The translations under genes were made by a program, and so were the position numbers. This document shows, piece after piece, positions 1 to 64,000 of a stretch of DNA of 64,000 nucleotides. Origin of the DNA: Candidatus Oxydemutatoraceae bacterium (GTDB lineage Bacteria > Pseudomonadota > Gammaproteobacteria > Poriferisulfidales > Oxydemutatoraceae); NCBI GenBank assembly GCA_965219575.1, contig OZ244779.1:1740769-1804768 (forward strand), read 5' to 3'. The notes below the pieces were generated by a model. The model was not told the origin of the DNA. It saw nothing but the letters and a program-made list of their open reading frames with translations, and did no database searches. How positions within the stretch are numbered: position 1 is the stretch's first letter; each line of letters opens with the position of its first letter.

Positions 1-2
1 CG

Positions 3-566
3 GTGGGCAATTTTATCACGCTGCGCGATGTGCTACAAAATTTTCACGGCGAATGTGTGCGCTTGGCATTGATGAGCGTTCATTATAAAAAACCTCTGGA
101 TTGGACACCCGATGCGCTACGGCAAGCTCGCAATAATCTGGACAAATGGTATCGCTTGTTGCTCCCTACCCGATCACAACCGGCAACCGCAGACGCCAAA
201 GTTGCCGAAGCACTGGCCGACGACTTAAACACGCCGCTGGCAATCGCAGAATTACACCGCTTGGCGAACGAGGTGAGCCTCGCTTCGAAATCCGAACGCA
301 ATGCCAAAGCTGCGGTGCTGCGCGCCTCGGCCAATTTCGTCGGTCTACTGCACGAAGAGCCTCGCCGATGGTTGCGCCGACAAGCACCGACTCAGGCGGT
401 CGCAGAGCAGATATCCGAACAAGAAATAGAAGCCTTGGTTGCCAAGCGAAATCAAGCTCGTCGCAGTAAGGATTTTGCAACCGCCGACGAGATACGGGAC
501 TATCTCAACACAGCCGGCATCATTTTAGAGGACGACGATTCCGGCACTCAGTGGCTGCGGCAATGA
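3..566 (+). CDS. cysS: Cysteinyl-tRNA synthetase, C-terminal part (5' end outside window)
   Basis: GNFITLRD (just after KMSKS), ALADDLNTP and [18 protein letters not shown] anticodon-domain motifs. Confidence 0.95.
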
Positions 567-811
567 AAATAATCGGCGCGATAGTCCGCAAATCACTTTT
601 GATGTTGATCAAAGCCTATCGCTATCTGTTGTCGCCGCTATTCGCATCGCATTGCCGCTTCTGCCCGAGTTGCTCGGAATACGCACTCGAGGCACTCGAA
701 CGGCACGGTACGATTAAAGGAGGATGGCTAACCATCAAACGCTTACTTCGTTGTCATCCATTTGCACCGGGTGGCTGGGATCCGGTTCCGCCACCCGATA
801 AACGAACATGA
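563..811 (+). CDS. yidD: Membrane protein insertion efficiency factor YidD
   Basis: [39 protein letters not shown] signature; ATG at 563 overlaps the cysS stop. Confidence 0.93.
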
Positions 812-860
812 TAAAATAGATTTTTGAGACATCCCGACAAACACAAGCCGAGGAAATATC

Positions 861-1346
861 ATGACCGATACACGCGATTACAATTTTGCCGAACGCAAAA
901 ACATAGAACAAGTCGAAGAGGGAACCGACTTGGCTCCTAAATTCAATGCCGACGGACTGATGCCGGTGATCACCAGCGACTATAAAAGCGGCGAAATACT
1001 CATGCACGGCTATATGAATAAAGAAGCGTTGCTGAAGACGATCGAACACGGCGAGGCGTATTACTGGAGCCGTAGCCGACAATGCCTGTGGCACAAAGGA
1101 GATGTGAGCGGGCTGGTTCAAAAAGTCAAGCAACTGCTGATCGACGACGATCAAGACGCGCTGTGGATGCGCGTAGAAGTCGTCGGCGACGCAAGCTGTC
1201 ATGTCGGATACCGTTCTTGCTTTTATAGGGAAATCCCATTGGGTGCCTATTTACCCGAAGAACCCAAACTGCAATTCACCGAAAAGCACAAAGCCTTCGA
1301 CCCCGATGTGGTCTATCACAACCAACCGAACCCTACTGTCCTGTAG
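861..1346 (+). CDS. hisI: Phosphoribosyl-AMP cyclohydrolase
   Basis: YWSRSRQCLWHKGDVSG, DDDQDAL and ASCHVGYRSCFY motifs; GAGG RBS. Confidence 0.93.
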   Translation: MTDTRDYNFAERKNIEQVEEGTDLAPKFNADGLMPVITSDYKSGEILMHGYMNKEALLKTIEHGEAYYWSRSRQCLWHKGDVSGLVQKVKQLLIDDDQDALWMRVEVVGDASCHVGYRSCFYREIPLGAYLPEEPKLQFTEKHKAFDPDVVYHNQPNPTVL

Positions 1347-1375
1347 CTACGATGCGTAGATAATGGATTAGATGG

Positions 1376-1540
1376 AATGCTGTTGAAAAAGTACTGTTTT
1401 TGCACAACTGCAACCGTCGCCGTATGGTTTTGGTTTCCATAAATTAACTGGTGTGCGATTTTATTTGTGCAGACGCAACGCGTTACGGGCGGACATGCAA
1501 GTCCGCCCCTACGATTCACGGATACTTTTTCAACAGTCCC
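1376..1540. mobile_element. Short MITE copy (CTGTTGAAAAAG...CTTTTTCAACAGTCCC) with one REP hairpin
   Basis: Inverted ends and the internal GGGCGGACATGCAAGTCCGCCCCTAC are shared with other copies. Confidence 0.7.
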
Positions 1541-1593
1541 GACGGAATGCGCATATTGCACCCCTACATATACACAATACGTTGAGCTGACAT

Positions 1594-2103
1594 ATGACAC
1601 GGAAAAAAGTCGTGGTCAACGACAAGATGCAGAAAGATTATGTCTATTACCTGGTGGAACCGATAGGTCGTAATTTTGACGACGATTTCAAACCGCAACT
1701 CAGCCCCAAAGAGTTGCTGAAACTGGGAATTTTCGGCGGTAAGTATATGTGTGATTGCCAAGACGAATTTCCGGACACTTGGTTCAAGAATGCCAAACTC
1801 GCACTACTGCGTAAAGATCCCACATTAAATTATTTCAAGGTGGATGCTTCCTTACCGTTGCGGGAGTGGAGAAGGAAAGGTTGGATTTATCCTTACGACC
1901 CGCGCGGTTGGTTTCAATGGTATTGCCGCTATTATATGGGGCGGCGTATTCCTTCGGAAGACAAAAGGCAGATCAAACGATGGTGTGCGATCAAACGACA
2001 CGTAAGTGCCGTCGAAAAAAATTGCAGACGCGGCGATATAAATTGTCGTCCTCGACAACGGCAAGCATTGTTGCATTGGGCTTACGATTCTAGGAAACTA
2101 TGA
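1594..2103 (+). CDS. Conserved hypothetical protein (FGGKY / DPRGWFQWYCRYYMGRR family)
   Basis: 169-aa ORF with aromatic- and Arg-rich motifs that I recall from an uncharacterised family; function unknown. Confidence 0.8.
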   Translation: MTRKKVVVNDKMQKDYVYYLVEPIGRNFDDDFKPQLSPKELLKLGIFGGKYMCDCQDEFPDTWFKNAKLALLRKDPTLNYFKVDASLPLREWRRKGWIYPYDPRGWFQWYCRYYMGRRIPSEDKRQIKRWCAIKRHVSAVEKNCRRGDINCRPRQRQALLHWAYDSRKL

Positions 2104-2154
2104 CGGTAGGTAAACATAAATTGGGTGAATGAATGTACTTGTGCAGACATTTCC

Positions 2155-2941
2155 GGGGCTGTTAAAAAAGTTTGGACATCGCACGAATCTAACCGCTGCG
2201 CGCCACATAATTATCCAAACCACCTGTAGGGGCGGACTTGCATGCATGTCCGCCCTAAAGTACCGTTCGGCACAAGCTCAACCGCTCGCGCCACCAATTT
2301 ACGCTAACCACTCGTCGCTTATTTGCTATGGTCTGTCGAATTGCTAAATAGATAAACTTGTTATCCTGATAAATTTTTGATATGCGCATCTATTCCATCT
2401 TTAACCAACAAGGATTATCTATGAGAAACAAAAATGTCAAACCTGAAACTTATACTCGCCGTCGTCAATCTATGCGACTAAGAGGATACGACTATGCTCA
2501 ACCGGGAATGTATTTTGTCACAATCTGTGTTCAGAATAAATTATATTTATTCGGTGATATTATCAATAATCAAATGCAATGTAATGATGCCGGCAATATG
2601 CTATGGTTTTGGTTTTATCAAATTGAGCATAAGTTTGCCGGTATAAAATGCGATGAGTGCATTGTGATGCCGAACCACATTCATTTTATTGTTGCTATTG
2701 CAGAGATGCAACAACAATGCCATTCTATCGTTGCGCATGATTACAAAAAAACATCTCTAAGTTCTACTGTGCGGAGGAAGATCAGTTTTAGTTTCATGAA
2801 TTGGATGGCGTACGATTTTATTTATGCTAACACGACGCGCATTACGGGCGGACATGCAAGTCCGCCCCTACGGTTGGTTTATAAATATTCACGGCGCAAG
2901 CGGTTACGGTTGCACGCTGACGATACTTTTTCAACAGCCCC
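2155..2941. mobile_element. Long MITE-type element enclosing a RAYT remnant and two inverted REPs
   Basis: GGGGCTGTTAAAAAAG at 2155 and CTTTTTCAACAGCCCC ending 2941; REPs at 2226-2255 and 2846-2871. Confidence 0.65.
2421..2780 (+). pseudogene. REP-associated tyrosine transposase (RAYT/TnpA-REP, HUH Y1), 3'-truncated
   Basis: RRRQSMRLRGYDY..GMYFVTIC and VMPNHIH (HUH) are present; similarity ends after SLSSTVR, so the WQ..DH..Y..NP half is missing. Confidence 0.85.
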
Positions 2942-3533
2942 ATGATGCAACCACCCCGTCAGGCTGCGCCTGCCACCCCTCCGAAGGAGGGGAATTAGCT
3001 TGTGCAGACATTTTTGGGGCTGTTGAAAAAGTGCGGCATCGTACGAATCCAATCACTTGCGCCATTTGGTTTTGGTTTCCATAAATTGGATGGATGAATG
3101 TATAAATCGTGTAGGCACAACGCGTTACGGGCGGACATGCTAGTCCGCCCCTACGGGTGGTTTGCAAATATTAACGGCGCAAGCGGTTACGGTTGCACGC
3201 CGACGATACTTTTTCAACAGCCCCATGATGCAACCACCCCGTCAGGCTGCGCCTGCCACCCCTCCGAAGGAGGGGAATTAGCTTGTGCAGACATTTTTGG
3301 GGCTGTTGAAAAAGTGCGGCATCGTACGAATCCAATCACTTGCGCCATTTGGTTTTGGTTTCCATAAATTGGATGGATGAATGTATAAATCGTGTAGGCA
3401 CAACGCGTTACGGGCGGACATGCTAGTCCGCCCCTACGGGTGGTTTGCAAATATTAACGGCGCAAGCGGTTACGGTTGCACGCCGACGATACTTTTTCAA
3501 CAGCCCCATGATGCAACCACCCCGTCAGGCTGA
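2838..3533. repeat. Tandem repeat, 283-bp unit, about 2.5 copies (MITE plus CCCCTCC..GGAGGGG hairpin module)
   Basis: CATGATGCAACCACCCCGTCAGGCTG recurs at 2941, 3224 and 3507. Confidence 0.9.
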
Positions 3534-3641
3534 ATAGAACCGCCGATTGAGCCAGTAGGTCAATCGGCAATTTAATTTTAGTCCGCCCCTGCAGGTGGTT
3601 TGCAAATATTCACGGCGCACGGGGGAATTAGCTGTTGCGGT

Positions 3642-4079
3642 CTAAAAACCGGCTTTCTTGTACCAGTAGCTTGCCAGTTCGGTATTTCTAGGTACCAGAG
3701 TACCCTCTTCGTAGATCATCGCCAATGTCGTTTGAGACCCGGCTAATCCTTGCTCCGCCGCCTTGCTAAACCATTCAACCGCCCTCTCGCCGTCGCGTGC
3801 GACACATTCGCCTTGCATATACATAAAACCCAAGCCGTGTTGCGCCAGGGCGTGCCCCTGCTCGGCTGCCGCAGACATCATGCGCAATGCCATAGCTTCG
3901 TTGGAATGCACACCGAGCCCGTTTTGGTAAATAATCGCACAACGATACATCGCCTCGGCATGGCCTTTTTCGATCAACGGAGCGAGTATTTTGACCGCTC
4001 TGGCAAAGTGTTTGGCTTCAAAGGCGGCCAGTCCGCTCGTCAAGGTGATGTCGTCGTCGCTAAAATCGTTATCGCTCAT
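3642..4079 (-). CDS. Sel1-like repeat (TPR) protein
   Basis: Three Sel1 repeats (AAEQGHALAQHGLGFMY..G, WFSKAAEQG, WYKKA); likely start MSDNDF at 4079. Confidence 0.88.
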   Translation of the reverse strand: MSDNDFSDDDITLTSGLAAFEAKHFARAVKILAPLIEKGHAEAMYRCAIIYQNGLGVHSNEAMALRMMSAAAEQGHALAQHGLGFMYMQGECVARDGERAVEWFSKAAEQGLAGSQTTLAMIYEEGTLVPRNTELASYWYKKAGF

Positions 4080-4141
4080 CGTGTTACTCGGATAGCTATA
4101 AGTTTCATTCCGCTTGTGCCACATAATTACCCAGACCACTT

Positions 4142-4363
4142 GTAGGGGCGGACTTATATGTCCGCCCGAAACGCATCATGTTTGCACTATTAACGCGTTT
4201 ACCCATTAATATTATGAAAACCATAATTAGGTGGCGCAGGGCGGTTAGTGTTGTGCAGAACGGTACTTAAGGGCAGACATGCTAGTCTGCCCCTACAGTA
4301 GGTGAATATAAATTTGGTCGGTAAACACATTATTCGTGTAAAACGGTATTTTTCAACAGCCCC
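4142..4363. repeat. MITE fragment with an inverted REP pair (REPIN-like)
   Basis: GTAGGGGCGGAC..GTCCGCCC at 4142, GGGCAGAC..GTCTGCCCCTAC at about 4271, and end TTTTTCAACAGCCC. Confidence 0.7.
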
Positions 4364-4380
4364 GGGGGTCTGCGTATCGC

Positions 4381-5289
4381 TCAAACACCTTCTTTCTTCG
4401 GCGGAATGACGTGCTTGTAGTTAATCCCCATCATCAATATCGACAGGCTCGCAACATAGATGGAGGAATAGGTGCCGATGATAACGCCGACGATCAAAGC
4501 GACGGTAAAGCCGGTTAAAATCTCGCCGCCGAATATAAACAAAGCGATAAGCACCAAGAGCGTGGTCAGCGAGGTAATCAAGGTGCGCGCCAGTGTCAAA
4601 TTGATGGATTTATTGATGACCTTCTCGGCAACATCTTTGAATTTGATGAAGCTCTCGCGAACTCTATCGTAGATTACAATCGTGTCGTTCAACGAATAAC
4701 CTATCACTGCGAGTATCGCAGCGAGCACCGGTAAATTAAATTCTATGCCCGACAGAGAAAAGAAGCCCAGGGTGATCAATACATCGTGGACCAGCGCAAT
4801 AATTGCGCCGATGGCAAAGCGATATTCAAAACGGAAGGCGACATAGATTAATATGCCCAGCAAAGCATAGAGAACGGCAAAACCGCCGTCCTCGCGAAGC
4901 TCCTCGCCTATCTGCGGTCCGACGAACTCGATCCGCCGCACTTCGGCTTGTTGCTGTTGCGATAATGCATTCAAAATCTGTGTGCTCAGTTCGCCTTGCG
5001 AAACCTCGGTACGCGGAGCCAGTCGTATCAGTACATCTTTTGCAGTGCCGAAATGCTGTAGCTGTGCGTCTTCAAAACCGGCGTCATCGAGTTGCTTGCG
5101 AATGCTCACCAAGTCGGCAACCTGTTGATAACCCACTTCCACCAAAGTGCCACCGGTGAAATCTATGCCGAAGTTTAATCCTCGATAAGCCAAAGAGGCT
5201 ATGCTCAGAACGATGAGTGCCGCCGAGACGATTAGTGCCGCGTTGCGATGCTTCATAAATTCGAAATTGCTCTGTTTGATAATCTGCAT
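4381..5289 (-). CDS. secF: Protein translocase subunit SecF
   Basis: GLNFGIDFTGG, VGPQIGEEL and GYSLNDTIVIYDRVRE. Confidence 0.97.
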   Translation of the reverse strand: MQIIKQSNFEFMKHRNAALIVSAALIVLSIASLAYRGLNFGIDFTGGTLVEVGYQQVADLVSIRKQLDDAGFEDAQLQHFGTAKDVLIRLAPRTEVSQGELSTQILNALSQQQQAEVRRIEFVGPQIGEELREDGGFAVLYALLGILIYVAFRFEYRFAIGAIIALVHDVLITLGFFSLSGIEFNLPVLAAILAVIGYSLNDTIVIYDRVRESFIKFKDVAEKVINKSINLTLARTLITSLTTLLVLIALFIFGGEILTGFTVALIVGVIIGTYSSIYVASLSILMMGINYKHVIPPKKEGV

Positions 5290-5296
5290 GGCTCGA

Positions 5297-7165
5297 TTAA
5301 ATTGCGATCTGCTTGAGTCTACGCCCGCCGTACATCAGATTGACCAACGCACGAGTGCCGAAAATGGCAGTGAACATAGAACACATGATGCCGATGGACA
5401 AAGTGACCGAGAAACCTTTGATAGGACCGCTGCCGAAAACGAACAGCACGATTGCAGCAATCAAGGTCGTGATGTTGGCATCGGCAATCGTCGATAGTGC
5501 TTGTCTGTAGCCGTTGTCTATGCTCGCCTGTATGCTACTGCCGGCTTGTAGCTCTTGGCGTATGCGCTCAAAAATCAGCACATTCGCATCGACCGCCATA
5601 CCGACGGTCAATACGATGCCGACGATACCCGGCAATGTCAATGTCGCACCGGGTATCAACGACATAATTGCGGTGATGAGTAGCAGATTAAGCATCAAGG
5701 CCATGTTCGCAATCACTCCGAAGACACGGTAATAAACTATCATAAACAAAATGACGAGTATAAAACCCAAGACTATGGCGTTGATACCTTGATCTATATT
5801 TTGCTGCCCCAAGCTCGGTCCTACGGTGCGCTCCTCTATAATCTCTATCGGTGCCGCCAACGCACCGGCGCGCAACAATAACGCCAGCTTGCGTGCCGCT
5901 TGAGGGGAGTCCAGTCCGGTGATGTGAAACCGTTTGCCGAGCTGGGCTTGAATACGAGCGACACTGATGACCTCCTCGGTTGTTCTGGTTCTGCGCTTGA
6001 GTTCACCGTCGTCGTCGCGATAGGTGTAACTTTTGTTTTCTATGAAAACAACCGCCATCAGACGTTTGATGTTTTGTCCGGTAACCCGACTAAAGATACG
6101 CGACCCTTGCCCGTCCAACGTGATATTGACATCCGGTTGGTTGGTCTCGGGATCCAAGCCGGAAGACGCATCGACGATATGCTCGCCGCTCAGTATCACC
6201 TCCCTTTTGAGCAGTACCGGTTCGCTACCTTCGTATAGCAGTTCGGTTCCCGGCGGAATACGCCGGCTCCGTGCGACGCGCGCCGCATCGTATTGTTCGG
6301 CAACCATGCGAAATTCCAGAGTTGCGGTGGCACCCAAAATCTCCTTGGCTTGAGTCGGGTCTTGCACACCCGGCAGTTGGACGGCGATGCGGTCTATGCC
6401 CTGCCGTGCGATACTCGGTTCGGCAACACCCAATTCGTTGACTCTTTTTCTGAGCGTTAAAACATTTTGTTGCACCGCAAAATCCTGTATGGATTTAATC
6501 TCGTCCCGGCTAATCGTGAGATCGAGCATCGCCCTGCCGTCTCGCTCGTAGCTTTCATTGGAAAAAACCAACGGCATCTCCGAACGCACCTGCTCCCAAG
6601 CCGCATCTCGGGTCGCCTCGTCGGAGAATTGTATCTTCAAGGTCTGGTCGTCTACACTAAACTCGGTATAGCGCAAACGCGCCTCGCGGAGCATTCCGCG
6701 GATCGCATCCCTATAACTGATCATCGCTTTATCGAGTGCCGACTTTACATCGACTTGTAGCAGAAAATAAACACCGCCGCGCAAGTCCAAACCTAGATTC
6801 ATCGGGGTCGCATCAAAATCTCTTAGCCATTGCGGTGTTGCGGCTGCCAAATTCAACGCAGTGATATAACTGCTACCCATGAGTTCACGCAAATTTTCGG
6901 CAACCGATAGTTGACCCGTGGTATCGGCAAAACGAATCAACAATTTGTCGTTTTCGGTTATTTCCATTTCTTTGTAGGCAACATTTTGCTCGGCTAAAAA
7001 TGCCTCAACCCGCTTTTGCGTGTTTTCGGTGATCTTGGTATCGTCGTCGCCGGAGATCTCTATAGTCGGATCCTCCGGATACGCATTGGGTAAAGCATAA
7101 ACGATTGCAAGCGTGACCACTGCAATCAGTAGTATATACTTCCACAGCGGATAACGATTGGGCAT
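5297..7165 (-). CDS. secD: Protein translocase subunit SecD
   Basis: LGLDLRGG, RVNELGVAEP and GMAVDANVLIFERIR. Confidence 0.97.
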   Translation of the reverse strand: MPNRYPLWKYILLIAVVTLAIVYALPNAYPEDPTIEISGDDDTKITENTQKRVEAFLAEQNVAYKEMEITENDKLLIRFADTTGQLSVAENLRELMGSSYITALNLAAATPQWLRDFDATPMNLGLDLRGGVYFLLQVDVKSALDKAMISYRDAIRGMLREARLRYTEFSVDDQTLKIQFSDEATRDAAWEQVRSEMPLVFSNESYERDGRAMLDLTISRDEIKSIQDFAVQQNVLTLRKRVNELGVAEPSIARQGIDRIAVQLPGVQDPTQAKEILGATATLEFRMVAEQYDAARVARSRRIPPGTELLYEGSEPVLLKREVILSGEHIVDASSGLDPETNQPDVNITLDGQGSRIFSRVTGQNIKRLMAVVFIENKSYTYRDDDGELKRRTRTTEEVISVARIQAQLGKRFHITGLDSPQAARKLALLLRAGALAAPIEIIEERTVGPSLGQQNIDQGINAIVLGFILVILFMIVYYRVFGVIANMALMLNLLLITAIMSLIPGATLTLPGIVGIVLTVGMAVDANVLIFERIRQELQAGSSIQASIDNGYRQALSTIADANITTLIAAIVLFVFGSGPIKGFSVTLSIGIMCSMFTAIFGTRALVNLMYGGRRLKQIAI

Positions 7166-7178
7166 TATGGAATTATTA

Positions 7179-7508
7179 TCAGCTACTCAATGTGCCTTTG
7201 GGCAATACCGACGAAACCGAGTGCTTTTGTATTTTCAACTCTATGCCTTTCTGTACTTCTATATGCACAAAGCTATCCTCGACCTCGGTAACCTTGCCTA
7301 AAATACCTCCCGAAGTGGAAATCTCGTCGCCTTTGGATAGGGAACTCAATAGTGCCTTGTGTTCCTTATTGCGCTTGTTCTGAGGGCGTATTACCAGAAA
7401 ATACATAATCAAGAAAAAAATCACCACCATGAACAGCAATTCATAGCCTGCCGATGGTGCGGGTGCGCCCGCTTCTTGTGCGTATACGTTGTTTATAAAA
7501 CTTGTCAT
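7179..7508 (-). CDS. yajC: Preprotein translocase subunit YajC
   Basis: YFLVIRPQNKR..L.KGDEI.T.GGI.G; directly upstream of secD; start codon uncertain (7508 or 7553). Confidence 0.93.
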   Translation of the reverse strand: MTSFINNVYAQEAGAPAPSAGYELLFMVVIFFLIMYFLVIRPQNKRNKEHKALLSSLSKGDEISTSGGILGKVTEVEDSFVHIEVQKGIELKIQKHSVSSVLPKGTLSS

Positions 7509-7599
7509 CGAAATATAAGTTATGGCTATTTTCGTAAAACGCCTATTATACATAAAAACACAACGAGACGGTTCGCAAATATTAGGGGTGATGCCGGAA

Positions 7600-8241
7600 T
7601 TACTTGTCGATTTCCGCTTCTACCTCGGTGAGACTTTTACGAAAGGCGGGGCGATTAAAAATACGCCTGGCATACTGGCGGATCGGGCTACTGTTCTTTT
7701 GGGGCATATCGATATCCAAGCTGGATAAACGCCACAAGATAGGTGCTATGCTGCAATCGAGTATGCTTATTTCCTCATCCCAAAAAAAACGGTTTGCTTT
7801 GAAGGTGTCGGCATTGGCTACCAACATTTCTTGCATTACTTTTTTCGCCGTGTTCGCTATTCTCTTGCTGGGCGACGACAATTTTTTTACTTGGTTGTAC
7901 CAGTCGTGCTCTAAATGGTACATCGCCATGCGAAAGTTGGCGCGTGCAATCGGATCGGGCGGCATCATCGGTGGATGCGGATAACGCTCGTCTACATATT
8001 CCAATATGATACGCGGTTCGTATACGGTGATGTCACGATCGACCAGCGTGGGCACCGAGTTATACGGGTTGACCTCGGCAAGTTCCGGTGGCTTGTTGTT
8101 TCCGTCGACGATGATCGTTTCGTAATCGAGATCCTTTTCGGCTAGCAGAAAACGAACACGATGGCACTGCGGACACGAAGGAGCGGAATAGAGTTTTAGG
8201 GTAAATTGTCTATCGAGTAGCGAATAGTTATTTCTCGACAT
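7600..8241 (-). CDS. sspA: Stringent starvation protein A (GST fold)
   Basis: HRVRFLLAEK, NPYNSVPTLVDRD and EYVDERYPHPPMMP; follows petC. Confidence 0.92.
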   Translation of the reverse strand: MSRNNYSLLDRQFTLKLYSAPSCPQCHRVRFLLAEKDLDYETIIVDGNNKPPELAEVNPYNSVPTLVDRDITVYEPRIILEYVDERYPHPPMMPPDPIARANFRMAMYHLEHDWYNQVKKLSSPSKRIANTAKKVMQEMLVANADTFKANRFFWDEEISILDCSIAPILWRLSSLDIDMPQKNSSPIRQYARRIFNRPAFRKSLTEVEAEIDK

Positions 8242-8995
8242 CTTTCCAGTATTCTTGTTTTAGCAAATAGACTACCGCCAATAAACCGAGCAAGAATAAA
8301 ATAACCCAAATGCCGACGCTTTGACGCTCCAGTTTCGCCGGCTCCGCCAAATAAGTCAAAAAAGTGACTATGTCCCTGACCACTCTGTCGTATTCTTCCG
8401 CCGACAAGGTGCCGGGCTCGACCAATTCGAAATCGGCAATAATCTGTCTCTGGTTGCCGTTTTCATCGGTGATAGTCTCGTATATCGGCTTTTGCCAGCC
8501 TTGTAAATCCCACATTACATGCGGCATGGCAACATGCTGGAATATTGCGTTGTTGACTCCCATAGGGCGCGTGTCGTCCAAGTAAAAAGCCTTGAGATAA
8601 GTATAGAGCCAGTCCTTGCCTCGAGCGCGAGAGACCAAGGTTAAGTCCGGCGGCACCGCGCCGAACCAACTACGCGCACCATCTGCGGGCATTGACACCA
8701 CCATCAAATCGCCGACCTTGCTGTCGGTGAATATGAAATCTTCTTTCACCATTTCTTCGCTCAATCCCAAGTCGCGCCCGACCCACTTGTAGCGCGCATA
8801 GCGAGAACTATGACAGCTCAAACAGTAGTTGACAAAATACTTTGCACCGCGTTGTAGCGTGTTGCGGTTGTGTATGTCTATATCTATACTTTGCAACGGA
8901 TACCCTTGCGACACCGCGGCACCGGCACTCGATGCCGTTGCCAGCAAAACTATCGCCGTCAATACGACAAACGATAGACGACAATGCTGCCTCAT
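8228..8995 (-). CDS. petC: Cytochrome c1
   Basis: LQRGAKYFVNYCLSCH heme motif, PPDLTL and a C-terminal TM anchor; ATG at 8995. Confidence 0.95.
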   Translation of the reverse strand: MRQHCRLSFVVLTAIVLLATASSAGAAVSQGYPLQSIDIDIHNRNTLQRGAKYFVNYCLSCHSSRYARYKWVGRDLGLSEEMVKEDFIFTDSKVGDLMVVSMPADGARSWFGAVPPDLTLVSRARGKDWLYTYLKAFYLDDTRPMGVNNAIFQHVAMPHVMWDLQGWQKPIYETITDENGNQRQIIADFELVEPGTLSAEEYDRVVRDIVTFLTYLAEPAKLERQSVGIWVILFLLGLLAVVYLLKQEYWKDVEK

Positions 8996-10401
8996 GCGAG
9001 TACTCTTTCGGGTTCGGGTTTGTCCTCCGACCACTGAGTAAAACTTTTCATCGTCGGCAAGAGTAGTTGTATCGATAAGTAAACCACGGGAATAAACCAC
9101 GAATAGATGACTAACTCGGGGGTTTGATCAAAGATCCTTTGTGCGTCGTAAATGCTGATCAAGGCAATCCAAAACACCAGCCATCCCCTGTTGAATAAGT
9201 TGGAGCGCGGTTTGCTATGCACCCATAATATAAAGAAAAACAAAAAGTAAAGCTCGCTGAAGCGCACCGCCATCTCGGTGCGAAACGGGTTGACCGACAA
9301 GGTTCCCAAATAACCCAAGTAGATAAAAACCACCACAAATACGGCAAGGTTGAGTTTATGCAAAGCACTGCGATAACGCACCGATTTAACCGGATTTTTA
9401 TCTATCCACGGCATAAAAAATAAGATGATAATAGACGCACCCATCGCCAATACACCGTACCACGGATCGGGGACCGCACGCAGCACCGTATAGAAAGGTG
9501 TGAAATACCAAAGCGGTGATATATGATCGGGTGTCACCAAAGGATTCGCCTCTATAAAGTTGTTATGCTCTAGAAAATACCCCCCCATCTCCGGAACATA
9601 AAATACGACGATGGAAAAAAACAGCAAGAACACGACCAAACCGACGATATCCTTGACCGTGTAATAAGGATGAAACGGGATGCCGTCTACGGGCGTGCCG
9701 TCGGCAGCTTTGTTGTTCTTAATCTCGATTCCGTCGGGGTTGTTTGAACCTACCTCGTGGAGTGCGATGATATGCATGAAAACCAAACCCGCCAGTATCA
9801 ACGGAAATGCGATGACATGAAAAGCAAAAAAACGATTGAGCGTTGCATCCGAAACCACATAGTCGCCGCGTATCCAAATTGCCAAATCCTCACCGATATA
9901 AGGAATAGCACCGAACAAATTGATGATGACTTGCGCACCCCAATAAGACATCTGTCCCCACGGCAATAGATAACCCATGAACGCCTCCGCCATCAAAGCG
10001 ACATAAATGAACATGCCGATAATCCACAGCAACTCACGCGGTTTTTTGAACGAACCATACATCAATGCACGAAACATGTGCAGATAAATAACGATGAAGA
10101 ATGCCGATGCGCCCGTGGAGTGCATGTAGCGAATCAACCACCCCCACTCTACATCACGCATGATATATTCAACCGACGCAAAAGCACTCGCCGCATCGGG
10201 TTTGTAATGCATGGTCAGAAAAATACCGGTGAATATCTGTAGCACCAATATAAATAACGCGAGCGAACCGAAGAAATACCAAAAGTTAAAATTCTTGGGC
10301 GCATAATAACCGGCAAGATGGTCTTGCCATATTTTACTCAGAGGGAAACGCTCGTCTATCCAACCCAAAAGACCGGTCGTCCTCTGCTCAGTCTGTTCCA
10401 T
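8992..10401 (-). CDS. petB: Cytochrome b (bc1 complex)
   Basis: YYAPKNFNFWY, GYLLPWGQMSYWGA and HISPLWYF; ATG at 10401. Confidence 0.97.
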   Translation of the reverse strand: MEQTEQRTTGLLGWIDERFPLSKIWQDHLAGYYAPKNFNFWYFFGSLALFILVLQIFTGIFLTMHYKPDAASAFASVEYIMRDVEWGWLIRYMHSTGASAFFIVIYLHMFRALMYGSFKKPRELLWIIGMFIYVALMAEAFMGYLLPWGQMSYWGAQVIINLFGAIPYIGEDLAIWIRGDYVVSDATLNRFFAFHVIAFPLILAGLVFMHIIALHEVGSNNPDGIEIKNNKAADGTPVDGIPFHPYYTVKDIVGLVVFLLFFSIVVFYVPEMGGYFLEHNNFIEANPLVTPDHISPLWYFTPFYTVLRAVPDPWYGVLAMGASIIILFFMPWIDKNPVKSVRYRSALHKLNLAVFVVVFIYLGYLGTLSVNPFRTEMAVRFSELYFLFFFILWVHSKPRSNLFNRGWLVFWIALISIYDAQRIFDQTPELVIYSWFIPVVYLSIQLLLPTMKSFTQWSEDKPEPERVLA

Positions 10402-10402
10402 T

Positions 10403-11008
10403 TTAAGCCTTCTCCTTTTCCGATTCACCGATGACAATCTTGTCGTCGGCAGCATAGCGATACGGTGGGACTTCCAAATTCTTAGGTGCCGGCACACCGC
10501 GATAAACACGCCCCGCCAAGTCAAAACGCGAACCATGACACGCACAAAAGAAGCCACCTTCCCATTTAGACCCCAAATCTTCCGGCGCAATATCGGGTCG
10601 GTAAGTCGGCGAACATCCGAGATGCGTGCATATTCCGACCAATACCAAGAACTCCGGCTTGATTGATCTGTATTCGTTGTGCGCATACTCCGGCTGCTGC
10701 GGCTGATCCGATTTGGGATCGCGCAACTGCGGTTCCACATCCTTTAAGGTCTTCAACATCTCCTTAGTTCTATTAACTATCCATATCGGCTTGCCGCGCC
10801 ATTCTTCACGCACCATCTCGCCGGGCTCTATCTTGCTTAAATCAACCTCGACAGGCGCGCCCGCCGCTTGGGTTTTAGCACTGGGCTCCATGGACTTCAC
10901 GAAAGGAACAGCCGTTGTGACTATTCCCACACCCCCTACTATCTTCGCACTGGAGGTTAAGAAACGCCGACGCGTAACGTCAACTTTATCCTCATCATTA
11001 GCAGGCAT
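10403..11008 (-). CDS. petA: Rieske iron-sulfur subunit of bc1
   Basis: Tat TRRRFL, CTHLGC and CACHGS. Confidence 0.97.
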   Translation of the reverse strand: MPANDEDKVDVTRRRFLTSSAKIVGGVGIVTTAVPFVKSMEPSAKTQAAGAPVEVDLSKIEPGEMVREEWRGKPIWIVNRTKEMLKTLKDVEPQLRDPKSDQPQQPEYAHNEYRSIKPEFLVLVGICTHLGCSPTYRPDIAPEDLGSKWEGGFFCACHGSRFDLAGRVYRGVPAPKNLEVPPYRYAADDKIVIGESEKEKA

Positions 11009-11228
11009 TGTATGACTCTCTGTCTTTTATGTTTACATCAATAACTCTTGGGGAGTTTAGCTAAACCAGCCTACACATCGGTAGGCCATCACACCATAAT
11101 CAGTTAGGCGCAGTGGCAAATGTCAAAGCACTTAACACCTTACACTGGAGATTGCCACTGCTAGTTATATTAACTAATACGGGATTATAGCATAATAACG
11201 GGCGAACTGCACTAATCCATTCCCCGCT

Positions 11229-11710
11229 TGTAGAGGCAGAATAGAGCCGCCGATTGAGCCGGTAGGTCAATCGGCGGCCTTGATGTCCGCCCTTAGGGTG
11301 GCAGGCGCAGCCTGACGGGGTGGTTATAAAAGGGGGCTGTTGAAAAAGTACTGTCTCTGCAAAGTTGCAATCGCTTGCGCCGTGAATATTTGCAAACCAC
11401 TCGTAGGGGCGGACTAGCATGTCCGCCCGTAACGCGTTGTGCCTACACGATTTATACATTCATCCATCCAATTTATGGAAACCAAAACCAAATGGCGCAA
11501 GTGGTTGGATTTTTCAATGCCCGCACTTTTTCAACAGCCCCAAAAGGTTGGCACAGATATAGTGCTGGTCCATTCCCCTCCTCTGGAGGGGTGGCCTATG
11601 CATTTTGCAATGCATGCGTTTAGCAGTCATGTTGAGGTTCTGAACAAAGTCACGCCGATTGACCTACTGGTTCAATCGGCGGTTCTATTCAGCCTGACGG
11701 GGTGGTCGCA
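11229..11710. mobile_element. Cluster of a MITE (11333-11541) and nested hairpin modules
   Basis: GGGGCTGTTGAAAAAG...CTTTTTCAACAGCCCC, a REP near 11403, and GCCGATTGA..TCAATCGGC hairpins on both sides. Confidence 0.8.
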
Positions 11711-11823
11711 AATATGCCAGAACGATTAACACATCCCCACCCTACCCCAACAAACACTTCGGGTACATTCCTCAAACAATTTGCTATACTTTTGCTACAA
11801 AGAAATTGGCAAGGTTCGAAATA

Positions 11824-11988
11824 ATGAAATATAGTTTTATTGTGATTTTTGCGTTAGCACTTGGAGGATGCACACCCTCTTATGATTTCAAATATCATGA
11901 AACAAATAGTAGCCCAGCCCGTGTATGCTTTAGTAAATATATCTCCGGCGAACCTATCGGGGATTTTTGCAAAAATAAAATTCATTAA
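11824..11988 (+). CDS. Putative small lipoprotein (54 aa)
   Basis: MKYSFIVIFALALGG-C lipobox; TGCTATACT extended -10-like site at about 11782-11790. Confidence 0.5.
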   Translation: MKYSFIVIFALALGGCTPSYDFKYHETNSSPARVCFSKYISGEPIGDFCKNKIH

Positions 11989-12076
11989 AAGTTTTAGTTT
12001 CCAAGTAGTTTGTTGTACTGCCGCTACTTTTTCAACAGCTTCATTTCCCCTATCTTTTGGTTTAGAGCGACGCAAC

Positions 12077-12099
12077 AAAAAAGCCGCCCGTAGGCGGCC
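12077..12099 (-). terminator. Intrinsic terminator of the tracrRNA
   Basis: GGCCGCC-TACG-GGCGGCT followed by a T run on the minus strand. Confidence 0.85.
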
Positions 12100-12171
12100 T
12101 TTTGAATGTTGCATATTCACACTTATTAATCCTGATACAAAAATCGTTAATGTGGAATCCCTAATTCAATT
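12077..12171 (-). ncRNA. tracrRNA
   Basis: Plus strand has TCCTGATAC (12130-12138) and CCCTAATTCAAT (12159-12170), identical to the crRNA-sense repeat, so the minus transcript is the anti-repeat; a hairpin and an intrinsic terminator follow. Confidence 0.88.
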
Positions 12172-12176
12172 TTTCC

Positions 12177-12205
12177 AGCGTAGCACACCTTGAATTAAAA
12201 AGCAA
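12177..12205 (-). promoter_or_regulatory. Putative sigma70 promoter for the tracrRNA
   Basis: TTGCTT-17 bp-TACGCT with a TGn extension, about 6 nt upstream of the anti-repeat. Confidence 0.6.
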
Positions 12206-12220
12206 TTTTTCTTTGCGATT

Positions 12221-12283
12221 TAGCATGTAACCGTATTTATAGTTATAATAGCAGGTTTCATAAATGGATAACCAATAAGGAGG
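12221..12283 (+). promoter_or_regulatory. Putative cas9 promoter and RBS
   Basis: TATAAT at 12244-12249, weak -35, AGGAGG at 12278-12283. Confidence 0.5.
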
Positions 12284-12292
12284 TATATCGTC

Positions 12293-15200
12293 ATGGGAAT
12301 TAAATATCGCTTAGGGCTGGATGTCGGTGCCAATTCACTCGGCTGGAGTGTGCTGAAACTAGACACGGATGATAAACCTTATAAAATAGAAAATGCCGGT
12401 GCACGCATTTTCTCCGACGGACGAGAACCTAAAGGCCATAGTACCTTGAAGGCAGTCAGGAGAACAGCACGATCCGCCCGCCGAAATAGAGACAGATTCA
12501 AACAGCGACAGACCTATTTAATAAAAGAACTTGAAAAGGCTAAATTGTTTCCGCCGGAATCCGATACTGCGACGCGCCACGCTATACAAAAACTTGACCC
12601 TTTAGAATTGCGGGCTAATGCGCTGCATGAAAAGCTAGACCCCTACCATATAGGTCGTGCATTATTTCATATAAATCAACGTCGCGGTTTTAAGAGCAAC
12701 CGCAAAGACACCAGCGAAGAGGCTAGAAGCGGTAAGGTCAGTAAATCCGTGATGGCACTATTCAAGAAAATGGGTTTAGTCCAACAAAGTTCTATCCTCG
12801 ATGAACCAGAAAAGCTCTCTGAAGAACAAAACAAATGGATCCGACAAGAGGAAGCCAAACAAAAAAAAGAAGCAATCACTAAATTAAAAGATTTAGACAT
12901 TACTTTTGGTTCGTTTTTGTGGGAACGACGCAAACAACACCCGCCACAGGCAACCCGTGCTCATCCCAACGTAGATGGCAAGTTATACGATCTTTATCCG
13001 ACCCGAGATCTATTAGAAGACGAATTTGACAAAATCTGTGCTAAACAACAAAAATATCACCCAAAACTTTTAAGCGCGGAAGTCGTCAAACATTTGAGAA
13101 AAATTATATTTTATCAGCGACCCTTGAAACCCCAAGAGCGCGGCAAATGTGCTTATCTGTATAAGGCAGGAGAACTCCGCGCTTTCCGAGCAATGCCGAG
13201 CTTTCAACGCTATCGCATCTATCAAGAAGTTAATAACTTGGAATGGGCCGGTCCGAGACAACCATATCGTTTGAGAGATTACCCCGAAGCAAGGGATGCC
13301 GTCGTGACACTATTAGAGAAACCTACTACTAAAAAAGGCAATGTCACCTTTACTAAAATTAAGAACGTACTTAAAGATCTAGGAGTCGCAGAAGGCGAGT
13401 TCAAATTAAATTACGAAACCTTGAAAAGAAAAAAAACAAAAAGAAAAAAAACAAAAAGTAAAAAAAACGAAAAGCAAAAAAAAGACTCGTCAGGTTTGGA
13501 CGGCAATCTCACCTCTAATATTATGCAAAAAGAAGATTGTATCGGAGCGCAGTGGCACGATTGGCCTATAGAAAAACAAGACTCATTCATTGGACTGATA
13601 TTAAACGATAAGCTCAGCGATGTAGAAGTCCGAGATAAGCTAGTGAAAGAATACAAACTTTCTGAGGAAATAGCTACAGTTTGTCTTGAGGAGCATCTGC
13701 CAGAAGGCACGGCACACCTATCCTTAAAAGCTGCCAAATTGCTCACGGAAAAAATGAAAAATGAATATTGTCTGCAGTCCGAAGCGGTGGAGCGTGTCTC
13801 GGAAGAGCACAGCGACTTTGTTAGTCCATTTATAAGATCTACCGAAGAGGGAAAATTATTAGAACGATTACCCTATTACGGAGAGTTTTTTAAAGATGGC
13901 AAACATATAATTCCGGGAACTCTAGATGAGAAAGATGAGCACGACAACTTAAGATTTTATGGAAGTGTGTCCAACCCGACGGTACACATCGCCTTGAACC
14001 AAATCCGCAATGTAATCAACGAACTGATAAAACGATACGGGAAGCCGACTTCCATTGTTATTGAATTGGGTAGAGAATTGCCGGCAGGTAAAGAAAGACG
14101 TAAAGAGATAAAAAGTGAACAGAAAGAGAACCAAACGAATAATGAAGAGATTGATGCAGAACTTAAAGAACTTGGACAGCTTATAAATAGGGATAACAGA
14201 ATCAGGTTTCGGCTTTGGAAGGAATTGGATGAGGAGGATCCTGCCGGACGCAAATGTCCATTTACGGGAGAAACCATCAATATTCATAAAATATTTAGTG
14301 ATGAAGTTGAAGTTGAACACCTTATTCCTTTTAGCAAGTCATTAGACGATAGTTTCTCTAATAAAGTATTGTGTTTAAGGCGAGCAAACCGAGACAAAAG
14401 GCAACAAACTCCATACGAAGCATTTGGCCATAGTCCAGGTGGTTACAACTGGAATAAGATTTTTGAACGTTCTAAAAGTTTGCCCAAAAGCAAGCAATGG
14501 CGATTTGAAAAAGACGCTATGAAAAAGTGGCATCACAACAACGAGTCCGATTTTCTAGCCCGGCATCTAAACGACACTCGATATATCGGCAGATTAACTA
14601 AAGATTATCTTGAAGCCATTTGTCCGTACAACAAAATTGATGTTGTCACCGGAAGATTGACTGCCCTTCTACGTGGTCATTGGGGATTAAACAGTATTCT
14701 AAAAGAGATACGAACCGATGAAGAACTTAAAAGGCTTGGACAAGAGGCTAGTAAAGATAATAGAGTCAGGTATTGGCTTTGGGAAGAATTAAACGAGGAT
14801 CCCAAAGGGCGCGAATGTCCATTTACAGGGAAGACCATTGTCAAGGACGACATATTTAGTGATGAATTTGAAATCGGATACCTCATTCCTGATAGTACAT
14901 CAAAGTGCGACAGTTTCTCTAATAAAGTGTTATGTTCGGCACAAGCAAAACAAGACAAAGGACAACAAACCCCATACGAGGCATTCGGTCATAGTCCCGA
15001 CGATTACAACTGGAATAATATTCTGCAACGCTCCGAAAGATTGCCTGAAAACAAGCAATGGCGATTTTTAGAAGACGCTATGGAAAAATGGCAGAGCAGA
15101 AATTTTGGTAGCAGCAGCTATAATAAAGCAAAGAAAAGCCGCGACGACCATAGGCATCACGCAATTGATGCCATTGTGATCGGAATGACTACGAGAAGTA

Positions 15201-16087
15201 TTTTACAAAAAGTAGCAACGGCTGCCAACCAATCCGAAGAGTTAGACCTTCCGTCTTTATTTAATAAAAAAGAAAATGGTAAAAGCGCAATTGATCCATG
15301 GCTCGGATTTCGTGCAGATGTGAAAAACATAATAGATAATATCATCGTTTCTCATAGAAAAAGGAACAAACAGTTGGGACAAGGTAACACAAAATTAGGA
15401 CGAGATAGCACAAGCGGACAGCTGCATGATAGTACTGCTTATGGCATAGTAACAAAACATGATAATGAAAAGAGTACGGTTGTGGTGCGCCGACCTATAA
15501 AAGAATTATCGGAAAATAGGAAAAAACTAGGATCTATTCGAGATAAGCATTTGAAAGAACAATTTTTAGATGCGTTTGACGGCAATGGCAAGGAGGGCGT
15601 GATGGTTCTAGCTGAACAGAAAAATATCAGAGGGTTGCGTTGTATTCAGGATTTATCAATCATTCCTATTAAGGATAAAGAAGGACGAGAATATAAGGCT
15701 TTGAAAGGGAATAGTAACTGGGGATACGAAATTTACGAATATCCTGACGAACATGAAAAAGCAGGGGAATGGGTAGGATTTCCTATTTCTACTCATGATG
15801 CCAATCAAAAAAACTTTCAACCGGGTGTAACCCATCGCCCGTATCCAACCGCTAAACTTGTAATGCGTTTGCATATTAATGATTATGTAGAAATTATCGG
15901 AGAAGATGGCTCACCGCAAATCATGCGTCTACAGAAAATTTCAGATAGCCTATCTTTTGTGTCTCCTAACGAAGCAAGCACTACAAAGTTCTCTGGCATG
16001 GGTGCTAGTTCCTTACTAAAAGGCAATGCTCGTAAGGTACATATTAGCCCGACAGGACTTAAAAATTACGATGGCAATTGTAGCTAA
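12293..16087 (+). CDS. cas9: Type II-C Cas9 (1264 aa) with a duplicated HNH domain
   Basis: RuvC-I LGLDVG (D10), Arg-rich bridge helix, RRGFKSNR, NPTVH..IELGRE, HNH VEHLIP..NK..AN..K and RuvC-III DHRHHAIDA; no csn2 or cas4 in the locus. Confidence 0.97.
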   Translation: MGIKYRLGLDVGANSLGWSVLKLDTDDKPYKIENAGARIFSDGREPKGHSTLKAVRRTARSARRNRDRFKQRQTYLIKELEKAKLFPPESDTATRHAIQKLDPLELRANALHEKLDPYHIGRALFHINQRRGFKSNRKDTSEEARSGKVSKSVMALFKKMGLVQQSSILDEPEKLSEEQNKWIRQEEAKQKKEAITKLKDLDITFGSFLWERRKQHPPQATRAHPNVDGKLYDLYPTRDLLEDEFDKICAKQQKYHPKLLSAEVVKHLRKIIFYQRPLKPQERGKCAYLYKAGELRAFRAMPSFQRYRIYQEVNNLEWAGPRQPYRLRDYPEARDAVVTLLEKPTTKKGNVTFTKIKNVLKDLGVAEGEFKLNYETLKRKKTKRKKTKSKKNEKQKKDSSGLDGNLTSNIMQKEDCIGAQWHDWPIEKQDSFIGLILNDKLSDVEVRDKLVKEYKLSEEIATVCLEEHLPEGTAHLSLKAAKLLTEKMKNEYCLQSEAVERVSEEHSDFVSPFIRSTEEGKLLERLPYYGEFFKDGKHIIPGTLDEKDEHDNLRFYGSVSNPTVHIALNQIRNVINELIKRYGKPTSIVIELGRELPAGKERRKEIKSEQKENQTNNEEIDAELKELGQLINRDNRIRFRLWKELDEEDPAGRKCPFTGETINIHKIFSDEVEVEHLIPFSKSLDDSFSNKVLCLRRANRDKRQQTPYEAFGHSPGGYNWNKIFERSKSLPKSKQWRFEKDAMKKWHHNNESDFLARHLNDTRYIGRLTKDYLEAICPYNKIDVVTGRLTALLRGHWGLNSILKEIRTDEELKRLGQEASKDNRVRYWLWEELNEDPKGRECPFTGKTIVKDDIFSDEFEIGYLIPDSTSKCDSFSNKVLCSAQAKQDKGQQTPYEAFGHSPDDYNWNNILQRSERLPENKQWRFLEDAMEKWQSRNFGSSSYNKAKKSRDDHRHHAIDAIVIGMTTRSILQKVATAANQSEELDLPSLFNKKENGKSAIDPWLGFRADVKNIIDNIIVSHRKRNKQLGQGNTKLGRDSTSGQLHDSTAYGIVTKHDNEKSTVVVRRPIKELSENRKKLGSIRDKHLKEQFLDAFDGNGKEGVMVLAEQKNIRGLRCIQDLSIIPIKDKEGREYKALKGNSNWGYEIYEYPDEHEKAGEWVGFPISTHDANQKNFQPGVTHRPYPTAKLVMRLHINDYVEIIGEDGSPQIMRLQKISDSLSFVSPNEASTTKFSGMGASSLLKGNARKVHISPTGLKNYDGNCS

Positions 16088-16116
16088 CACTCTATATTCA
16101 ATAATCAATTTTTTGC

Positions 16117-17031
16117 ATGCCCGACCAAATCGTTGAAATTACGCAACCGGGTTATTGGTTGAGTAAGTCACGCGGATTTCTAGAAGTTCAAAGCAACGAT
16201 GAAAACCAAATCGGTGGAAAGATACCATTAGACGATATTCTATCGGTTGTTATTTCTACTCCGGGATGTTCTCTATCAACCGTTCTCATAGATTACCTGA
16301 GTCGTCGCAATATCCCCATTACGATATGCGGAGCAAACTACCTCCCCACAACGCTCATCTTACCGATAGACGGTTACAATAGACAATTCCAAGTCATGCA
16401 AAGCCAAACCGATTTATCGGCACCGCGCCGTAAGCGCGCATGGCAAGCTATAGTCAGAGCCAAAATACAAAATCAAGCCGATTTACTGGAGTTTGTCGGC
16501 AAAAATAATATGCAATTAAAACGCTTAATCTCAAATGTGAAATCCGGCGATATCGATAATTGCGAGGCTCAGGCAGCACGCATTTATTGGCAAAGTTTAT
16601 TCGGCGAAGATTTTCGTCGTGACCGCACCGCTATCGATTTGAATACTCCGCTCAACTATATTTACACGGTTATTAGAGCGTGTATTGCTCGCGGGATCAG
16701 TAGTGCAGGATTACATCCTACATTCAGCATACACCATAAAAATCCACAAAATGCATTCAACCTCGCCGATGATTTGATTGAACCCTATCGCCCTATTGCC
16801 GATTGCTTTGTTTGGAAGAGATACTTCAATAAATTTGATCGACTGACCCCCGAAGTAAAAGCGTCTTTAACAAGCATCGTAAATCTACAAATCCCTATAG
16901 GAGACGAAGTATCCCCTTTATCGTTGGCTGCCGTTAAGACATGCCGTTCTTACGCAAGCTATTGCCTCAATGAGGCAACAAATATCTTACTTCCTAAACT
17001 ACCTATGTCTTTAGAAATAGGGGCTTTATGA
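16117..17031 (+). CDS. cas1: Type II Cas1
   Basis: SGDIDNCEAQAARIYW, HHKN..NAFNLADDLIEPYRP. Confidence 0.96.
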   Translation: MPDQIVEITQPGYWLSKSRGFLEVQSNDENQIGGKIPLDDILSVVISTPGCSLSTVLIDYLSRRNIPITICGANYLPTTLILPIDGYNRQFQVMQSQTDLSAPRRKRAWQAIVRAKIQNQADLLEFVGKNNMQLKRLISNVKSGDIDNCEAQAARIYWQSLFGEDFRRDRTAIDLNTPLNYIYTVIRACIARGISSAGLHPTFSIHHKNPQNAFNLADDLIEPYRPIADCFVWKRYFNKFDRLTPEVKASLTSIVNLQIPIGDEVSPLSLAAVKTCRSYASYCLNEATNILLPKLPMSLEIGAL

Positions 17032-17372
17032 GTAGTAACCAAAACCATCTAAGCCCGTATCGCATTATGTGGTTATTTGTAATGTTTGACTTGCCCGTAG
17101 GCACTAAAAAAGAGAGAGAGCAGGCGACAAAATTTCGTCAAGGACTTCTTGATTTAGGGTTTGAAATGTCACAATTTTCAGTATACTTAAAATACTGTCC
17201 GTCAAAAGAAAAATCGGAAGTAGTTAGTGACAAAGTCAAAGTTAAAATTCCGATTGGAGGTAAAGTAGATATTCTGATGATAACCGATAAACAGTTTTCA
17301 GGCATGAAAAGATTTTATGCAAAAACCGAAATTAAAAGCAGTGCAAAACCGAAGCAGTTACATATCTTTTGA
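17028..17372 (+). CDS. cas2: Cas2
   Basis: YRIMWLFVMFDLPV..GFEMSQFSVY..ITDKQF. Confidence 0.96.
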   Translation: MSSNQNHLSPYRIMWLFVMFDLPVGTKKEREQATKFRQGLLDLGFEMSQFSVYLKYCPSKEKSEVVSDKVKVKIPIGGKVDILMITDKQFSGMKRFYAKTEIKSSAKPKQLHIF

Positions 17373-18844
17373 TTATTTTTTTCTACGCAATATAGAAAAA
17401 AGTATCACCACAATAACTGCTTCGGCGTTGTCGGATTATACCATTGAATTAGGGGGTATCAGGACAACAAGCGGAATAATGTTTGGATTCGTGATATTGA
17501 TTATACCATTGAATTAGGGGGTATCAGGACAACAACTTCTGATATAAAGTAATAGCCGCCCATGATTATACCATTGAATTAGGGGGTATCAGGACAACGG
17601 AATGTACTGCAGTATTCTAAAAAATACAGATTATACCATTGAATTAGGGGGTATCAGGACAACTCTAGTTTTGATGGGGTAGAAACAGAATTAGATTATA
17701 CCATTGAATTAGGGGGTATCAGGACAACGGACATGTACTAATTAAAGTACTAATTGAAGATTATACCATTGAATTAGGGGGTATCAGGACAACATGACGG
17801 GGCAGGTGCGTATTGCACATAATGATTATACCATTGAATTAGGGGGTATCAGGACAACTACCATGCAAGTACGCAGTACAATAATCATGATTATACCATT
17901 GAATTAGGGGGTATCAGGACAACGGACATGTACTAATTAAAGTACTAATTGAAGATTATACCATTGAATTAGGGGGTATCAGGACAACATGACGGGGCAG
18001 GTGCGTATTGCACATAATGATTATACCATTGAATTAGGGGGTATCAGGACAACTACCATGCAAGTACGCAGTACAATAATCATGATTATACCATTGAATT
18101 AGGGGGTATCAGGACAACATGATTGAGACACACATAATCCATACTATCGATTATACCATTGAATTAGGGGGTATCAGGACAACGATGTTCGTCTTCCAAT
18201 GTATAACATTCAAGATTATACCATTGAATTAGGGGGTATCAGGACAACGATATTCTCCCACGCCTCACGCGCCGACAAGATTATACCATTGAATTAGGGG
18301 GTATCAGGACAACACAAACTACAAATAACACATAAAACCTCAAGATTATACCATTGAATTAGGGGGTATCAGGACAACACAAAGTTTCCGACACCTGAAA
18401 TTGATACTGATTATACCATTGAATTAGGGGGTATCAGGACAACATGAAGGAAGCGAAGGCTTTGGTTAGAAAGGATTATACCATTGAATTAGGGGGTATC
18501 AGGACAACTACTTCATTATCATAAACATAAGGCACTGAGATTATACCATTGAATTAGGGGGTATCAGGACAACGTTTCAGTGCTACTGAGGCGGCGGAGG
18601 GCAGATTATACCATTGAATTAGGGGGTATCAGGACAACCATTACAAGACACTAACGATTTCAAGTTTTGATTATACCATTGAATTAGGGGGTATCAGGAC
18701 AACGCCAATTCTGACTCGTCCATATAAGACAAGGATTATACCATTGAATTAGGGGGTGACGTTCTCCCAAAATTTAGTACTAATGCTTAAAGTTAGTTTT
18801 TCCGATAAACTAGAGAAGTTAAAAACATTACAGGAGAACTTAAC

Positions 18845-19111
18845 ATGAAGAGAAAACGTTTTAGTGAAGAACAAATCATTAAGGCATTAAAGTCAAATCA
18901 AGCCGGCATGAAAGTAATCGATATCTGTCGTGATCTAGGCATCGCCGAACAGACATTTTATCGCTGGCGCAGCAAGTATAATGGCATGGAAGTGGCAGAA
19001 GCTAAACGCCTGCGAGAGCTTGAAGCCGATAATAGCAAGCTCAAGAAGCTATTGGCTGAATCGGTGATGCAGTGTGAAACACTTAAGGAGGTATTATCAA
19101 AAAAGTGGTAA
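18845..19111 (+). CDS. IS3 OrfA (HTH)
   Basis: MKRKRFSEEQII..TFYRWRSKY; A6G slippery site at 19099-19105. Confidence 0.92.
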   Translation: MKRKRFSEEQIIKALKSNQAGMKVIDICRDLGIAEQTFYRWRSKYNGMEVAEAKRLRELEADNSKLKKLLAESVMQCETLKEVLSKKW

Positions 19112-19929
19112 AGCCGGCGCAACGCAAGCAGATTGTCAAAGATCTAGTGAGCGCGGGTCGGCATAGTGAACGCACTGCGTGTGCCCTTGCCAGTATTAGT
19201 CGCACTGCATATCGCTATCAGGGCAACCAAGCTGATAAAGATCGTCAACTGGAAGCTGCGTTATTGGAGAAGGCAAAGCAATATCCACATTATGGCTATA
19301 AGATGTTGCATGCGCTTTTGAAGAGCGAAGGCCGGGTCGTCAATGTGAAGCGTACCTATAGGCTTTATAAGAAGCTCAGGCTCGAATTGAGAACCAAGAA
19401 GCGCAAGAAGCTGTGTCATCCGCGTGGCGTGCCGAAAACACCGGCAACGGTGAATGAGTGCTGGTCAATGGACTTTGTGCATGACCAGTTTAGCGACGGC
19501 AGATGCTTTCGGGTATTGAACATAGTAGATAACTTCAGCCGTGAATGTGTCGGACAGATTGTTGATGTTTCGATCACCGGTCAACGCGTAGCAAACTATC
19601 TATCCGAATTGATAGAATGGCTCGGTGTGAAGCCGGCACGCATCGTCTGCGACAATGGCACCGAGTTTAGATGCAAGGCGATGTTCCACTGGAGCCGAGA
19701 TCAGCAGGTGGAATTGGACTTTATCCAACCCGGCAAACCGACCCAGAATGCCTTTGTAGAAAGTTTCAACGGCAAGTTCCGAGACGGTTGTCTGAACCAG
19801 TTCTGGTTTCGTTCAATAAAAGAGGCGAGAGAGATTATAGAAGCCTGGCGAATAGATTATAATGAAGTGCGTCCGCACAGCGCATTGGGTTATCAACCCC
19901 CAAGTGTATTTGCGGAGGCTATAGCATGA
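19105..19929 (+). CDS. IS3 OrfB DDE transposase (OrfAB by -1 frameshift)
   Basis: WSMDF, DNGTEF, PGKPTQNAFVESFNG and YNEVRPHSALGY. Confidence 0.95.
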   Translation: MVKPAQRKQIVKDLVSAGRHSERTACALASISRTAYRYQGNQADKDRQLEAALLEKAKQYPHYGYKMLHALLKSEGRVVNVKRTYRLYKKLRLELRTKKRKKLCHPRGVPKTPATVNECWSMDFVHDQFSDGRCFRVLNIVDNFSRECVGQIVDVSITGQRVANYLSELIEWLGVKPARIVCDNGTEFRCKAMFHWSRDQQVELDFIQPGKPTQNAFVESFNGKFRDGCLNQFWFRSIKEAREIIEAWRIDYNEVRPHSALGYQPPSVFAEAIA

Positions 19930-21764
19930 AAACTAACTTTGTATATGGTAATAAAAATGGGGTAACGTCAGGGGTATCAGGACAACAACTTCGTCCGCAG
20001 ACATCTGATGCGCACAGATTATACCATTGAATTAGGGGGTATCAGGACAACAAACGGTATCTGATAGTGAGGGAGCTTTGGGATTATACCATTGAATTAG
20101 GGGGTATCAGGACAACAAAAGTTCGGGTTGGGTTACTAATTCTGGCGATTATACCATTGAATTAGGGGGTATCAGGACAACTAGCTTGTGCCACTGCCCT
20201 TTTGCGTCACAGATTATACCATTGAATTAGGGGGTATCAGGACAACAAAAAGAGAGGTGAGATATGTTTGGATTTTGATTATACCATTGAATTAGGGGGT
20301 ATCAGGACAACAACTTGCGACCTTCAAAACTAGCCTCATGCGATTATACCATTGAATTAGGGGGTATCAGGACAACAATTTCATAAATATCATGATTTAC
20401 TCCAAAGATTATACCATTGAATTAGGGGGTATCAGGACAACTAGATTATCCGACACCGCTCTGGGATCACTGATTATACCATTGAATTAGGGGGTATCAG
20501 GACAACGCGGGTCGTTATTTAGTTCAGCCACATTATGATTATACCATTGAATTAGGGGGTATCAGGACAACAAACGAACAACATTGCTATCACTATCACC
20601 TGATTATACCATTGAATTAGGGGGTATCAGGACAACAAAATGACCCAAATTAATATCTACCAATCCGATTATACCATTGAATTAGGGGGTATCAGGACAA
20701 CATCATAACACTCCTTATTTATCTAACAAACGATTATACCATTGAATTAGGGGGTATCAGGACAACCAAGAGGAACTTCGGCACCTGTATCTGCTAGATT
20801 ATACCATTGAATTAGGGGGTATCAGGACAACATGACGGGGCAGGTGCGTATTGCACATAATGATTATACCATTGAATTAGGGGGTATCAGGACAACTAAA
20901 AGAAACATTACCATTAAAACTCTCCGGATTATACCATTGAATTAGGGGGTATCAGGACAACCCGACAACCAAACCATAATTTTGCTTATGAGATTATACC
21001 ATTGAATTAGGGGGTATCAGGACAACAAACAAACACAAAACACAAAACACAATACTGATTATACCATTGAATTAGGGGGTATCAGGACAACTCGTACCGC
21101 AGATATATCCCACTGCAACTGGATTATACCATTGAATTAGGGGGTATCAGGACAACAATAGTATCTTTTTTGATAGACAAATACAAGATTATACCATTGA
21201 ATTAGGGGGTATCAGGACAACAAATCATCCACATACTCCACAACATCACCAGATTATACCATTGAATTAGGGGGTATCAGGACAACATCCCGGCACCGCC
21301 ATAGACAACCGCAAGCGATTATACCATTGAATTAGGGGGTATCAGGACAACAGTGCCTCTATTATGGCACTGCATTTACTAGATTATACCATTGAATTAG
21401 GGGGTATCAGGACAACCTCCGGGTTGTCACTAACCAACAACCAGTTGATTATACCATTGAATTAGGGGGTATCAGGACAACTAGTAAATCTCCTGCTGTT
21501 GGTTTAAGATAGGATTATACCATTGAATTAGGGGGTATCAGGACAACACCTCTGTCAAACGAGCTACGTTGCCTTCAGATTATACCATTGAATTAGGGGG
21601 TATCAGGACAACACCTCTGTCAAACGAGCTACGTTGCCTTCAGATTATACCATTGAATTAGGGGGTATCAGGACAACCCCCCCGACCAATTAACGATTAT
21701 AAAATTAGATTATACCATTGAATTAGGGGGTATCAGGACAACTACCAACCACAGAATAAAAAAT

Positions 21765-21862
21765 TTTCGTCATGCGTAAAGGCAAACTCATGTGCGATTC
21801 TAGATTTATGGTTACCTAAACCCCACGGACAAATGCACTAGTTTGCCTCACGCATGACGAAA
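21765..21862. repeat. Long imperfect inverted repeat just beyond the array
   Basis: TTTCGTCATGCGTAAAGGCAAACT ... AGTTTGCCTCACGCATGACGAAA. Confidence 0.75.
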
Positions 21863-21943
21863 GAAAATTAATTAACTCTAAATATCCTGTTTAGCACTCC
21901 AGTCTTGCCTGATTTATGAAACCTTTTCACTGCGTTTTTATGT

Positions 21944-22912
21944 CTACCATCGTATAAAATCCTCCTGCTCCCCCTTTGTTGAGGCTTTATTCGTTATCGG
22001 CTGAGAATTGCGCTCCCAGAAAACATTGTCTTTATAGCCCTGTATAGTTGGGTCGGCAGTCGCTTGTTTTAAGCGTTTGACCGCCCAGCAGCAATACTCT
22101 TGGTTGATTTCTATTGCACAGAAGCGTCGCTTTAGTTTGTCGGCGACAACCGCTGTGGTGCCACTCCCGGCAAAAGGATCCAACACAAAATCTCCCGACT
22201 TTGAGCTTGCTAGGATTAATTTTGCGATTAGCTTTTCGGGTTTCTGGGTAGGATGGTCGGTATTCTCTGCCATAGACCAAAACGGAATTGTTATATCGGT
22301 CCATATATTAGACGGATATGTGAGGCGATAATTACCGCTTGCTTCTTGTCTCCAGTCTTTAGGTTTTCCGTTGATTTTATAGGGTGCTATGACTTTGCGT
22401 TTGAGTTTGACCGCTTCTACATCGAAATGATACTGCTCTGAGACAGTGCAGAACCATAGGTCTTCGGTGTTGTTCTTCCAGTTATGCTTAGCACCCCGCC
22501 CTTTTTCTCTTTCCCAGCTAATCCGATTGCGGATATAAAAATGCGACTCTAGAATCGGTGCGACAAGCATAGAGGTTTTCCAATCGGAGCAAACATAAAC
22601 CGTTGCCGTCGGTTTTAGAGTCGGTTTCAATTTATTTATTGCGTCTTCAAACCATCGCCGATAAATATTTGCTTCCTTCACTTTGAAAAGTGTACCGTTG
22701 TAGTTCTTAGATAAATTATAAGGCGGGTCCAAAATCAATAAATCTACAAAATGGCAGGGTAGATACTTTGCAATAGCAAATATATCACCGCAGATAATTT
22801 TTCCATTGATCTGTTTGACACTAGACTTAGTGCTTAAACGATGGACTCCGCGTAGCAGTGTTTTTATTTCCTTGGGGTCGCAGTTTAAGGTTCGGTTTCT
22901 CACGATAATCAA
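21944..22912 (-). CDS. DNA N6-adenine/N4-cytosine methyltransferase (beta class), orphan in this window
   Basis: DPPY, then HPTQKP, then DPFAGSGTT; start codon uncertain. Confidence 0.92.
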   Translation of the reverse strand: MIIVRNRTLNCDPKEIKTLLRGVHRLSTKSSVKQINGKIICGDIFAIAKYLPCHFVDLLILDPPYNLSKNYNGTLFKVKEANIYRRWFEDAINKLKPTLKPTATVYVCSDWKTSMLVAPILESHFYIRNRISWEREKGRGAKHNWKNNTEDLWFCTVSEQYHFDVEAVKLKRKVIAPYKINGKPKDWRQEASGNYRLTYPSNIWTDITIPFWSMAENTDHPTQKPEKLIAKLILASSKSGDFVLDPFAGSGTTAVVADKLKRRFCAIEINQEYCCWAVKRLKQATADPTIQGYKDNVFWERNSQPITNKASTKGEQEDFIRW

Positions 22913-23442
22913 CTATTAAATTTACTTTGGCATTCCTGATGGCTGTTTGGAATAACATTATAATACAGAGTAAAGTCTTGTGGTTTTGTGAGAGTTTGGT
23001 TGCGCGGATACTTTGGCGCAAGCGGTTATAGACCACCCCGTCAGGCTGCGCCTGCCACCCCTCCAGAGGAGGGGAATTAAATAGTGCAGATATCTAGGGC
23101 TGTTGAAAAATAGAACCGCCGATTGCTCCAGTAGGTCAATCGGCGTAACATTATGCAGAACTGTAACGCGCTGCGTCTGCACAAATAAAGTTGTACACCA
23201 GTTAATTTATGGAAACCAAAACCATACGGCGCAAGCGGCTGCGGCTGTGTAGAACGGTGTTTTACCCTAAATCCGCATTAGATTCCTGCAAGCTCGCATC
23301 CTCTTATATTGCAACACGCTCAGGCAAATTACCAATGCACCCATTGGGTGAAACAGTAATTATTAATCATTTTTCACATAAAACTCTCTACAAAGTCTTA
23401 GTTTTTTGTTACTATTTATCAATTAACAATATGGGAGGCATT

Positions 23443-25146
23443 ATGTCAAAACGAAATAAAAAAAAGCGCAAGAAGCAGTACCGGCGGGCACCGTATACGC
23501 TCGGTGTCACTAAAGAGAGATTCACCTCTCGCAGTGGTCTGTTGCCACTCGCTGAATTACTAGAAGCACTTAAAATTAAGCAACAAGCTGATGCCTTGTT
23601 TCCGGCACCGGGGAGCAATTGCAGTTATGACAACAGCACGATCGTCAATACCTTTGTGCTGATGCTCAACGAGGGTGCCAGTTGTCTTGAAGATGTCTAC
23701 CACCTACACACCGAAGCGGAGTTGCTTAAGCTGCTGGGCATTCAAGAGTTGCCGGGAGCAGATACTTTAGCGCAGTGGTTGCATCGTCATGGTGAGGCTG
23801 GCGTGCCGTTAGTTGGCGAAATCAGTCGCCGGGTGGTTGCCGAGACCTTGAAACTGTTGCGAGTAGATCGTGTCACTTTGGACATCGACGCAACAGCCAT
23901 TTTGAATAATAAGTCAGGTGATCATTGGACTTATCTGAAGCATCGAGGTTATATGCCGATGATCGGCATCATAGCGCAAAGTGGTCAGGTCATCGCCGCA
24001 GAGTTCCGTGACGGGAATGTTCCACCAAGCTATGATAATGCCGGTTTTATTGAAAAGTGCCAAGATCAGTTGTTGGCGGCAGGGATCGTCGTTGGGCGCG
24101 TGCGTTCGGACTCGGCGAGTTATCAAAAAGTAATCATTGAAGGTCTAGCCCATCGAGACATTGAGTTTATTATTCGTGCCAAACTGGATACTGCAATCAA
24201 GACGGTGATTGCTTCAGTGTCGGCAACGGATTGGAAACCGTTGCGCTTACGAGACGGCAGCCTATCGCAACACCAATGGGTCGCTCGTCGCACCCACATT
24301 ATGCACAACAGCGACACCCTATTTAATCTCATCATGCAACGCTGCCGTAAGAGCGAAGTTGCCGACTTGCCTGAGCAGAGAGAGTTGCCGGGACTGTCTA
24401 TAGAAACGCGATACGAAACTGATCAGTATATCTATCGTGTCATTGCGACTAATATTGAAGGGCTAGACGACTCGCAGATCGTCCACGAGTATAATCAGCG
24501 TGGCGAGTGTGCGGAGAACCGCATTAAGGAGCTCAAATCGGACTTTTCGGCAGGTCGTCTGCCATGTAGTGATTTTGGTGCCAATGCCCTGTATGTTGCT
24601 GTGTGTGCGTTAGCCTACAATGTGTTTGCACTGTTGCGTTGTGGCTTACCGACAGAGTTTCGTTTTGCCAGAGCACCGACGCTGCGAGTGCGGTTGTTTG
24701 GTCTGGCGGCAAAGGTTGTGCGACACGGGTGACACGGGATGCTCAAACTACACAACGCACATGGGACTGTTGAAAAAGTATTTCATAGAGTGGTAGGGGC
24801 GGACTTTATTAAATTGCCGATTGACCTACCGGCTCAATCGGCGGCTCTGTTCTGCCTGTAACGCGTTGCGCCTGCACAATTTATACATTCATCCAATTTA
24901 TGGACACTAAAACTAAATGGCGCAAGCGGTTACGGCTGTGCAAAACGTTATCGTTTTGGGCAGACACACAGGTCTGCCCCTACGACTTTGTGGTTATCAT
25001 ACATGTGGTGCAAAGCGGTTGGATTCGTGCAAAACGGTACTTTTTCAACAGTCCCACATTACAAATTGTTAAAGAGAGTTCTCGCACACTTCCACGGCAT
25101 TCTGGGCAGGCTATTGTCTGAGGTGCGATACCCGTTGCTACATTAA
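23443..25146 (+). pseudogene. IS1380 DDE transposase, C-terminus broken by a TGA at 24730-24732 and a MITE
   Basis: TLDIDAT, RSDSA and YNQRGECAENRIKELK; the frame resumes after the MITE (..NAH/YKLLKRV..). Confidence 0.85.
24763..25055. mobile_element. MITE (293 bp) with a 4-bp ACAT target duplication
   Basis: ACAT|GGGACTGTTGAAAAAGTA...TACTTTTTCAACAGTCCC|ACAT. Confidence 0.92.
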
Positions 25147-25444
25147 GACCAGTCATTCTATCTCGTTGCCATTGACAATGCATCATTCAAAGTAGATGCC
25201 ATACCCGAACCTACCCCAATTCGAGGGAGCAGAGCATTTTTGAGGTTCACTGGGGTCTAAATGGAAGTTTATTCCTCTTAGCCGAACAAATATGTAGCGT
25301 AAAATTCCAGATTGAGGTGATTGACCTGACAATTTAGCAGAAAATTATCCATCCCATACGCTTTTCATACCCCATTGCGGATTTAGGGCGCATCTACGAC
25401 TACCCCGTCAGGCAAAGCCTTGAACCTCTCCCAAAAAGGGAAAT

Positions 25445-25653
25445 GGGGCTGTTGAAAAAGTGCGGCATCGTACGAATCCAATCACTTGCGCCATTTGGTT
25501 TTGGTTTCCATAAATTGGATGGATGAATGTATAAATCGTGTAGACACAACGCGTTATGGGCGGACATGCTAGTCCGCCCCTACGGGTGGTTTGCAAATAT
25601 TCACAGCGCAAGCGGTCACGATTGCGCCGTGACGATACTTTTTCAACAGCCCC
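25445..25653. mobile_element. MITE (209 bp) with a 4-bp AAAT target duplication
   Basis: AAAT|GGGGCTGTTGAAAAAG...CTTTTTCAACAGCCCC|AAAT. Confidence 0.9.
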
Positions 25654-25740
25654 AAATAATGATTCGAGTCAATTCGCTCGCGCAGACATTATAGTAGAAT
25701 AGTTCCTTATTTTCTCGCTGAAAACACGAACTATTCAATT

Positions 25741-27045
25741 ATGGCAGAGGCAAAAATCACTTATCAACACGGTATCGCATCGAACCGATTGCAGTTCACA
25801 CATCTATTGCTACAAGTATTCTTTGTCGGCATGGCATGGGGGGTGATGCGTACCGTCGTACCGGTACTAGCCGAAACCGAATTCGGAAAGCCGGAGGACG
25901 CTTTTACTTTACTCTCCGCATTTGTCATTACATTTGGTTTCGTCAAAGGAACATTAAACTTTGTTGCCGGTCGCCTTTCCGAGCGGATGGGACGCAAATC
26001 GATTTTAATCGCCGGCTGGATAACCGCACTGCCGGTGCCGTGGATGATCTTTTATGCGCCCGGCTGGAATTGGATTATTGCTTCTACGATATTACTCGGC
26101 ATCAATCAAGGTTTGTGCTGGTCCATGACGCAGACCTCTAAAATGGATATCACGCATCTGAATCAACGAGGGCTCGCCATAGGTTTGAACGAATTTGCCG
26201 GCTATTTGGGAGTTGCCGTCGCCGGTGTGGTCACCGGTTATCTATCCGAACTGCTACCACCGCGCGAGGCATTATTATTTTTCGGGATTGTGGTTATTTC
26301 ATCGGCGTTAATATTCGCTTGGGTTTGGGTACTAGAAACGCTGCCGTGGATGCACACCGAAGCGCGCAGCCGGCAGAAGGAAAATAATATACACCGATAC
26401 TTCTACGGTTCTCGTTCAATCTCCGACACACCGACTACTCGGGAAGTCTTTGTTTGGGTGAGTTGGCAAGATCGCAGAATGGTGGCTTTTAGCCAAGCCG
26501 GATTGATAGAAAAATTCGTAGACACGCTCATCTGGGTATTCTACCCGGTCTACCTATACGAACAGGGTTTGAGCTTGTTCCATATCGGCATCGTCGTCGG
26601 CATTTACGGCTTCGTCTGGGGAACACTGCAAACCGTCACCGGAAAACTTTCCGACCAGATCGGGCGTATGAAGCCGATCGTTTCCGGAATGTGGATTTGT
26701 GCCGTCGGTGTTGCAATGAAATTGTACGGCGACGACATACTATGGTGGTGTTTCAGCGCAGCGATCACCGGACTGGGCATGGCTTTGCTGTATCCCAATT
26801 TGAGTGCTGCCGTCAACGACATCAGCCATCCGAATTGGCGCGGCTCGGCTATCGGCGTTTATCGGTTCTGGCGTGATCTGGGATACGGAGTCGGTGCGCT
26901 CATTTTGGGTTTGACCGCCGATATCCACGGTGCGATTACGAGTACTTTCTGGGTGGTCATTGTATCTATGTTTTTGTCCGGCTTGTTCGTGTGCTATTGG
27001 GGACAAGAAACCTTACCCAAGCTACGCAAGGCGGTGCTCGATTAG
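25741..27045 (+). CDS. MFS transporter
   Basis: About 12 hydrophobic segments; motif A GRLSERMGRK and GKLSDQIGR. Confidence 0.92.
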   Translation: MAEAKITYQHGIASNRLQFTHLLLQVFFVGMAWGVMRTVVPVLAETEFGKPEDAFTLLSAFVITFGFVKGTLNFVAGRLSERMGRKSILIAGWITALPVPWMIFYAPGWNWIIASTILLGINQGLCWSMTQTSKMDITHLNQRGLAIGLNEFAGYLGVAVAGVVTGYLSELLPPREALLFFGIVVISSALIFAWVWVLETLPWMHTEARSRQKENNIHRYFYGSRSISDTPTTREVFVWVSWQDRRMVAFSQAGLIEKFVDTLIWVFYPVYLYEQGLSLFHIGIVVGIYGFVWGTLQTVTGKLSDQIGRMKPIVSGMWICAVGVAMKLYGDDILWWCFSAAITGLGMALLYPNLSAAVNDISHPNWRGSAIGVYRFWRDLGYGVGALILGLTADIHGAITSTFWVVIVSMFLSGLFVCYWGQETLPKLRKAVLD

Positions 27046-27054
27046 GTTAATCGG

Positions 27055-27141
27055 CGGAGAGGGAGGGATTCGAACCCCCGGATCGCTTGCGCGATCTTCG
27101 GTTTTCAAGACCGATGCCTTCGACCACTCGGCCACCTCTCC
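27055..27141 (-). tRNA. tRNA-Ser(UGA)
   Basis: GGAGAGG acceptor, CT-TGA-AA anticodon loop, long variable arm and GGTTCGAATCC; followed by CCG rather than CCA. Confidence 0.95.
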
Positions 27142-27223
27142 GAAAGAACTTTAGGAAGTTATAAAAGAATACTACATAATCGTCGCCTAATCCAAAGGAA
27201 AAGAATAAATTGTGCAGAACTCC

Positions 27224-27322
27224 GGGGCTGTTGAAAATGTATTTCATAGAGTGGTAGGGGCAGTATAAATTCACGGCGCAAGCGGTTACGGTTGCACGCT
27301 GACGATACTTTTTCACAGTCTC
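27224..27322. mobile_element. Internally deleted MITE
   Basis: GGGGCTGTTGAAAA ... TTTTTCACAGTCTC with a half REP. Confidence 0.6.
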
Positions 27323-27362
27323 ATGTGCCGACACAATGTATAAGGACAGCCACTTTGCGTTG

Positions 27363-28304
27363 TTATTTGAGCCGTTTAATCTCCTCAGCGGATAAACCCG
27401 TCACTTCGGAAATCAACGAAACCTCCAGACCCTTTTGCAACATATTCAAGGCGATATTTCGAACCTCTTTAACCCTACCTTGTTCAATGCCTTGTTCAAT
27501 GCCTTCTTCTATCAGCCCTTCCCTTTCCAAGTTGTATTCCAGCTTGTATCTGTCGTGGGCTATAGAATCCCACAGATCTATCTCCTCCTCCGATACCTTC
27601 GCTAAATGCTCTAATGCCATCTTTATCTCTCCGTCTTGTGATAAATGCGCTACCTGCTCGGGTGTCAAGTCCTTTGAATGTTTCATAATATAGCACCACC
27701 TATCGGCCATATCAACTAGCTCTAAGTAGCTCTTATTAAATTTGTTTAGTTCCACTATCATTATCGTTAAATCCATCTTGAGTTTCTTATTCAGATGCTT
27801 AATCGATTTGATTTCTAGTTGGTCTATATGTTCGTCCGTGTCGCCAAATACCGTGAAGTCGGTGAATGCCAGCAAGTAGGTCGGACTAATCTTGCTATAC
27901 TTTTGTCCACGATTTACGACATGCGTATGCAACTGTGCCCAATAGAGCAACATTCTACCCAGGAAGTGTTTCTCACGATAGACCTGCATTTCTATGCTAA
28001 CATTCTCGCCACTATTCAATTTGACATTGAGGTCTAGTACGACTTGCTTGCCGTCCGGCGTGTTCGGTGGGATGACACTGTCTTCCAGATGCAACTTATC
28101 GTCCGATTGACTCTGTGGTTGCTTTGCAGACTCGGACTCTGTGTTGTTTTTTTCAGGGTTCAGTATCACCATATCCGAGGCATTATCGGAGATCGGCAGG
28201 AAGCTCTTGATCAGCGAGAGCAGTACCTGTTTATTAGTTGAGAAGTATCGTTTGAAGACGCGGTCTTTGGTCAGTGGTAAATATTTTCTCTGTTCTTTGT
28301 TCAT
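27363..28304 (-). CDS. Rpn/YhgA-like PD-(D/E)XK recombination-promoting nuclease / putative transposase
   Basis: DRVFKRYF, LD..V....IEMQ, RMLLYW, EEGIEQGIEQG and ISEVTGLS. Confidence 0.9.
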   Translation of the reverse strand: MNKEQRKYLPLTKDRVFKRYFSTNKQVLLSLIKSFLPISDNASDMVILNPEKNNTESESAKQPQSQSDDKLHLEDSVIPPNTPDGKQVVLDLNVKLNSGENVSIEMQVYREKHFLGRMLLYWAQLHTHVVNRGQKYSKISPTYLLAFTDFTVFGDTDEHIDQLEIKSIKHLNKKLKMDLTIMIVELNKFNKSYLELVDMADRWCYIMKHSKDLTPEQVAHLSQDGEIKMALEHLAKVSEEEIDLWDSIAHDRYKLEYNLEREGLIEEGIEQGIEQGRVKEVRNIALNMLQKGLEVSLISEVTGLSAEEIKRLK

Positions 28305-28534
28305 GAAACCTCCTATAAGTTTTGGTTAAAACTCATAGGGTGAGCGAATATTTAGGGTGTGGGGAAACATTTCGATGAACGGTAGCAGATATTAGATAAA
28401 CGGTAAAATATTGTGCAGATACATGGGGTTATTGGAAAGTACCGTTCTGCACAAATAGCATCGTTTCTTGTTGCATAGAATCGGCACTTGCTCCAGTTGG
28501 GCAAGTGCCGTAACCTCGTACAAAATCTAAATAT

Positions 28535-28790
28535 GGGGCTGTTGAAAAAGTATCGTCAGCGTGCAACCGTAACCGCTTGCGCCGTGAATTTATAATAACC
28601 ACCAAGCCGTAGGGGCAGACCTGTGTGTCTGCCCTTAAGTACCGTCCAGAATAACCGTAACCGCTTGTGCCATTTGGTTTTGGTTTCCATAAATCGGGTG
28701 AATGAATGTATAAATCGTGCCGACCAACGCGCTACGGGCGGACATGCAAGTCCGCCCCTACGGTTCATAAAATACTTTTTCAACAGCCCC
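28535..28790. mobile_element. MITE (256 bp) with a 4-bp ATAT duplication and an inverted REP pair
   Basis: ATAT|GGGGCTGTTGAAAAAG...CTTTTTCAACAGCCCC|ATAT. Confidence 0.9.
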
Positions 28791-29108
28791 ATATTGCAAT
28801 CGTGAGAAATAATATGAATATCAAAAACAAGTGGTGTCATGTTTTGCGGAACAATAGCACATCGGCAACTCAAACATTACAAGATGCAACAGTCGCTTGC
28901 GCCATTGAATTTACGATAACCGCCGAGCCGTAGAGGCAGAGTAGAGCCACCGATTGACCTACTGGTTCAATCGGCGTGACTTCGTTCAGAATCTCAACAT
29001 GACTGCTAAACGCATGCATTGCAAAATGCATAGGCCATCCCTCCGAAGGAGGGGAATGTACCGTCCCTGCGGTTCGTGGATACATTTTTAACAGCCTCTT
29101 TTAATGGT

Positions 29109-32100
29109 TTAGGGTGGCGTTTCTTCCAGAGCACCTTCTAAAAATACTCTGACTTGAATAAAGGCACGGATACTTTGTACTCTTTCTATTCTAACTCTTT
29201 CTATTCTAACCGTGTAGTCCACGGATCTGATGTTGCCGTCCGGTGACTCCAATCTGATTACGATCGCCGTTGCTGCCGTAGGTAATGGATCGATCGTCAG
29301 CGAATCTCCACCTGCCACCACATTGAAATCTACATTGTTTATGCTATAGCTAATCGTAGTATCGGCATTATCCGCAGTCGCATTCAGCACAACCCGAGTG
29401 ATATCATCGGCAATTCTTAATAGGTATGTAAGCTCGTTCTGCATAAATAGTTCTGCATTGGTAGGTTCTACAACCGTCAATGAAACCAAATCCGGGGGTT
29501 GACTTTCCGTCAAATACTCGGATACCGTATAACCCTGCGTGTCGGTATAAGTCACTTCCACACGATAGCGTCTGTCACTCGGCGCATCACTCGATACCGT
29601 ATATCCGGCAGTTGTTGCAGAGGGAATATCTACCCAGTCATTGGTGCCGATATCAAGGCTCTGCCACCGATACGACAAAGTGCCGGTCGTGCTATCGTCC
29701 GGATCTAATGCGCCGATGACCGAACTCACATTGAAGTTAAGACCGTTCACCGTCAAACTAGAATCAATCATCGGAAAACCGTTATTTATCTTCTTGACGG
29801 TTATCTTATTGCTTAGATTGAAAACCGTATTAAACCCGATATCCCTTAGCGTCAATTGGATCACGACATCGGTACTCTGTATCGTTGTCGATTCTATATA
29901 GTTGGTAGGGATCGTAAAACTCGGCAGAGCGGTGGAAGTGTCGGATAACATCAACGGTTCACCCTCGGTTTGTGTCCACTCATAGCTATAGTTTCCACTA
30001 CCGTTATCGATTGTAGTGCTTAGCGTAACTCGCGCCCCTTCATCGACCGTATTGTCTTCAGCTATAGTACCGTTCTCGGATGCCATGATAGCCGAGACTA
30101 CAAGAGGCAAGATATCAAACTCATAGACACTGTTAAGCTCGGCACCGTTGATGGTTTCGGTCACCGTAAAGACTAGGGTGGTCGTCGTATCGTTCAGAGT
30201 TATAGCACTACTCGTGCTACCGCTATTCATGTCGGCAAAATAATTCCTTTCGGGGCTTTCTCCGCGTTTGGTAATCGTAATCGTTGCGGTGCCGGTGTTG
30301 ACCGCAAACGGTCTCAGTTGCATGGTCTCTAGGTTATCGGAAACGACAATCCTATATTGCTTGATAAGCGGAGAGAAAGACGGTTCCAGTTCTAAAATAG
30401 CGTCGTTGTCGTCCGACAGGAAAAATACGAAATCCAAACCGCGATCGCGACCGGGTTGATCGGGCAACAATAAGCTACATTGAGGCAATAGCGTATCGGG
30501 ATCGTCGTCGCAAGCGGCATTATTTTCGAGACCGACGGCGTAGCGTAGTGCCGGATAGCTCTGCGAGTCTCCGAAATCCCAATCGGCACGACTCGGATAG
30601 TCGGGATTCCAGTTGTAATAAACCTCGGTCGAGATGCTTCCCGGCGCAGTCGGTGAGCGCAGTTCCACCGTGGTTTTACTCGTGCCGCCGGCGGAAGTGG
30701 CTTGTCCACCGGTGTCTCTATTCCAATAGCTGTCGGTGATAATAACGGTTCTCGAAGTCGCACCGACCATCCCCCCGATGTTTCGGTTATCGTCTCCCGT
30801 GCCACGCACCGCACCGATCGTATAACTGTTTTCAATCGTGCCGAGTTCCAATAGACCGACCAAACCACCCACATTCGAAATGCCCGATACATCACCCTCG
30901 GCATAAGTATTTATAATACGCGCTTTGTTGTTATAGCCAATCAAACCGCCTATGTTTTTATTGTTATTTCCCGTACCGGTTGCATCGCCGGTCGCATAGC
31001 TGTTGATGATTGTAGGAACATTCATTAAACCATCCGACATACCCTCCTCGCTTAATCCCACCAAACCACCTACACTGCTATTACCGCTGGTAGCACCGGT
31101 CGCATAGCTGTTGACGATTAGAGAAAAATTGTAACCGACCAAGCCACCCACATTGACATCATTCCCCTGTGCGTCAACATTAACGGCACCGCTTGCATGA
31201 CTACCCATGATAAAACCGCTACTGATGCCGATTAGCCCACCTATGTCGGTATCGTCCGTTTCGGTGCCGTTCACCGTACTGTCGGCGTAACTATTAATGA
31301 CGACTGCATCATTAGCTATAAGTCCTGATAATCCACCTATGTTATTCGAGCCGGTGACGGTGCCACTCGCAAAACTATTTCTGATGATGCTATTATTGAA
31401 ACCAACCAAGCCACCTATGTCAACCGAGCCGGTAACAGTACCAATTGCAGAACTATTATTGATTTGAGCATTAATACCGTTAACACCAACCAGTCCGCCG
31501 AGACTGGATGAATCTGATAAAGTTCCGGAAACGGAACCGGTCATCCGACTATTGCTGATTAGACCTCCATTTAAGCCGACCAATCCACCTACTATATCAC
31601 CCCCGCTGATGTCCACATTCGATAGATTGACATTCCTGATCTCGGATAGAATGAAACGAAATAAACCCATCGTTGTTCCATCATTTATATTTATATATAA
31701 ATTAGCAATCGTGTAATCGTTTCCCTCAAATATAGCGGTCAAAGGAGCAATAGGTGGCCAGCCTGAATTCGTTCTATCTTTATTGGCAATCCACATTACT
31801 TTGATGGCTTTGGTGCGGTAGCTATTGTTATCCGTGAAGTCTAGATCTTTGGTTAGCTCGTAACCCTCGCAACCGTCGGCAGGGCAACCTGTCATTATGA
31901 CCACCGCACCGGCACTTGTTTTATAACCGGCTCCGTCCAATTGATAGCGTATTTCATCGAGACCCTCCAAATCGCAAATCTCTATCAAGCCGTCGTTATC
32001 TTTGTCAATATCTATAGCTTGGTCTATGCCGTCGTTGTCATCGGGAAATGCTATTGAAGTGGTACATGACGGCAAGGTTGTTTGTGCGGATACGGCTGGT

Positions 32101-32189
32101 AAGCACACGATTACAAATAGAATAAGGATAAGAAAAAACTCCCCCATTACCATTTTTGAAGGCTTAAACAATCTCAACAACTCAAGCAC
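29109..32189 (-). CDS. Secreted GLUG-repeat / cadherin-like beta-sandwich protein
   Basis: Signal peptide (..PAVSA-Q), DKDNDGLIEI, many VGGLVG repeats and C-terminal VRVFLEGAL; start codon uncertain. Confidence 0.85.
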   Translation of the reverse strand: MLELLRLFKPSKMVMGEFFLILILFVIVCLPAVSAQTTLPSCTTSIAFPDDNDGIDQAIDIDKDNDGLIEICDLEGLDEIRYQLDGAGYKTSAGAVVIMTGCPADGCEGYELTKDLDFTDNNSYRTKAIKVMWIANKDRTNSGWPPIAPLTAIFEGNDYTIANLYININDGTTMGLFRFILSEIRNVNLSNVDISGGDIVGGLVGLNGGLISNSRMTGSVSGTLSDSSSLGGLVGVNGINAQINNSSAIGTVTGSVDIGGLVGFNNSIIRNSFASGTVTGSNNIGGLSGLIANDAVVINSYADSTVNGTETDDTDIGGLIGISSGFIMGSHASGAVNVDAQGNDVNVGGLVGYNFSLIVNSYATGATSGNSSVGGLVGLSEEGMSDGLMNVPTIINSYATGDATGTGNNNKNIGGLIGYNNKARIINTYAEGDVSGISNVGGLVGLLELGTIENSYTIGAVRGTGDDNRNIGGMVGATSRTVIITDSYWNRDTGGQATSAGGTSKTTVELRSPTAPGSISTEVYYNWNPDYPSRADWDFGDSQSYPALRYAVGLENNAACDDDPDTLLPQCSLLLPDQPGRDRGLDFVFFLSDDNDAILELEPSFSPLIKQYRIVVSDNLETMQLRPFAVNTGTATITITKRGESPERNYFADMNSGSTSSAITLNDTTTTLVFTVTETINGAELNSVYEFDILPLVVSAIMASENGTIAEDNTVDEGARVTLSTTIDNGSGNYSYEWTQTEGEPLMLSDTSTALPSFTIPTNYIESTTIQSTDVVIQLTLRDIGFNTVFNLSNKITVKKINNGFPMIDSSLTVNGLNFNVSSVIGALDPDDSTTGTLSYRWQSLDIGTNDWVDIPSATTAGYTVSSDAPSDRRYRVEVTYTDTQGYTVSEYLTESQPPDLVSLTVVEPTNAELFMQNELTYLLRIADDITRVVLNATADNADTTISYSINNVDFNVVAGGDSLTIDPLPTAATAIVIRLESPDGNIRSVDYTVRIERVRIERVQSIRAFIQVRVFLEGALEETPP

Positions 32190-32283
32190 TGCGATAAAAA
32201 TATTGATTGATAGTGCTGATATAATAAATCATATTAGAAAAAATTACTATTTGTTTTGTGATGGATGATCTAAGTAGTGATGC

Positions 32284-32552
32284 GGCACTATCGAAAAAAA
32301 TACTGTTCTGCAAAATTGCAACCGCTTGCGCCATTTGGTTTTGGTTTCCATAAATCAGATGAATGAATGTATAAATCGTCCATGCATAACGCGTTACGGG
32401 CAGAATAGAGCCGCCGATTGAGCCAGTAGGTCAATCGGCAATTCCATTGTAGTCCGCCCCTACGGCGGTTTGCAAATGTTCATGGCGCACAGCGATTGGC
32501 TTTGAGCAATGCCCGCACTTTTTCGACAGCCCCATGTGGCACTATCGAAAAA
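32284..32552. mobile_element. MITE variant (GGCACTATCGAAAAA end) with a hairpin inserted in its REP
   Basis: Internal sequence matches the other MITEs; flanks are ATGC and ATGT. Confidence 0.65.
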
Positions 32553-32563
32553 TAGGACCACCA

Positions 32564-33541
32564 CTAGGATAACTGGATTGCACGACGCACCGCCTGTTCC
32601 AAGCTGCTCGATCGCGCATGTCCGCTACCTGCCAATTCCAAGGCGGTACCGTGGTCTACCGAGGTACGCACGAACGGTAGTCCCAAAGTAATGTTGACGA
32701 CTTGCCCGAAACCTGCATACTTGACGACCGCAAGACCTTGGTCGTGATACATCGCAAGACTCACATCGCATTGCCGTAGTTGCTCGGGTGTAAATGCGGT
32801 ATCGGCGGAGACCGGACCGAATGCCATGATTCCTTGTGCGGCACATTCGGCTATCGCAGGTGCAATTACTTCGATCTCTTCCGAACCCAAATAACCTTGT
32901 TCTCCGGCGTGCGGGTTGAGACCGCATACCGCAATGCGAGGCGCATCCACCTTAAAGCGACGACGCATATCGTCGTGCAATATCCTAATTGTTTTTGTCA
33001 GTAAATCACGGGAGAGCTGCTTCGGCACTTCGCACAAAGGAATATGGGTAGTTGCCAGTGCAATGCGCAATGCTTCGGCTTCGAGCAACATCACGCTATC
33101 ACAATCGCAAGCCCGGGCAAGATATTCGGTATGACCTTGAAAAGGGATATTCGCTCGACAGATAGCCGCCTTATTGACGGGACCGGTGACCAGCGCATCG
33201 AAAGAACCACGCAAGCAACCTTGCACGGCTATATCCAACTGCGCCAGCACATAGGGGATATTACGCGTATCAATTCGCCCGGCAACGACCGGTGCCGACA
33301 ATGCGACATCAATGACCGGCAAAGTGCCGTCGCCGCGATGCGCTTGCGCGGTATCGTCGGTGTAGGTGTAAGTTTTGATAGGTTCGGCAATTTGTTTTGC
33401 GCGAGCCTCCAATAATTCTGCGTTACCGATTATTGCAAGCGCGGCATCTGCAATCGGTATGTGGGCAAGCGAAGCCAGTATGTCGGGACCGATGCCGGCA
33501 GGTTCGGCGGCTGTAATCGCAATGGTTTTGTGGGGTCTCAA
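32564..33541 (-). CDS. pdxA: 4-hydroxythreonine-4-phosphate dehydrogenase
   Basis: EPAGIGP, GHTEYL, GLNPHAGE, MYHDQG and RTSVDHGTA. Confidence 0.96.
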   Translation of the reverse strand: MRPHKTIAITAAEPAGIGPDILASLAHIPIADAALAIIGNAELLEARAKQIAEPIKTYTYTDDTAQAHRGDGTLPVIDVALSAPVVAGRIDTRNIPYVLAQLDIAVQGCLRGSFDALVTGPVNKAAICRANIPFQGHTEYLARACDCDSVMLLEAEALRIALATTHIPLCEVPKQLSRDLLTKTIRILHDDMRRRFKVDAPRIAVCGLNPHAGEQGYLGSEEIEVIAPAIAECAAQGIMAFGPVSADTAFTPEQLRQCDVSLAMYHDQGLAVVKYAGFGQVVNITLGLPFVRTSVDHGTALELAGSGHARSSSLEQAVRRAIQLS

Positions 33542-34824
33542 AGTCTGATGTCTATATGTCGGCTTTCTCGCAATCTAAGCAACCACTCGTTTATCTCGAT
33601 ACTCGACTTCTCTTGGCGTAGTTGCGCGATGATATTCCGCCTTTGTATTTGGTTGCTGACATCTTGCCGGCGTTCACCCAATACCTCCAATAGATGCTGT
33701 CCGAAGGCGGTTTCAAAAGGTCCGATGAGTTCACGAAGCGGCGCATTTTCCACTTGTTGAGCGAATTCGGCTGCCAAACCTTCGGTGGGAATCCATCCCA
33801 AATCGCCGCCTTTGAAGCCACTGCCGGGGTCTTGCGAGTATTTTTTTGCCATGCGTTCGAAGCTCTCGCCGTTTTCGATACGCTTTTTGATAGCAAGTAG
33901 TTTTTTGCGTATATACGAATCGGAGTACATCGCATCGGATCTCAACAAGATATGTCTGATACGATATTGCTTTTCGACGATCTGCGGTAATTGTTCCGCT
34001 TGCCTGTCGTCCAGACTAAATAGGTAAAGCGTACCGGAAGTTCTGATAACCGAGGTGATGTCGCCGATGTTCATGTCCAGTACTTTTTCTTGTAGCAGTT
34101 CGGGTAATTGGCTTAGACGTCTGGGCTGCGATCTTTTATAGTTCACCGATGTTCTCTTCGTCGCTTGCTCGGCGATATCGTGAAAATCGTTTTCATCCAG
34201 CATTTTTAGGCGCAGATTTTGGAACCATTGTATTAACTCTTCGCGTTCGCTTTCGTCATCCGGTAATTCCGCCGCCAAATAAGAAAAACGAAATAGCGTC
34301 TGCGCATTGATTTCTCTTAGCTTGGCTTCTATTTCACTCTCGGAGACCGCAATATTACCGACCACGCTTTGTCTGAGTTGAGAAATGATGAACTCTTGAC
34401 GCACCGATTCTCGCATCTCGCTATAGCTTCCTTGATTGCGTTCGATTTCCGCTTTCATCTCGGCAAGTGTCTTACCGTTATCGGCGGCGATTTTTGTGAG
34501 CAGTTCGTCGAGTGCTATTTCGTCTACCACAATGCCCAGGCGCTCGGCTTCTTGGAGTTGTAGCTTGACGACTATCAACTGCTCTAACACTCTGGGCACC
34601 AGGGTTTGGGCATCCGGAATTTCTTGTTCTTGGCGCATCATGTTCTCCCTGACACGATCCACCGTCATTGCCAGTTCGCGCGAGCTGATTGCAACATCTC
34701 CGACTACCGCGACGATTTTGTCTATTACTGTGGGTTGCGCTTGCGAAGATGCGGGAATGAGCGCGGCAAAGAACAAAACTGCGATTAGGATTTTGAGTAG
34801 CGGTGTGCGCAACATAGGGTGCAT
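33538..34824 (-). CDS. surA: Periplasmic chaperone/PPIase SurA
   Basis: IDKIVAVV, parvulin RHIL..YSQDPGS..KGGDLGW; lies between lptD and pdxA; start 34824 or 34815. Confidence 0.92.
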   Translation of the reverse strand: MHPMLRTPLLKILIAVLFFAALIPASSQAQPTVIDKIVAVVGDVAISSRELAMTVDRVRENMMRQEQEIPDAQTLVPRVLEQLIVVKLQLQEAERLGIVVDEIALDELLTKIAADNGKTLAEMKAEIERNQGSYSEMRESVRQEFIISQLRQSVVGNIAVSESEIEAKLREINAQTLFRFSYLAAELPDDESEREELIQWFQNLRLKMLDENDFHDIAEQATKRTSVNYKRSQPRRLSQLPELLQEKVLDMNIGDITSVIRTSGTLYLFSLDDRQAEQLPQIVEKQYRIRHILLRSDAMYSDSYIRKKLLAIKKRIENGESFERMAKKYSQDPGSGFKGGDLGWIPTEGLAAEFAQQVENAPLRELIGPFETAFGQHLLEVLGERRQDVSNQIQRRNIIAQLRQEKSSIEINEWLLRLRESRHIDIRL

Positions 34825-35015
34825 AGCGGTTCGGTTTGTGCAGAGATTCGGTATTTGTAGGGGATGCCCTGCCTTAAATTGTGCAGACATATCGGTAACT
34901 GTTGAAAAAGTATTGTTTTTGCACAAACCCAACCGCCTACGCCACATGGTTTTGGTTTCCATAAATTGGATGGATGAATGTATAAATCGTGGCGGCGCAA
35001 CGCGTTTCGGGCGGA

Positions 35016-35491
35016 CATGCTAGTCCGCCCCTACAGGCGGTTTGCATAATTGGATGGCGCAAGCGGTTGGATTTTTGCGCTGCCGATACTTTTTCAGTAG
35101 CCTCACATTTATTCATTGGGTTTATCGTAACCATCATGCTAGTCCACCCCTACAGGCGGTTTGCGTAATTGGATGGCGCAAGCGGTTGGATTTTTGCGCT
35201 GCCGATACTTTTTCAGTAGCCCCACATTTATTCATTGGGTTTATCGTAACCATCATGCTAGTCCGCCCCTACAGGCGGTTTGCGTAATTGGATGGCGCAA
35301 GCGGTTGGATTTTTGCGCTGCCGATACATTTTCAACAACCCCACATTTATTCATTGGGTTTATCGTAACCATCATGCTAGTCCGCCCCTACAGGCGGTTT
35401 GCGTAATTGGATGGCGCAAGCGGTTGGATTTTTGCGCTGCCGATACATTTTCAACAACCCCACATTTATTCATTGGCTCTATCGTAACCAT
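35016..35491. repeat. Four tandem 119-bp units derived from a MITE end (the MITE starts at about 34894)
   Basis: CATGCTAGTCC(G/A)CCCCTAC at 35016, 35135, 35254 and 35373. Confidence 0.92.
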
Positions 35492-35502
35492 CAAACATAT
35501 CA

Positions 35503-37587
35503 TTATTTATAACCGAATACTTCATTGCCTAAAGTTCGTTGTAAATTATCACCTATACCGGCTAATCCTTCAAGGTTAAATTCAAAACCGAAGAAGTTTT
35601 CAAAATCGAGGCCACCGTCGGCTATACGCCCGCTATCGTTGTCTACATCTATCAATCGCCTTTGTAGGCTCATACTCAATGTCCAACAACAGCTACGATA
35701 TTCGATACCGGCAAAGGTCGATAAATTATCGTCGGCATCAAAATCGTAAGACCAACCTGCCAACATTGTCCAACGATTGCCGAGCGGTATGCCGAGGTTG
35801 ATGCCGCCTTGTTCAAAGCCGTGGTTCGATTCAAAAAGCAACTGCTCGTTGAAGGCATCGGCTTGCGAACGGTAATATAGATTTACGACACGGTTGCGGC
35901 TACCTTGAATAGATAGCCGAGATGTTAATTTCAAGGTTTGGTCTTGCTTGGAGTCCCAAACCCACGAGGATAAAAATTTTATTTTGTTATTGAGATCCAA
36001 CTGTAATTCACCGATTAACGGAGACTGCCGCCGTGCCGTGTCGGCATCCGTATTGAGCTGCACTTGACGATCTTTGAAGTAATAAATGCGACCTAAACTT
36101 GCCCGCAAAGCCTCTTTGCCGGTGCTGCGATGAAACAAACGACTATTCAAAGCCAAAGTGAGCTGGTCGGCATCGCCGATACGATCGACACCGTTAAAAC
36201 GATTCTCGTAAAATAGACTTTGATAATTGAATTCGTTTGCGGTGGTGTCGAACAACGGTATGTCGTCTTGCTCTCGTCTCGGCACATTTAAGTAAAACAA
36301 AGTCGGTTCTATCGTGTGTCTGAATAGGCTACCTTGTCGAGCGACCCTCTCGAATATCAAACCCGAGTGCATGCTAAAGATCGGTTGTGTACGGTTGATA
36401 TTGCTTTCACGATAGATCTTATAATGCGTATGATTGATGGTGGCAGCGGGAGTCAAGAAAAACCACGGGCGGCGATACGACCAATCCATCCTGAGACTGT
36501 TGTGGAAACGATTGCCCAAAGGAATATACTCGCGACTTCCGTCGGTTTCTTGTAAATAACGATACTTATGAACGAATTGCATCGCTTGAGATTGGAACTC
36601 GAAGTTGATGCCCAGAGGACCGCCGGAAAATATCCGCGATACTTTTAGCCCCGGTCTAATCTGATATTGATAGGGCTGCTGCAACCAATCGGCATCGTCG
36701 TCGGCGCGCTGCAATAATTCCGCTTGAAGATTAAAATTCCACCCGCGCCAGAATAAATCACTCTCTAAATAGCTACGCAAATAGGACTCGTTCAATAGAT
36801 CTACATTACCGCCTAAATCCTGCACATAGTCGGCATCCGAAACCCTCTGTATTTTAATATCCATACGAAACAAATCATCGACGCGGACGCGATGATCCCA
36901 AAAATAGAAGTAGCGTTCGTCGTTATATTCGGTATCGTCTATCCAAGAAAAACCGAAACCACCTTGCTCGCGCGTATACAGATAACGTGATTTCATATCA
37001 ATTCCCGCACCGCGCCGACTACGGAGCGTAGGCGTGATCTTTGCGTCTTTATTGGGTGCTATATTGAAATACACCGGAATACCCGTTTTGATGCTCGATT
37101 TGCTGTTATAAGTGAGCCGCGGCGACAACAGCCCACTTTTTCGTTTATTTTCCGATAGATCGATACGATAACGCGGCATGTATAGAAACGGAAACGACCC
37201 GAGGTGCAACCATGCGTCCTTGATGGTGCCGGTATTTTTATTTTGATCGAAGGTCAATTCATCGGCGGAAATAAACCACAGTGGTGTCGGTGTCATGCAG
37301 CTCGTATAAAGTACGTTACCCTCGGCTTTCAGCCGCTCGGAGTTGGTGTCGACCGCGACACGGTCGGCGCGGATCCTTTTTTGAGCTTGCTCGAGTTGTA
37401 CTTGACCTTGCAATACGGAGATTTGATTCGGGTCGGCTCTGAGGCTTTCCGCCGATATGCGAAGCTGCTCGGTATCGGTCGCAATCGGCGTCTTCATGAG
37501 CGGCGCACACTGCTCGGTTTCGGCATACGATAGCTGCGAAAATGACAGCACGGCCACCACGATCAAGCTCCCGAAACGATAAAACAC
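35503..37587 (-). CDS. lptD: LPS assembly protein LptD
   Basis: YTSC, RKSGLLSP, PVYFNIAPN, NRFNGVDRIGDA and YRSCCW. Confidence 0.94.
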   Translation of the reverse strand: MFYRFGSLIVVAVLSFSQLSYAETEQCAPLMKTPIATDTEQLRISAESLRADPNQISVLQGQVQLEQAQKRIRADRVAVDTNSERLKAEGNVLYTSCMTPTPLWFISADELTFDQNKNTGTIKDAWLHLGSFPFLYMPRYRIDLSENKRKSGLLSPRLTYNSKSSIKTGIPVYFNIAPNKDAKITPTLRSRRGAGIDMKSRYLYTREQGGFGFSWIDDTEYNDERYFYFWDHRVRVDDLFRMDIKIQRVSDADYVQDLGGNVDLLNESYLRSYLESDLFWRGWNFNLQAELLQRADDDADWLQQPYQYQIRPGLKVSRIFSGGPLGINFEFQSQAMQFVHKYRYLQETDGSREYIPLGNRFHNSLRMDWSYRRPWFFLTPAATINHTHYKIYRESNINRTQPIFSMHSGLIFERVARQGSLFRHTIEPTLFYLNVPRREQDDIPLFDTTANEFNYQSLFYENRFNGVDRIGDADQLTLALNSRLFHRSTGKEALRASLGRIYYFKDRQVQLNTDADTARRQSPLIGELQLDLNNKIKFLSSWVWDSKQDQTLKLTSRLSIQGSRNRVVNLYYRSQADAFNEQLLFESNHGFEQGGINLGIPLGNRWTMLAGWSYDFDADDNLSTFAGIEYRSCCWTLSMSLQRRLIDVDNDSGRIADGGLDFENFFGFEFNLEGLAGIGDNLQRTLGNEVFGYK

Positions 37588-37729
37588 CGAACCAACCCTC
37601 TATAATGTATTATGAAAATACGGTCGAACAGTGTAGAATCCTAATCGGATATAAATATGGAATAACATATAGCGTTTTCCTGAAATTTTTGGATAATAGA
37701 CATTTGAAACTTATTATAGTAATGGCAAA

Positions 37730-38938
37730 ATGAAAAAGACCCAAAAATTTATGATCCTTGCGGTGGTATGCGTGAGCGCAGTGCTTGCAGTTCTACTGAT
37801 ACAAACTCGTCCCCAAGCCATCGCCTCTAAAGACAACAATTTTCTAGCAACCGTAGAAATTGTCATAGCCGATCCACAGAGCGTCATACCCGTTTATACA
37901 CTCTCCGGACGATTGCAACCGATCAAAGTCAGCGAATTGGAATTTGAAGTCGAAGGACAGATTGTCGCCCGCCATGTAGAACCCGGAATGTATGTAAGAC
38001 AGGGGCAAGTACTGCTTGCCGTCGACGAAGGTGATTACTACGATGCCTATGTGCAGGCGCAAGCGCGTCGCGACAGCGTTGCCGCACAATTAGAATACGA
38101 CAAAGAACTGCTAAAACTTATGATGGAAAATGTTGCGATGCAACGACGCGAGGTGGCACGCGCCGAGAGTCTATCGACCAAACAGCATATCTCGCCGTCA
38201 TTGCTGGAGTCGGAGAAAAAACAGCTCGTAGACTTTCGCTCCGAACAGGTCAGATTGCAACACTCTATCAAGAGAGCCGAAATAGATCTGGTCTTAAACG
38301 ACAGTCTGCTAAGCCACGCACAACGCGATCTGCAACGCACCGGCCTGAAAGCACCCTTTAGCGGCACGGTTAACGAGGTCATGATCGAGGTGGGAGACTA
38401 TGTGAGTAGATCTAGAAAAGTGGTTCGGCTGGTCGATTTATCGCAATACGATCTGGTTCTCAATGTGAGCAATACCCGAGTAAGTGCCTTGGAATTGAAT
38501 AGCACGGTGCCGGTGACCGTAGGCAACAAGTACTACGAAGGCACGCTCGTCGCTTTGCAAGAAAATCCCGATCCGGAGACCAATACCCATAAAGTAAAAA
38601 TTAGATTGAACGGCAACGATTTGCAAGCCGGTACGACTGCGCAAGCTACCCTCGAAGGACAACGCTACGATAATGCCATCAGCGTGCCGGTTACCGCAAT
38701 CCAATATATAGACGGACAACCCTTTTTGTTCGTCGTCAACGAAGACAACATCGTAGAGAATAGAGCGGTCGTGCTGGGTCTGCGCGTGGCCGATACGATC
38801 ATCGTCGAGAGCGGAATTGACAGCGGTGAGCGAGTGGTCGCCCGAGACATCGAAAAATTAAATAGCAACCAAAAGGTGGAACTGTCGCCCGCTTCGGTAG
38901 ATCGATCGACATCACCTCGTGCCGACTCACCCAGCTAG
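37730..38938 (+). CDS. RND-type efflux periplasmic adaptor (MFP)
   Basis: N-terminal TM, lipoyl halves (EVEGQI..V.PG..V..GQVL and APFSGTV..VGDYV) and a coiled coil. Confidence 0.9.
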   Translation: MKKTQKFMILAVVCVSAVLAVLLIQTRPQAIASKDNNFLATVEIVIADPQSVIPVYTLSGRLQPIKVSELEFEVEGQIVARHVEPGMYVRQGQVLLAVDEGDYYDAYVQAQARRDSVAAQLEYDKELLKLMMENVAMQRREVARAESLSTKQHISPSLLESEKKQLVDFRSEQVRLQHSIKRAEIDLVLNDSLLSHAQRDLQRTGLKAPFSGTVNEVMIEVGDYVSRSRKVVRLVDLSQYDLVLNVSNTRVSALELNSTVPVTVGNKYYEGTLVALQENPDPETNTHKVKIRLNGNDLQAGTTAQATLEGQRYDNAISVPVTAIQYIDGQPFLFVVNEDNIVENRAVVLGLRVADTIIVESGIDSGERVVARDIEKLNSNQKVELSPASVDRSTSPRADSPS

Positions 38939-39963
38939 CCGCCGATATACGACATCCCTACCTTGGGAAGAGCAACCGTCTGCGCACTGCGTATCTCCGA
39001 ATAACGATCGTCGCGCCGTGTCCACAGATCGGTAATATAGCTTTTGAGCTCGTCATCGGTGTAACCCGAGTCCAGCCGGTGATGCAAATCGTGACCGCGG
39101 GTGGCAAATAGACAAGTATAAAGTTTTCCTTCGGCAGACAACCTGATGCGTGTGCAGCTGCGACAAAAGGGTTTGGAGACCGATGCAATAAAACCAATCT
39201 CGCCTCGACCATCGCAATAACGCCAGCGTTCGGCAACCTCACCGCTATAGTTGGCAGCGACCGCCGCTATGGGAAATTTCTCGTTGATTCGCTTTATCAG
39301 TTCGGCCGTAGGCACCACCCGATTCAGTTTCCATCGGTTGCCGCCGCCCACATCCATATACTCGATAAAACGAAGGATATAATTGCGCCCTCTAAAGCGG
39401 TGCGCCATAGCTAAAACTTGATCTTCGTTGCGCCCCTTTACCACCACCATATTAATTTTAATGGTCTCGAAGCCGACACCGCTTGCCTGGTCTATATGTT
39501 CCAGGATTTTATCGACCGGAAAATCCACATCGTTCATTTTCATAAAGATATCGTTGTCGAGTGCGTCCAAACTCACGGTGAGGCGATTCAGTCCGGCTTC
39601 TTTCAATCGTCGCGCTTTATCGGCGGTCAATAAGGATGCGTTGGTAGTCAAGCCGATATCTTCGATTCCTTTTGTTTGTGCGATCATTTCGATCAACACC
39701 TCTATATTCTGCCGTGCCAGTGGTTCACCACCGGTGAGGCGTATTTTAACAACCCCGAGCTCGGCAAATAGACGAACTACGCGAACCAGCTCCTCGAAAG
39801 ATAGCAATTCGTCGCGCCGCATGAATTGATAATGCGACCCGTAAATTTCCTTAGGCATACAGTAAGTACAGCGAAAATTACAGCGGTCGGTCACCGATAT
39901 TCTAAGGTCGCGTATCGGTCTGTTTAATTTATCTTTCAAAAATGTTGCCCGGTTTATAGCCAT
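38935..39963 (-). CDS. moaA: GTP 3',8-cyclase MoaA
   Basis: CNFRCTYC, LTGGEP, FCRSCTR..CLF and C-terminal MSYIGG. Confidence 0.97.
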   Translation of the reverse strand: MAINRATFLKDKLNRPIRDLRISVTDRCNFRCTYCMPKEIYGSHYQFMRRDELLSFEELVRVVRLFAELGVVKIRLTGGEPLARQNIEVLIEMIAQTKGIEDIGLTTNASLLTADKARRLKEAGLNRLTVSLDALDNDIFMKMNDVDFPVDKILEHIDQASGVGFETIKINMVVVKGRNEDQVLAMAHRFRGRNYILRFIEYMDVGGGNRWKLNRVVPTAELIKRINEKFPIAAVAANYSGEVAERWRYCDGRGEIGFIASVSKPFCRSCTRIRLSAEGKLYTCLFATRGHDLHHRLDSGYTDDELKSYITDLWTRRDDRYSEIRSAQTVALPKVGMSYIGG

Positions 39964-39987
39964 AAATCACCATCGTATAACTCTATA

Positions 39988-40884
39988 CTAAACGAATCTA
40001 GCATACACTTTGCCGTCTCCGCCTATGCCCAAAAAATCACCCGATTCATTGTACAGCCTAAAACATCCTCCCGACGGCAATATCCGAGCATCGTAGCGAC
40101 CGTGCTTAAAGTATCTTGCCGATTCTTCGCTCATTATATAGGCTTCGAAGTCCGAATAAACTCTAGCCGGATCGATTAAATATTCGGATTTCGGGTCGGG
40201 GTTGCGTTCTAGGCAATCGAGCGAGACGGCGGACGCAATATCAAACGCACCGATTGCAGTACGTTTAAGCCGGTGAGTATAGGCGATGGTATCGAGTGCA
40301 GCCGCTATATCCTCTACCAAAGTGCGTATATAAGTGCCTTTGGAACATTCCACCTTAAAACTAAAACCCTTGTCGTCGACATCGCCGAGCGTCAAAGAAT
40401 AAATGTACACCTTGCGCTTGCTTCTGATAACCGAGATATTCGCACGAGCTAATTTATAGAGACGTTGGCCTCGGTGTTTGAGTGCCGAATACATCGGCGG
40501 GATTTGCTCTATCTCGCCGATAAAATCGGAAAATATGTCGTTTAAGACTCTCGCCTCGGGCACCACAAAGTCCCGACGCTCTATAATCTCACCTTCGCAA
40601 TCACCGGTTGTAGTACGCAAACCCAGTCGTGCTCGAACTTCATAGCGTTTGTGCCGATTGCTTAGATCGGTTAATGCACGGGTCGCTTTGCCCAATGCGA
40701 CAATTAGCAAACCTTCGGCAAAAGGATCCAAAGTGCCGGCATGACCGGCCTTCTTAACACGCAATCTTCGTTTGACTTGCTCAACCGCCCGACAAGAACT
40801 GATTGCAGTGGGTTTGTAGAGCAATAATAAACTATTGTCTATCGAGCGGGTGGAATAATCCGACATGCCGTTATTCGGGTACAT
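39988..40884 (-). CDS. truB: tRNA pseudouridine(55) synthase
   Basis: KAGHAGTLDP, PPMYSALK and CSKGTYIRTL. Confidence 0.96.
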   Translation of the reverse strand: MYPNNGMSDYSTRSIDNSLLLLYKPTAISSCRAVEQVKRRLRVKKAGHAGTLDPFAEGLLIVALGKATRALTDLSNRHKRYEVRARLGLRTTTGDCEGEIIERRDFVVPEARVLNDIFSDFIGEIEQIPPMYSALKHRGQRLYKLARANISVIRSKRKVYIYSLTLGDVDDKGFSFKVECSKGTYIRTLVEDIAAALDTIAYTHRLKRTAIGAFDIASAVSLDCLERNPDPKSEYLIDPARVYSDFEAYIMSEESARYFKHGRYDARILPSGGCFRLYNESGDFLGIGGDGKVYARFV

Positions 40885-41218
40885 TCCCGAGTATGTCGTC
40901 TATACGTTTTCCTTGTTCGTACGAGTTGTCTATCTTAAAACTCAGCTTAGGCATAAACTTTAGTTCCAGACTCGACGATAAATTGCTTCTGATGAATCCG
41001 GCTGCGCCGCTAACGGCTTTTAGTATTTGTCGCCCGTCTTCCGGTTCGGGTACCGAGATATAAACTTTTGCATGAGAGCAACCTTTACTCACTTCTACAT
41101 CGGTTACGACGAGTCGATGCAATCGCGGGTCGTTGATTTTATTGCGCAACACCATAGTGATTTCCCGCTTGAGCAAACCCGCAACCCGCAAGGGACGGTG
41201 TAAAACGGTGGCCATCAC
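40871..41218 (-). CDS. rbfA: Ribosome-binding factor A
   Basis: INDPRL..VTDVEVS, GFIRS and PKLSF..D; follows infB. Confidence 0.93.
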   Translation of the reverse strand: MMATVLHRPLRVAGLLKREITMVLRNKINDPRLHRLVVTDVEVSKGCSHAKVYISVPEPEDGRQILKAVSGAAGFIRSNLSSSLELKFMPKLSFKIDNSYEQGKRIDDILGNVPE

Positions 41219-43608
41219 AAACTCCTTCGCACTTCCGCCCGTTGAAAAACTTCTATTTGATCACTCAATTTAACATCGTTGTAGTCTTTGACGGCAATGC
41301 CGCACTCGGTTCCCGCCTTAACTTCGTTGACATCGTCCTTGAAGCGGCGCAACGACTCTAGCTCTCCTTCGTAAATAACGATATTGTCCCGTAATACACG
41401 AATCGGATTGCCGCGTCGTACCGTGCCTTCTATCACCTGACAGCCTGCGACTACTCCGAGCTTGGACGAGCGGAAGACATCCTTGACTTGAGCGATGCCT
41501 ACAATTTCCTCTTTGATAACGGGTTCCAGCAAACCGCCCATCATCTCCTTAACGCTGTCTATCAACTCGTAGATAATGCCGTAATAATTCATCGCTATAC
41601 CTTGCATCTCGGCTGCTCGGCGCGCCTGTGCATCGGCCCGCACATTGAATCCTATCACCATCGCCTTCGAAGCTGCCGCCAGGTTGACATCGGAAACATT
41701 AATACCGCCGACACCGGTAGATAATATATTGACTTTTACTTCATCGCCCGGAATTTTAGAGAGAGCATCTTGTATGGCTTCGGCGGTGCCGCGGGTATCC
41801 GCTTTGAGCAATATATTGACCGATTGTACGGCTTGTTTCGCGTCTTTGATAAAGCTATCGAGGTGCACGACCGGTGTGCGAGCCAAATGTTTGTTGCGTT
41901 CCTTTTGACGACGTAAATCGACGACTTCTCTTGCTTGACGTTCGCTCTCTACGACGATGAACTCGTCGCCCGCCGACGGCGCACCGGAAAGTCCCAATAC
42001 CCCGGCCGGTATCGAGGGGCTGGCTTCGGAAAGCATGGTGCCGCGCTCGTCCAATATTGCGCGCACTCGACCGAATTCCATACCCGCCAATAGAATATCG
42101 CCCTTCTTTAGCACACCGCGCTTAACTAAAACCGTTGTGATAACGCCGCGTCCTTTATCCAATGTCGCTTCTATCACCGCACCTTGCGCATTCCCCGAGC
42201 GCGGTGCCTTGAGTTCCATAACCTCGGCTTGCAGTGAGATTGCGTCTAGTAGTTCGTCTATACCTTGACCGCTTTTAGACGAAACCTCGACAAAGATGTT
42301 GTCCCCGCCCCAGGCCTCGGATACGATATTGTATTTGGCAAGTTCGCTTTTTATTTTCTCGGTGTCCACACCTTCTTTGTCTATTTTGGTAAACGCGACA
42401 ATGACCGGTATCTTAGCCTCTCGGGCATGTTCTATCGCTTCTACGGTTTGCGGCATTACACCGTCGTCGGCAGCGACTACCAAGACGGCAACATCGGTCA
42501 CTTCGACACCGCGGGCGCGCATCGCCGTAAACGCAGCATGGCCGGGCGTATCCAGAAAAGTGATTACTCCCTTATCGGTTTTCACATGATACGCACCTAT
42601 ATGCTGTGTGATACCGCCCGTTTCGTTGCTATGCACTTTGGTGCTGCGTATATAGTCCAGCAACGATGTTTTACCGTGATCCACATGCCCCATCACGACA
42701 ACGACAGGAGGGCGAGAAAACTTTTCCAAGTTTTCGTCGTCCAATTTATTAACCAATCCCGTCTCTGCATCCTCGCGCTTCTCGGCAACTGCGCGATGCC
42801 CTAATTCTTCTACTATCAATATTGCGGTATCTTGATCGAGCGACTGGTTGATAGTCGTCATAATGCCCATATCCATCATTTTTTTGACAAGTTCACCACT
42901 CTTGATCGCCAAACCTTGCGCCAAATCGGGTACCGATATATGTTCGGGAATTATCATTTCGCGTTTTACTTTTTGAGTGGGTTTTTCAAACCCGTGTTTC
43001 TGCGACGGTGTTACTTTAACGGCTTGTCTACCGTGTCTTTTGATCGTTCGTTTGCCGCTTTTATCGCTTGCGATGCTCAGTCGTTTACGCGGCTTGTCCG
43101 GTTGTGCGGTCGCTTGACCGGTAGGTTTGGTTTGCTCGGCTTCGGTAGTTGAAGGTGCTTTAGGTTCTTTCGTGGGTTTGGCTTTTGCTTGCTTATTCGA
43201 TTTACTCTCGGGCTTCGGTTTTTCGTCGGCTTGGGGTATTTGCGGAATCGTCATTTGTGGCGATTTTTTTCTGACCGTTTTTCCGGTATCTTTCTTTGCG
43301 GTCGGTGGCGTTTTAGTTTTTTTAACGGGCGACGGTGCCTTAGGTTTTTCATAAGTAGTTTTTTGACGAACCTCTATCTTGACCGTTTTAGCCGATTGAC
43401 CGCGCATGACTTGAACTTGCGAAGTACTACTTCGGCGAGGACCGGATGGCTTGCCTTTGCCCAAACGCTTTATTACTTGTAGCTTTTCGTCGTTAGAAAG
43501 CGTGTCGTCCTTTTTTTTGCCGACTATACCGGCGGTCTCGAGAATCTTGAGTATCTCGCTCGGTGATTTGTTTAGGTTCTGCGATAATTTCTCGACGGTT
43601 TCCGACAT
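41215..43608 (-). CDS. infB: Translation initiation factor IF-2
   Basis: [23 protein letters not shown] and SLRRFKDDV. Confidence 0.98.
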
Positions 43609-43611
43609 TTT

Positions 43612-45105
43612 TTAGCTACCCTCGACATTCTGAAACCAAGGTGTCCTTGCTTCCATAATAAGTTCCGCCGCTTTATCCGCATCGATACCCTCTATTTCCA
43701 GCAAATCGTCTACCGCTTGTTCCGCCAACTCTTCACGGTTGGTGATATTGTGCTCTCTCAGTTTTAGAAGTAGAGGCTGATCTACACTGCTAAGATGGCT
43801 CAACTCGTTGTCGGGAACCTCGTCTTCATCGGACAAAACCATCGCCAACAAGACATCGCTGGCGCGACTTTTTAGATCCTCTACGAGCTGTTCGTCGAAC
43901 TCTTTTATGGCAAGCAGTTTTTCGGTTTCGGCATACGCAATCGCTTCCATACTGTCAAAACCTTCGTCGACTAAAATTTCCGCAACTTCTTTGTCGACAT
44001 CGAGTTTCTCGTTGAATAATTGAACCACGTTTTGTATTTCATATTCGCTTTTATCTTCCGCCTGTTCGGTGCTGATAACATTCAGTTTCCAGCCCAGTAG
44101 CTGGCTTGCCAAACGCACATTCTGCCCACCGCGTCCGATGACTTGAGAGAGTTTCTCTTCCTCTACTACGATATCTATCTGCTGTAATTCCTCTTCCACT
44201 ACGATAGAAGTAATTGCGGCGGGTGCCATCACATTGACTACATATTTACCGAAATCCTCGTCCCAACAAATGATGTCGACGCGTTCTCCCGCCAATTCAT
44301 TCGATACCGCTTGCACGCGCGCGCCGCGCATTCCGACACAAGCACCAACCGGATCCAGACGCGAATCTCTGGAGTGTACCGCGATTTTAGCGCGCAGACC
44401 GGGGTCGCGCGATGCGCCTATAATCTCTATCAACCCCTGCCCTACTTCGGGCACTTCGAGTTCAAACAGTCTGATCAGAAATTCCGGTGCGGTGCGAGAC
44501 ATAATCAGTTGCGGACCGCGCATTTCTTCACGCACTTCTTTTAAGTAAGCGCGTACGCGTTGACCGGGGCGTATGGTATCTCTGGGAATTAGATCGCTAC
44601 GCGGTATAAATCCTTCGCCGTTGCTTCCCAAATCCAAATAGAGACCGGTATAATCTTCTCGTTTAGCATTTCCCATAATCAAAGTGCCGACTTTATCTTT
44701 GTACAAAGACACGACGCGTGCCCGCTCGGCTTCGCGCAGTTTTTGAACTATAACTTGCTTGGCGGTGTGCGCGGAGATGCGACCGAAAGGCGCATTTTCA
44801 ATCTGCTTCTCCAGATAATCGCCGGGGTTCAAGGACTCGTCGTCTTGTCTTGCCGAACTCAAGAGTATTTGATGATCCGAAGAAGCAAAATTCTCATCGT
44901 CATCGTCGATAACATGCCATCGCCTGTAGGTATTGTATTCTCCGGTTTTGCGGTCTATCTCCACGCAAATATCTACATTATTATCCCATTTTCTACGGGC
45001 AGCCACGGCGAGTGCCGACTCCAGAGCTTCAAAAACGTCCTCCGCTGCTACATTTTTTTCGTTTTGTACGGCTTCTACGACGCGCAAAATTTCATTACTT
45101 TCCAT
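43612..45105 (-). CDS. nusA: Transcription factor NusA
   Basis: FGRISAHTAKQ, DPVGACVGMRG and IGRGGQNVRLA; ATG at 45105. Confidence 0.97.
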   Translation of the reverse strand: MESNEILRVVEAVQNEKNVAAEDVFEALESALAVAARRKWDNNVDICVEIDRKTGEYNTYRRWHVIDDDDENFASSDHQILLSSARQDDESLNPGDYLEKQIENAPFGRISAHTAKQVIVQKLREAERARVVSLYKDKVGTLIMGNAKREDYTGLYLDLGSNGEGFIPRSDLIPRDTIRPGQRVRAYLKEVREEMRGPQLIMSRTAPEFLIRLFELEVPEVGQGLIEIIGASRDPGLRAKIAVHSRDSRLDPVGACVGMRGARVQAVSNELAGERVDIICWDEDFGKYVVNVMAPAAITSIVVEEELQQIDIVVEEEKLSQVIGRGGQNVRLASQLLGWKLNVISTEQAEDKSEYEIQNVVQLFNEKLDVDKEVAEILVDEGFDSMEAIAYAETEKLLAIKEFDEQLVEDLKSRASDVLLAMVLSDEDEVPDNELSHLSSVDQPLLLKLREHNITNREELAEQAVDDLLEIEGIDADKAAELIMEARTPWFQNVEGS

Positions 45106-45583
45106 CGCCTCTCCTCCTTTCCGAATAATCCCACTCTTCGCAAAGCAAGCGACCTTGCCTGATCGCACCATAAGGAATATCAACCGACTCTTGCTCTACT
45201 TTCAAAGTAATAGAGTTCGCTCTCACCGCTTCCAGACGACCGGTAAAATTTTTCCTATTATTAAAAGGTTCATAGCTTTTCACTTTTATCATAGCTCCTA
45301 TGTATAGTTCATAATGTTCGTTACTCAATAAAGGCCGTTCTATTCCCGGCGACGAAACCTCTAAGGTATACGCCTGCCTCATTAGATCTTCTACATCCAA
45401 TACGCCGCTTATCTGATCACTGACTGCGGAACAATCGTCGAGCGTGATACCGTCGGGATGATCTATGTAGATTCTTAGTAAGGAACGCCGTCCGTAGCCG
45501 TTGAGCTGTAGACCCCAGTAAATATAACCCATGCGCTCAATCTCGGGCTTTATAATAGATGATAAATCTTCCACGCGCCTCAT
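45095..45583 (-). CDS. rimP: Ribosome maturation factor RimP
   Basis: LRIYID..ITLDDC and YTLEVSSPGIERPL. Confidence 0.96.
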   Translation of the reverse strand: MRRVEDLSSIIKPEIERMGYIYWGLQLNGYGRRSLLRIYIDHPDGITLDDCSAVSDQISGVLDVEDLMRQAYTLEVSSPGIERPLLSNEHYELYIGAMIKVKSYEPFNNRKNFTGRLEAVRANSITLKVEQESVDIPYGAIRQGRLLCEEWDYSERRRGDGK

Positions 45584-45634
45584 AACTATTCCACCTCGTT
45601 ATACGATGTTTAAGTAAACCAACCGACACATAAT

Positions 45635-45656
45635 AAAAAAGCTCCCTGAAGGAGCC
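45635..45656 (-). terminator. rimP-leader-like hairpin plus U tract (attenuator or terminator)
   Basis: GGCTCC-TTCAG-GGAGCT-TTTTT about 50 nt upstream of rimP. Confidence 0.65.
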
Positions 45657-45739
45657 TTCCGATAAGTTAGCCGATGTTAAATAACACGCCTATGATATTA
45701 AAAATCGGGACAAAACACAAGGGCATGTCCATTTCTCTC

Positions 45740-46135
45740 CTGTGGAGGGGTGGCAGGCGTAGCCTGACGGGGTGGTCGCTGCGTGGGACTGTTGAAAAAG
45801 TATTTCATAAATTTATAGGGGCGGACTAAAATTAAATTGCCGATTGACCTACCGGCTCAATCGGCGGCTCTGTTCTGCCCGAAATGTATCATGTCTGCAC
45901 GATTAATGCGTTCACCCATTAATATTATGGAAACCATTATTTGCTGGCGCAAGCGGTTGGTGTCGTGCAGAACGGTACTTAAGGGCAGACACACAGGTCT
46001 GCCCCTACGGCTTGGTGGTTATTATGAATTCACGGCGAAGGCGGTTGAGTTTGTGCAGAAACTCAGCATTGATAATAATCGAAACCTTTGCGGTTAATCA
46101 ACAACCGCCGATTGAGCCGGTAGATAAATCGGCAT
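45740..46135. mobile_element. MITE/REP hairpin cluster
   Basis: GGAGGGGTGGCAGGC module, GGGACTGTTGAAAAAG end, two REPs and two GCCGATT hairpins. Confidence 0.75.
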
Positions 46136-46154
46136 AACAGCGTTAAATTTTCAA

Positions 46155-48062
46155 CTATAAAGGTGTCTCTAAACGGACATAGGAAGGCTCTCTCAATTCC
46201 GCCTCGGCGGTTGCAACTTGGTGTTCAAAATTGATTTTCAGGTCTCGTAAAAAACTGCGTGCGCCTCTTTGAAATAAAGCGGTGACATCCTTCTCATCCA
46301 TCACTCTGCTCTTTACCATTCCCAGCTGCGTCTCCAATTTGTCCAATAATTGATCTCTCGTCGTAGAGGGTATTAGCTTATCTATCGCCTGCCGTCTTTT
46401 CTCGGGATTATCAATATCTTTAGCGGGCAACATCACTTTGAGTAAATCGTCTAAGGTGAACTCCGAGAGATCATCCCTACTACCTATTGCCTTTCCGGCA
46501 ACTTCGGATGTCTGCAATACCCTATAAAGTTCTCGATGGTTATTCTCGTTCAAGGTGTCGATGTTTAATTGATTCGCTATCGATATAAATTCGGGTCCCC
46601 ACTCGTCCCCTTGTTTTATTCTATCAATCAAAATTGGGTGGATACGGTCGGGTATCTTCCCTTTTAAGCCCGATACTTGCTTATGACCTTTAATCAAAGG
46701 AATGATAATATCTTTGGCATAGCTTCGCATCATGGCTTTGACATCCGCCACTTCCCAATTTCTACTTTCAAATACCGAATCCGGTTTGGGTGCCTGCTTA
46801 GAGAGTACTTTCAAGTCGGCGAGCATCGTCTCTTTATGAACAATTTGATGTATCTTAGACAAAATTTTTCCTTTATCCATTCCCAGAGCCTGACAAGCGG
46901 CAGCGTCCTTATTGTAAATTTCATCCAAAGTCTCTTCCATGTCTTGTTGTACGGCTTCAATCTGAGGCTTGCCTATATAAGGATCTTGTAGTACTAATTT
47001 TTTCAGCAAACTATCCACACCGGTATATTGACTTGGGCGGAGTGCCTCAATTGCTTCTTTTTTACCCGATAACCACCGGCTTAATAACCCGGTCGCTTGT
47101 TCGCGTGCATCGGCAACCGATAACATCCGCGCTTCGTTCTGCTGTGCAAGTTTCGCCTGTAGTTGCTCTTTGACTTCCGGCATCCGCATCGGTTGCTCGT
47201 TGAAGTTATGATCTTCGCCCACCTTTTTGAGCAGACCGTCGAACTCACTCCCCATCTGCTTGATAACCGCTTCGTTGATGCGCGTCTTTAATTCGTCGCT
47301 AGTCGCTATCGTTGTATCGTCGATCTCCGATACTATCGCTTGTTTTACTTCGCCGTCCAAACCGGAGGCATCGAGCCGGGTATTTAATTCGTCGCGTAAT
47401 CCTGCACCAGCCTCGTCGATGCGCCGATCCAATACTTCCGACAATATCTTATCTACATGATTTTGCGCACGCTGTCCTTGCTCGTTCTCGTTCAGACATG
47501 CGATGGTCTCGATTTCGTCGGTGTCTTCTCGGGCTCGAATATTGACTTCATCGCCTAGACTCTCTATATCGACATCGGCAGCCGAAATGCCTCTGTGAGC
47601 TCTAATTTTCTCGGCGATCATGGCATCGGTCCTCTCCTCAAAATTTTCTCCACTTGTCATTGTTTCGATTTTACCGCTGTACCAATCCACCCATCCTTGT
47701 GCGCGGTCGATTTTCGTCGCCATCGCATTCTGTTGTACATCGCTGATAAAACGATGCACTTTTCTCGCCGACAGTGGTTTATTTTTGTAAAAAATACTAC
47801 CTTGAGGATCCAATTCATTTATTCTTGCCTCGAAATCCCTCCCGTACAAGCGGTCGGACAACAGCAAGTCTTTTACTTTACCTTTGGCAAGCAAAACAGC
47901 TTCCTTGTAATCGCGATTAAACTTAAAACGCACCCAAGTCACTATCCTACCTACAAAAGTTGTCCCATCGGTTTTCAGTTCCTGGGTTGTTCGGTTGATA
48001 CCTATATAGCCGTTCGATCGGTCTATCATTTGCATTAAAGATTGTAAGCCCATTCTATCCAT
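46155..48062 (-). CDS. Hypothetical helical protein, paralog of 48159-50027
   Basis: 635-aa ORF sharing KPLSARKV, QAID and RVMDE..ALFQRGA with its neighbour. Confidence 0.8.
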   Translation of the reverse strand: MDRMGLQSLMQMIDRSNGYIGINRTTQELKTDGTTFVGRIVTWVRFKFNRDYKEAVLLAKGKVKDLLLSDRLYGRDFEARINELDPQGSIFYKNKPLSARKVHRFISDVQQNAMATKIDRAQGWVDWYSGKIETMTSGENFEERTDAMIAEKIRAHRGISAADVDIESLGDEVNIRAREDTDEIETIACLNENEQGQRAQNHVDKILSEVLDRRIDEAGAGLRDELNTRLDASGLDGEVKQAIVSEIDDTTIATSDELKTRINEAVIKQMGSEFDGLLKKVGEDHNFNEQPMRMPEVKEQLQAKLAQQNEARMLSVADAREQATGLLSRWLSGKKEAIEALRPSQYTGVDSLLKKLVLQDPYIGKPQIEAVQQDMEETLDEIYNKDAAACQALGMDKGKILSKIHQIVHKETMLADLKVLSKQAPKPDSVFESRNWEVADVKAMMRSYAKDIIIPLIKGHKQVSGLKGKIPDRIHPILIDRIKQGDEWGPEFISIANQLNIDTLNENNHRELYRVLQTSEVAGKAIGSRDDLSEFTLDDLLKVMLPAKDIDNPEKRRQAIDKLIPSTTRDQLLDKLETQLGMVKSRVMDEKDVTALFQRGARSFLRDLKINFEHQVATAEAELREPSYVRLETPL

Positions 48063-48158
48063 ATCACTCTCCTATTTAAGAAATTGCCGTTGTCTTAAAG
48101 CCTTAATATTCGGCATATCGGAATACAATATCGTAGCATAATTATTGATAACTCGTCA

Positions 48159-50027
48159 TCATTGCTTTGCGGTCATCGCCTCAAAATTGATGTTTTGGGC
48201 GCGTAAAAATCTAACCGCCCCTCTTTGAAACAAAGCATTCGCATCTTCCTCATCCATAACCCTGCTTTGCACCATCAATAATTGACGATCGAGTTCGTTC
48301 AACAATTTGATTTTGATTTCGTCGGGTACCACCCGATCTATTGCCTGACGTCTTTTTTTGTAATTGTCCGCATTTTTAGAACCTAGCATCGATTTAAGTA
48401 AATCCTCCAAACTAAAACTTACAAAGTCTTCCCTGTTGCCTATTCTTTTTCGTGCAACTTGCGGCGAATCCAATAACTCATAAAGCCCTGCGTTGTCCTT
48501 CTTGGTCAGGTTGGCTATGTGCATCCCGTTCGCCGCAGCAATAAACTTGGGTTCCCACACATAGCCTTTGCCCACTTTCTCTAACATGGTTCGGCAAATA
48601 TGATCCGGAATTTTAGTTCTTAAAGACAATACTTTAGCATAGCTTCGGGTCATCGGCTTGCTTACCGATTCAATATACTTTTGAGCCACACCTCTAATAT
48701 CCGCAACCTGTTGAACATCGTTCTCAAACAGAGAGCTCGTCGCTTGCGTTTCTCTAACCGAATTCCGCAAGCGATCGAACAATACACTGTGGCGGTCAAA
48801 TTTATACAGCATGGAAAAAAGTTTAGTTTTAGAAACATTGAGTGCCTCGTAATCGGAACGATTTTTTTCATAGATTTCGTTTAAGGTTTGTTCGATCGTT
48901 TGTCTAAAAGATTGAATATGCTCTTTGCGCGTGCGCGGTTCCTGCAACACAAGTTGGGTCAGTACATCGACTATGCTTGTGTGTTGACTTTCTTGTGCGG
49001 CTTCGAATGCTTGTTGCTTGCTTTCAACCCAACGATTTAACATCTCACCGGCCTTGTTGCGGGCATGCTCTACGGACAACATCCTATGATCGGTTTGTCG
49101 GGTAAGTTCTTCCCTTAATTGCGCCCTCACCTCGGACAGTTGTGCAAGCGGTCCGCTAAAATCTTTTTCTGCTTGTGCTTGTTTAAGTAATTGCGGAAAT
49201 TCCCCGTCTACCTTCAGTACCACCAAGCGATTTACACGTTGATCCAATTCATCCATCGTGGCGATTTTAGAGGCAGCAATCTCGGCATTGACTTCGCTCA
49301 TCTCGGCCCCGAACAAACCGGAAACCGATAATCGCTTGTATAATTTTGTTTGGTTGATGGCGCGTGAATCCGCAATACGCTCGTCTAAAATGCGAGACAT
49401 TGCTTTGTTGACATGCACCGTAGCTTGCGAGCCGTCGGTCACCGACATCATCCCTTCTCGGTCGCTCAGGGCTGCTTGATGGATCTCGTCGCCGACTCCC
49501 TTCAGATCTACATCTGCTGCCTCTATACCGCGTTCATTTTGTAGTTTCTCGGAGAGCATTGCGTGCAGATTGTCTTCAAAAGCCTCGCCGCTCGCTATGG
49601 TGTTTGCTCTGCCGCACACCCAATCGACCAAGCCTCTGCTTAAATCTTCATTCGATTTCCGCCCGAAACTTCGGCGATGCGGTGCCTGATTCCCACCTTG
49701 TGTCACATCGTTTATAAAGTGGCGCACTTTTCTCGCCGACAAAGGCTTGTCGTTGAAAAAAAATCCGTGCCTTCTATCCAAACCTTCTATCTTTTGACGA
49801 AAGTCATCGCCATGAATGCTATCGGACAACATCGATGCCATAACTTGACGCTTGGCATCTACGATTGAACTTCTATAATTTGAACTGGTTTTGAAGCGTA
49901 TCCAGACGACTAACCTACTCAGAAAATTACTGCCGTTAGTCTGCAAATTACCGGTACTGCGATTGAACCTCAGATAACCACTCGATGTGTTGACTATCCT
50001 CGACAGATTATGTAAATCAGTATTCAT
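48159..50027 (-). CDS. Hypothetical helical protein, paralog of 46155-48062
   Basis: 622-aa ORF with GGAGG RBS, collinear with its neighbour. Confidence 0.8.
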   Translation of the reverse strand: MNTDLHNLSRIVNTSSGYLRFNRSTGNLQTNGSNFLSRLVVWIRFKTSSNYRSSIVDAKRQVMASMLSDSIHGDDFRQKIEGLDRRHGFFFNDKPLSARKVRHFINDVTQGGNQAPHRRSFGRKSNEDLSRGLVDWVCGRANTIASGEAFEDNLHAMLSEKLQNERGIEAADVDLKGVGDEIHQAALSDREGMMSVTDGSQATVHVNKAMSRILDERIADSRAINQTKLYKRLSVSGLFGAEMSEVNAEIAASKIATMDELDQRVNRLVVLKVDGEFPQLLKQAQAEKDFSGPLAQLSEVRAQLREELTRQTDHRMLSVEHARNKAGEMLNRWVESKQQAFEAAQESQHTSIVDVLTQLVLQEPRTRKEHIQSFRQTIEQTLNEIYEKNRSDYEALNVSKTKLFSMLYKFDRHSVLFDRLRNSVRETQATSSLFENDVQQVADIRGVAQKYIESVSKPMTRSYAKVLSLRTKIPDHICRTMLEKVGKGYVWEPKFIAAANGMHIANLTKKDNAGLYELLDSPQVARKRIGNREDFVSFSLEDLLKSMLGSKNADNYKKRRQAIDRVVPDEIKIKLLNELDRQLLMVQSRVMDEEDANALFQRGAVRFLRAQNINFEAMTAKQ

Positions 50028-50115
50028 TTCCCCCCTCCATCGGTCGTTGAAGCCTTTTTAACCGAAGCTATAGTATATCATGGAATCCCGTCAATAAACG
50101 ATGTGTGTACGATGC

Positions 50116-50204
50116 TAACGTTACCCCATTTTTATTACCATCTACAAGGTTAGTTTTCATGCTACTACTCTCGCAGATATATTAGGGGTTGATACCCTAA
50201 TGCG
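50116..50204 (-). mobile_element. IS3 right-end remnant
   Basis: Aligns with the reverse complement of about 19881-19970 (IRR plus the ALGYQP codons). Confidence 0.85.
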
Positions 50205-50251
50205 ATAGTTTACTATGCAATGGTTATCGCACCGGCAGGCGAACATAGGTT

Positions 50252-53200
50252 CTACTGGAGCGGACCCTCTAAAAATACTTTGACGCGTATCATCAAAGCC
50301 GGGCGAGTAGTATAAATTCGCCCTGCCGAGTTAACTACTTCGTCATATCCCTGCCTATCCGTATAGGTCCCTATCACGCGAAATATACTACTCTCTTCTA
50401 CTAAAGGAAATGTTTTATCCCCCTCTAACGATACACTAGAACCCGATATTTCATACGGCGTTCCAATAGCTCCGTCAATATCCATCCAATTGCTCTCCGA
50501 GGGACAACGGCCTTCATTTCCTTCGCATACCTGCCATTGATACACTATAGTCCCACTGGTGCCACCGTCCGGATCCTCGGACGCAACCGATGCCGTCCAT
50601 GTCGACAATGTCGTCCCGCTGCTATCATCTACATCTATTTTTAGCGAAGTTCGCAAAATTGCATCGCCGTTATCTCTCTTGTTCGCTATCACCGACACCA
50701 TTCCCGTCGTAGAGGCAGTTCCATCGCTTACCGTCACCTCTAATTCCACCGTCGTTTCAGACGAAACAACATCGGTTATGAAGTAGTCGGGGATACTTAA
50801 TGTTGCCGGATTTCCGGATACATTTATCCCGGTATATTGGCTATTTACAGACCAATTATAAGTCAATCTATCTCCGTTAGCATCACTTGCATTTACTGTG
50901 ATGCGCTGCATAGCACCCTCATCTATCATCTCGGGTGCCAGAATACTTTCAATGACCGGACTTTCATTTGCAACCCTATACGAATTGGATCGGATTGTCG
51001 CCTCTTGTCCTTGGCTATCGGTTGCGGTAAATGTGATTGTCGCTTCTCCGGCTTGACCGGCGGTTAGTGTAAAAGTGATATTCATGTCCGCTGTGATGTC
51101 GGGAATCTCCATCGGCATCACCAATACGACGGATTGGTTTGAGGACATTGCCGCCACAGCGACTGTGTCGTTCATATCAAAGTTTTGATCCTTCACCGAT
51201 ATCACAATATTCGCAGTACTGCCTGCTTCTATCGTCGGCATCGACGAGGAAATAATCTCGAGGGTCGGGGCTTGGTTTGCTTCTACCGTCACCCTAAACA
51301 CTAGGGAAGCTATAGAATTTATTGTATCTCTGCCGTCATCCACCGTCGCAGTAATTGTTGCCTCACCCTCACTTACACCGGTAATCTCAAGTGTTCGGCT
51401 ACCACCGTCGGTCGCAATAATTATTGCAGTTGCAACAGTTCTGTCGTCGGAGTTAATGCTTACAACGAGATCGTCGTCGTCGGTATCGCGTACTACCACA
51501 TTGAGTGTCGTGCCGGCACCTTCCAACAATGTGATCGATAGAGGAAAAGTAGTCATAATCGTCGGCGTAATGTTTCCTCCGCGTGGCCTAGCTCTCTGGT
51601 CAGGCAGTAAGCTACCACAACGAGGCAATGGTGTCTCCGGTTTCGCATCGCAGGCAGGGTTACCGGTATCATCACCTAGTGCATATTTGACTGCCGGGTA
51701 TTGAACGCTGGTGCCGAAATCCCAGTTGTCACGGCTCCAGCTACTATATATCCCTATTGCCATTGTCGGTGATTGCAGTTCCATCGTAGTTTTAGTTGTG
51801 CCACCGGCACTTGTCTGTATCACACTAGTGTCTATATTCCAGTAGCTGTTCATGATGGAACCAAAGTTACCACCGACTAAACCACCTACACTGTCACTCC
51901 CTAAAACAGAACCCGTCGCATAGCTGTTCGTGATGGTGCCTCTGCTACTACTACTACTATTACCACTATTCCAACCGACTAAACCGCCTACACCAAAATC
52001 TCCTGAAACAGAACCCGTCGCATAGCTGTTCGTGATGGTGCCTCTATTCAAACCGACTAAACCACCTACATCATTACCATTTCCTGAAACAGAACTCGTC
52101 GCATAGCTGATCGTGATGATGCCTCTATTCAAACCGACTAAACCACCTACATCATTACCATTTCCTGAAACAAAACCCGTTGCGTAGCTGTTCATGATGG
52201 TGCCTCCATTATCACCAACTAAACTGCCTATATCTTCACCTCCTATAATATCTACATTTAGCAAACCAACATTAGCAATTGCAGCCTTATTTCCTGCATA
52301 ACCGAATAAGCCAACGATCGAGGTGTCGCTACTATTGATGAAGAGATGAGAGATGTTGTAGCCGTTGCCTTCAAACTTACCGCTAAAAGTATTAGCGGCA
52401 GAATCCCCAATCGGCTGCCAACCTGCTCCTGTAGCCCATATAGTCCTATTTTTCGCCAAACTATAGCTGCCAGCATTGTTAAAATCTAAATTTCTTGTCA
52501 ACTCATAGCCTCTGCATGCGTTATTAGGGCAACCTATTGCAATCTTAGGTGCCGTCTCGCTCTCTCTATAGCCCGTCCCATCCGGTTGATAACGCATCGC
52601 ATTCAATCCCTCTAAATTATCAACTTCTATCAAACCGTTATCATCCCTATCAACATCCCCGTTAAACTCATAATAATTAAGGGAGAGAGTATAACGAACG
52701 GTCTGCGTTATTTGACCTCTGCTCTCAACTTCAATTGTGATCGTAGTTATTCCGCCGGTGTTTAGCGAAATCATACCACTCTCATCACCACTATCCATAG
52801 CTATACCTCTAGCTTCTTCATCAGCCGTAATATAAACCTTGGCATCGGGATTTACTGTTGTTGGTCTGAACTGTATCGTGCTGATACTATTAACTACCGT
52901 CCCTCTGTAGCTCGGCACTACCACATTAAAATCAGGCGACAGATTACCTCTTAATAATTGCAATTCCCTCAAACCATATCTCAGTGCAGGCAACAACAAA
53001 CTACCACAGACAGGTAAATCTGTTGTGGTATCACTCACACTACGACATTCTCTACTATCCGTGTTAGGATTATCCGCATATTTGAGAACCGGGTATTGAA
53101 CGCTGGTGCCGAAATCCCAATTATCACTGCTCCAGCTACTATATATACCTGTTGCCATTGTAGGTGATTGCAGTTCCACCGTAGTTTTAGTCGTGCCACC

Positions 53201-55483
53201 GTCACTTGTCTGTATTCCACTAGTATCTATATTCCAGTAGCTGTCCGTGATAATACTTGAATTAAGACTAACTAAACCGCCTACATTGTCCGCTCCTGAA
53301 ACAGAACTCGTCGCATAGCTGTTCGTGATGGTGCCTCTACTGCTACTACTCCAACCGACTAAACCGCCTACATAGTCACCTCCTGAAATAGAACCTGTCG
53401 CATAGCTGTTCGTGATGGTGCCCCCGTCATTATGACCAACTAAACCACCTATATCCTCATTTCCTGCAATAGAACCCGTCGCATAGCTGTTCGTGATGGT
53501 GCCTTCATTATCACCAACTAAACCGCCTATATCGTCATCTCCTGCAATGGATCCCGTTGCGTAGCTGTTCGTGATGGTGCCTTCATTATCACCAACTAAA
53601 CCGCCTACATTAAAATTCCCTATAATATCTACACTTAACAAACCAACATTAGTGATTTCAGCCCCACCCTCTGCAGAACCAAACAAACCCACATCCTCAC
53701 TTTCACCTCTGCTAATCATAAGACCAGAGAGGGTGTAGCCATTGCCGTTAAACCGACCGCTGAAAGCATTAGAAGAATCCCCAATCGGCTGCCAACCTGC
53801 TCCCGTAGTCCATATAGTCATGTTGGCAACGGAACTATAGCTGTCAGCGTCGTTGAAGTCTAAATCTCTCGTCAATTCATAGCCTATGCATCCGTTATTA
53901 GGACAACCTACTGTAACCTTAGATGCTGTCTCGCTCTCTCTATAGCCCGTCCCGTCCGGCTGATAACGTATCGCATTCAATCCCTCTAAATTATCAATCT
54001 CTATCAAACCGTCGTCATCCCTATCAACATCTCCGCTAAACTCATAATAATTAACGGAGAGAGTATAACGAACAGTCTGCGTTGTTTGACTTCTGTTCTC
54101 AACCTCAATTGTGATTGTAGTTATCCCGTCGGTATTTAACGAAATCATACGACTCGCATCACCGCTATCTATGGCTGGGCTTCTAGCTTCTTCATTGGCC
54201 ATAACATAAACCTTGGCATCGGGATTTACTGTTATCGGTCTGAACTGTATTGTGTTGATACTATTAACTACCGTTCCTCTGTAGCTCGGCACTATCACAT
54301 CAAAATCAGGCGACAGATTACCTCCCACTAATTGCAATTCACTCAAACCTCTGGCGATAGGAGACAACAAACTCCCACAGACAGGTAAATCTGTTGTGGT
54401 ATCACCTACACTACGACATTCTCTACTATCCGTATTAGGATTATCCGTATATTTGAGCACCGGGTATTGAACGCTAGTGCCGAAATCCCAATTATCACTA
54501 CTCCAGCTAAGATATATCCCGGCTGCCGTTGTCGGCGATTGCAATTCCACCGTAGTTTTACTCGTGCCACCGTCACTTGTCCGTATCCCGCTGGTATTTA
54601 TATCCCAGTAGCTATCTGTGGTGGTGCCGGTATCGCTACGACCGACTAATCCACCCGCATTACTATCCCCTGTGACAAGTCCCGTAGCGTAGCTGTTTGT
54701 AATAGTGCCGATATCGTGACGGCCGACTAATCCACCTATCTGAGAAGTCCCTTCAACAGAACCAGTGGCATAGCTACTCGTTATAAGGTTGGTATTCCGA
54801 CCAACTAAACCACCTACACGCGCACTACCTGTAACAGATCCCGTAGCATAACTGTTCACAATAATGCCATAATTCCTACCGACCAAACCACCCGCACGAG
54901 AAGTCCCACCAACAGAAACCGTAGCATAACTACTCATGACGGTGCCCGCATTCCGACCAACTAGACCACCTACGCGAGAAGAAGTTCCGATAATAGAACC
55001 CGTCGCATAAGTATTCGTCATAGTGCTTTCGTTCCAACCCACTAATCCGCCTACATAAGAAGAAAAAGCTATAATATCTATATTCAGTAAACCCAAATTA
55101 GTGATTTCAGTACCACTGCCCGTATAACCAAACAGACCTATGTTGCTTGTGCCACTTCTGTCAATCATAAGATTAGAAATCGTAAAACCGTTGCCGTTAA
55201 ACCGACCGCTGAAAGCATCAGAAGAATCCCCAATCGGCTGCCAGCCCGCTCCCGTAGTCCATGTAATCTTGTTAGCTATTGAACTATAGCTGTCATCGTC
55301 GTTGAAGTCTAAATCTCTCATCAATTCATAACCTTCGTCCAGTTGAAAGCGGATTGCATTTAAGGTTTCCAAATCGTTGATGTCTATCAGCCCGTCGCCA
55401 TCGGCATCTACAACAGTATTAGTTTGAGCAACTATGTTCGCACTGAATAGTGCAAGTAGAACAATCAACAAGAGGGTTTTCAT
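50252..55483 (-). CDS. Large secreted GLUG-repeat / cadherin-like / Ig-like protein (1743 aa)
   Basis: Signal peptide, three modules of about 1.4 kb, Ig-like tail and C-terminal IRVKVFLEGPLQ. Confidence 0.9.
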   Translation of the reverse strand: MKTLLLIVLLALFSANIVAQTNTVVDADGDGLIDINDLETLNAIRFQLDEGYELMRDLDFNDDDSYSSIANKITWTTGAGWQPIGDSSDAFSGRFNGNGFTISNLMIDRSGTSNIGLFGYTGSGTEITNLGLLNIDIIAFSSYVGGLVGWNESTMTNTYATGSIIGTSSRVGGLVGRNAGTVMSSYATVSVGGTSRAGGLVGRNYGIIVNSYATGSVTGSARVGGLVGRNTNLITSSYATGSVEGTSQIGGLVGRHDIGTITNSYATGLVTGDSNAGGLVGRSDTGTTTDSYWDINTSGIRTSDGGTSKTTVELQSPTTAAGIYLSWSSDNWDFGTSVQYPVLKYTDNPNTDSRECRSVGDTTTDLPVCGSLLSPIARGLSELQLVGGNLSPDFDVIVPSYRGTVVNSINTIQFRPITVNPDAKVYVMANEEARSPAIDSGDASRMISLNTDGITTITIEVENRSQTTQTVRYTLSVNYYEFSGDVDRDDDGLIEIDNLEGLNAIRYQPDGTGYRESETASKVTVGCPNNGCIGYELTRDLDFNDADSYSSVANMTIWTTGAGWQPIGDSSNAFSGRFNGNGYTLSGLMISRGESEDVGLFGSAEGGAEITNVGLLSVDIIGNFNVGGLVGDNEGTITNSYATGSIAGDDDIGGLVGDNEGTITNSYATGSIAGNEDIGGLVGHNDGGTITNSYATGSISGGDYVGGLVGWSSSSRGTITNSYATSSVSGADNVGGLVSLNSSIITDSYWNIDTSGIQTSDGGTTKTTVELQSPTMATGIYSSWSSDNWDFGTSVQYPVLKYADNPNTDSRECRSVSDTTTDLPVCGSLLLPALRYGLRELQLLRGNLSPDFNVVVPSYRGTVVNSISTIQFRPTTVNPDAKVYITADEEARGIAMDSGDESGMISLNTGGITTITIEVESRGQITQTVRYTLSLNYYEFNGDVDRDDNGLIEVDNLEGLNAMRYQPDGTGYRESETAPKIAIGCPNNACRGYELTRNLDFNNAGSYSLAKNRTIWATGAGWQPIGDSAANTFSGKFEGNGYNISHLFINSSDTSIVGLFGYAGNKAAIANVGLLNVDIIGGEDIGSLVGDNGGTIMNSYATGFVSGNGNDVGGLVGLNRGIITISYATSSVSGNGNDVGGLVGLNRGTITNSYATGSVSGDFGVGGLVGWNSGNSSSSSRGTITNSYATGSVLGSDSVGGLVGGNFGSIMNSYWNIDTSVIQTSAGGTTKTTMELQSPTMAIGIYSSWSRDNWDFGTSVQYPAVKYALGDDTGNPACDAKPETPLPRCGSLLPDQRARPRGGNITPTIMTTFPLSITLLEGAGTTLNVVVRDTDDDDLVVSINSDDRTVATAIIIATDGGSRTLEITGVSEGEATITATVDDGRDTINSIASLVFRVTVEANQAPTLEIISSSMPTIEAGSTANIVISVKDQNFDMNDTVAVAAMSSNQSVVLVMPMEIPDITADMNITFTLTAGQAGEATITFTATDSQGQEATIRSNSYRVANESPVIESILAPEMIDEGAMQRITVNASDANGDRLTYNWSVNSQYTGINVSGNPATLSIPDYFITDVVSSETTVELEVTVSDGTASTTGMVSVIANKRDNGDAILRTSLKIDVDDSSGTTLSTWTASVASEDPDGGTSGTIVYQWQVCEGNEGRCPSESNWMDIDGAIGTPYEISGSSVSLEGDKTFPLVEESSIFRVIGTYTDRQGYDEVVNSAGRIYTTRPALMIRVKVFLEGPLQ

Positions 55484-55650
55484 TTTTTAATAAATTAATA
55501 ATTTACTTTATTTTTCAGATTATAACAATTTAGAAATAATAATCAATCTATTGTAGGATGCCATAGCATATTGGGCAAATGGGGGTAATGTTAAGGACTT
55601 CTTTTTTACTCGCTTCAATTACAACCTCTACTTGCATGGTGGCAGTAGTA

Positions 55651-58600
55651 TCATTTATCCAGCAAATCTAAGTTTGTATCGTGCAACGGCCGGGCTGTGC
55701 GCAGCGAAGCCGGCGATGCAGTAAACCATTTCCTTACGTTCAAGCCGTCATGAGTATGCCCACTTTGCCGATCAAAGGTGCCGTGGCTGTGTGGATAAGT
55801 ACTGGTTTGCTCGTATTTACCGTTGATTGTCGTTATGTGCGGTGGCGGAATGGTGCCGAGCGACTCGGGCAATTCCTTTTCAAAAATACTCACGGCGGCA
55901 TCCATGACGATATCGGCGATAGTACAAAACAAGTGTTGTGTGTTGCCATTGCGACAGAGACTTGAAACGGTATCGGCCATGGCGCCCACGATGGTGCCGG
56001 TATCGGTTTTTCGCAGCGCAGACAAACCATCCATAGTCACCGAACCTAAACCTCGAGTAGCCTCGTAGTAGCTGTAAACAAAATCACCATCTCCTCGTCG
56101 ACTAAATTGTTCGATATACTCGTTCAATTCATCCAACTGCCCGGAAGTTGCAGGATGATTTTCATCCGTCAATAGGATTACGGCGATGCGGAAATGTCGC
56201 TGCGCATCTTCCGAATTAGGAACCCGTGCCCCGTGAGTGGCAATAATATCCTCTATAGTAAGTGTCTGTACATTGCTTGCGGTGAAAATCGGTTGCCCAT
56301 TCGTTGTGGCTCTCGTAGAACCGCCCTCTTCTAATAACCAACGACCATCCTCGGCCACCCAGAGATCCGGAACATCTTCCGGTGCCAGAAGACCTGCAAA
56401 ATAAAGTTCTATCGAACTATAGGGAACAATATTGCCACGATTGGCAATTGTCCCAAAACTACCGGCGGTGTATTGCCCATCCCCTAAATCAACCAAGTCG
56501 GCGATATCAAATCCGCCAAGTTGCCCATCTGCGCTACTAAATCCCCAATGTCCACCATAGGCTGTCGGTATGGTATAGTTTGCCCACGCATGCTGCAGTT
56601 CGTGTAGCGAGGGACCATACAGTAGTAATCCTTTTTCGGGAAAGTGCATTACGCCTTTCAAGGTATTCGCAGAACCGTACCGATTGTCATAAAATTTGGC
56701 TAAACCTATTCCTTCAACATCGTTCCGAACCCTAAGATATACACCGTAATAAAAAATATTCTCATGATCATCGATATCGTCAAGATTGGAGAAGAACATC
56801 AAGAAATCAAAACTATCCTCAAAATGTTTGTATAATTGCGATGCGTAGGCATCAAGATTAAGTCCTCTAAATGCCGTTCCGCGCGTGATATCCTCGTCAA
56901 TACGCATTACAATCACATTATCATTATGCACAAAAATATCCTGAGATACGCTCACTCGGAATTGAACCTCATCTTCGTTTCCTAAGCTATCGGTGATAAT
57001 GATTGTCGCTGTCGTATTACCTAATCCTATTAGTGTGATTGCAAACTCTGCGGTTCTCGTCACTTCGTCAGTAGCGTCGGATAAAATTATTGTATCCGTA
57101 GCAATAGATATAACCGACTCGCCACCTTCATCTAATTCTAATGTCATTGACACAGGCAGGTCATAAGCCTCAACGACGACCGGCAAATTAGTCACCGAAT
57201 TTTCATCTTTTTTTATTAGATGCACGGTCCGACCTTCTGCCGGACTGATTATTTTCACATAGTTGGATTCTTGAGCAACACGAAATCCAAAAGATTGATA
57301 TTCTATGGACGCATAAGCATTGCGAGAGAAGGAAAAAATATCATTCAGCGAACTGTTCCAAGCTCCACCACGCACTACATAACTTTGGAAAGGACATCCA
57401 TCAGACCAAGCACTGCCGTCCGACGGTGCACCCTCGTAGCCATAGTGCCAACAATCCTCTACCCACTCACCGACATTACCATGTATATCATGTAGCCCGA
57501 AGGCATTCGCAGGATAACTACCAACTCGAACAGTCCCTCGACAAGGAGAATTAGCTATTGAACCGCAACCGGAATGCCAATAGCGCGCCTGACTCGATAA
57601 AATCGTCGAACCGAAATGATACGGTGTGGTTGTTCCTGCCCTAGCTACATATTCCCACTCCGCTTCGGTCAACAAGCGATATTTCTTCTTTGTTTTTCTC
57701 GATAACCAACGAGTGTATGCTTGCGCATCATGCCATGAAACGCACACAACCGGATGGTTATCAAATTGCGAAAAACCCGGAGAACGCCAATTAAGATTGG
57801 TGCCATAGTCATACCTATCGCCAATATATTCGAAGCAATCATCGTATGTGAAGCGTCTTGTCTCGTCGACAAATGCCTCATACTGTCCGCGAGTCACTTC
57901 GTATTTTCCGACTGCAAAGGAGTTGGAGATAGTAACTAAATGTTGTGGTTGGGAAGAGCCCAAATAATATCTCCTTTCGCCTATGGTTATATAAGACCCT
58001 GTCGACCCCATCATAAACTGCCCTGCCGGCACTACGACCATCTCAGGACAAGTCGGACAATCACTAAAAGTTTTATCCGAAATATCCTGAAATACGCTCA
58101 CCCGAAATTGAACCTCATCTTCGTTTCCTAATCTATCGGTGATAATGATTGTCGCTGTCGTATCACCTAATCCTATTAGTGTGATTGCAAACTCTGCGGT
58201 TCTCGTCACTTCGTCAATAGCGTCGGATAAAATTATCGTATCCGTAGCAATAGATATAACCGACTCGCCACCCTCATCTAATTCTAATGTCATTGACATA
58301 GGCAGGTTATGAGCCTCAGCGACGACCGGCAAATTAGTCACCGAATCTTCATCTTTGTTTATGAGATTCACGGTCTGACCTTTTGCCGGACTGATTATTT
58401 TCACATAGTCGGATGCCTGAGCAACCAACCGAAATTGAACCTCATCTTCATTTCCTAAGCTATCGGTGATAATGATTGTCACTGTCGTATTACCTAATCC
58501 TATTGGTGTGATAGCAAACTCTGCGGTTCTCGTCACTTCGTCGGTAGCGTCGGATAAAATTATTGTATCCGTAGCAATAGATATAACCGACTCGCCACCT

Positions 58601-59763
58601 TCATTTAATTCTAATGTAATTGACACAGGCAGGTTATAAGCCTCAACGACGACCGGCAAATTAGTCACCGAATCTTGATCTTTTTTTATGAGATGCACGG
58701 TCCGACCTTCTGCCGGACTGATTATTTTCACATAGTTGGATACCTGAGCAACACGAAATCCAAAAGATTGGTATCTGGACGGGAAAGCATTGCGAGAGAA
58801 GGAAAAAATGTCATTAAGCGAATTGGCCCAAGCTCCACCACGCACTACGTAATCTTGGGAAGGACATCCATCAGACCAAGCACTGCCGTCCGACGGTGCA
58901 CCCTCGTAGCCATAGTGCCAACAATCCTCTACCCACTCACCAACATTACCATGTATATCATGTAGCCCGAAGGCATTTGCAGGATAACTACCAACTCGAA
59001 CAGTCCCTCGACAAGAAGAATTAGCTATCGAACCGCAACCGGAATGCCAATAACGCGCCTGACTCGGTAAAATCGTTGAACCGAAATGATACGGTGTAGT
59101 TGTTCCTGCCCTAGCTACATATTCCCACTCCGCTTCGGTCAACAAGCGATATTTCCTTTTTGTTTTTTTTGATAACCAACGGGTGTATGCTTGCGCATCA
59201 TGCCCTGAAACGCACACAACCGGGTGGTTATCAAATTGCGAAAAACCCGGAGAACGCCAATTAAGATCAGTGCCATAGTCATACCCATCGCCAATATATT
59301 CGAAGCAATCATCGTATGTGAAGCGTCTTGTCTCGTCAACAAATGCCTCATACTGTTTGCGAGTCACTTCGTATTTTCCGACTGCAAAGGAGTTGGAGAT
59401 AGTAACTAAATGTTGTGGTTGGGAAGAGGAACCCAAATAATATGTCCTTTCGCCTATGGTTATATAATATCCTGTCGCCCCCATCATAAACTGCCCTGCC
59501 GGCACTACGACCATCTCAGGACAAGTCGGACAATCACTAAAAGTTTTATCCGACCGGAAAATTCTGCTTGCTTCACTAGTGCCACCCCCCATAAGAGCAC
59601 CTTCTAGGAAAACTTTGGCTCGCACCTTTACATTAGTTGTCGACATATCTATTTGTGCATTTGCCGATAGAGAATACACGCTAGCCGTTATAGCTATAAC
59701 GCTTAAAAACGACATCCTAATAATCCCCCTGACGTTCTCCTTCTTTTTAGTGTCCATATCCAA
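55651..59763 (-). CDS. Secreted protein with two FGE-sulfatase (CLec-fold) domains, three Ig-like repeats and a HExxH metallopeptidase-like domain
   Basis: CPEMVVVPAG..RLLTEAEWEY..GNVGEWVEDC..RGGAW..GFRVA twice, and LHELQHAW; start 59715 or 59757. Confidence 0.88.
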   Translation of the reverse strand: MDMDTKKKENVRGIIRMSFLSVIAITASVYSLSANAQIDMSTTNVKVRAKVFLEGALMGGGTSEASRIFRSDKTFSDCPTCPEMVVVPAGQFMMGATGYYITIGERTYYLGSSSQPQHLVTISNSFAVGKYEVTRKQYEAFVDETRRFTYDDCFEYIGDGYDYGTDLNWRSPGFSQFDNHPVVCVSGHDAQAYTRWLSKKTKRKYRLLTEAEWEYVARAGTTTPYHFGSTILPSQARYWHSGCGSIANSSCRGTVRVGSYPANAFGLHDIHGNVGEWVEDCWHYGYEGAPSDGSAWSDGCPSQDYVVRGGAWANSLNDIFSFSRNAFPSRYQSFGFRVAQVSNYVKIISPAEGRTVHLIKKDQDSVTNLPVVVEAYNLPVSITLELNEGGESVISIATDTIILSDATDEVTRTAEFAITPIGLGNTTVTIIITDSLGNEDEVQFRLVAQASDYVKIISPAKGQTVNLINKDEDSVTNLPVVAEAHNLPMSMTLELDEGGESVISIATDTIILSDAIDEVTRTAEFAITLIGLGDTTATIIITDRLGNEDEVQFRVSVFQDISDKTFSDCPTCPEMVVVPAGQFMMGSTGSYITIGERRYYLGSSQPQHLVTISNSFAVGKYEVTRGQYEAFVDETRRFTYDDCFEYIGDRYDYGTNLNWRSPGFSQFDNHPVVCVSWHDAQAYTRWLSRKTKKKYRLLTEAEWEYVARAGTTTPYHFGSTILSSQARYWHSGCGSIANSPCRGTVRVGSYPANAFGLHDIHGNVGEWVEDCWHYGYEGAPSDGSAWSDGCPFQSYVVRGGAWNSSLNDIFSFSRNAYASIEYQSFGFRVAQESNYVKIISPAEGRTVHLIKKDENSVTNLPVVVEAYDLPVSMTLELDEGGESVISIATDTIILSDATDEVTRTAEFAITLIGLGNTTATIIITDSLGNEDEVQFRVSVSQDIFVHNDNVIVMRIDEDITRGTAFRGLNLDAYASQLYKHFEDSFDFLMFFSNLDDIDDHENIFYYGVYLRVRNDVEGIGLAKFYDNRYGSANTLKGVMHFPEKGLLLYGPSLHELQHAWANYTIPTAYGGHWGFSSADGQLGGFDIADLVDLGDGQYTAGSFGTIANRGNIVPYSSIELYFAGLLAPEDVPDLWVAEDGRWLLEEGGSTRATTNGQPIFTASNVQTLTIEDIIATHGARVPNSEDAQRHFRIAVILLTDENHPATSGQLDELNEYIEQFSRRGDGDFVYSYYEATRGLGSVTMDGLSALRKTDTGTIVGAMADTVSSLCRNGNTQHLFCTIADIVMDAAVSIFEKELPESLGTIPPPHITTINGKYEQTSTYPHSHGTFDRQSGHTHDGLNVRKWFTASPASLRTARPLHDTNLDLLDK

Positions 59764-59820
59764 AGTTAGTTTTCATGCTATTACTCTCGCAGATATACTA
59801 GGAATTGATACTCTAATGCG
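59730..59820 (-). mobile_element. IS3 right-end remnant
   Basis: TGACGTTCTCC..CAAAGTTAGTTTTCATGCTA..TAATGCG matches the IS3 end. Confidence 0.85.
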
Positions 59821-59867
59821 ATAGTTTACCATGCAATGGTTGTCGCACCGGCATATGAACATAGGTT

Positions 59868-62800
59868 CTACTGGAGCGGACCCTCTAAAAATACTTTGGC
59901 GCGTATCCTAATAGCTGAAGCAGTGACATCCACCGACACAGTCTCACTATCGCTTAACCCGCCGCTATCGGTGGCGGTGAAGGTAATCGTTGCTTCTCCT
60001 TCTTGCTCGGCACTAATCACAAAGGTTGTAATCGTATCCGTGGTTATATCGGCAGCTTGCACCGGTGTTACCGAAACAATCGTTCGGCTCGACGACATCG
60101 CCTCCAATGTAACAATATCGTCCAAATTGAAATTATCATCCGCTACCAAGACAGCGATTTGAGCCGCACTATTGACCGGTAGCGTTTGCGCCGATGACGG
60201 TGTAATCATAATCGTCGGTGTAGTATTCGCCTCCACTCGTACTTCAAATTGTGCCGAGACCTCCGAGTTTGCTACACCTCTGTCGTCGTTCACCGTCACC
60301 GTAATCACCGCACGACCGGCACCGACACCGCTAACCTCAAGCGTACGGGTGGCATCGTCGGTTGCGATAATCGTTGCGGTTGCAATCATACTATCGCCGG
60401 TATTAATTCTTACACTGAGGCTATCGTCGGCATCGGCATCGTTTATCGCAACATCAAACTCGGTACTCAAACCTTCCAACAACCTAATCGGTTGCTCGGG
60501 AATACCGCTCAGCGTCGGTGCCGTATTGACACGCACCACTAGCTCTACACTATCGCTTAACCCACCGCGGTCGGTTGCGGTGAAGGTAATCGTCGCTTCT
60601 CCGCCTTGCTCGGCACTAATCCTAAAGGTTGTAATCGTATCCGTGGTTATATCGGTAACTTGCGCCGGTGTCACCGATATAATCGTTTGGCTTGACGACA
60701 TTGCCGCCAGTGCGACAATATCATTCAAATCGAAATTGCTATCCGTAACCGAGACGATGGTATCGGTCGTGGTATTGACCGGTAGCGTTTGCGCCGATGA
60801 CGGTGTAATCATAATCGTCGGTGTAGTGTTCGCTTCGACTTGTACTTCAAACTCTGCCGAGACCTCCGAGTTTGCTACACTTCTGCCGTCATTTACCGTC
60901 ACCGTAATCGTTGCTTCGCCCTCACCGACACCGCTAACCTCAAGCGTACGGGTGGCATCGTCGGTTGCGATAATCGTTGCGGTTGCAATCATGCTATCGC
61001 TGGTATCAATTCGTACATTGAGGCTATCGTCGGCATCGGCATCGTTTACCGCAACAGAAAGCTCGGTACTCAAACCTTCCAACAACCTGATGGGTTGCTC
61101 GGGAATACCGCTCAGCGTCGGTGCCGTGTTGACACGCACCGCTAGTTCTATACTATCGCTTAACCCGCCGATGTCGGTTGCGGTGAATGTAATCGTCGCT
61201 TCTCCGCCTTGCTCGGCACTAATCCTAAAGGTTCTACTCGTATCCGTCGTTATATTAGCAACTTGCACCGGTGTCACCGAAACAATCGTTCGGCTTGACG
61301 ACATTGCCGCTAATGTGACAATATCATTCAAATCGAAATTGCTATCCGTAACCGAGACGATGGTATCGGTCGTGCTATTGACCGGTAGCGTTTGCGCTGA
61401 TGACGGTGTAATCATAATCGTCGGTGTAGTATTCGCCTCCACTCGTACTTCAAATTGTGCCGAGACCTCAGAGTTTGCTACACCTCTGTCGTCATTCACC
61501 GTCACCGTAATCACCGCACGACCGGCACCGACACCGCTAACCTCAAGCGTACGGGTGGCATCGTTGGTTGCGATAATCGTTGCGCTCGCAATCATGCTAT
61601 CGCCGGTATCAATTCTTATACTGGGGCTGTCATCGGCATCGGCATCGTTTACCGCAACAGAAAGCTCGGTACTCAAACCTTCCAACAACCTGATGGGTTG
61701 TTCGGGAATACCGCTCAGCGTCGGTGCCGTATTGACACGCACCGCTAGTTCTACACTATCGCTTAACCCGCCGATGTCGGTTGCGGTGAATGTAATCGTC
61801 GCTTCTCCGCCTTGCTCGGCACTAATCCTAAAGGTTCTACTCGTATCCGTCGTTATACCGCCAGTTTGCGTTGATGTCACCGAAACAATCGTTCGGCTTG
61901 ACGACATTGCCTCCAGTGTGACGATATCGTCCAGATTGAAATTATCATCCGCCACCGAGACAACGATAGCCGCCGTGCTATTGATTGGTAGCGTTTGCGC
62001 TGTTGATGGTGTAATCATAATCGTCGGTGTAGTATTCGCTTCCACTTGCACTTCAAATTGTTCCGAGATCCTTGAATTTGCTACACCTCTGCCGTCATCC
62101 ACCGTCACCTTAATCGTTGCCTCACCCTCACCGACACCGACAACCTCAAGTGTGCGGGTGGCATCGTCGGTTGCGATAATCGTTGCGGTTGCAATCATGC
62201 TATCGCTGGTATCAATTCTTACATTGAGGTTATCGTCTGCATCGGCATCGTTTATCGCAACATCAAACTCAGTACTCAAACCTTCCAATAATCTGATGGG
62301 TTGCTCGGGAATACCGCTCAGCGTCGGTGCCGTATTCACACGCACCGCTAGCTCGGCATGAGCACTCAAGCTGTTTCGGTCGGTTGCGGTGAATCTAATC
62401 GTCGCTTCTCCGCCTTGCTCGGCATTCAGCACGAAGCGCACACTCGTATCGGTCGTTATGTCGGCAATGCGCGCCGGCATCACCGAGACCACCGATGGGG
62501 TTGACGATACCGCCGTCAATGTAACAACATCGTCCAAATCGAAATTGCTGTCCGCAACCGAGACGATGGTATCGGTCGTGCTATTGACTGGTAGCGTTAG
62601 TGCCGATGACGGTGCAAGCAATAACGTTGGAACGGTATTCTCTTCCACCGTCACATCAAACACCAAAGAAGCCGTTGCATTGGCTTCGCCGGTGCCGTCA
62701 TCCACCGTTGCGGTAATCATCGTCTCACCGGCACGCTCTCCGCTAATCGTAAGCATGCGGGTGGTTCCGTCCCCGCTAATCATTGCGCTTGCAATCGTAT

Positions 62801-64000
62801 CGTCGGTGGAGGTGACTTCTACATTCAATGTACTGCCGTCCCTATCGTCCACCGACACCGGCACCATGATTAGCTCTCCCTCCAACAATGTGATATTGGT
62901 GTCTTGGGAGTCATCAACCCTAATCGTCGGTGTCGTGTTTTGTCCCAGCCTCGCACCTAGATTCGACGAGTATACACTCCTCGTATAGTCTTGCAAGTCG
63001 GTATACGCTATCCGCACACGGAACCTGTCGCCTGGGCTTACTTCATGGTCTTGAGGTGCCGATAACGTGGTCGGAACATCGTAGGAAATCTCAATATCGC
63101 CTAAAGTGCCACTCTGCCCGGCAATGTCTTCCCAACCCGAACCGTCACCCTCATCTATCAGACAATTCCTGTTGAGACTTCCTAGACACTGTTGCCAGTG
63201 ATAGGTCATAGTTCCGCTCACGCCACCGTCGGTCTCACCCGTCGCATCTATGCCGGTAAAGATTAATATTGTCTCGGTCGTAGATCTGGTGAGGTCATTT
63301 ATCGACACCACGCCATTATCTTCCTTGTTCACCACTATCGCGTACACTCCTGTCGTAGTAGTCGCCCCGTCGCTCACTTCCACCACAAAGCTCGCCGTCG
63401 CCGTAGTAGCAGTTGCGTCGGTCACAAAGTAGTCGCGAATAGTTAACGGTGCCGTCTCTCCCGACACATCGGCTTCGTCGGCATTGATGCTACTCACACG
63501 CCAACGATAGCTTAAGTTGTCGAAGTTCTCGTCGGAAGCCTCGGCAGTCATCCTCACCATGCCACCTTCGCTCACCGGTGAAGGTGCGACATTAACCAGC
63601 GTAATCGTCGGTGCAATGTTCGGTACCGTATACACATCGGATTGCGTCGTCACCAATTGTCCGATGTTATCTACAACCGTTGCCTCCAGCCTATAGCGTG
63701 TGCCGGCGGTTCGCGACGGTCTATCGTAGGGGATGCGATATTCATTCTCGGTTGCACCGTCTATCAAAGTGTTGTTAATGAACCACCGATAGCTCGTCGA
63801 CGTAATCCCGTTGGCATCGGCGAGCGTTGAAGTCGTACTCAGCTGCCATCTATCGTCGCTGTCCGGTTCTATGCGTACAGCACCGGTCAGCGGGGCATCT
63901 ACCACTAGTGTGAAGCTCGCCTGCACGCGACCACCTCTGCCGTCATCCGCCGAGACTCTCACGATGGATCCTGCCGCGGTTTGGCTGGCATCGGCATTGG
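59868..64000 (-). CDS. Large Ig/cadherin-like repeat protein (5' end outside window)
   Basis: Frame open to the window edge; 201-aa repeats; C-terminal IRAKVFLEGPLQ. Confidence 0.9.
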   Translation of the reverse strand, partial: NADASQTAAGSIVRVSADDGRGGRVQASFTLVVDAPLTGAVRIEPDSDDRWQLSTTSTLADANGITSTSYRWFINNTLIDGATENEYRIPYDRPSRTAGTRYRLEATVVDNIGQLVTTQSDVYTVPNIAPTITLVNVAPSPVSEGGMVRMTAEASDENFDNLSYRWRVSSINADEADVSGETAPLTIRDYFVTDATATTATASFVVEVSDGATTTTGVYAIVVNKEDNGVVSINDLTRSTTETILIFTGIDATGETDGGVSGTMTYHWQQCLGSLNRNCLIDEGDGSGWEDIAGQSGTLGDIEISYDVPTTLSAPQDHEVSPGDRFRVRIAYTDLQDYTRSVYSSNLGARLGQNTTPTIRVDDSQDTNITLLEGELIMVPVSVDDRDGSTLNVEVTSTDDTIASAMISGDGTTRMLTISGERAGETMITATVDDGTGEANATASLVFDVTVEENTVPTLLLAPSSALTLPVNSTTDTIVSVADSNFDLDDVVTLTAVSSTPSVVSVMPARIADITTDTSVRFVLNAEQGGEATIRFTATDRNSLSAHAELAVRVNTAPTLSGIPEQPIRLLEGLSTEFDVAINDADADDNLNVRIDTSDSMIATATIIATDDATRTLEVVGVGEGEATIKVTVDDGRGVANSRISEQFEVQVEANTTPTIMITPSTAQTLPINSTAAIVVSVADDNFNLDDIVTLEAMSSSRTIVSVTSTQTGGITTDTSRTFRISAEQGGEATITFTATDIGGLSDSVELAVRVNTAPTLSGIPEQPIRLLEGLSTELSVAVNDADADDSPSIRIDTGDSMIASATIIATNDATRTLEVSGVGAGRAVITVTVNDDRGVANSEVSAQFEVRVEANTTPTIMITPSSAQTLPVNSTTDTIVSVTDSNFDLNDIVTLAAMSSSRTIVSVTPVQVANITTDTSRTFRISAEQGGEATITFTATDIGGLSDSIELAVRVNTAPTLSGIPEQPIRLLEGLSTELSVAVNDADADDSLNVRIDTSDSMIATATIIATDDATRTLEVSGVGEGEATITVTVNDGRSVANSEVSAEFEVQVEANTTPTIMITPSSAQTLPVNTTTDTIVSVTDSNFDLNDIVALAAMSSSQTIISVTPAQVTDITTDTITTFRISAEQGGEATITFTATDRGGLSDSVELVVRVNTAPTLSGIPEQPIRLLEGLSTEFDVAINDADADDSLSVRINTGDSMIATATIIATDDATRTLEVSGVGAGRAVITVTVNDDRGVANSEVSAQFEVRVEANTTPTIMITPSSAQTLPVNSAAQIAVLVADDNFNLDDIVTLEAMSSSRTIVSVTPVQAADITTDTITTFVISAEQEGEATITFTATDSGGLSDSETVSVDVTASAIRIRAKVFLEGPLQ
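59925..62930 (-). repeat. Intragenic 603-bp tandem repeat (four close copies and one diverged)
   Basis: ACCTTCCAA anchor at 60471, 61074, 61677 and 62280. Confidence 0.92.

Follow-up and report, generated by a model that had tools for sequence, protein, structure and literature searches.

The architecture of Cas9 is usually treated as fixed, with one RuvC and one HNH domain. The Cas9 described here is encoded in the genome of an uncultured sponge-associated bacterium, within an analysed stretch of 64,000 nucleotides (the window), and resembles ThermoCas9/GeoCas9 and Nme1Cas9 in the order of its parts: RuvC-I, bridge helix, REC, RuvC-II, HNH, RuvC-III and WED/PI. ThermoCas9 and Nme1Cas9 are the nearest solved structures, with 9ar4, 8jtj and 6jdv as the best matches by sequence and fold, and the locus has the canonical type II-C layout of cas9, cas1, cas2 and array. 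The departure from ThermoCas9 lies in RuvC-III, where a loop of 8 residues is matched here by a second HNH domain of 125 aa (Table 1).

Table 1. Features of the double-HNH cas9 gene and the surrounding CRISPR locus (positions within the window)
Feature	Position	Strand	Description
Candidate tracrRNA	12060..12175	-	Ends approximate
cas9	12293..16087	+	1264 aa, type II-C, two HNH modules; single open frame
HNH1 module	14153..14530	+	aa 621-746: last part of L1, the HNH domain, beginning of L2
L2 linker and first strand/helix of RuvC-III	14531..14716	+	aa 747-808, separates HNH1 from HNH2
HNH2 module	14717..15091	+	aa 809-933, duplicated HNH
13-aa linker back to RuvC-III	15092..15130	+	aa 934-946, from alignments
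RuvC-III active-site segment KKSRDDHRHHAIDA	15131..15172	+	aa 947-960, contains H956 and D959
cas1	16117..17031	+	Pfam Cas_Cas1, 96.6 bits
cas2	17028..17372	+	Pfam CRISPR_Cas2, 49 bits
CRISPR array, first part	17434..18757	.	20 full 35-nt repeats and one repeat cut by the IS
IS3-type insertion sequence within one CRISPR repeat	18758..19970	+	ORFs with Pfam HTH_Tnp_1, rve, rve_3
IS3-type orfA	18845-19111		
IS3-type orfB	19105-19929		
CRISPR array, second part	19971..21742	.	27 full repeats

The whole protein matches TIGR01865 (cas_Csn1) with 690.8 bits (cut-off 100) and carries the Pfam domains RuvC_III, Cas9_a and HNH_4, the latter in two stretches instead of the usual one per protein. When the modules were scanned singly, HNH_4 (PF13395, cut-off 22) gave 87.9 bits for HNH1 and 60.8 bits for HNH2, with the profile covered in full (1-54 of 54) by each. 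BLASTP of the two modules (14153-14530 against 14717-15091) yielded 81/126 identities, exactly the count of the original prediction, together with 99/126 positives, one gap and an E-value of 7e-59. At the DNA level the copies are 77-85% identical at an offset of 561-564 nt. HNH2 is flanked by WGLNSIL on one side and by KKSRDDHRHHAIDA on the other, and is thus inserted inside RuvC-III, as had been predicted. The second HNH is a genuine in-frame copy of the HNH module of the same Cas9.

The genome is a single closed contig of 2.37 Mb in which cas9 is present once. Logan contigs of runs X1 (study P1), X2 and X4 (study P2), one of which may be the source sample of the genome, cover positions 13900-15400 unbroken with 0 differences each. 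Run X6 (study P3) provides five pieces over the same region, again with 0 differences; the piece 14553-14907 spans the junction into HNH2, and the piece 14965-15155 the junction out of it. Misassembly, a concern raised with the original prediction, is ruled out by these contigs of three studies showing both copies, by the closed single-copy genome and by the independent orthologues.

Proteins with two HNH segments are few. Among the matches listed, 4 of 120 proteins cover the whole 560-1000 query, and when longer proteins were searched with HNH2 by itself (269 candidates, 39 proteins), P0002-P0005 were the only full matches. The two protein searches give the same four clusters, and these, with the proteins of this genome and of G016 and G018, the carriers detected among 19 family genomes examined, make seven distinct double-HNH Cas9s that are 80-96% identical. 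A scan of genome contigs for relatives found only L002 and L003, and a scan of JGI metagenomes found none. HMMER with aa 621-1000 against 1.84 billion cluster representatives returned 3997 hits, of which the best 150 include no match extending over both copies; since clustering at 50% evidently shows the clade by a single-HNH member, its size cannot be read from this search. The scan of Cas9 collections for double HNH hits, proposed at the outset, has been realized for a subset of Cas9s by local HMM: two segments are present in 7/123 proteins and in none of the other 116 or of 147 further representatives, new among those best 150 of 3997. This census covers the relatives found, and independent duplications in distant Cas9 lineages may exist.

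The closest single-HNH proteins are the metagenomic Cas9s P0006-P0011 (1113-1146 aa), which are 70-80% identical to the query over the full length and fall into the same clade in all trees. In a tree of 51 HNH segments the seven HNH2 copies group together as a clade (100/100) whose stem measures 0.36 changes per site and whose end branches reach at most 0.14. This clade is nested in a clade of 20 rows (100/99) that also holds the seven HNH1 copies and P0006-P0011. HNH2 thus goes back to a single duplication of an HNH that belonged to this small cas9 clade. The copy changed quickly after duplication, lost the E-H pair in 6/7 cases and became unusually acidic. Synonymous divergence between the paralogues HNH1 and HNH2 (dS 0.77-1.48) compares with at most about 0.6 between orthologues over the whole gene. 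That the duplication is real and ancient can be regarded as practically certain.

Alignment of the catalytic residues agrees with the original prediction of an intact HNH1 and RuvC. HNH1 lies in the interval between RuvC-II and RuvC-III and retains the acidic-His pair, the structural Asn and the metal-binding Asn of a single-HNH nuclease (E675, H676, N690 and N699); these residues are kept in 7/7 double-HNH proteins, the E675 position being Asp in P0003. The RuvC residues D10, E591, H956 and D959 are likewise present in 7/7, and among 114 sequences E591, K948, H956 and D959 are invariant and D10 is at least 90% conserved. The corresponding HNH2 positions are G862, Y863, N877 and K886, so that in this genome the acidic-His pair and the metal-binding Asn are absent. 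The predicted change of E-H to GY was found here and in 6/7 copies altogether, only P0005 still having E-H. The predicted change of the second Asn to Lys holds for this genome and P0005 and is not a feature of the module, since Asn is kept in the other 5/7. Decay of the active site was thus stepwise and lineage-specific, because Lys occurs only in this genome and in P0005 while P0005 keeps E-H.

HNH2 of this genome is very probably non-catalytic. The notion that it is an assembly error, or else a third nuclease that still cuts DNA, is hardly credible. An assembly error is contradicted by contigs from three studies that match at every base and by seven independent orthologues; activity is contradicted by the replacements in HNH2 of this genome, where the acidic residue has become Gly, the general-base His Tyr and the metal-binding Asn Lys. 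The E-H pair of P0005 does suggest that the ancestral copy may once have been active.

Of 38 columns with a conservation of 85% or more across 182 single HNHs, 29 are kept by HNH2 in all seven copies, and the nine altered columns, which include H676, S681, L684, D685, D686 and N699, lie around the active site. Comparison of the columns indicates that the core of the fold is kept and that the active site was remodelled after duplication. The net charge of HNH2 is -4 to -10 in the seven copies (-8 in this genome) versus -6 to +6 in 103 single HNHs, the value of -4 in P0004 being inside the range of ordinary HNHs. The predicted replacement of basic by acidic residues stands only by half: HNH2 is unusually acidic, but in this genome part of the contrast is due to basic residues gained by HNH1, whose net charge is +4 here versus -4 in P0002. 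Several conserved basic residues are kept in HNH2 (the equivalents of K691, K702, R726, K734 and R737), so residual DNA binding is possible and the character of HNH2 as an acidic mimic is uncertain.

In the alignment with ThermoCas9, query residue 802 corresponds to residue 712 and query residue 947 to residue 711, which places the insert in the 8-residue loop. The RuvC-III loop measures 151-154 aa in the seven double-HNH proteins. P0006-P0011 have the same flanks at the insertion site and a loop of 32-52 aa instead of HNH2; in P0006-P0009 and P0011 this loop carries a net charge of -2 to -7. HNH2 would have taken the place of a loop whose length and acidity were already considerable in the closest relatives with a single HNH, and the C-terminal part of the linker (aa 934-946) resembles the ancestral loop of these relatives. 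HNH2 ends 13 residues before the conserved active-site segment KK-x-R...H-x-x-D. K947/K948 and R950 of this segment are presumably the counterparts of SpCas9 K974 and R976, going by SpCas9 numbering. An SpCas9 study places K974 and R976 near the RuvC active site and reports that their mutation impairs only non-target-strand cutting (PMC5680257).

Structure prediction is consistent with a folded module. The AlphaFold2 model of isolated HNH2 has a pLDDT of 96.4, with strands at 51-55 and 70-74 and a helix at 75-81, and superimposes on the HNH of GeoCas9 (7mpz) with a TM-score of 0.79 and an rmsd of 2.2 A; HNH2 is therefore predicted to adopt the beta-beta-alpha-metal fold. The alignment behind this model consists of single-HNH proteins, and the pLDDT mainly reflects compatibility with the fold, because these are ordinary HNH domains. 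In the full-length model pLDDT is 75-93 for HNH1 and 45-74 for the poorly defined HNH2, and below 50 for the linker aa 934-946; prediction of a complex between HNH1 (aa 615-750) and HNH2 returned a score of 0.00 (mark 0.32), which speaks neither for nor against a contact between them. The three-dimensional place of HNH2 assumed below follows from its position in the primary structure.

Substitution patterns among three DNA sequences give orthologue dN/dS values of 0.115-0.150 for HNH2, 0.16-0.32 for HNH1 and 0.16-0.27 for the rest of the gene. The nonsynonymous share in HNH2 is 0.40-0.46 versus 0.82 expected, a significant departure from neutrality (p 1.4e-4 to 1.9e-8). Mean pairwise identity among the seven proteins is 87.4% for HNH2 and 82.8% for HNH1; the most conserved segment is aa 747-808, comprising L2 and the start of RuvC-III (mean identity 91.9%), and the least conserved is the 13-aa linker (66%). 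The C-terminal third of these proteins is 81% identical. Taken together, these values indicate that since its early change HNH2 has been under purifying selection as strong as that on the rest of Cas9, in line with the selection originally proposed, and the module is retained in seven orthologues.

Such selection could act on folding or solubility alone, sparing RuvC-III, if HNH2 were a functionless self-folding passenger tolerated in a permissive loop. The length of the RuvC-III loop does vary, from 5 to 52 aa (median 20) in 106 single-HNH proteins, the clade with the insert is small, and comparison with the rest of the gene shows no significant excess of constraint on HNH2 (Fisher p 0.48-1.0). 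Loss of the catalytic residues in steps that differ between lineages is also what would be expected once catalytic constraint was released. In addition, the trees of the N-terminal, HNH1+L2 and C-terminal parts all place the single-HNH proteins P0006 and P0007, which do without the module, inside the double-HNH clade; at least one lineage can therefore dispense with the module or exchange it. Against a passenger, HNH2 has a lower dN/dS than the catalytic HNH1, and 85/125 columns of HNH2 are invariant across the seven proteins, whereas mere foldability should leave surface positions free. The burst on the stem followed by stasis suggests a change of function more than it suggests drift. For P0003 the trees of HNH2 and of the flanks disagree (AU p 0.025 in a post-hoc test), which suggests that the module moved between alleles and was retained. 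On balance a passenger appears rather unlikely, and it is somewhat more probable than not that HNH2 is retained because it has its own function.

The reading we lean towards, with some reserve, is that HNH2 is a pseudo-HNH that does not cut, is maintained by selection and sits where the RuvC/non-target-strand groove opens. HNH1 would still cut the target strand and RuvC the non-target strand, and HNH2 would not cut, acting as a folded pseudo-nuclease module at the groove mouth. A specific role in the groove or at a checkpoint is possible rather than probable. More speculatively still, HNH2 may be an exapted acidic regulator at the groove entrance, which either controls access to RuvC or keeps HNH1 at a checkpoint while the R-loop is still forming; it may also occlude a surface bound by HNH-directed anti-CRISPRs, and the module may spread between cas9 alleles by recombination. 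The allosteric modulator and the dimerisation surface of the original prediction are further candidate roles.

The locus around cas9 has the composition of type II-C, with cas2 ending at 17372 and the array starting at 17434; judged from gene spacing, there is no room for csn2 or cas4. The array comprises 47 repeats, all identical, and its 45 spacers are 30-31 nt long; the repeat split by the IS3-type element is readable at both ends. The candidate tracrRNA consists of an anti-repeat in two halves about 20 nt apart, after which come a hairpin rich in G+C and a run of T; its best anti-repeat/repeat duplex has an energy of -27.9 kcal/mol, and L002 and L003 preserve this block although their flanks diverge. 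A search of Rfam around the locus gave no family at gathering level and two weak sub-threshold matches at 12074-12182, and no tRNA was found upstream. Of the listed data sets that contain the stretch, none is recorded as RNA. None of the 33 spacers of L002 is shared with this array. HNH1, the RuvC residues, cas1, cas2, the candidate tracrRNA and the 47-repeat array are all intact, and with identical repeats, spacer turnover and confirmed cas1 and cas2 the CRISPR system looks live.

The complete turnover of arrays between genomes makes phage pressure plausible, and HNH2 could be a decoy or steric shield against AcrIIC1-like or AcrIIC3-like HNH binders. Genomes with a resident Acr usually show a self-targeting spacer, and none was found among the 45 spacers, whose longest off-array match is 17 nt. 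The faster evolution of HNH1 than of HNH2 could fit inhibitor pressure, and the structural neighbours of the HNH2 model include many HNH-Acr complexes (5vgb, 9j1y, 6j9n and 6jhw), with TM-scores of 0.68-0.76 to the NmeCas9 complexes HNH-AcrIIC1 (5vgb) and HNH-AcrIIC3 (6j9n/6jhw). HNH2 is 30-32% identical to the Nme HNH. A review describes HNH as the target of known II-C inhibitors and AcrIIC1 as hydrogen-bonding its conserved catalytic residues (PMC5859409). An AcrIIC1 decoy, one of the original suggestions, therefore fits poorly and is unlikely, because the catalytic residues contacted by this inhibitor are missing from HNH2 in 6/7 copies, including that of this genome, and the active-site loop is remodelled. 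Moreover, a decoy in cis would merely double the binding sites and be easily saturated. Defence against anti-CRISPRs in general is considered improbable.

HNH2 could also be an interaction surface that dimerises Cas9 or recruits a partner, be it some accessory factor or the adaptation complex of Cas1-Cas2. The strong conservation of a non-catalytic domain speaks for this indirectly, and Cas9 dimers bridged by accessory proteins appear in the fold-search list (AcrIIC3-mediated Nme1Cas9, 6je4, and CbCas9-PcrIIC1, 8wr4). The locus, however, consists of cas9, cas1, cas2 and the array and offers no candidate partner gene, and nothing indicates a dimer, making such a surface very improbable.

In the case described here, one of the catalytic domains of a natural Cas9 was doubled, and the second copy, very probably inactivated, has since been maintained by selection. 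Should HNH2 have a role, the evolution of Cas9 would include pseudo-enzyme modules such as are known from kinases and proteases, and should it be a regulator, this would be the first natural Cas9 regulated by a dead copy of its own nuclease domain. Even an inert HNH2 would remain a clean example of domain-level duplication in a well-studied enzyme. The double-HNH proteins and the nested single-HNH P0006 and P0007 form a tractable pair for strand-specific cleavage, fidelity and inhibitor sensitivity. The tolerance of the RuvC-III loop for a folded insert of 125 aa beside the active site is of interest for domain-insertion engineering of compact II-C enzymes.

In the openly accessible literature searched, judged by titles and abstracts, no Cas9 with two HNH domains was found, which agrees, within that literature, with the expectation that none had been described. 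Among the matches listed there, papers retrieved for two HNH domains concern CBASS Cap5, TIGR-TasH or Argonaute-HNH, and those for Cas9 with inactive HNH concern engineered nickases or conformational states. Other CRISPR effectors retain dead nuclease folds for non-cutting roles, an example being the inactive RuvC of the transposon-associated Cas12k. In such effectors the sole copy of the domain is dead and there is no cutting, whereas in the Cas9 described here a live and a putatively dead copy are combined in one polypeptide.

The window carries a type II-C CRISPR locus. Its array is divided by an IS3-type element into 20 and 27 full repeats, and both halves of the interrupted repeat are still legible. 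No self-match of the 45 spacers to the rest of the genome was found, the longest off-array match being 17 nt. None of the 33 spacers in L002, a related locus, is common to the window's array, while a second related locus, L003, has an array of its own with a variant repeat. Since the repeats are identical, the spacers unshared, the L003 array distinct and the candidate tracrRNA kept in both L002 and L003, the CRISPR system looks active in each lineage.

Features of the CRISPR locus and cas9 (window positions)
Feature	Position	Strand	Description
Direct-repeat stretch	11216-11706		upstream of the tracrRNA candidate, apparently non-coding
Candidate tracrRNA	about 12060-12175	minus	
cas9	12293-16087		1264 aa; TIGR01865, 690.8 bits
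Lys-rich insertion	13424-13483		cas9 aa about 378-398
Copy 1 (HNH1)	14153-14530		cas9 aa 621-746
Copy 2 (HNH2)	14717-15091		cas9 aa 809-933
Shortened C-terminal region	about 15970-16010		cas9 aa about 1229-1240
cas1	16117-17031		Pfam
cas2	17028-17372		Pfam
CRISPR array	17434-21742		47 identical 35-nt repeats, 45 spacers (17469-21707)
IS3-type element	18758-19970		inside one CRISPR repeat; orfA with HTH_Tnp_1, orfB with rve/rve_3, frames overlapping
Halves of the cut repeat	18734-18757; 19971-19986		

Four of the 45 spacers recur inside the array, which suggests internal duplications of repeat-spacer units. The anti-repeat of the candidate tracrRNA is interrupted by ~20 nt that form no pairs with the repeat; both of its halves, like the terminator, are kept in L002 and L003, and the intervening 20 nt are variable. 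The direct repeats upstream are short (17-30 nt, 80-100% identical, spaced 353-405 nt), and no tRNA was found in this stretch.

The two HNH copies of the Cas9 protein are identical at 81 of 126 positions (E 7e-59), exactly the count of the original prediction; at DNA level they are offset by 561-564 nt and share 77-85% identity. Pfam detects two HNH_4 stretches and, scanned alone, each copy covers the full profile (87.9 bits for copy 1 and 60.8 bits for copy 2). The genome is a single closed contig of 2.37 Mb with one cas9. Positions 13900-15400 are recovered as one-piece Logan contigs in three runs from two studies, one of them possibly the source sample, and as five Logan pieces spanning both copy 2 junctions in a third study, all with 0 differences. 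Together with independent orthologues in other assemblies, these data rule out the assembly artefact considered in the original prediction; the duplication is genuine.

Among the matches listed from large protein searches, the architecture is confined to one clade: four protein clusters (P0002-P0005) span all of the queried aa 560-1000, the next matches reaching 55-61% coverage. Two more closed genomes of the same genus (uncultured candidatus Porisulfidus sp.), G018 and G016, encode double-HNH proteins of 1272 and 1244 aa. Counting the window's Cas9, seven different proteins share the architecture, at 80-96% identity; when 123 proteins were scanned with a local HMM for the HNH segment, 7 gave two domains and the other 116 gave one.

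A Lys-rich insertion of ~20 aa in the REC lobe, encoded by an A-rich tandem repeat of period 15/31, occurs only in P0001 (the window's Cas9) and P0002 among 12 aligned proteins and is modelled at pLDDT <50. The window's Cas9 is also missing ~10 residues close to the C-terminal end of its PAM-interacting region, where it differs from all 11 aligned relatives (alignment columns 1285-1300).

The catalytic residues of HNH1 are retained in all seven proteins. In HNH2 the E-H pair is replaced by G-Y in six, P0005 retaining E-H; the predicted loss of catalytic residues thus extends across most of the clade, but the change of the metal-binding Asn to K is limited to the window and P0005. HNH2 is probably non-cutting. 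Of 38 columns with at least 85% conservation among 182 single HNHs, 29 are kept by all seven HNH2 copies, and the changes cluster at H676, S681, L684, D685, D686 and N699; the core is therefore kept and the active site remodelled. Modelled by itself from an alignment of 115 single-HNH relatives, HNH2 reaches pLDDT 96.4 and resembles solved Cas9 HNH domains (7mpz, TM 0.79, rmsd 2.2 A; 5vgb, TM 0.75). In a model of residues 1-1200 (pLDDT 76.5) its definition is weak (45-74), and its secondary-structure elements follow one another as in HNH1. The proposed basic-to-acidic shift is borne out in part: HNH2 is acidic, with net charges of -4 to -10 against a mean of -0.25 (range -6 to +6) in 103 single HNHs and four of seven copies more negative than the lowest of these, but the contrast stems partly from the window's HNH1 (+4, against -4 in P0002). 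The remodelling also bears on the suggestion that HNH2 is a decoy for anti-CRISPR proteins: AcrIIC1 binds HNH catalytic residues (PMC5859409), and a decoy for it is unlikely because HNH2 lacks them.

When 51 HNH segments (seven HNH1, seven HNH2 and 37 single HNHs) are placed in one tree, the HNH2 copies form one clade (100/100) whose stem measures 0.36 changes per site. It falls inside a larger clade of 20 rows (100/99) that also contains all seven HNH1 and P0006-P0011, the six nearest single-HNH proteins, so HNH2 arose once, from this lineage's own HNH. Paralogue dS (0.77-1.48) exceeds whole-gene dS between three genomes (about 0.2-0.6), so the duplication is older than the split between these genomes. 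On its two sides, copy 2 is bordered by sequence similar to the two ends of the ancestral loop in P0006 and P0007, which suggests insertion of a discrete HNH unit into that loop. P0006 and P0007 are themselves nested within the double-HNH clade in N-terminal, HNH1+L2 (the linker after HNH1) and C-terminal trees; the double state requires 2-3 changes, and a single clade appears in 0 of 200 bootstrap trees for each region. In P0003, HNH2 goes with P0004 and G016 but the flanks go with P0001, P0002 and G018 (AU test p 0.025, for a group chosen post hoc after tree inspection). From this nesting and conflict, the module was probably lost or exchanged through recombination between alleles of cas9. 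Identity between the window and P0002 is just 88% in HNH1, against 98% over the N-terminal 600 columns, and the window's HNH1 groups with that of P0003 (99/92); therefore the cas9 alleles of the clade look mosaic.

Between the W-G-L-N and H-x-H-H-A-x-D-A motifs, the seven double-HNH proteins have a loop of 151-154 aa, against 5-52 aa (median 20) in 106 single-HNH relatives; in P0006-P0009 and P0011 it is already 32-52 aa long, with a net charge of -2 to -7. In SpCas9, K974 and R976 adjoin the RuvC active site and their mutation impairs only non-target-strand cleavage (PMC5680257). The KKSRDDHRHHAIDA segment of the window's Cas9 begins 13 residues past copy 2 and contains the invariant H956 and D959. 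K947/K948 and R950 probably correspond to SpCas9 K974/R976, going by SpCas9 numbering, and on that basis copy 2 would lie at the mouth of the groove leading the non-target strand into RuvC.

Selection on HNH2, as predicted, is evident in the three available genes (Nei-Gojobori): dN/dS is 0.115-0.150 for HNH2, 0.16-0.32 for HNH1 and 0.16-0.27 for the remainder of the gene. Nonsynonymous changes make up 0.40-0.46 of all changes in HNH2, where neutrality would give 0.82 (p 1.4e-4 to 1.9e-8). This share is indistinguishable from that elsewhere in the gene (Fisher p 0.48-1.0). Mean identity among the seven proteins is 87.4% for HNH2, 82.8% for HNH1 and 80.9% for the C-terminal third. HNH2 is a real, old, single-origin duplicate of the HNH module within RuvC-III that has lost catalytic residues, kept its fold determinants and is under purifying selection. 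It may be a pseudo-nuclease with a structural or regulatory role at the RuvC/non-target-strand groove. The chief alternative, a tolerated, self-folding passenger, would fit P0006 and P0007, which are without the module, but is opposed by the low dN/dS and by an evolutionary burst followed by stasis.

No description of a natural Cas9 with two HNH domains was found in the literature searched; on this literature and the matches listed from large protein databases, the architecture appears new and of clear interest for Cas9 specialists. In an alignment to ThermoCas9 (9ar4), the best solved relative by sequence, query residues 802 and 947 fall on residues 712 and 711, so that the intervening 144 residues are an insertion at a place where ThermoCas9 has a loop of ~8 residues.
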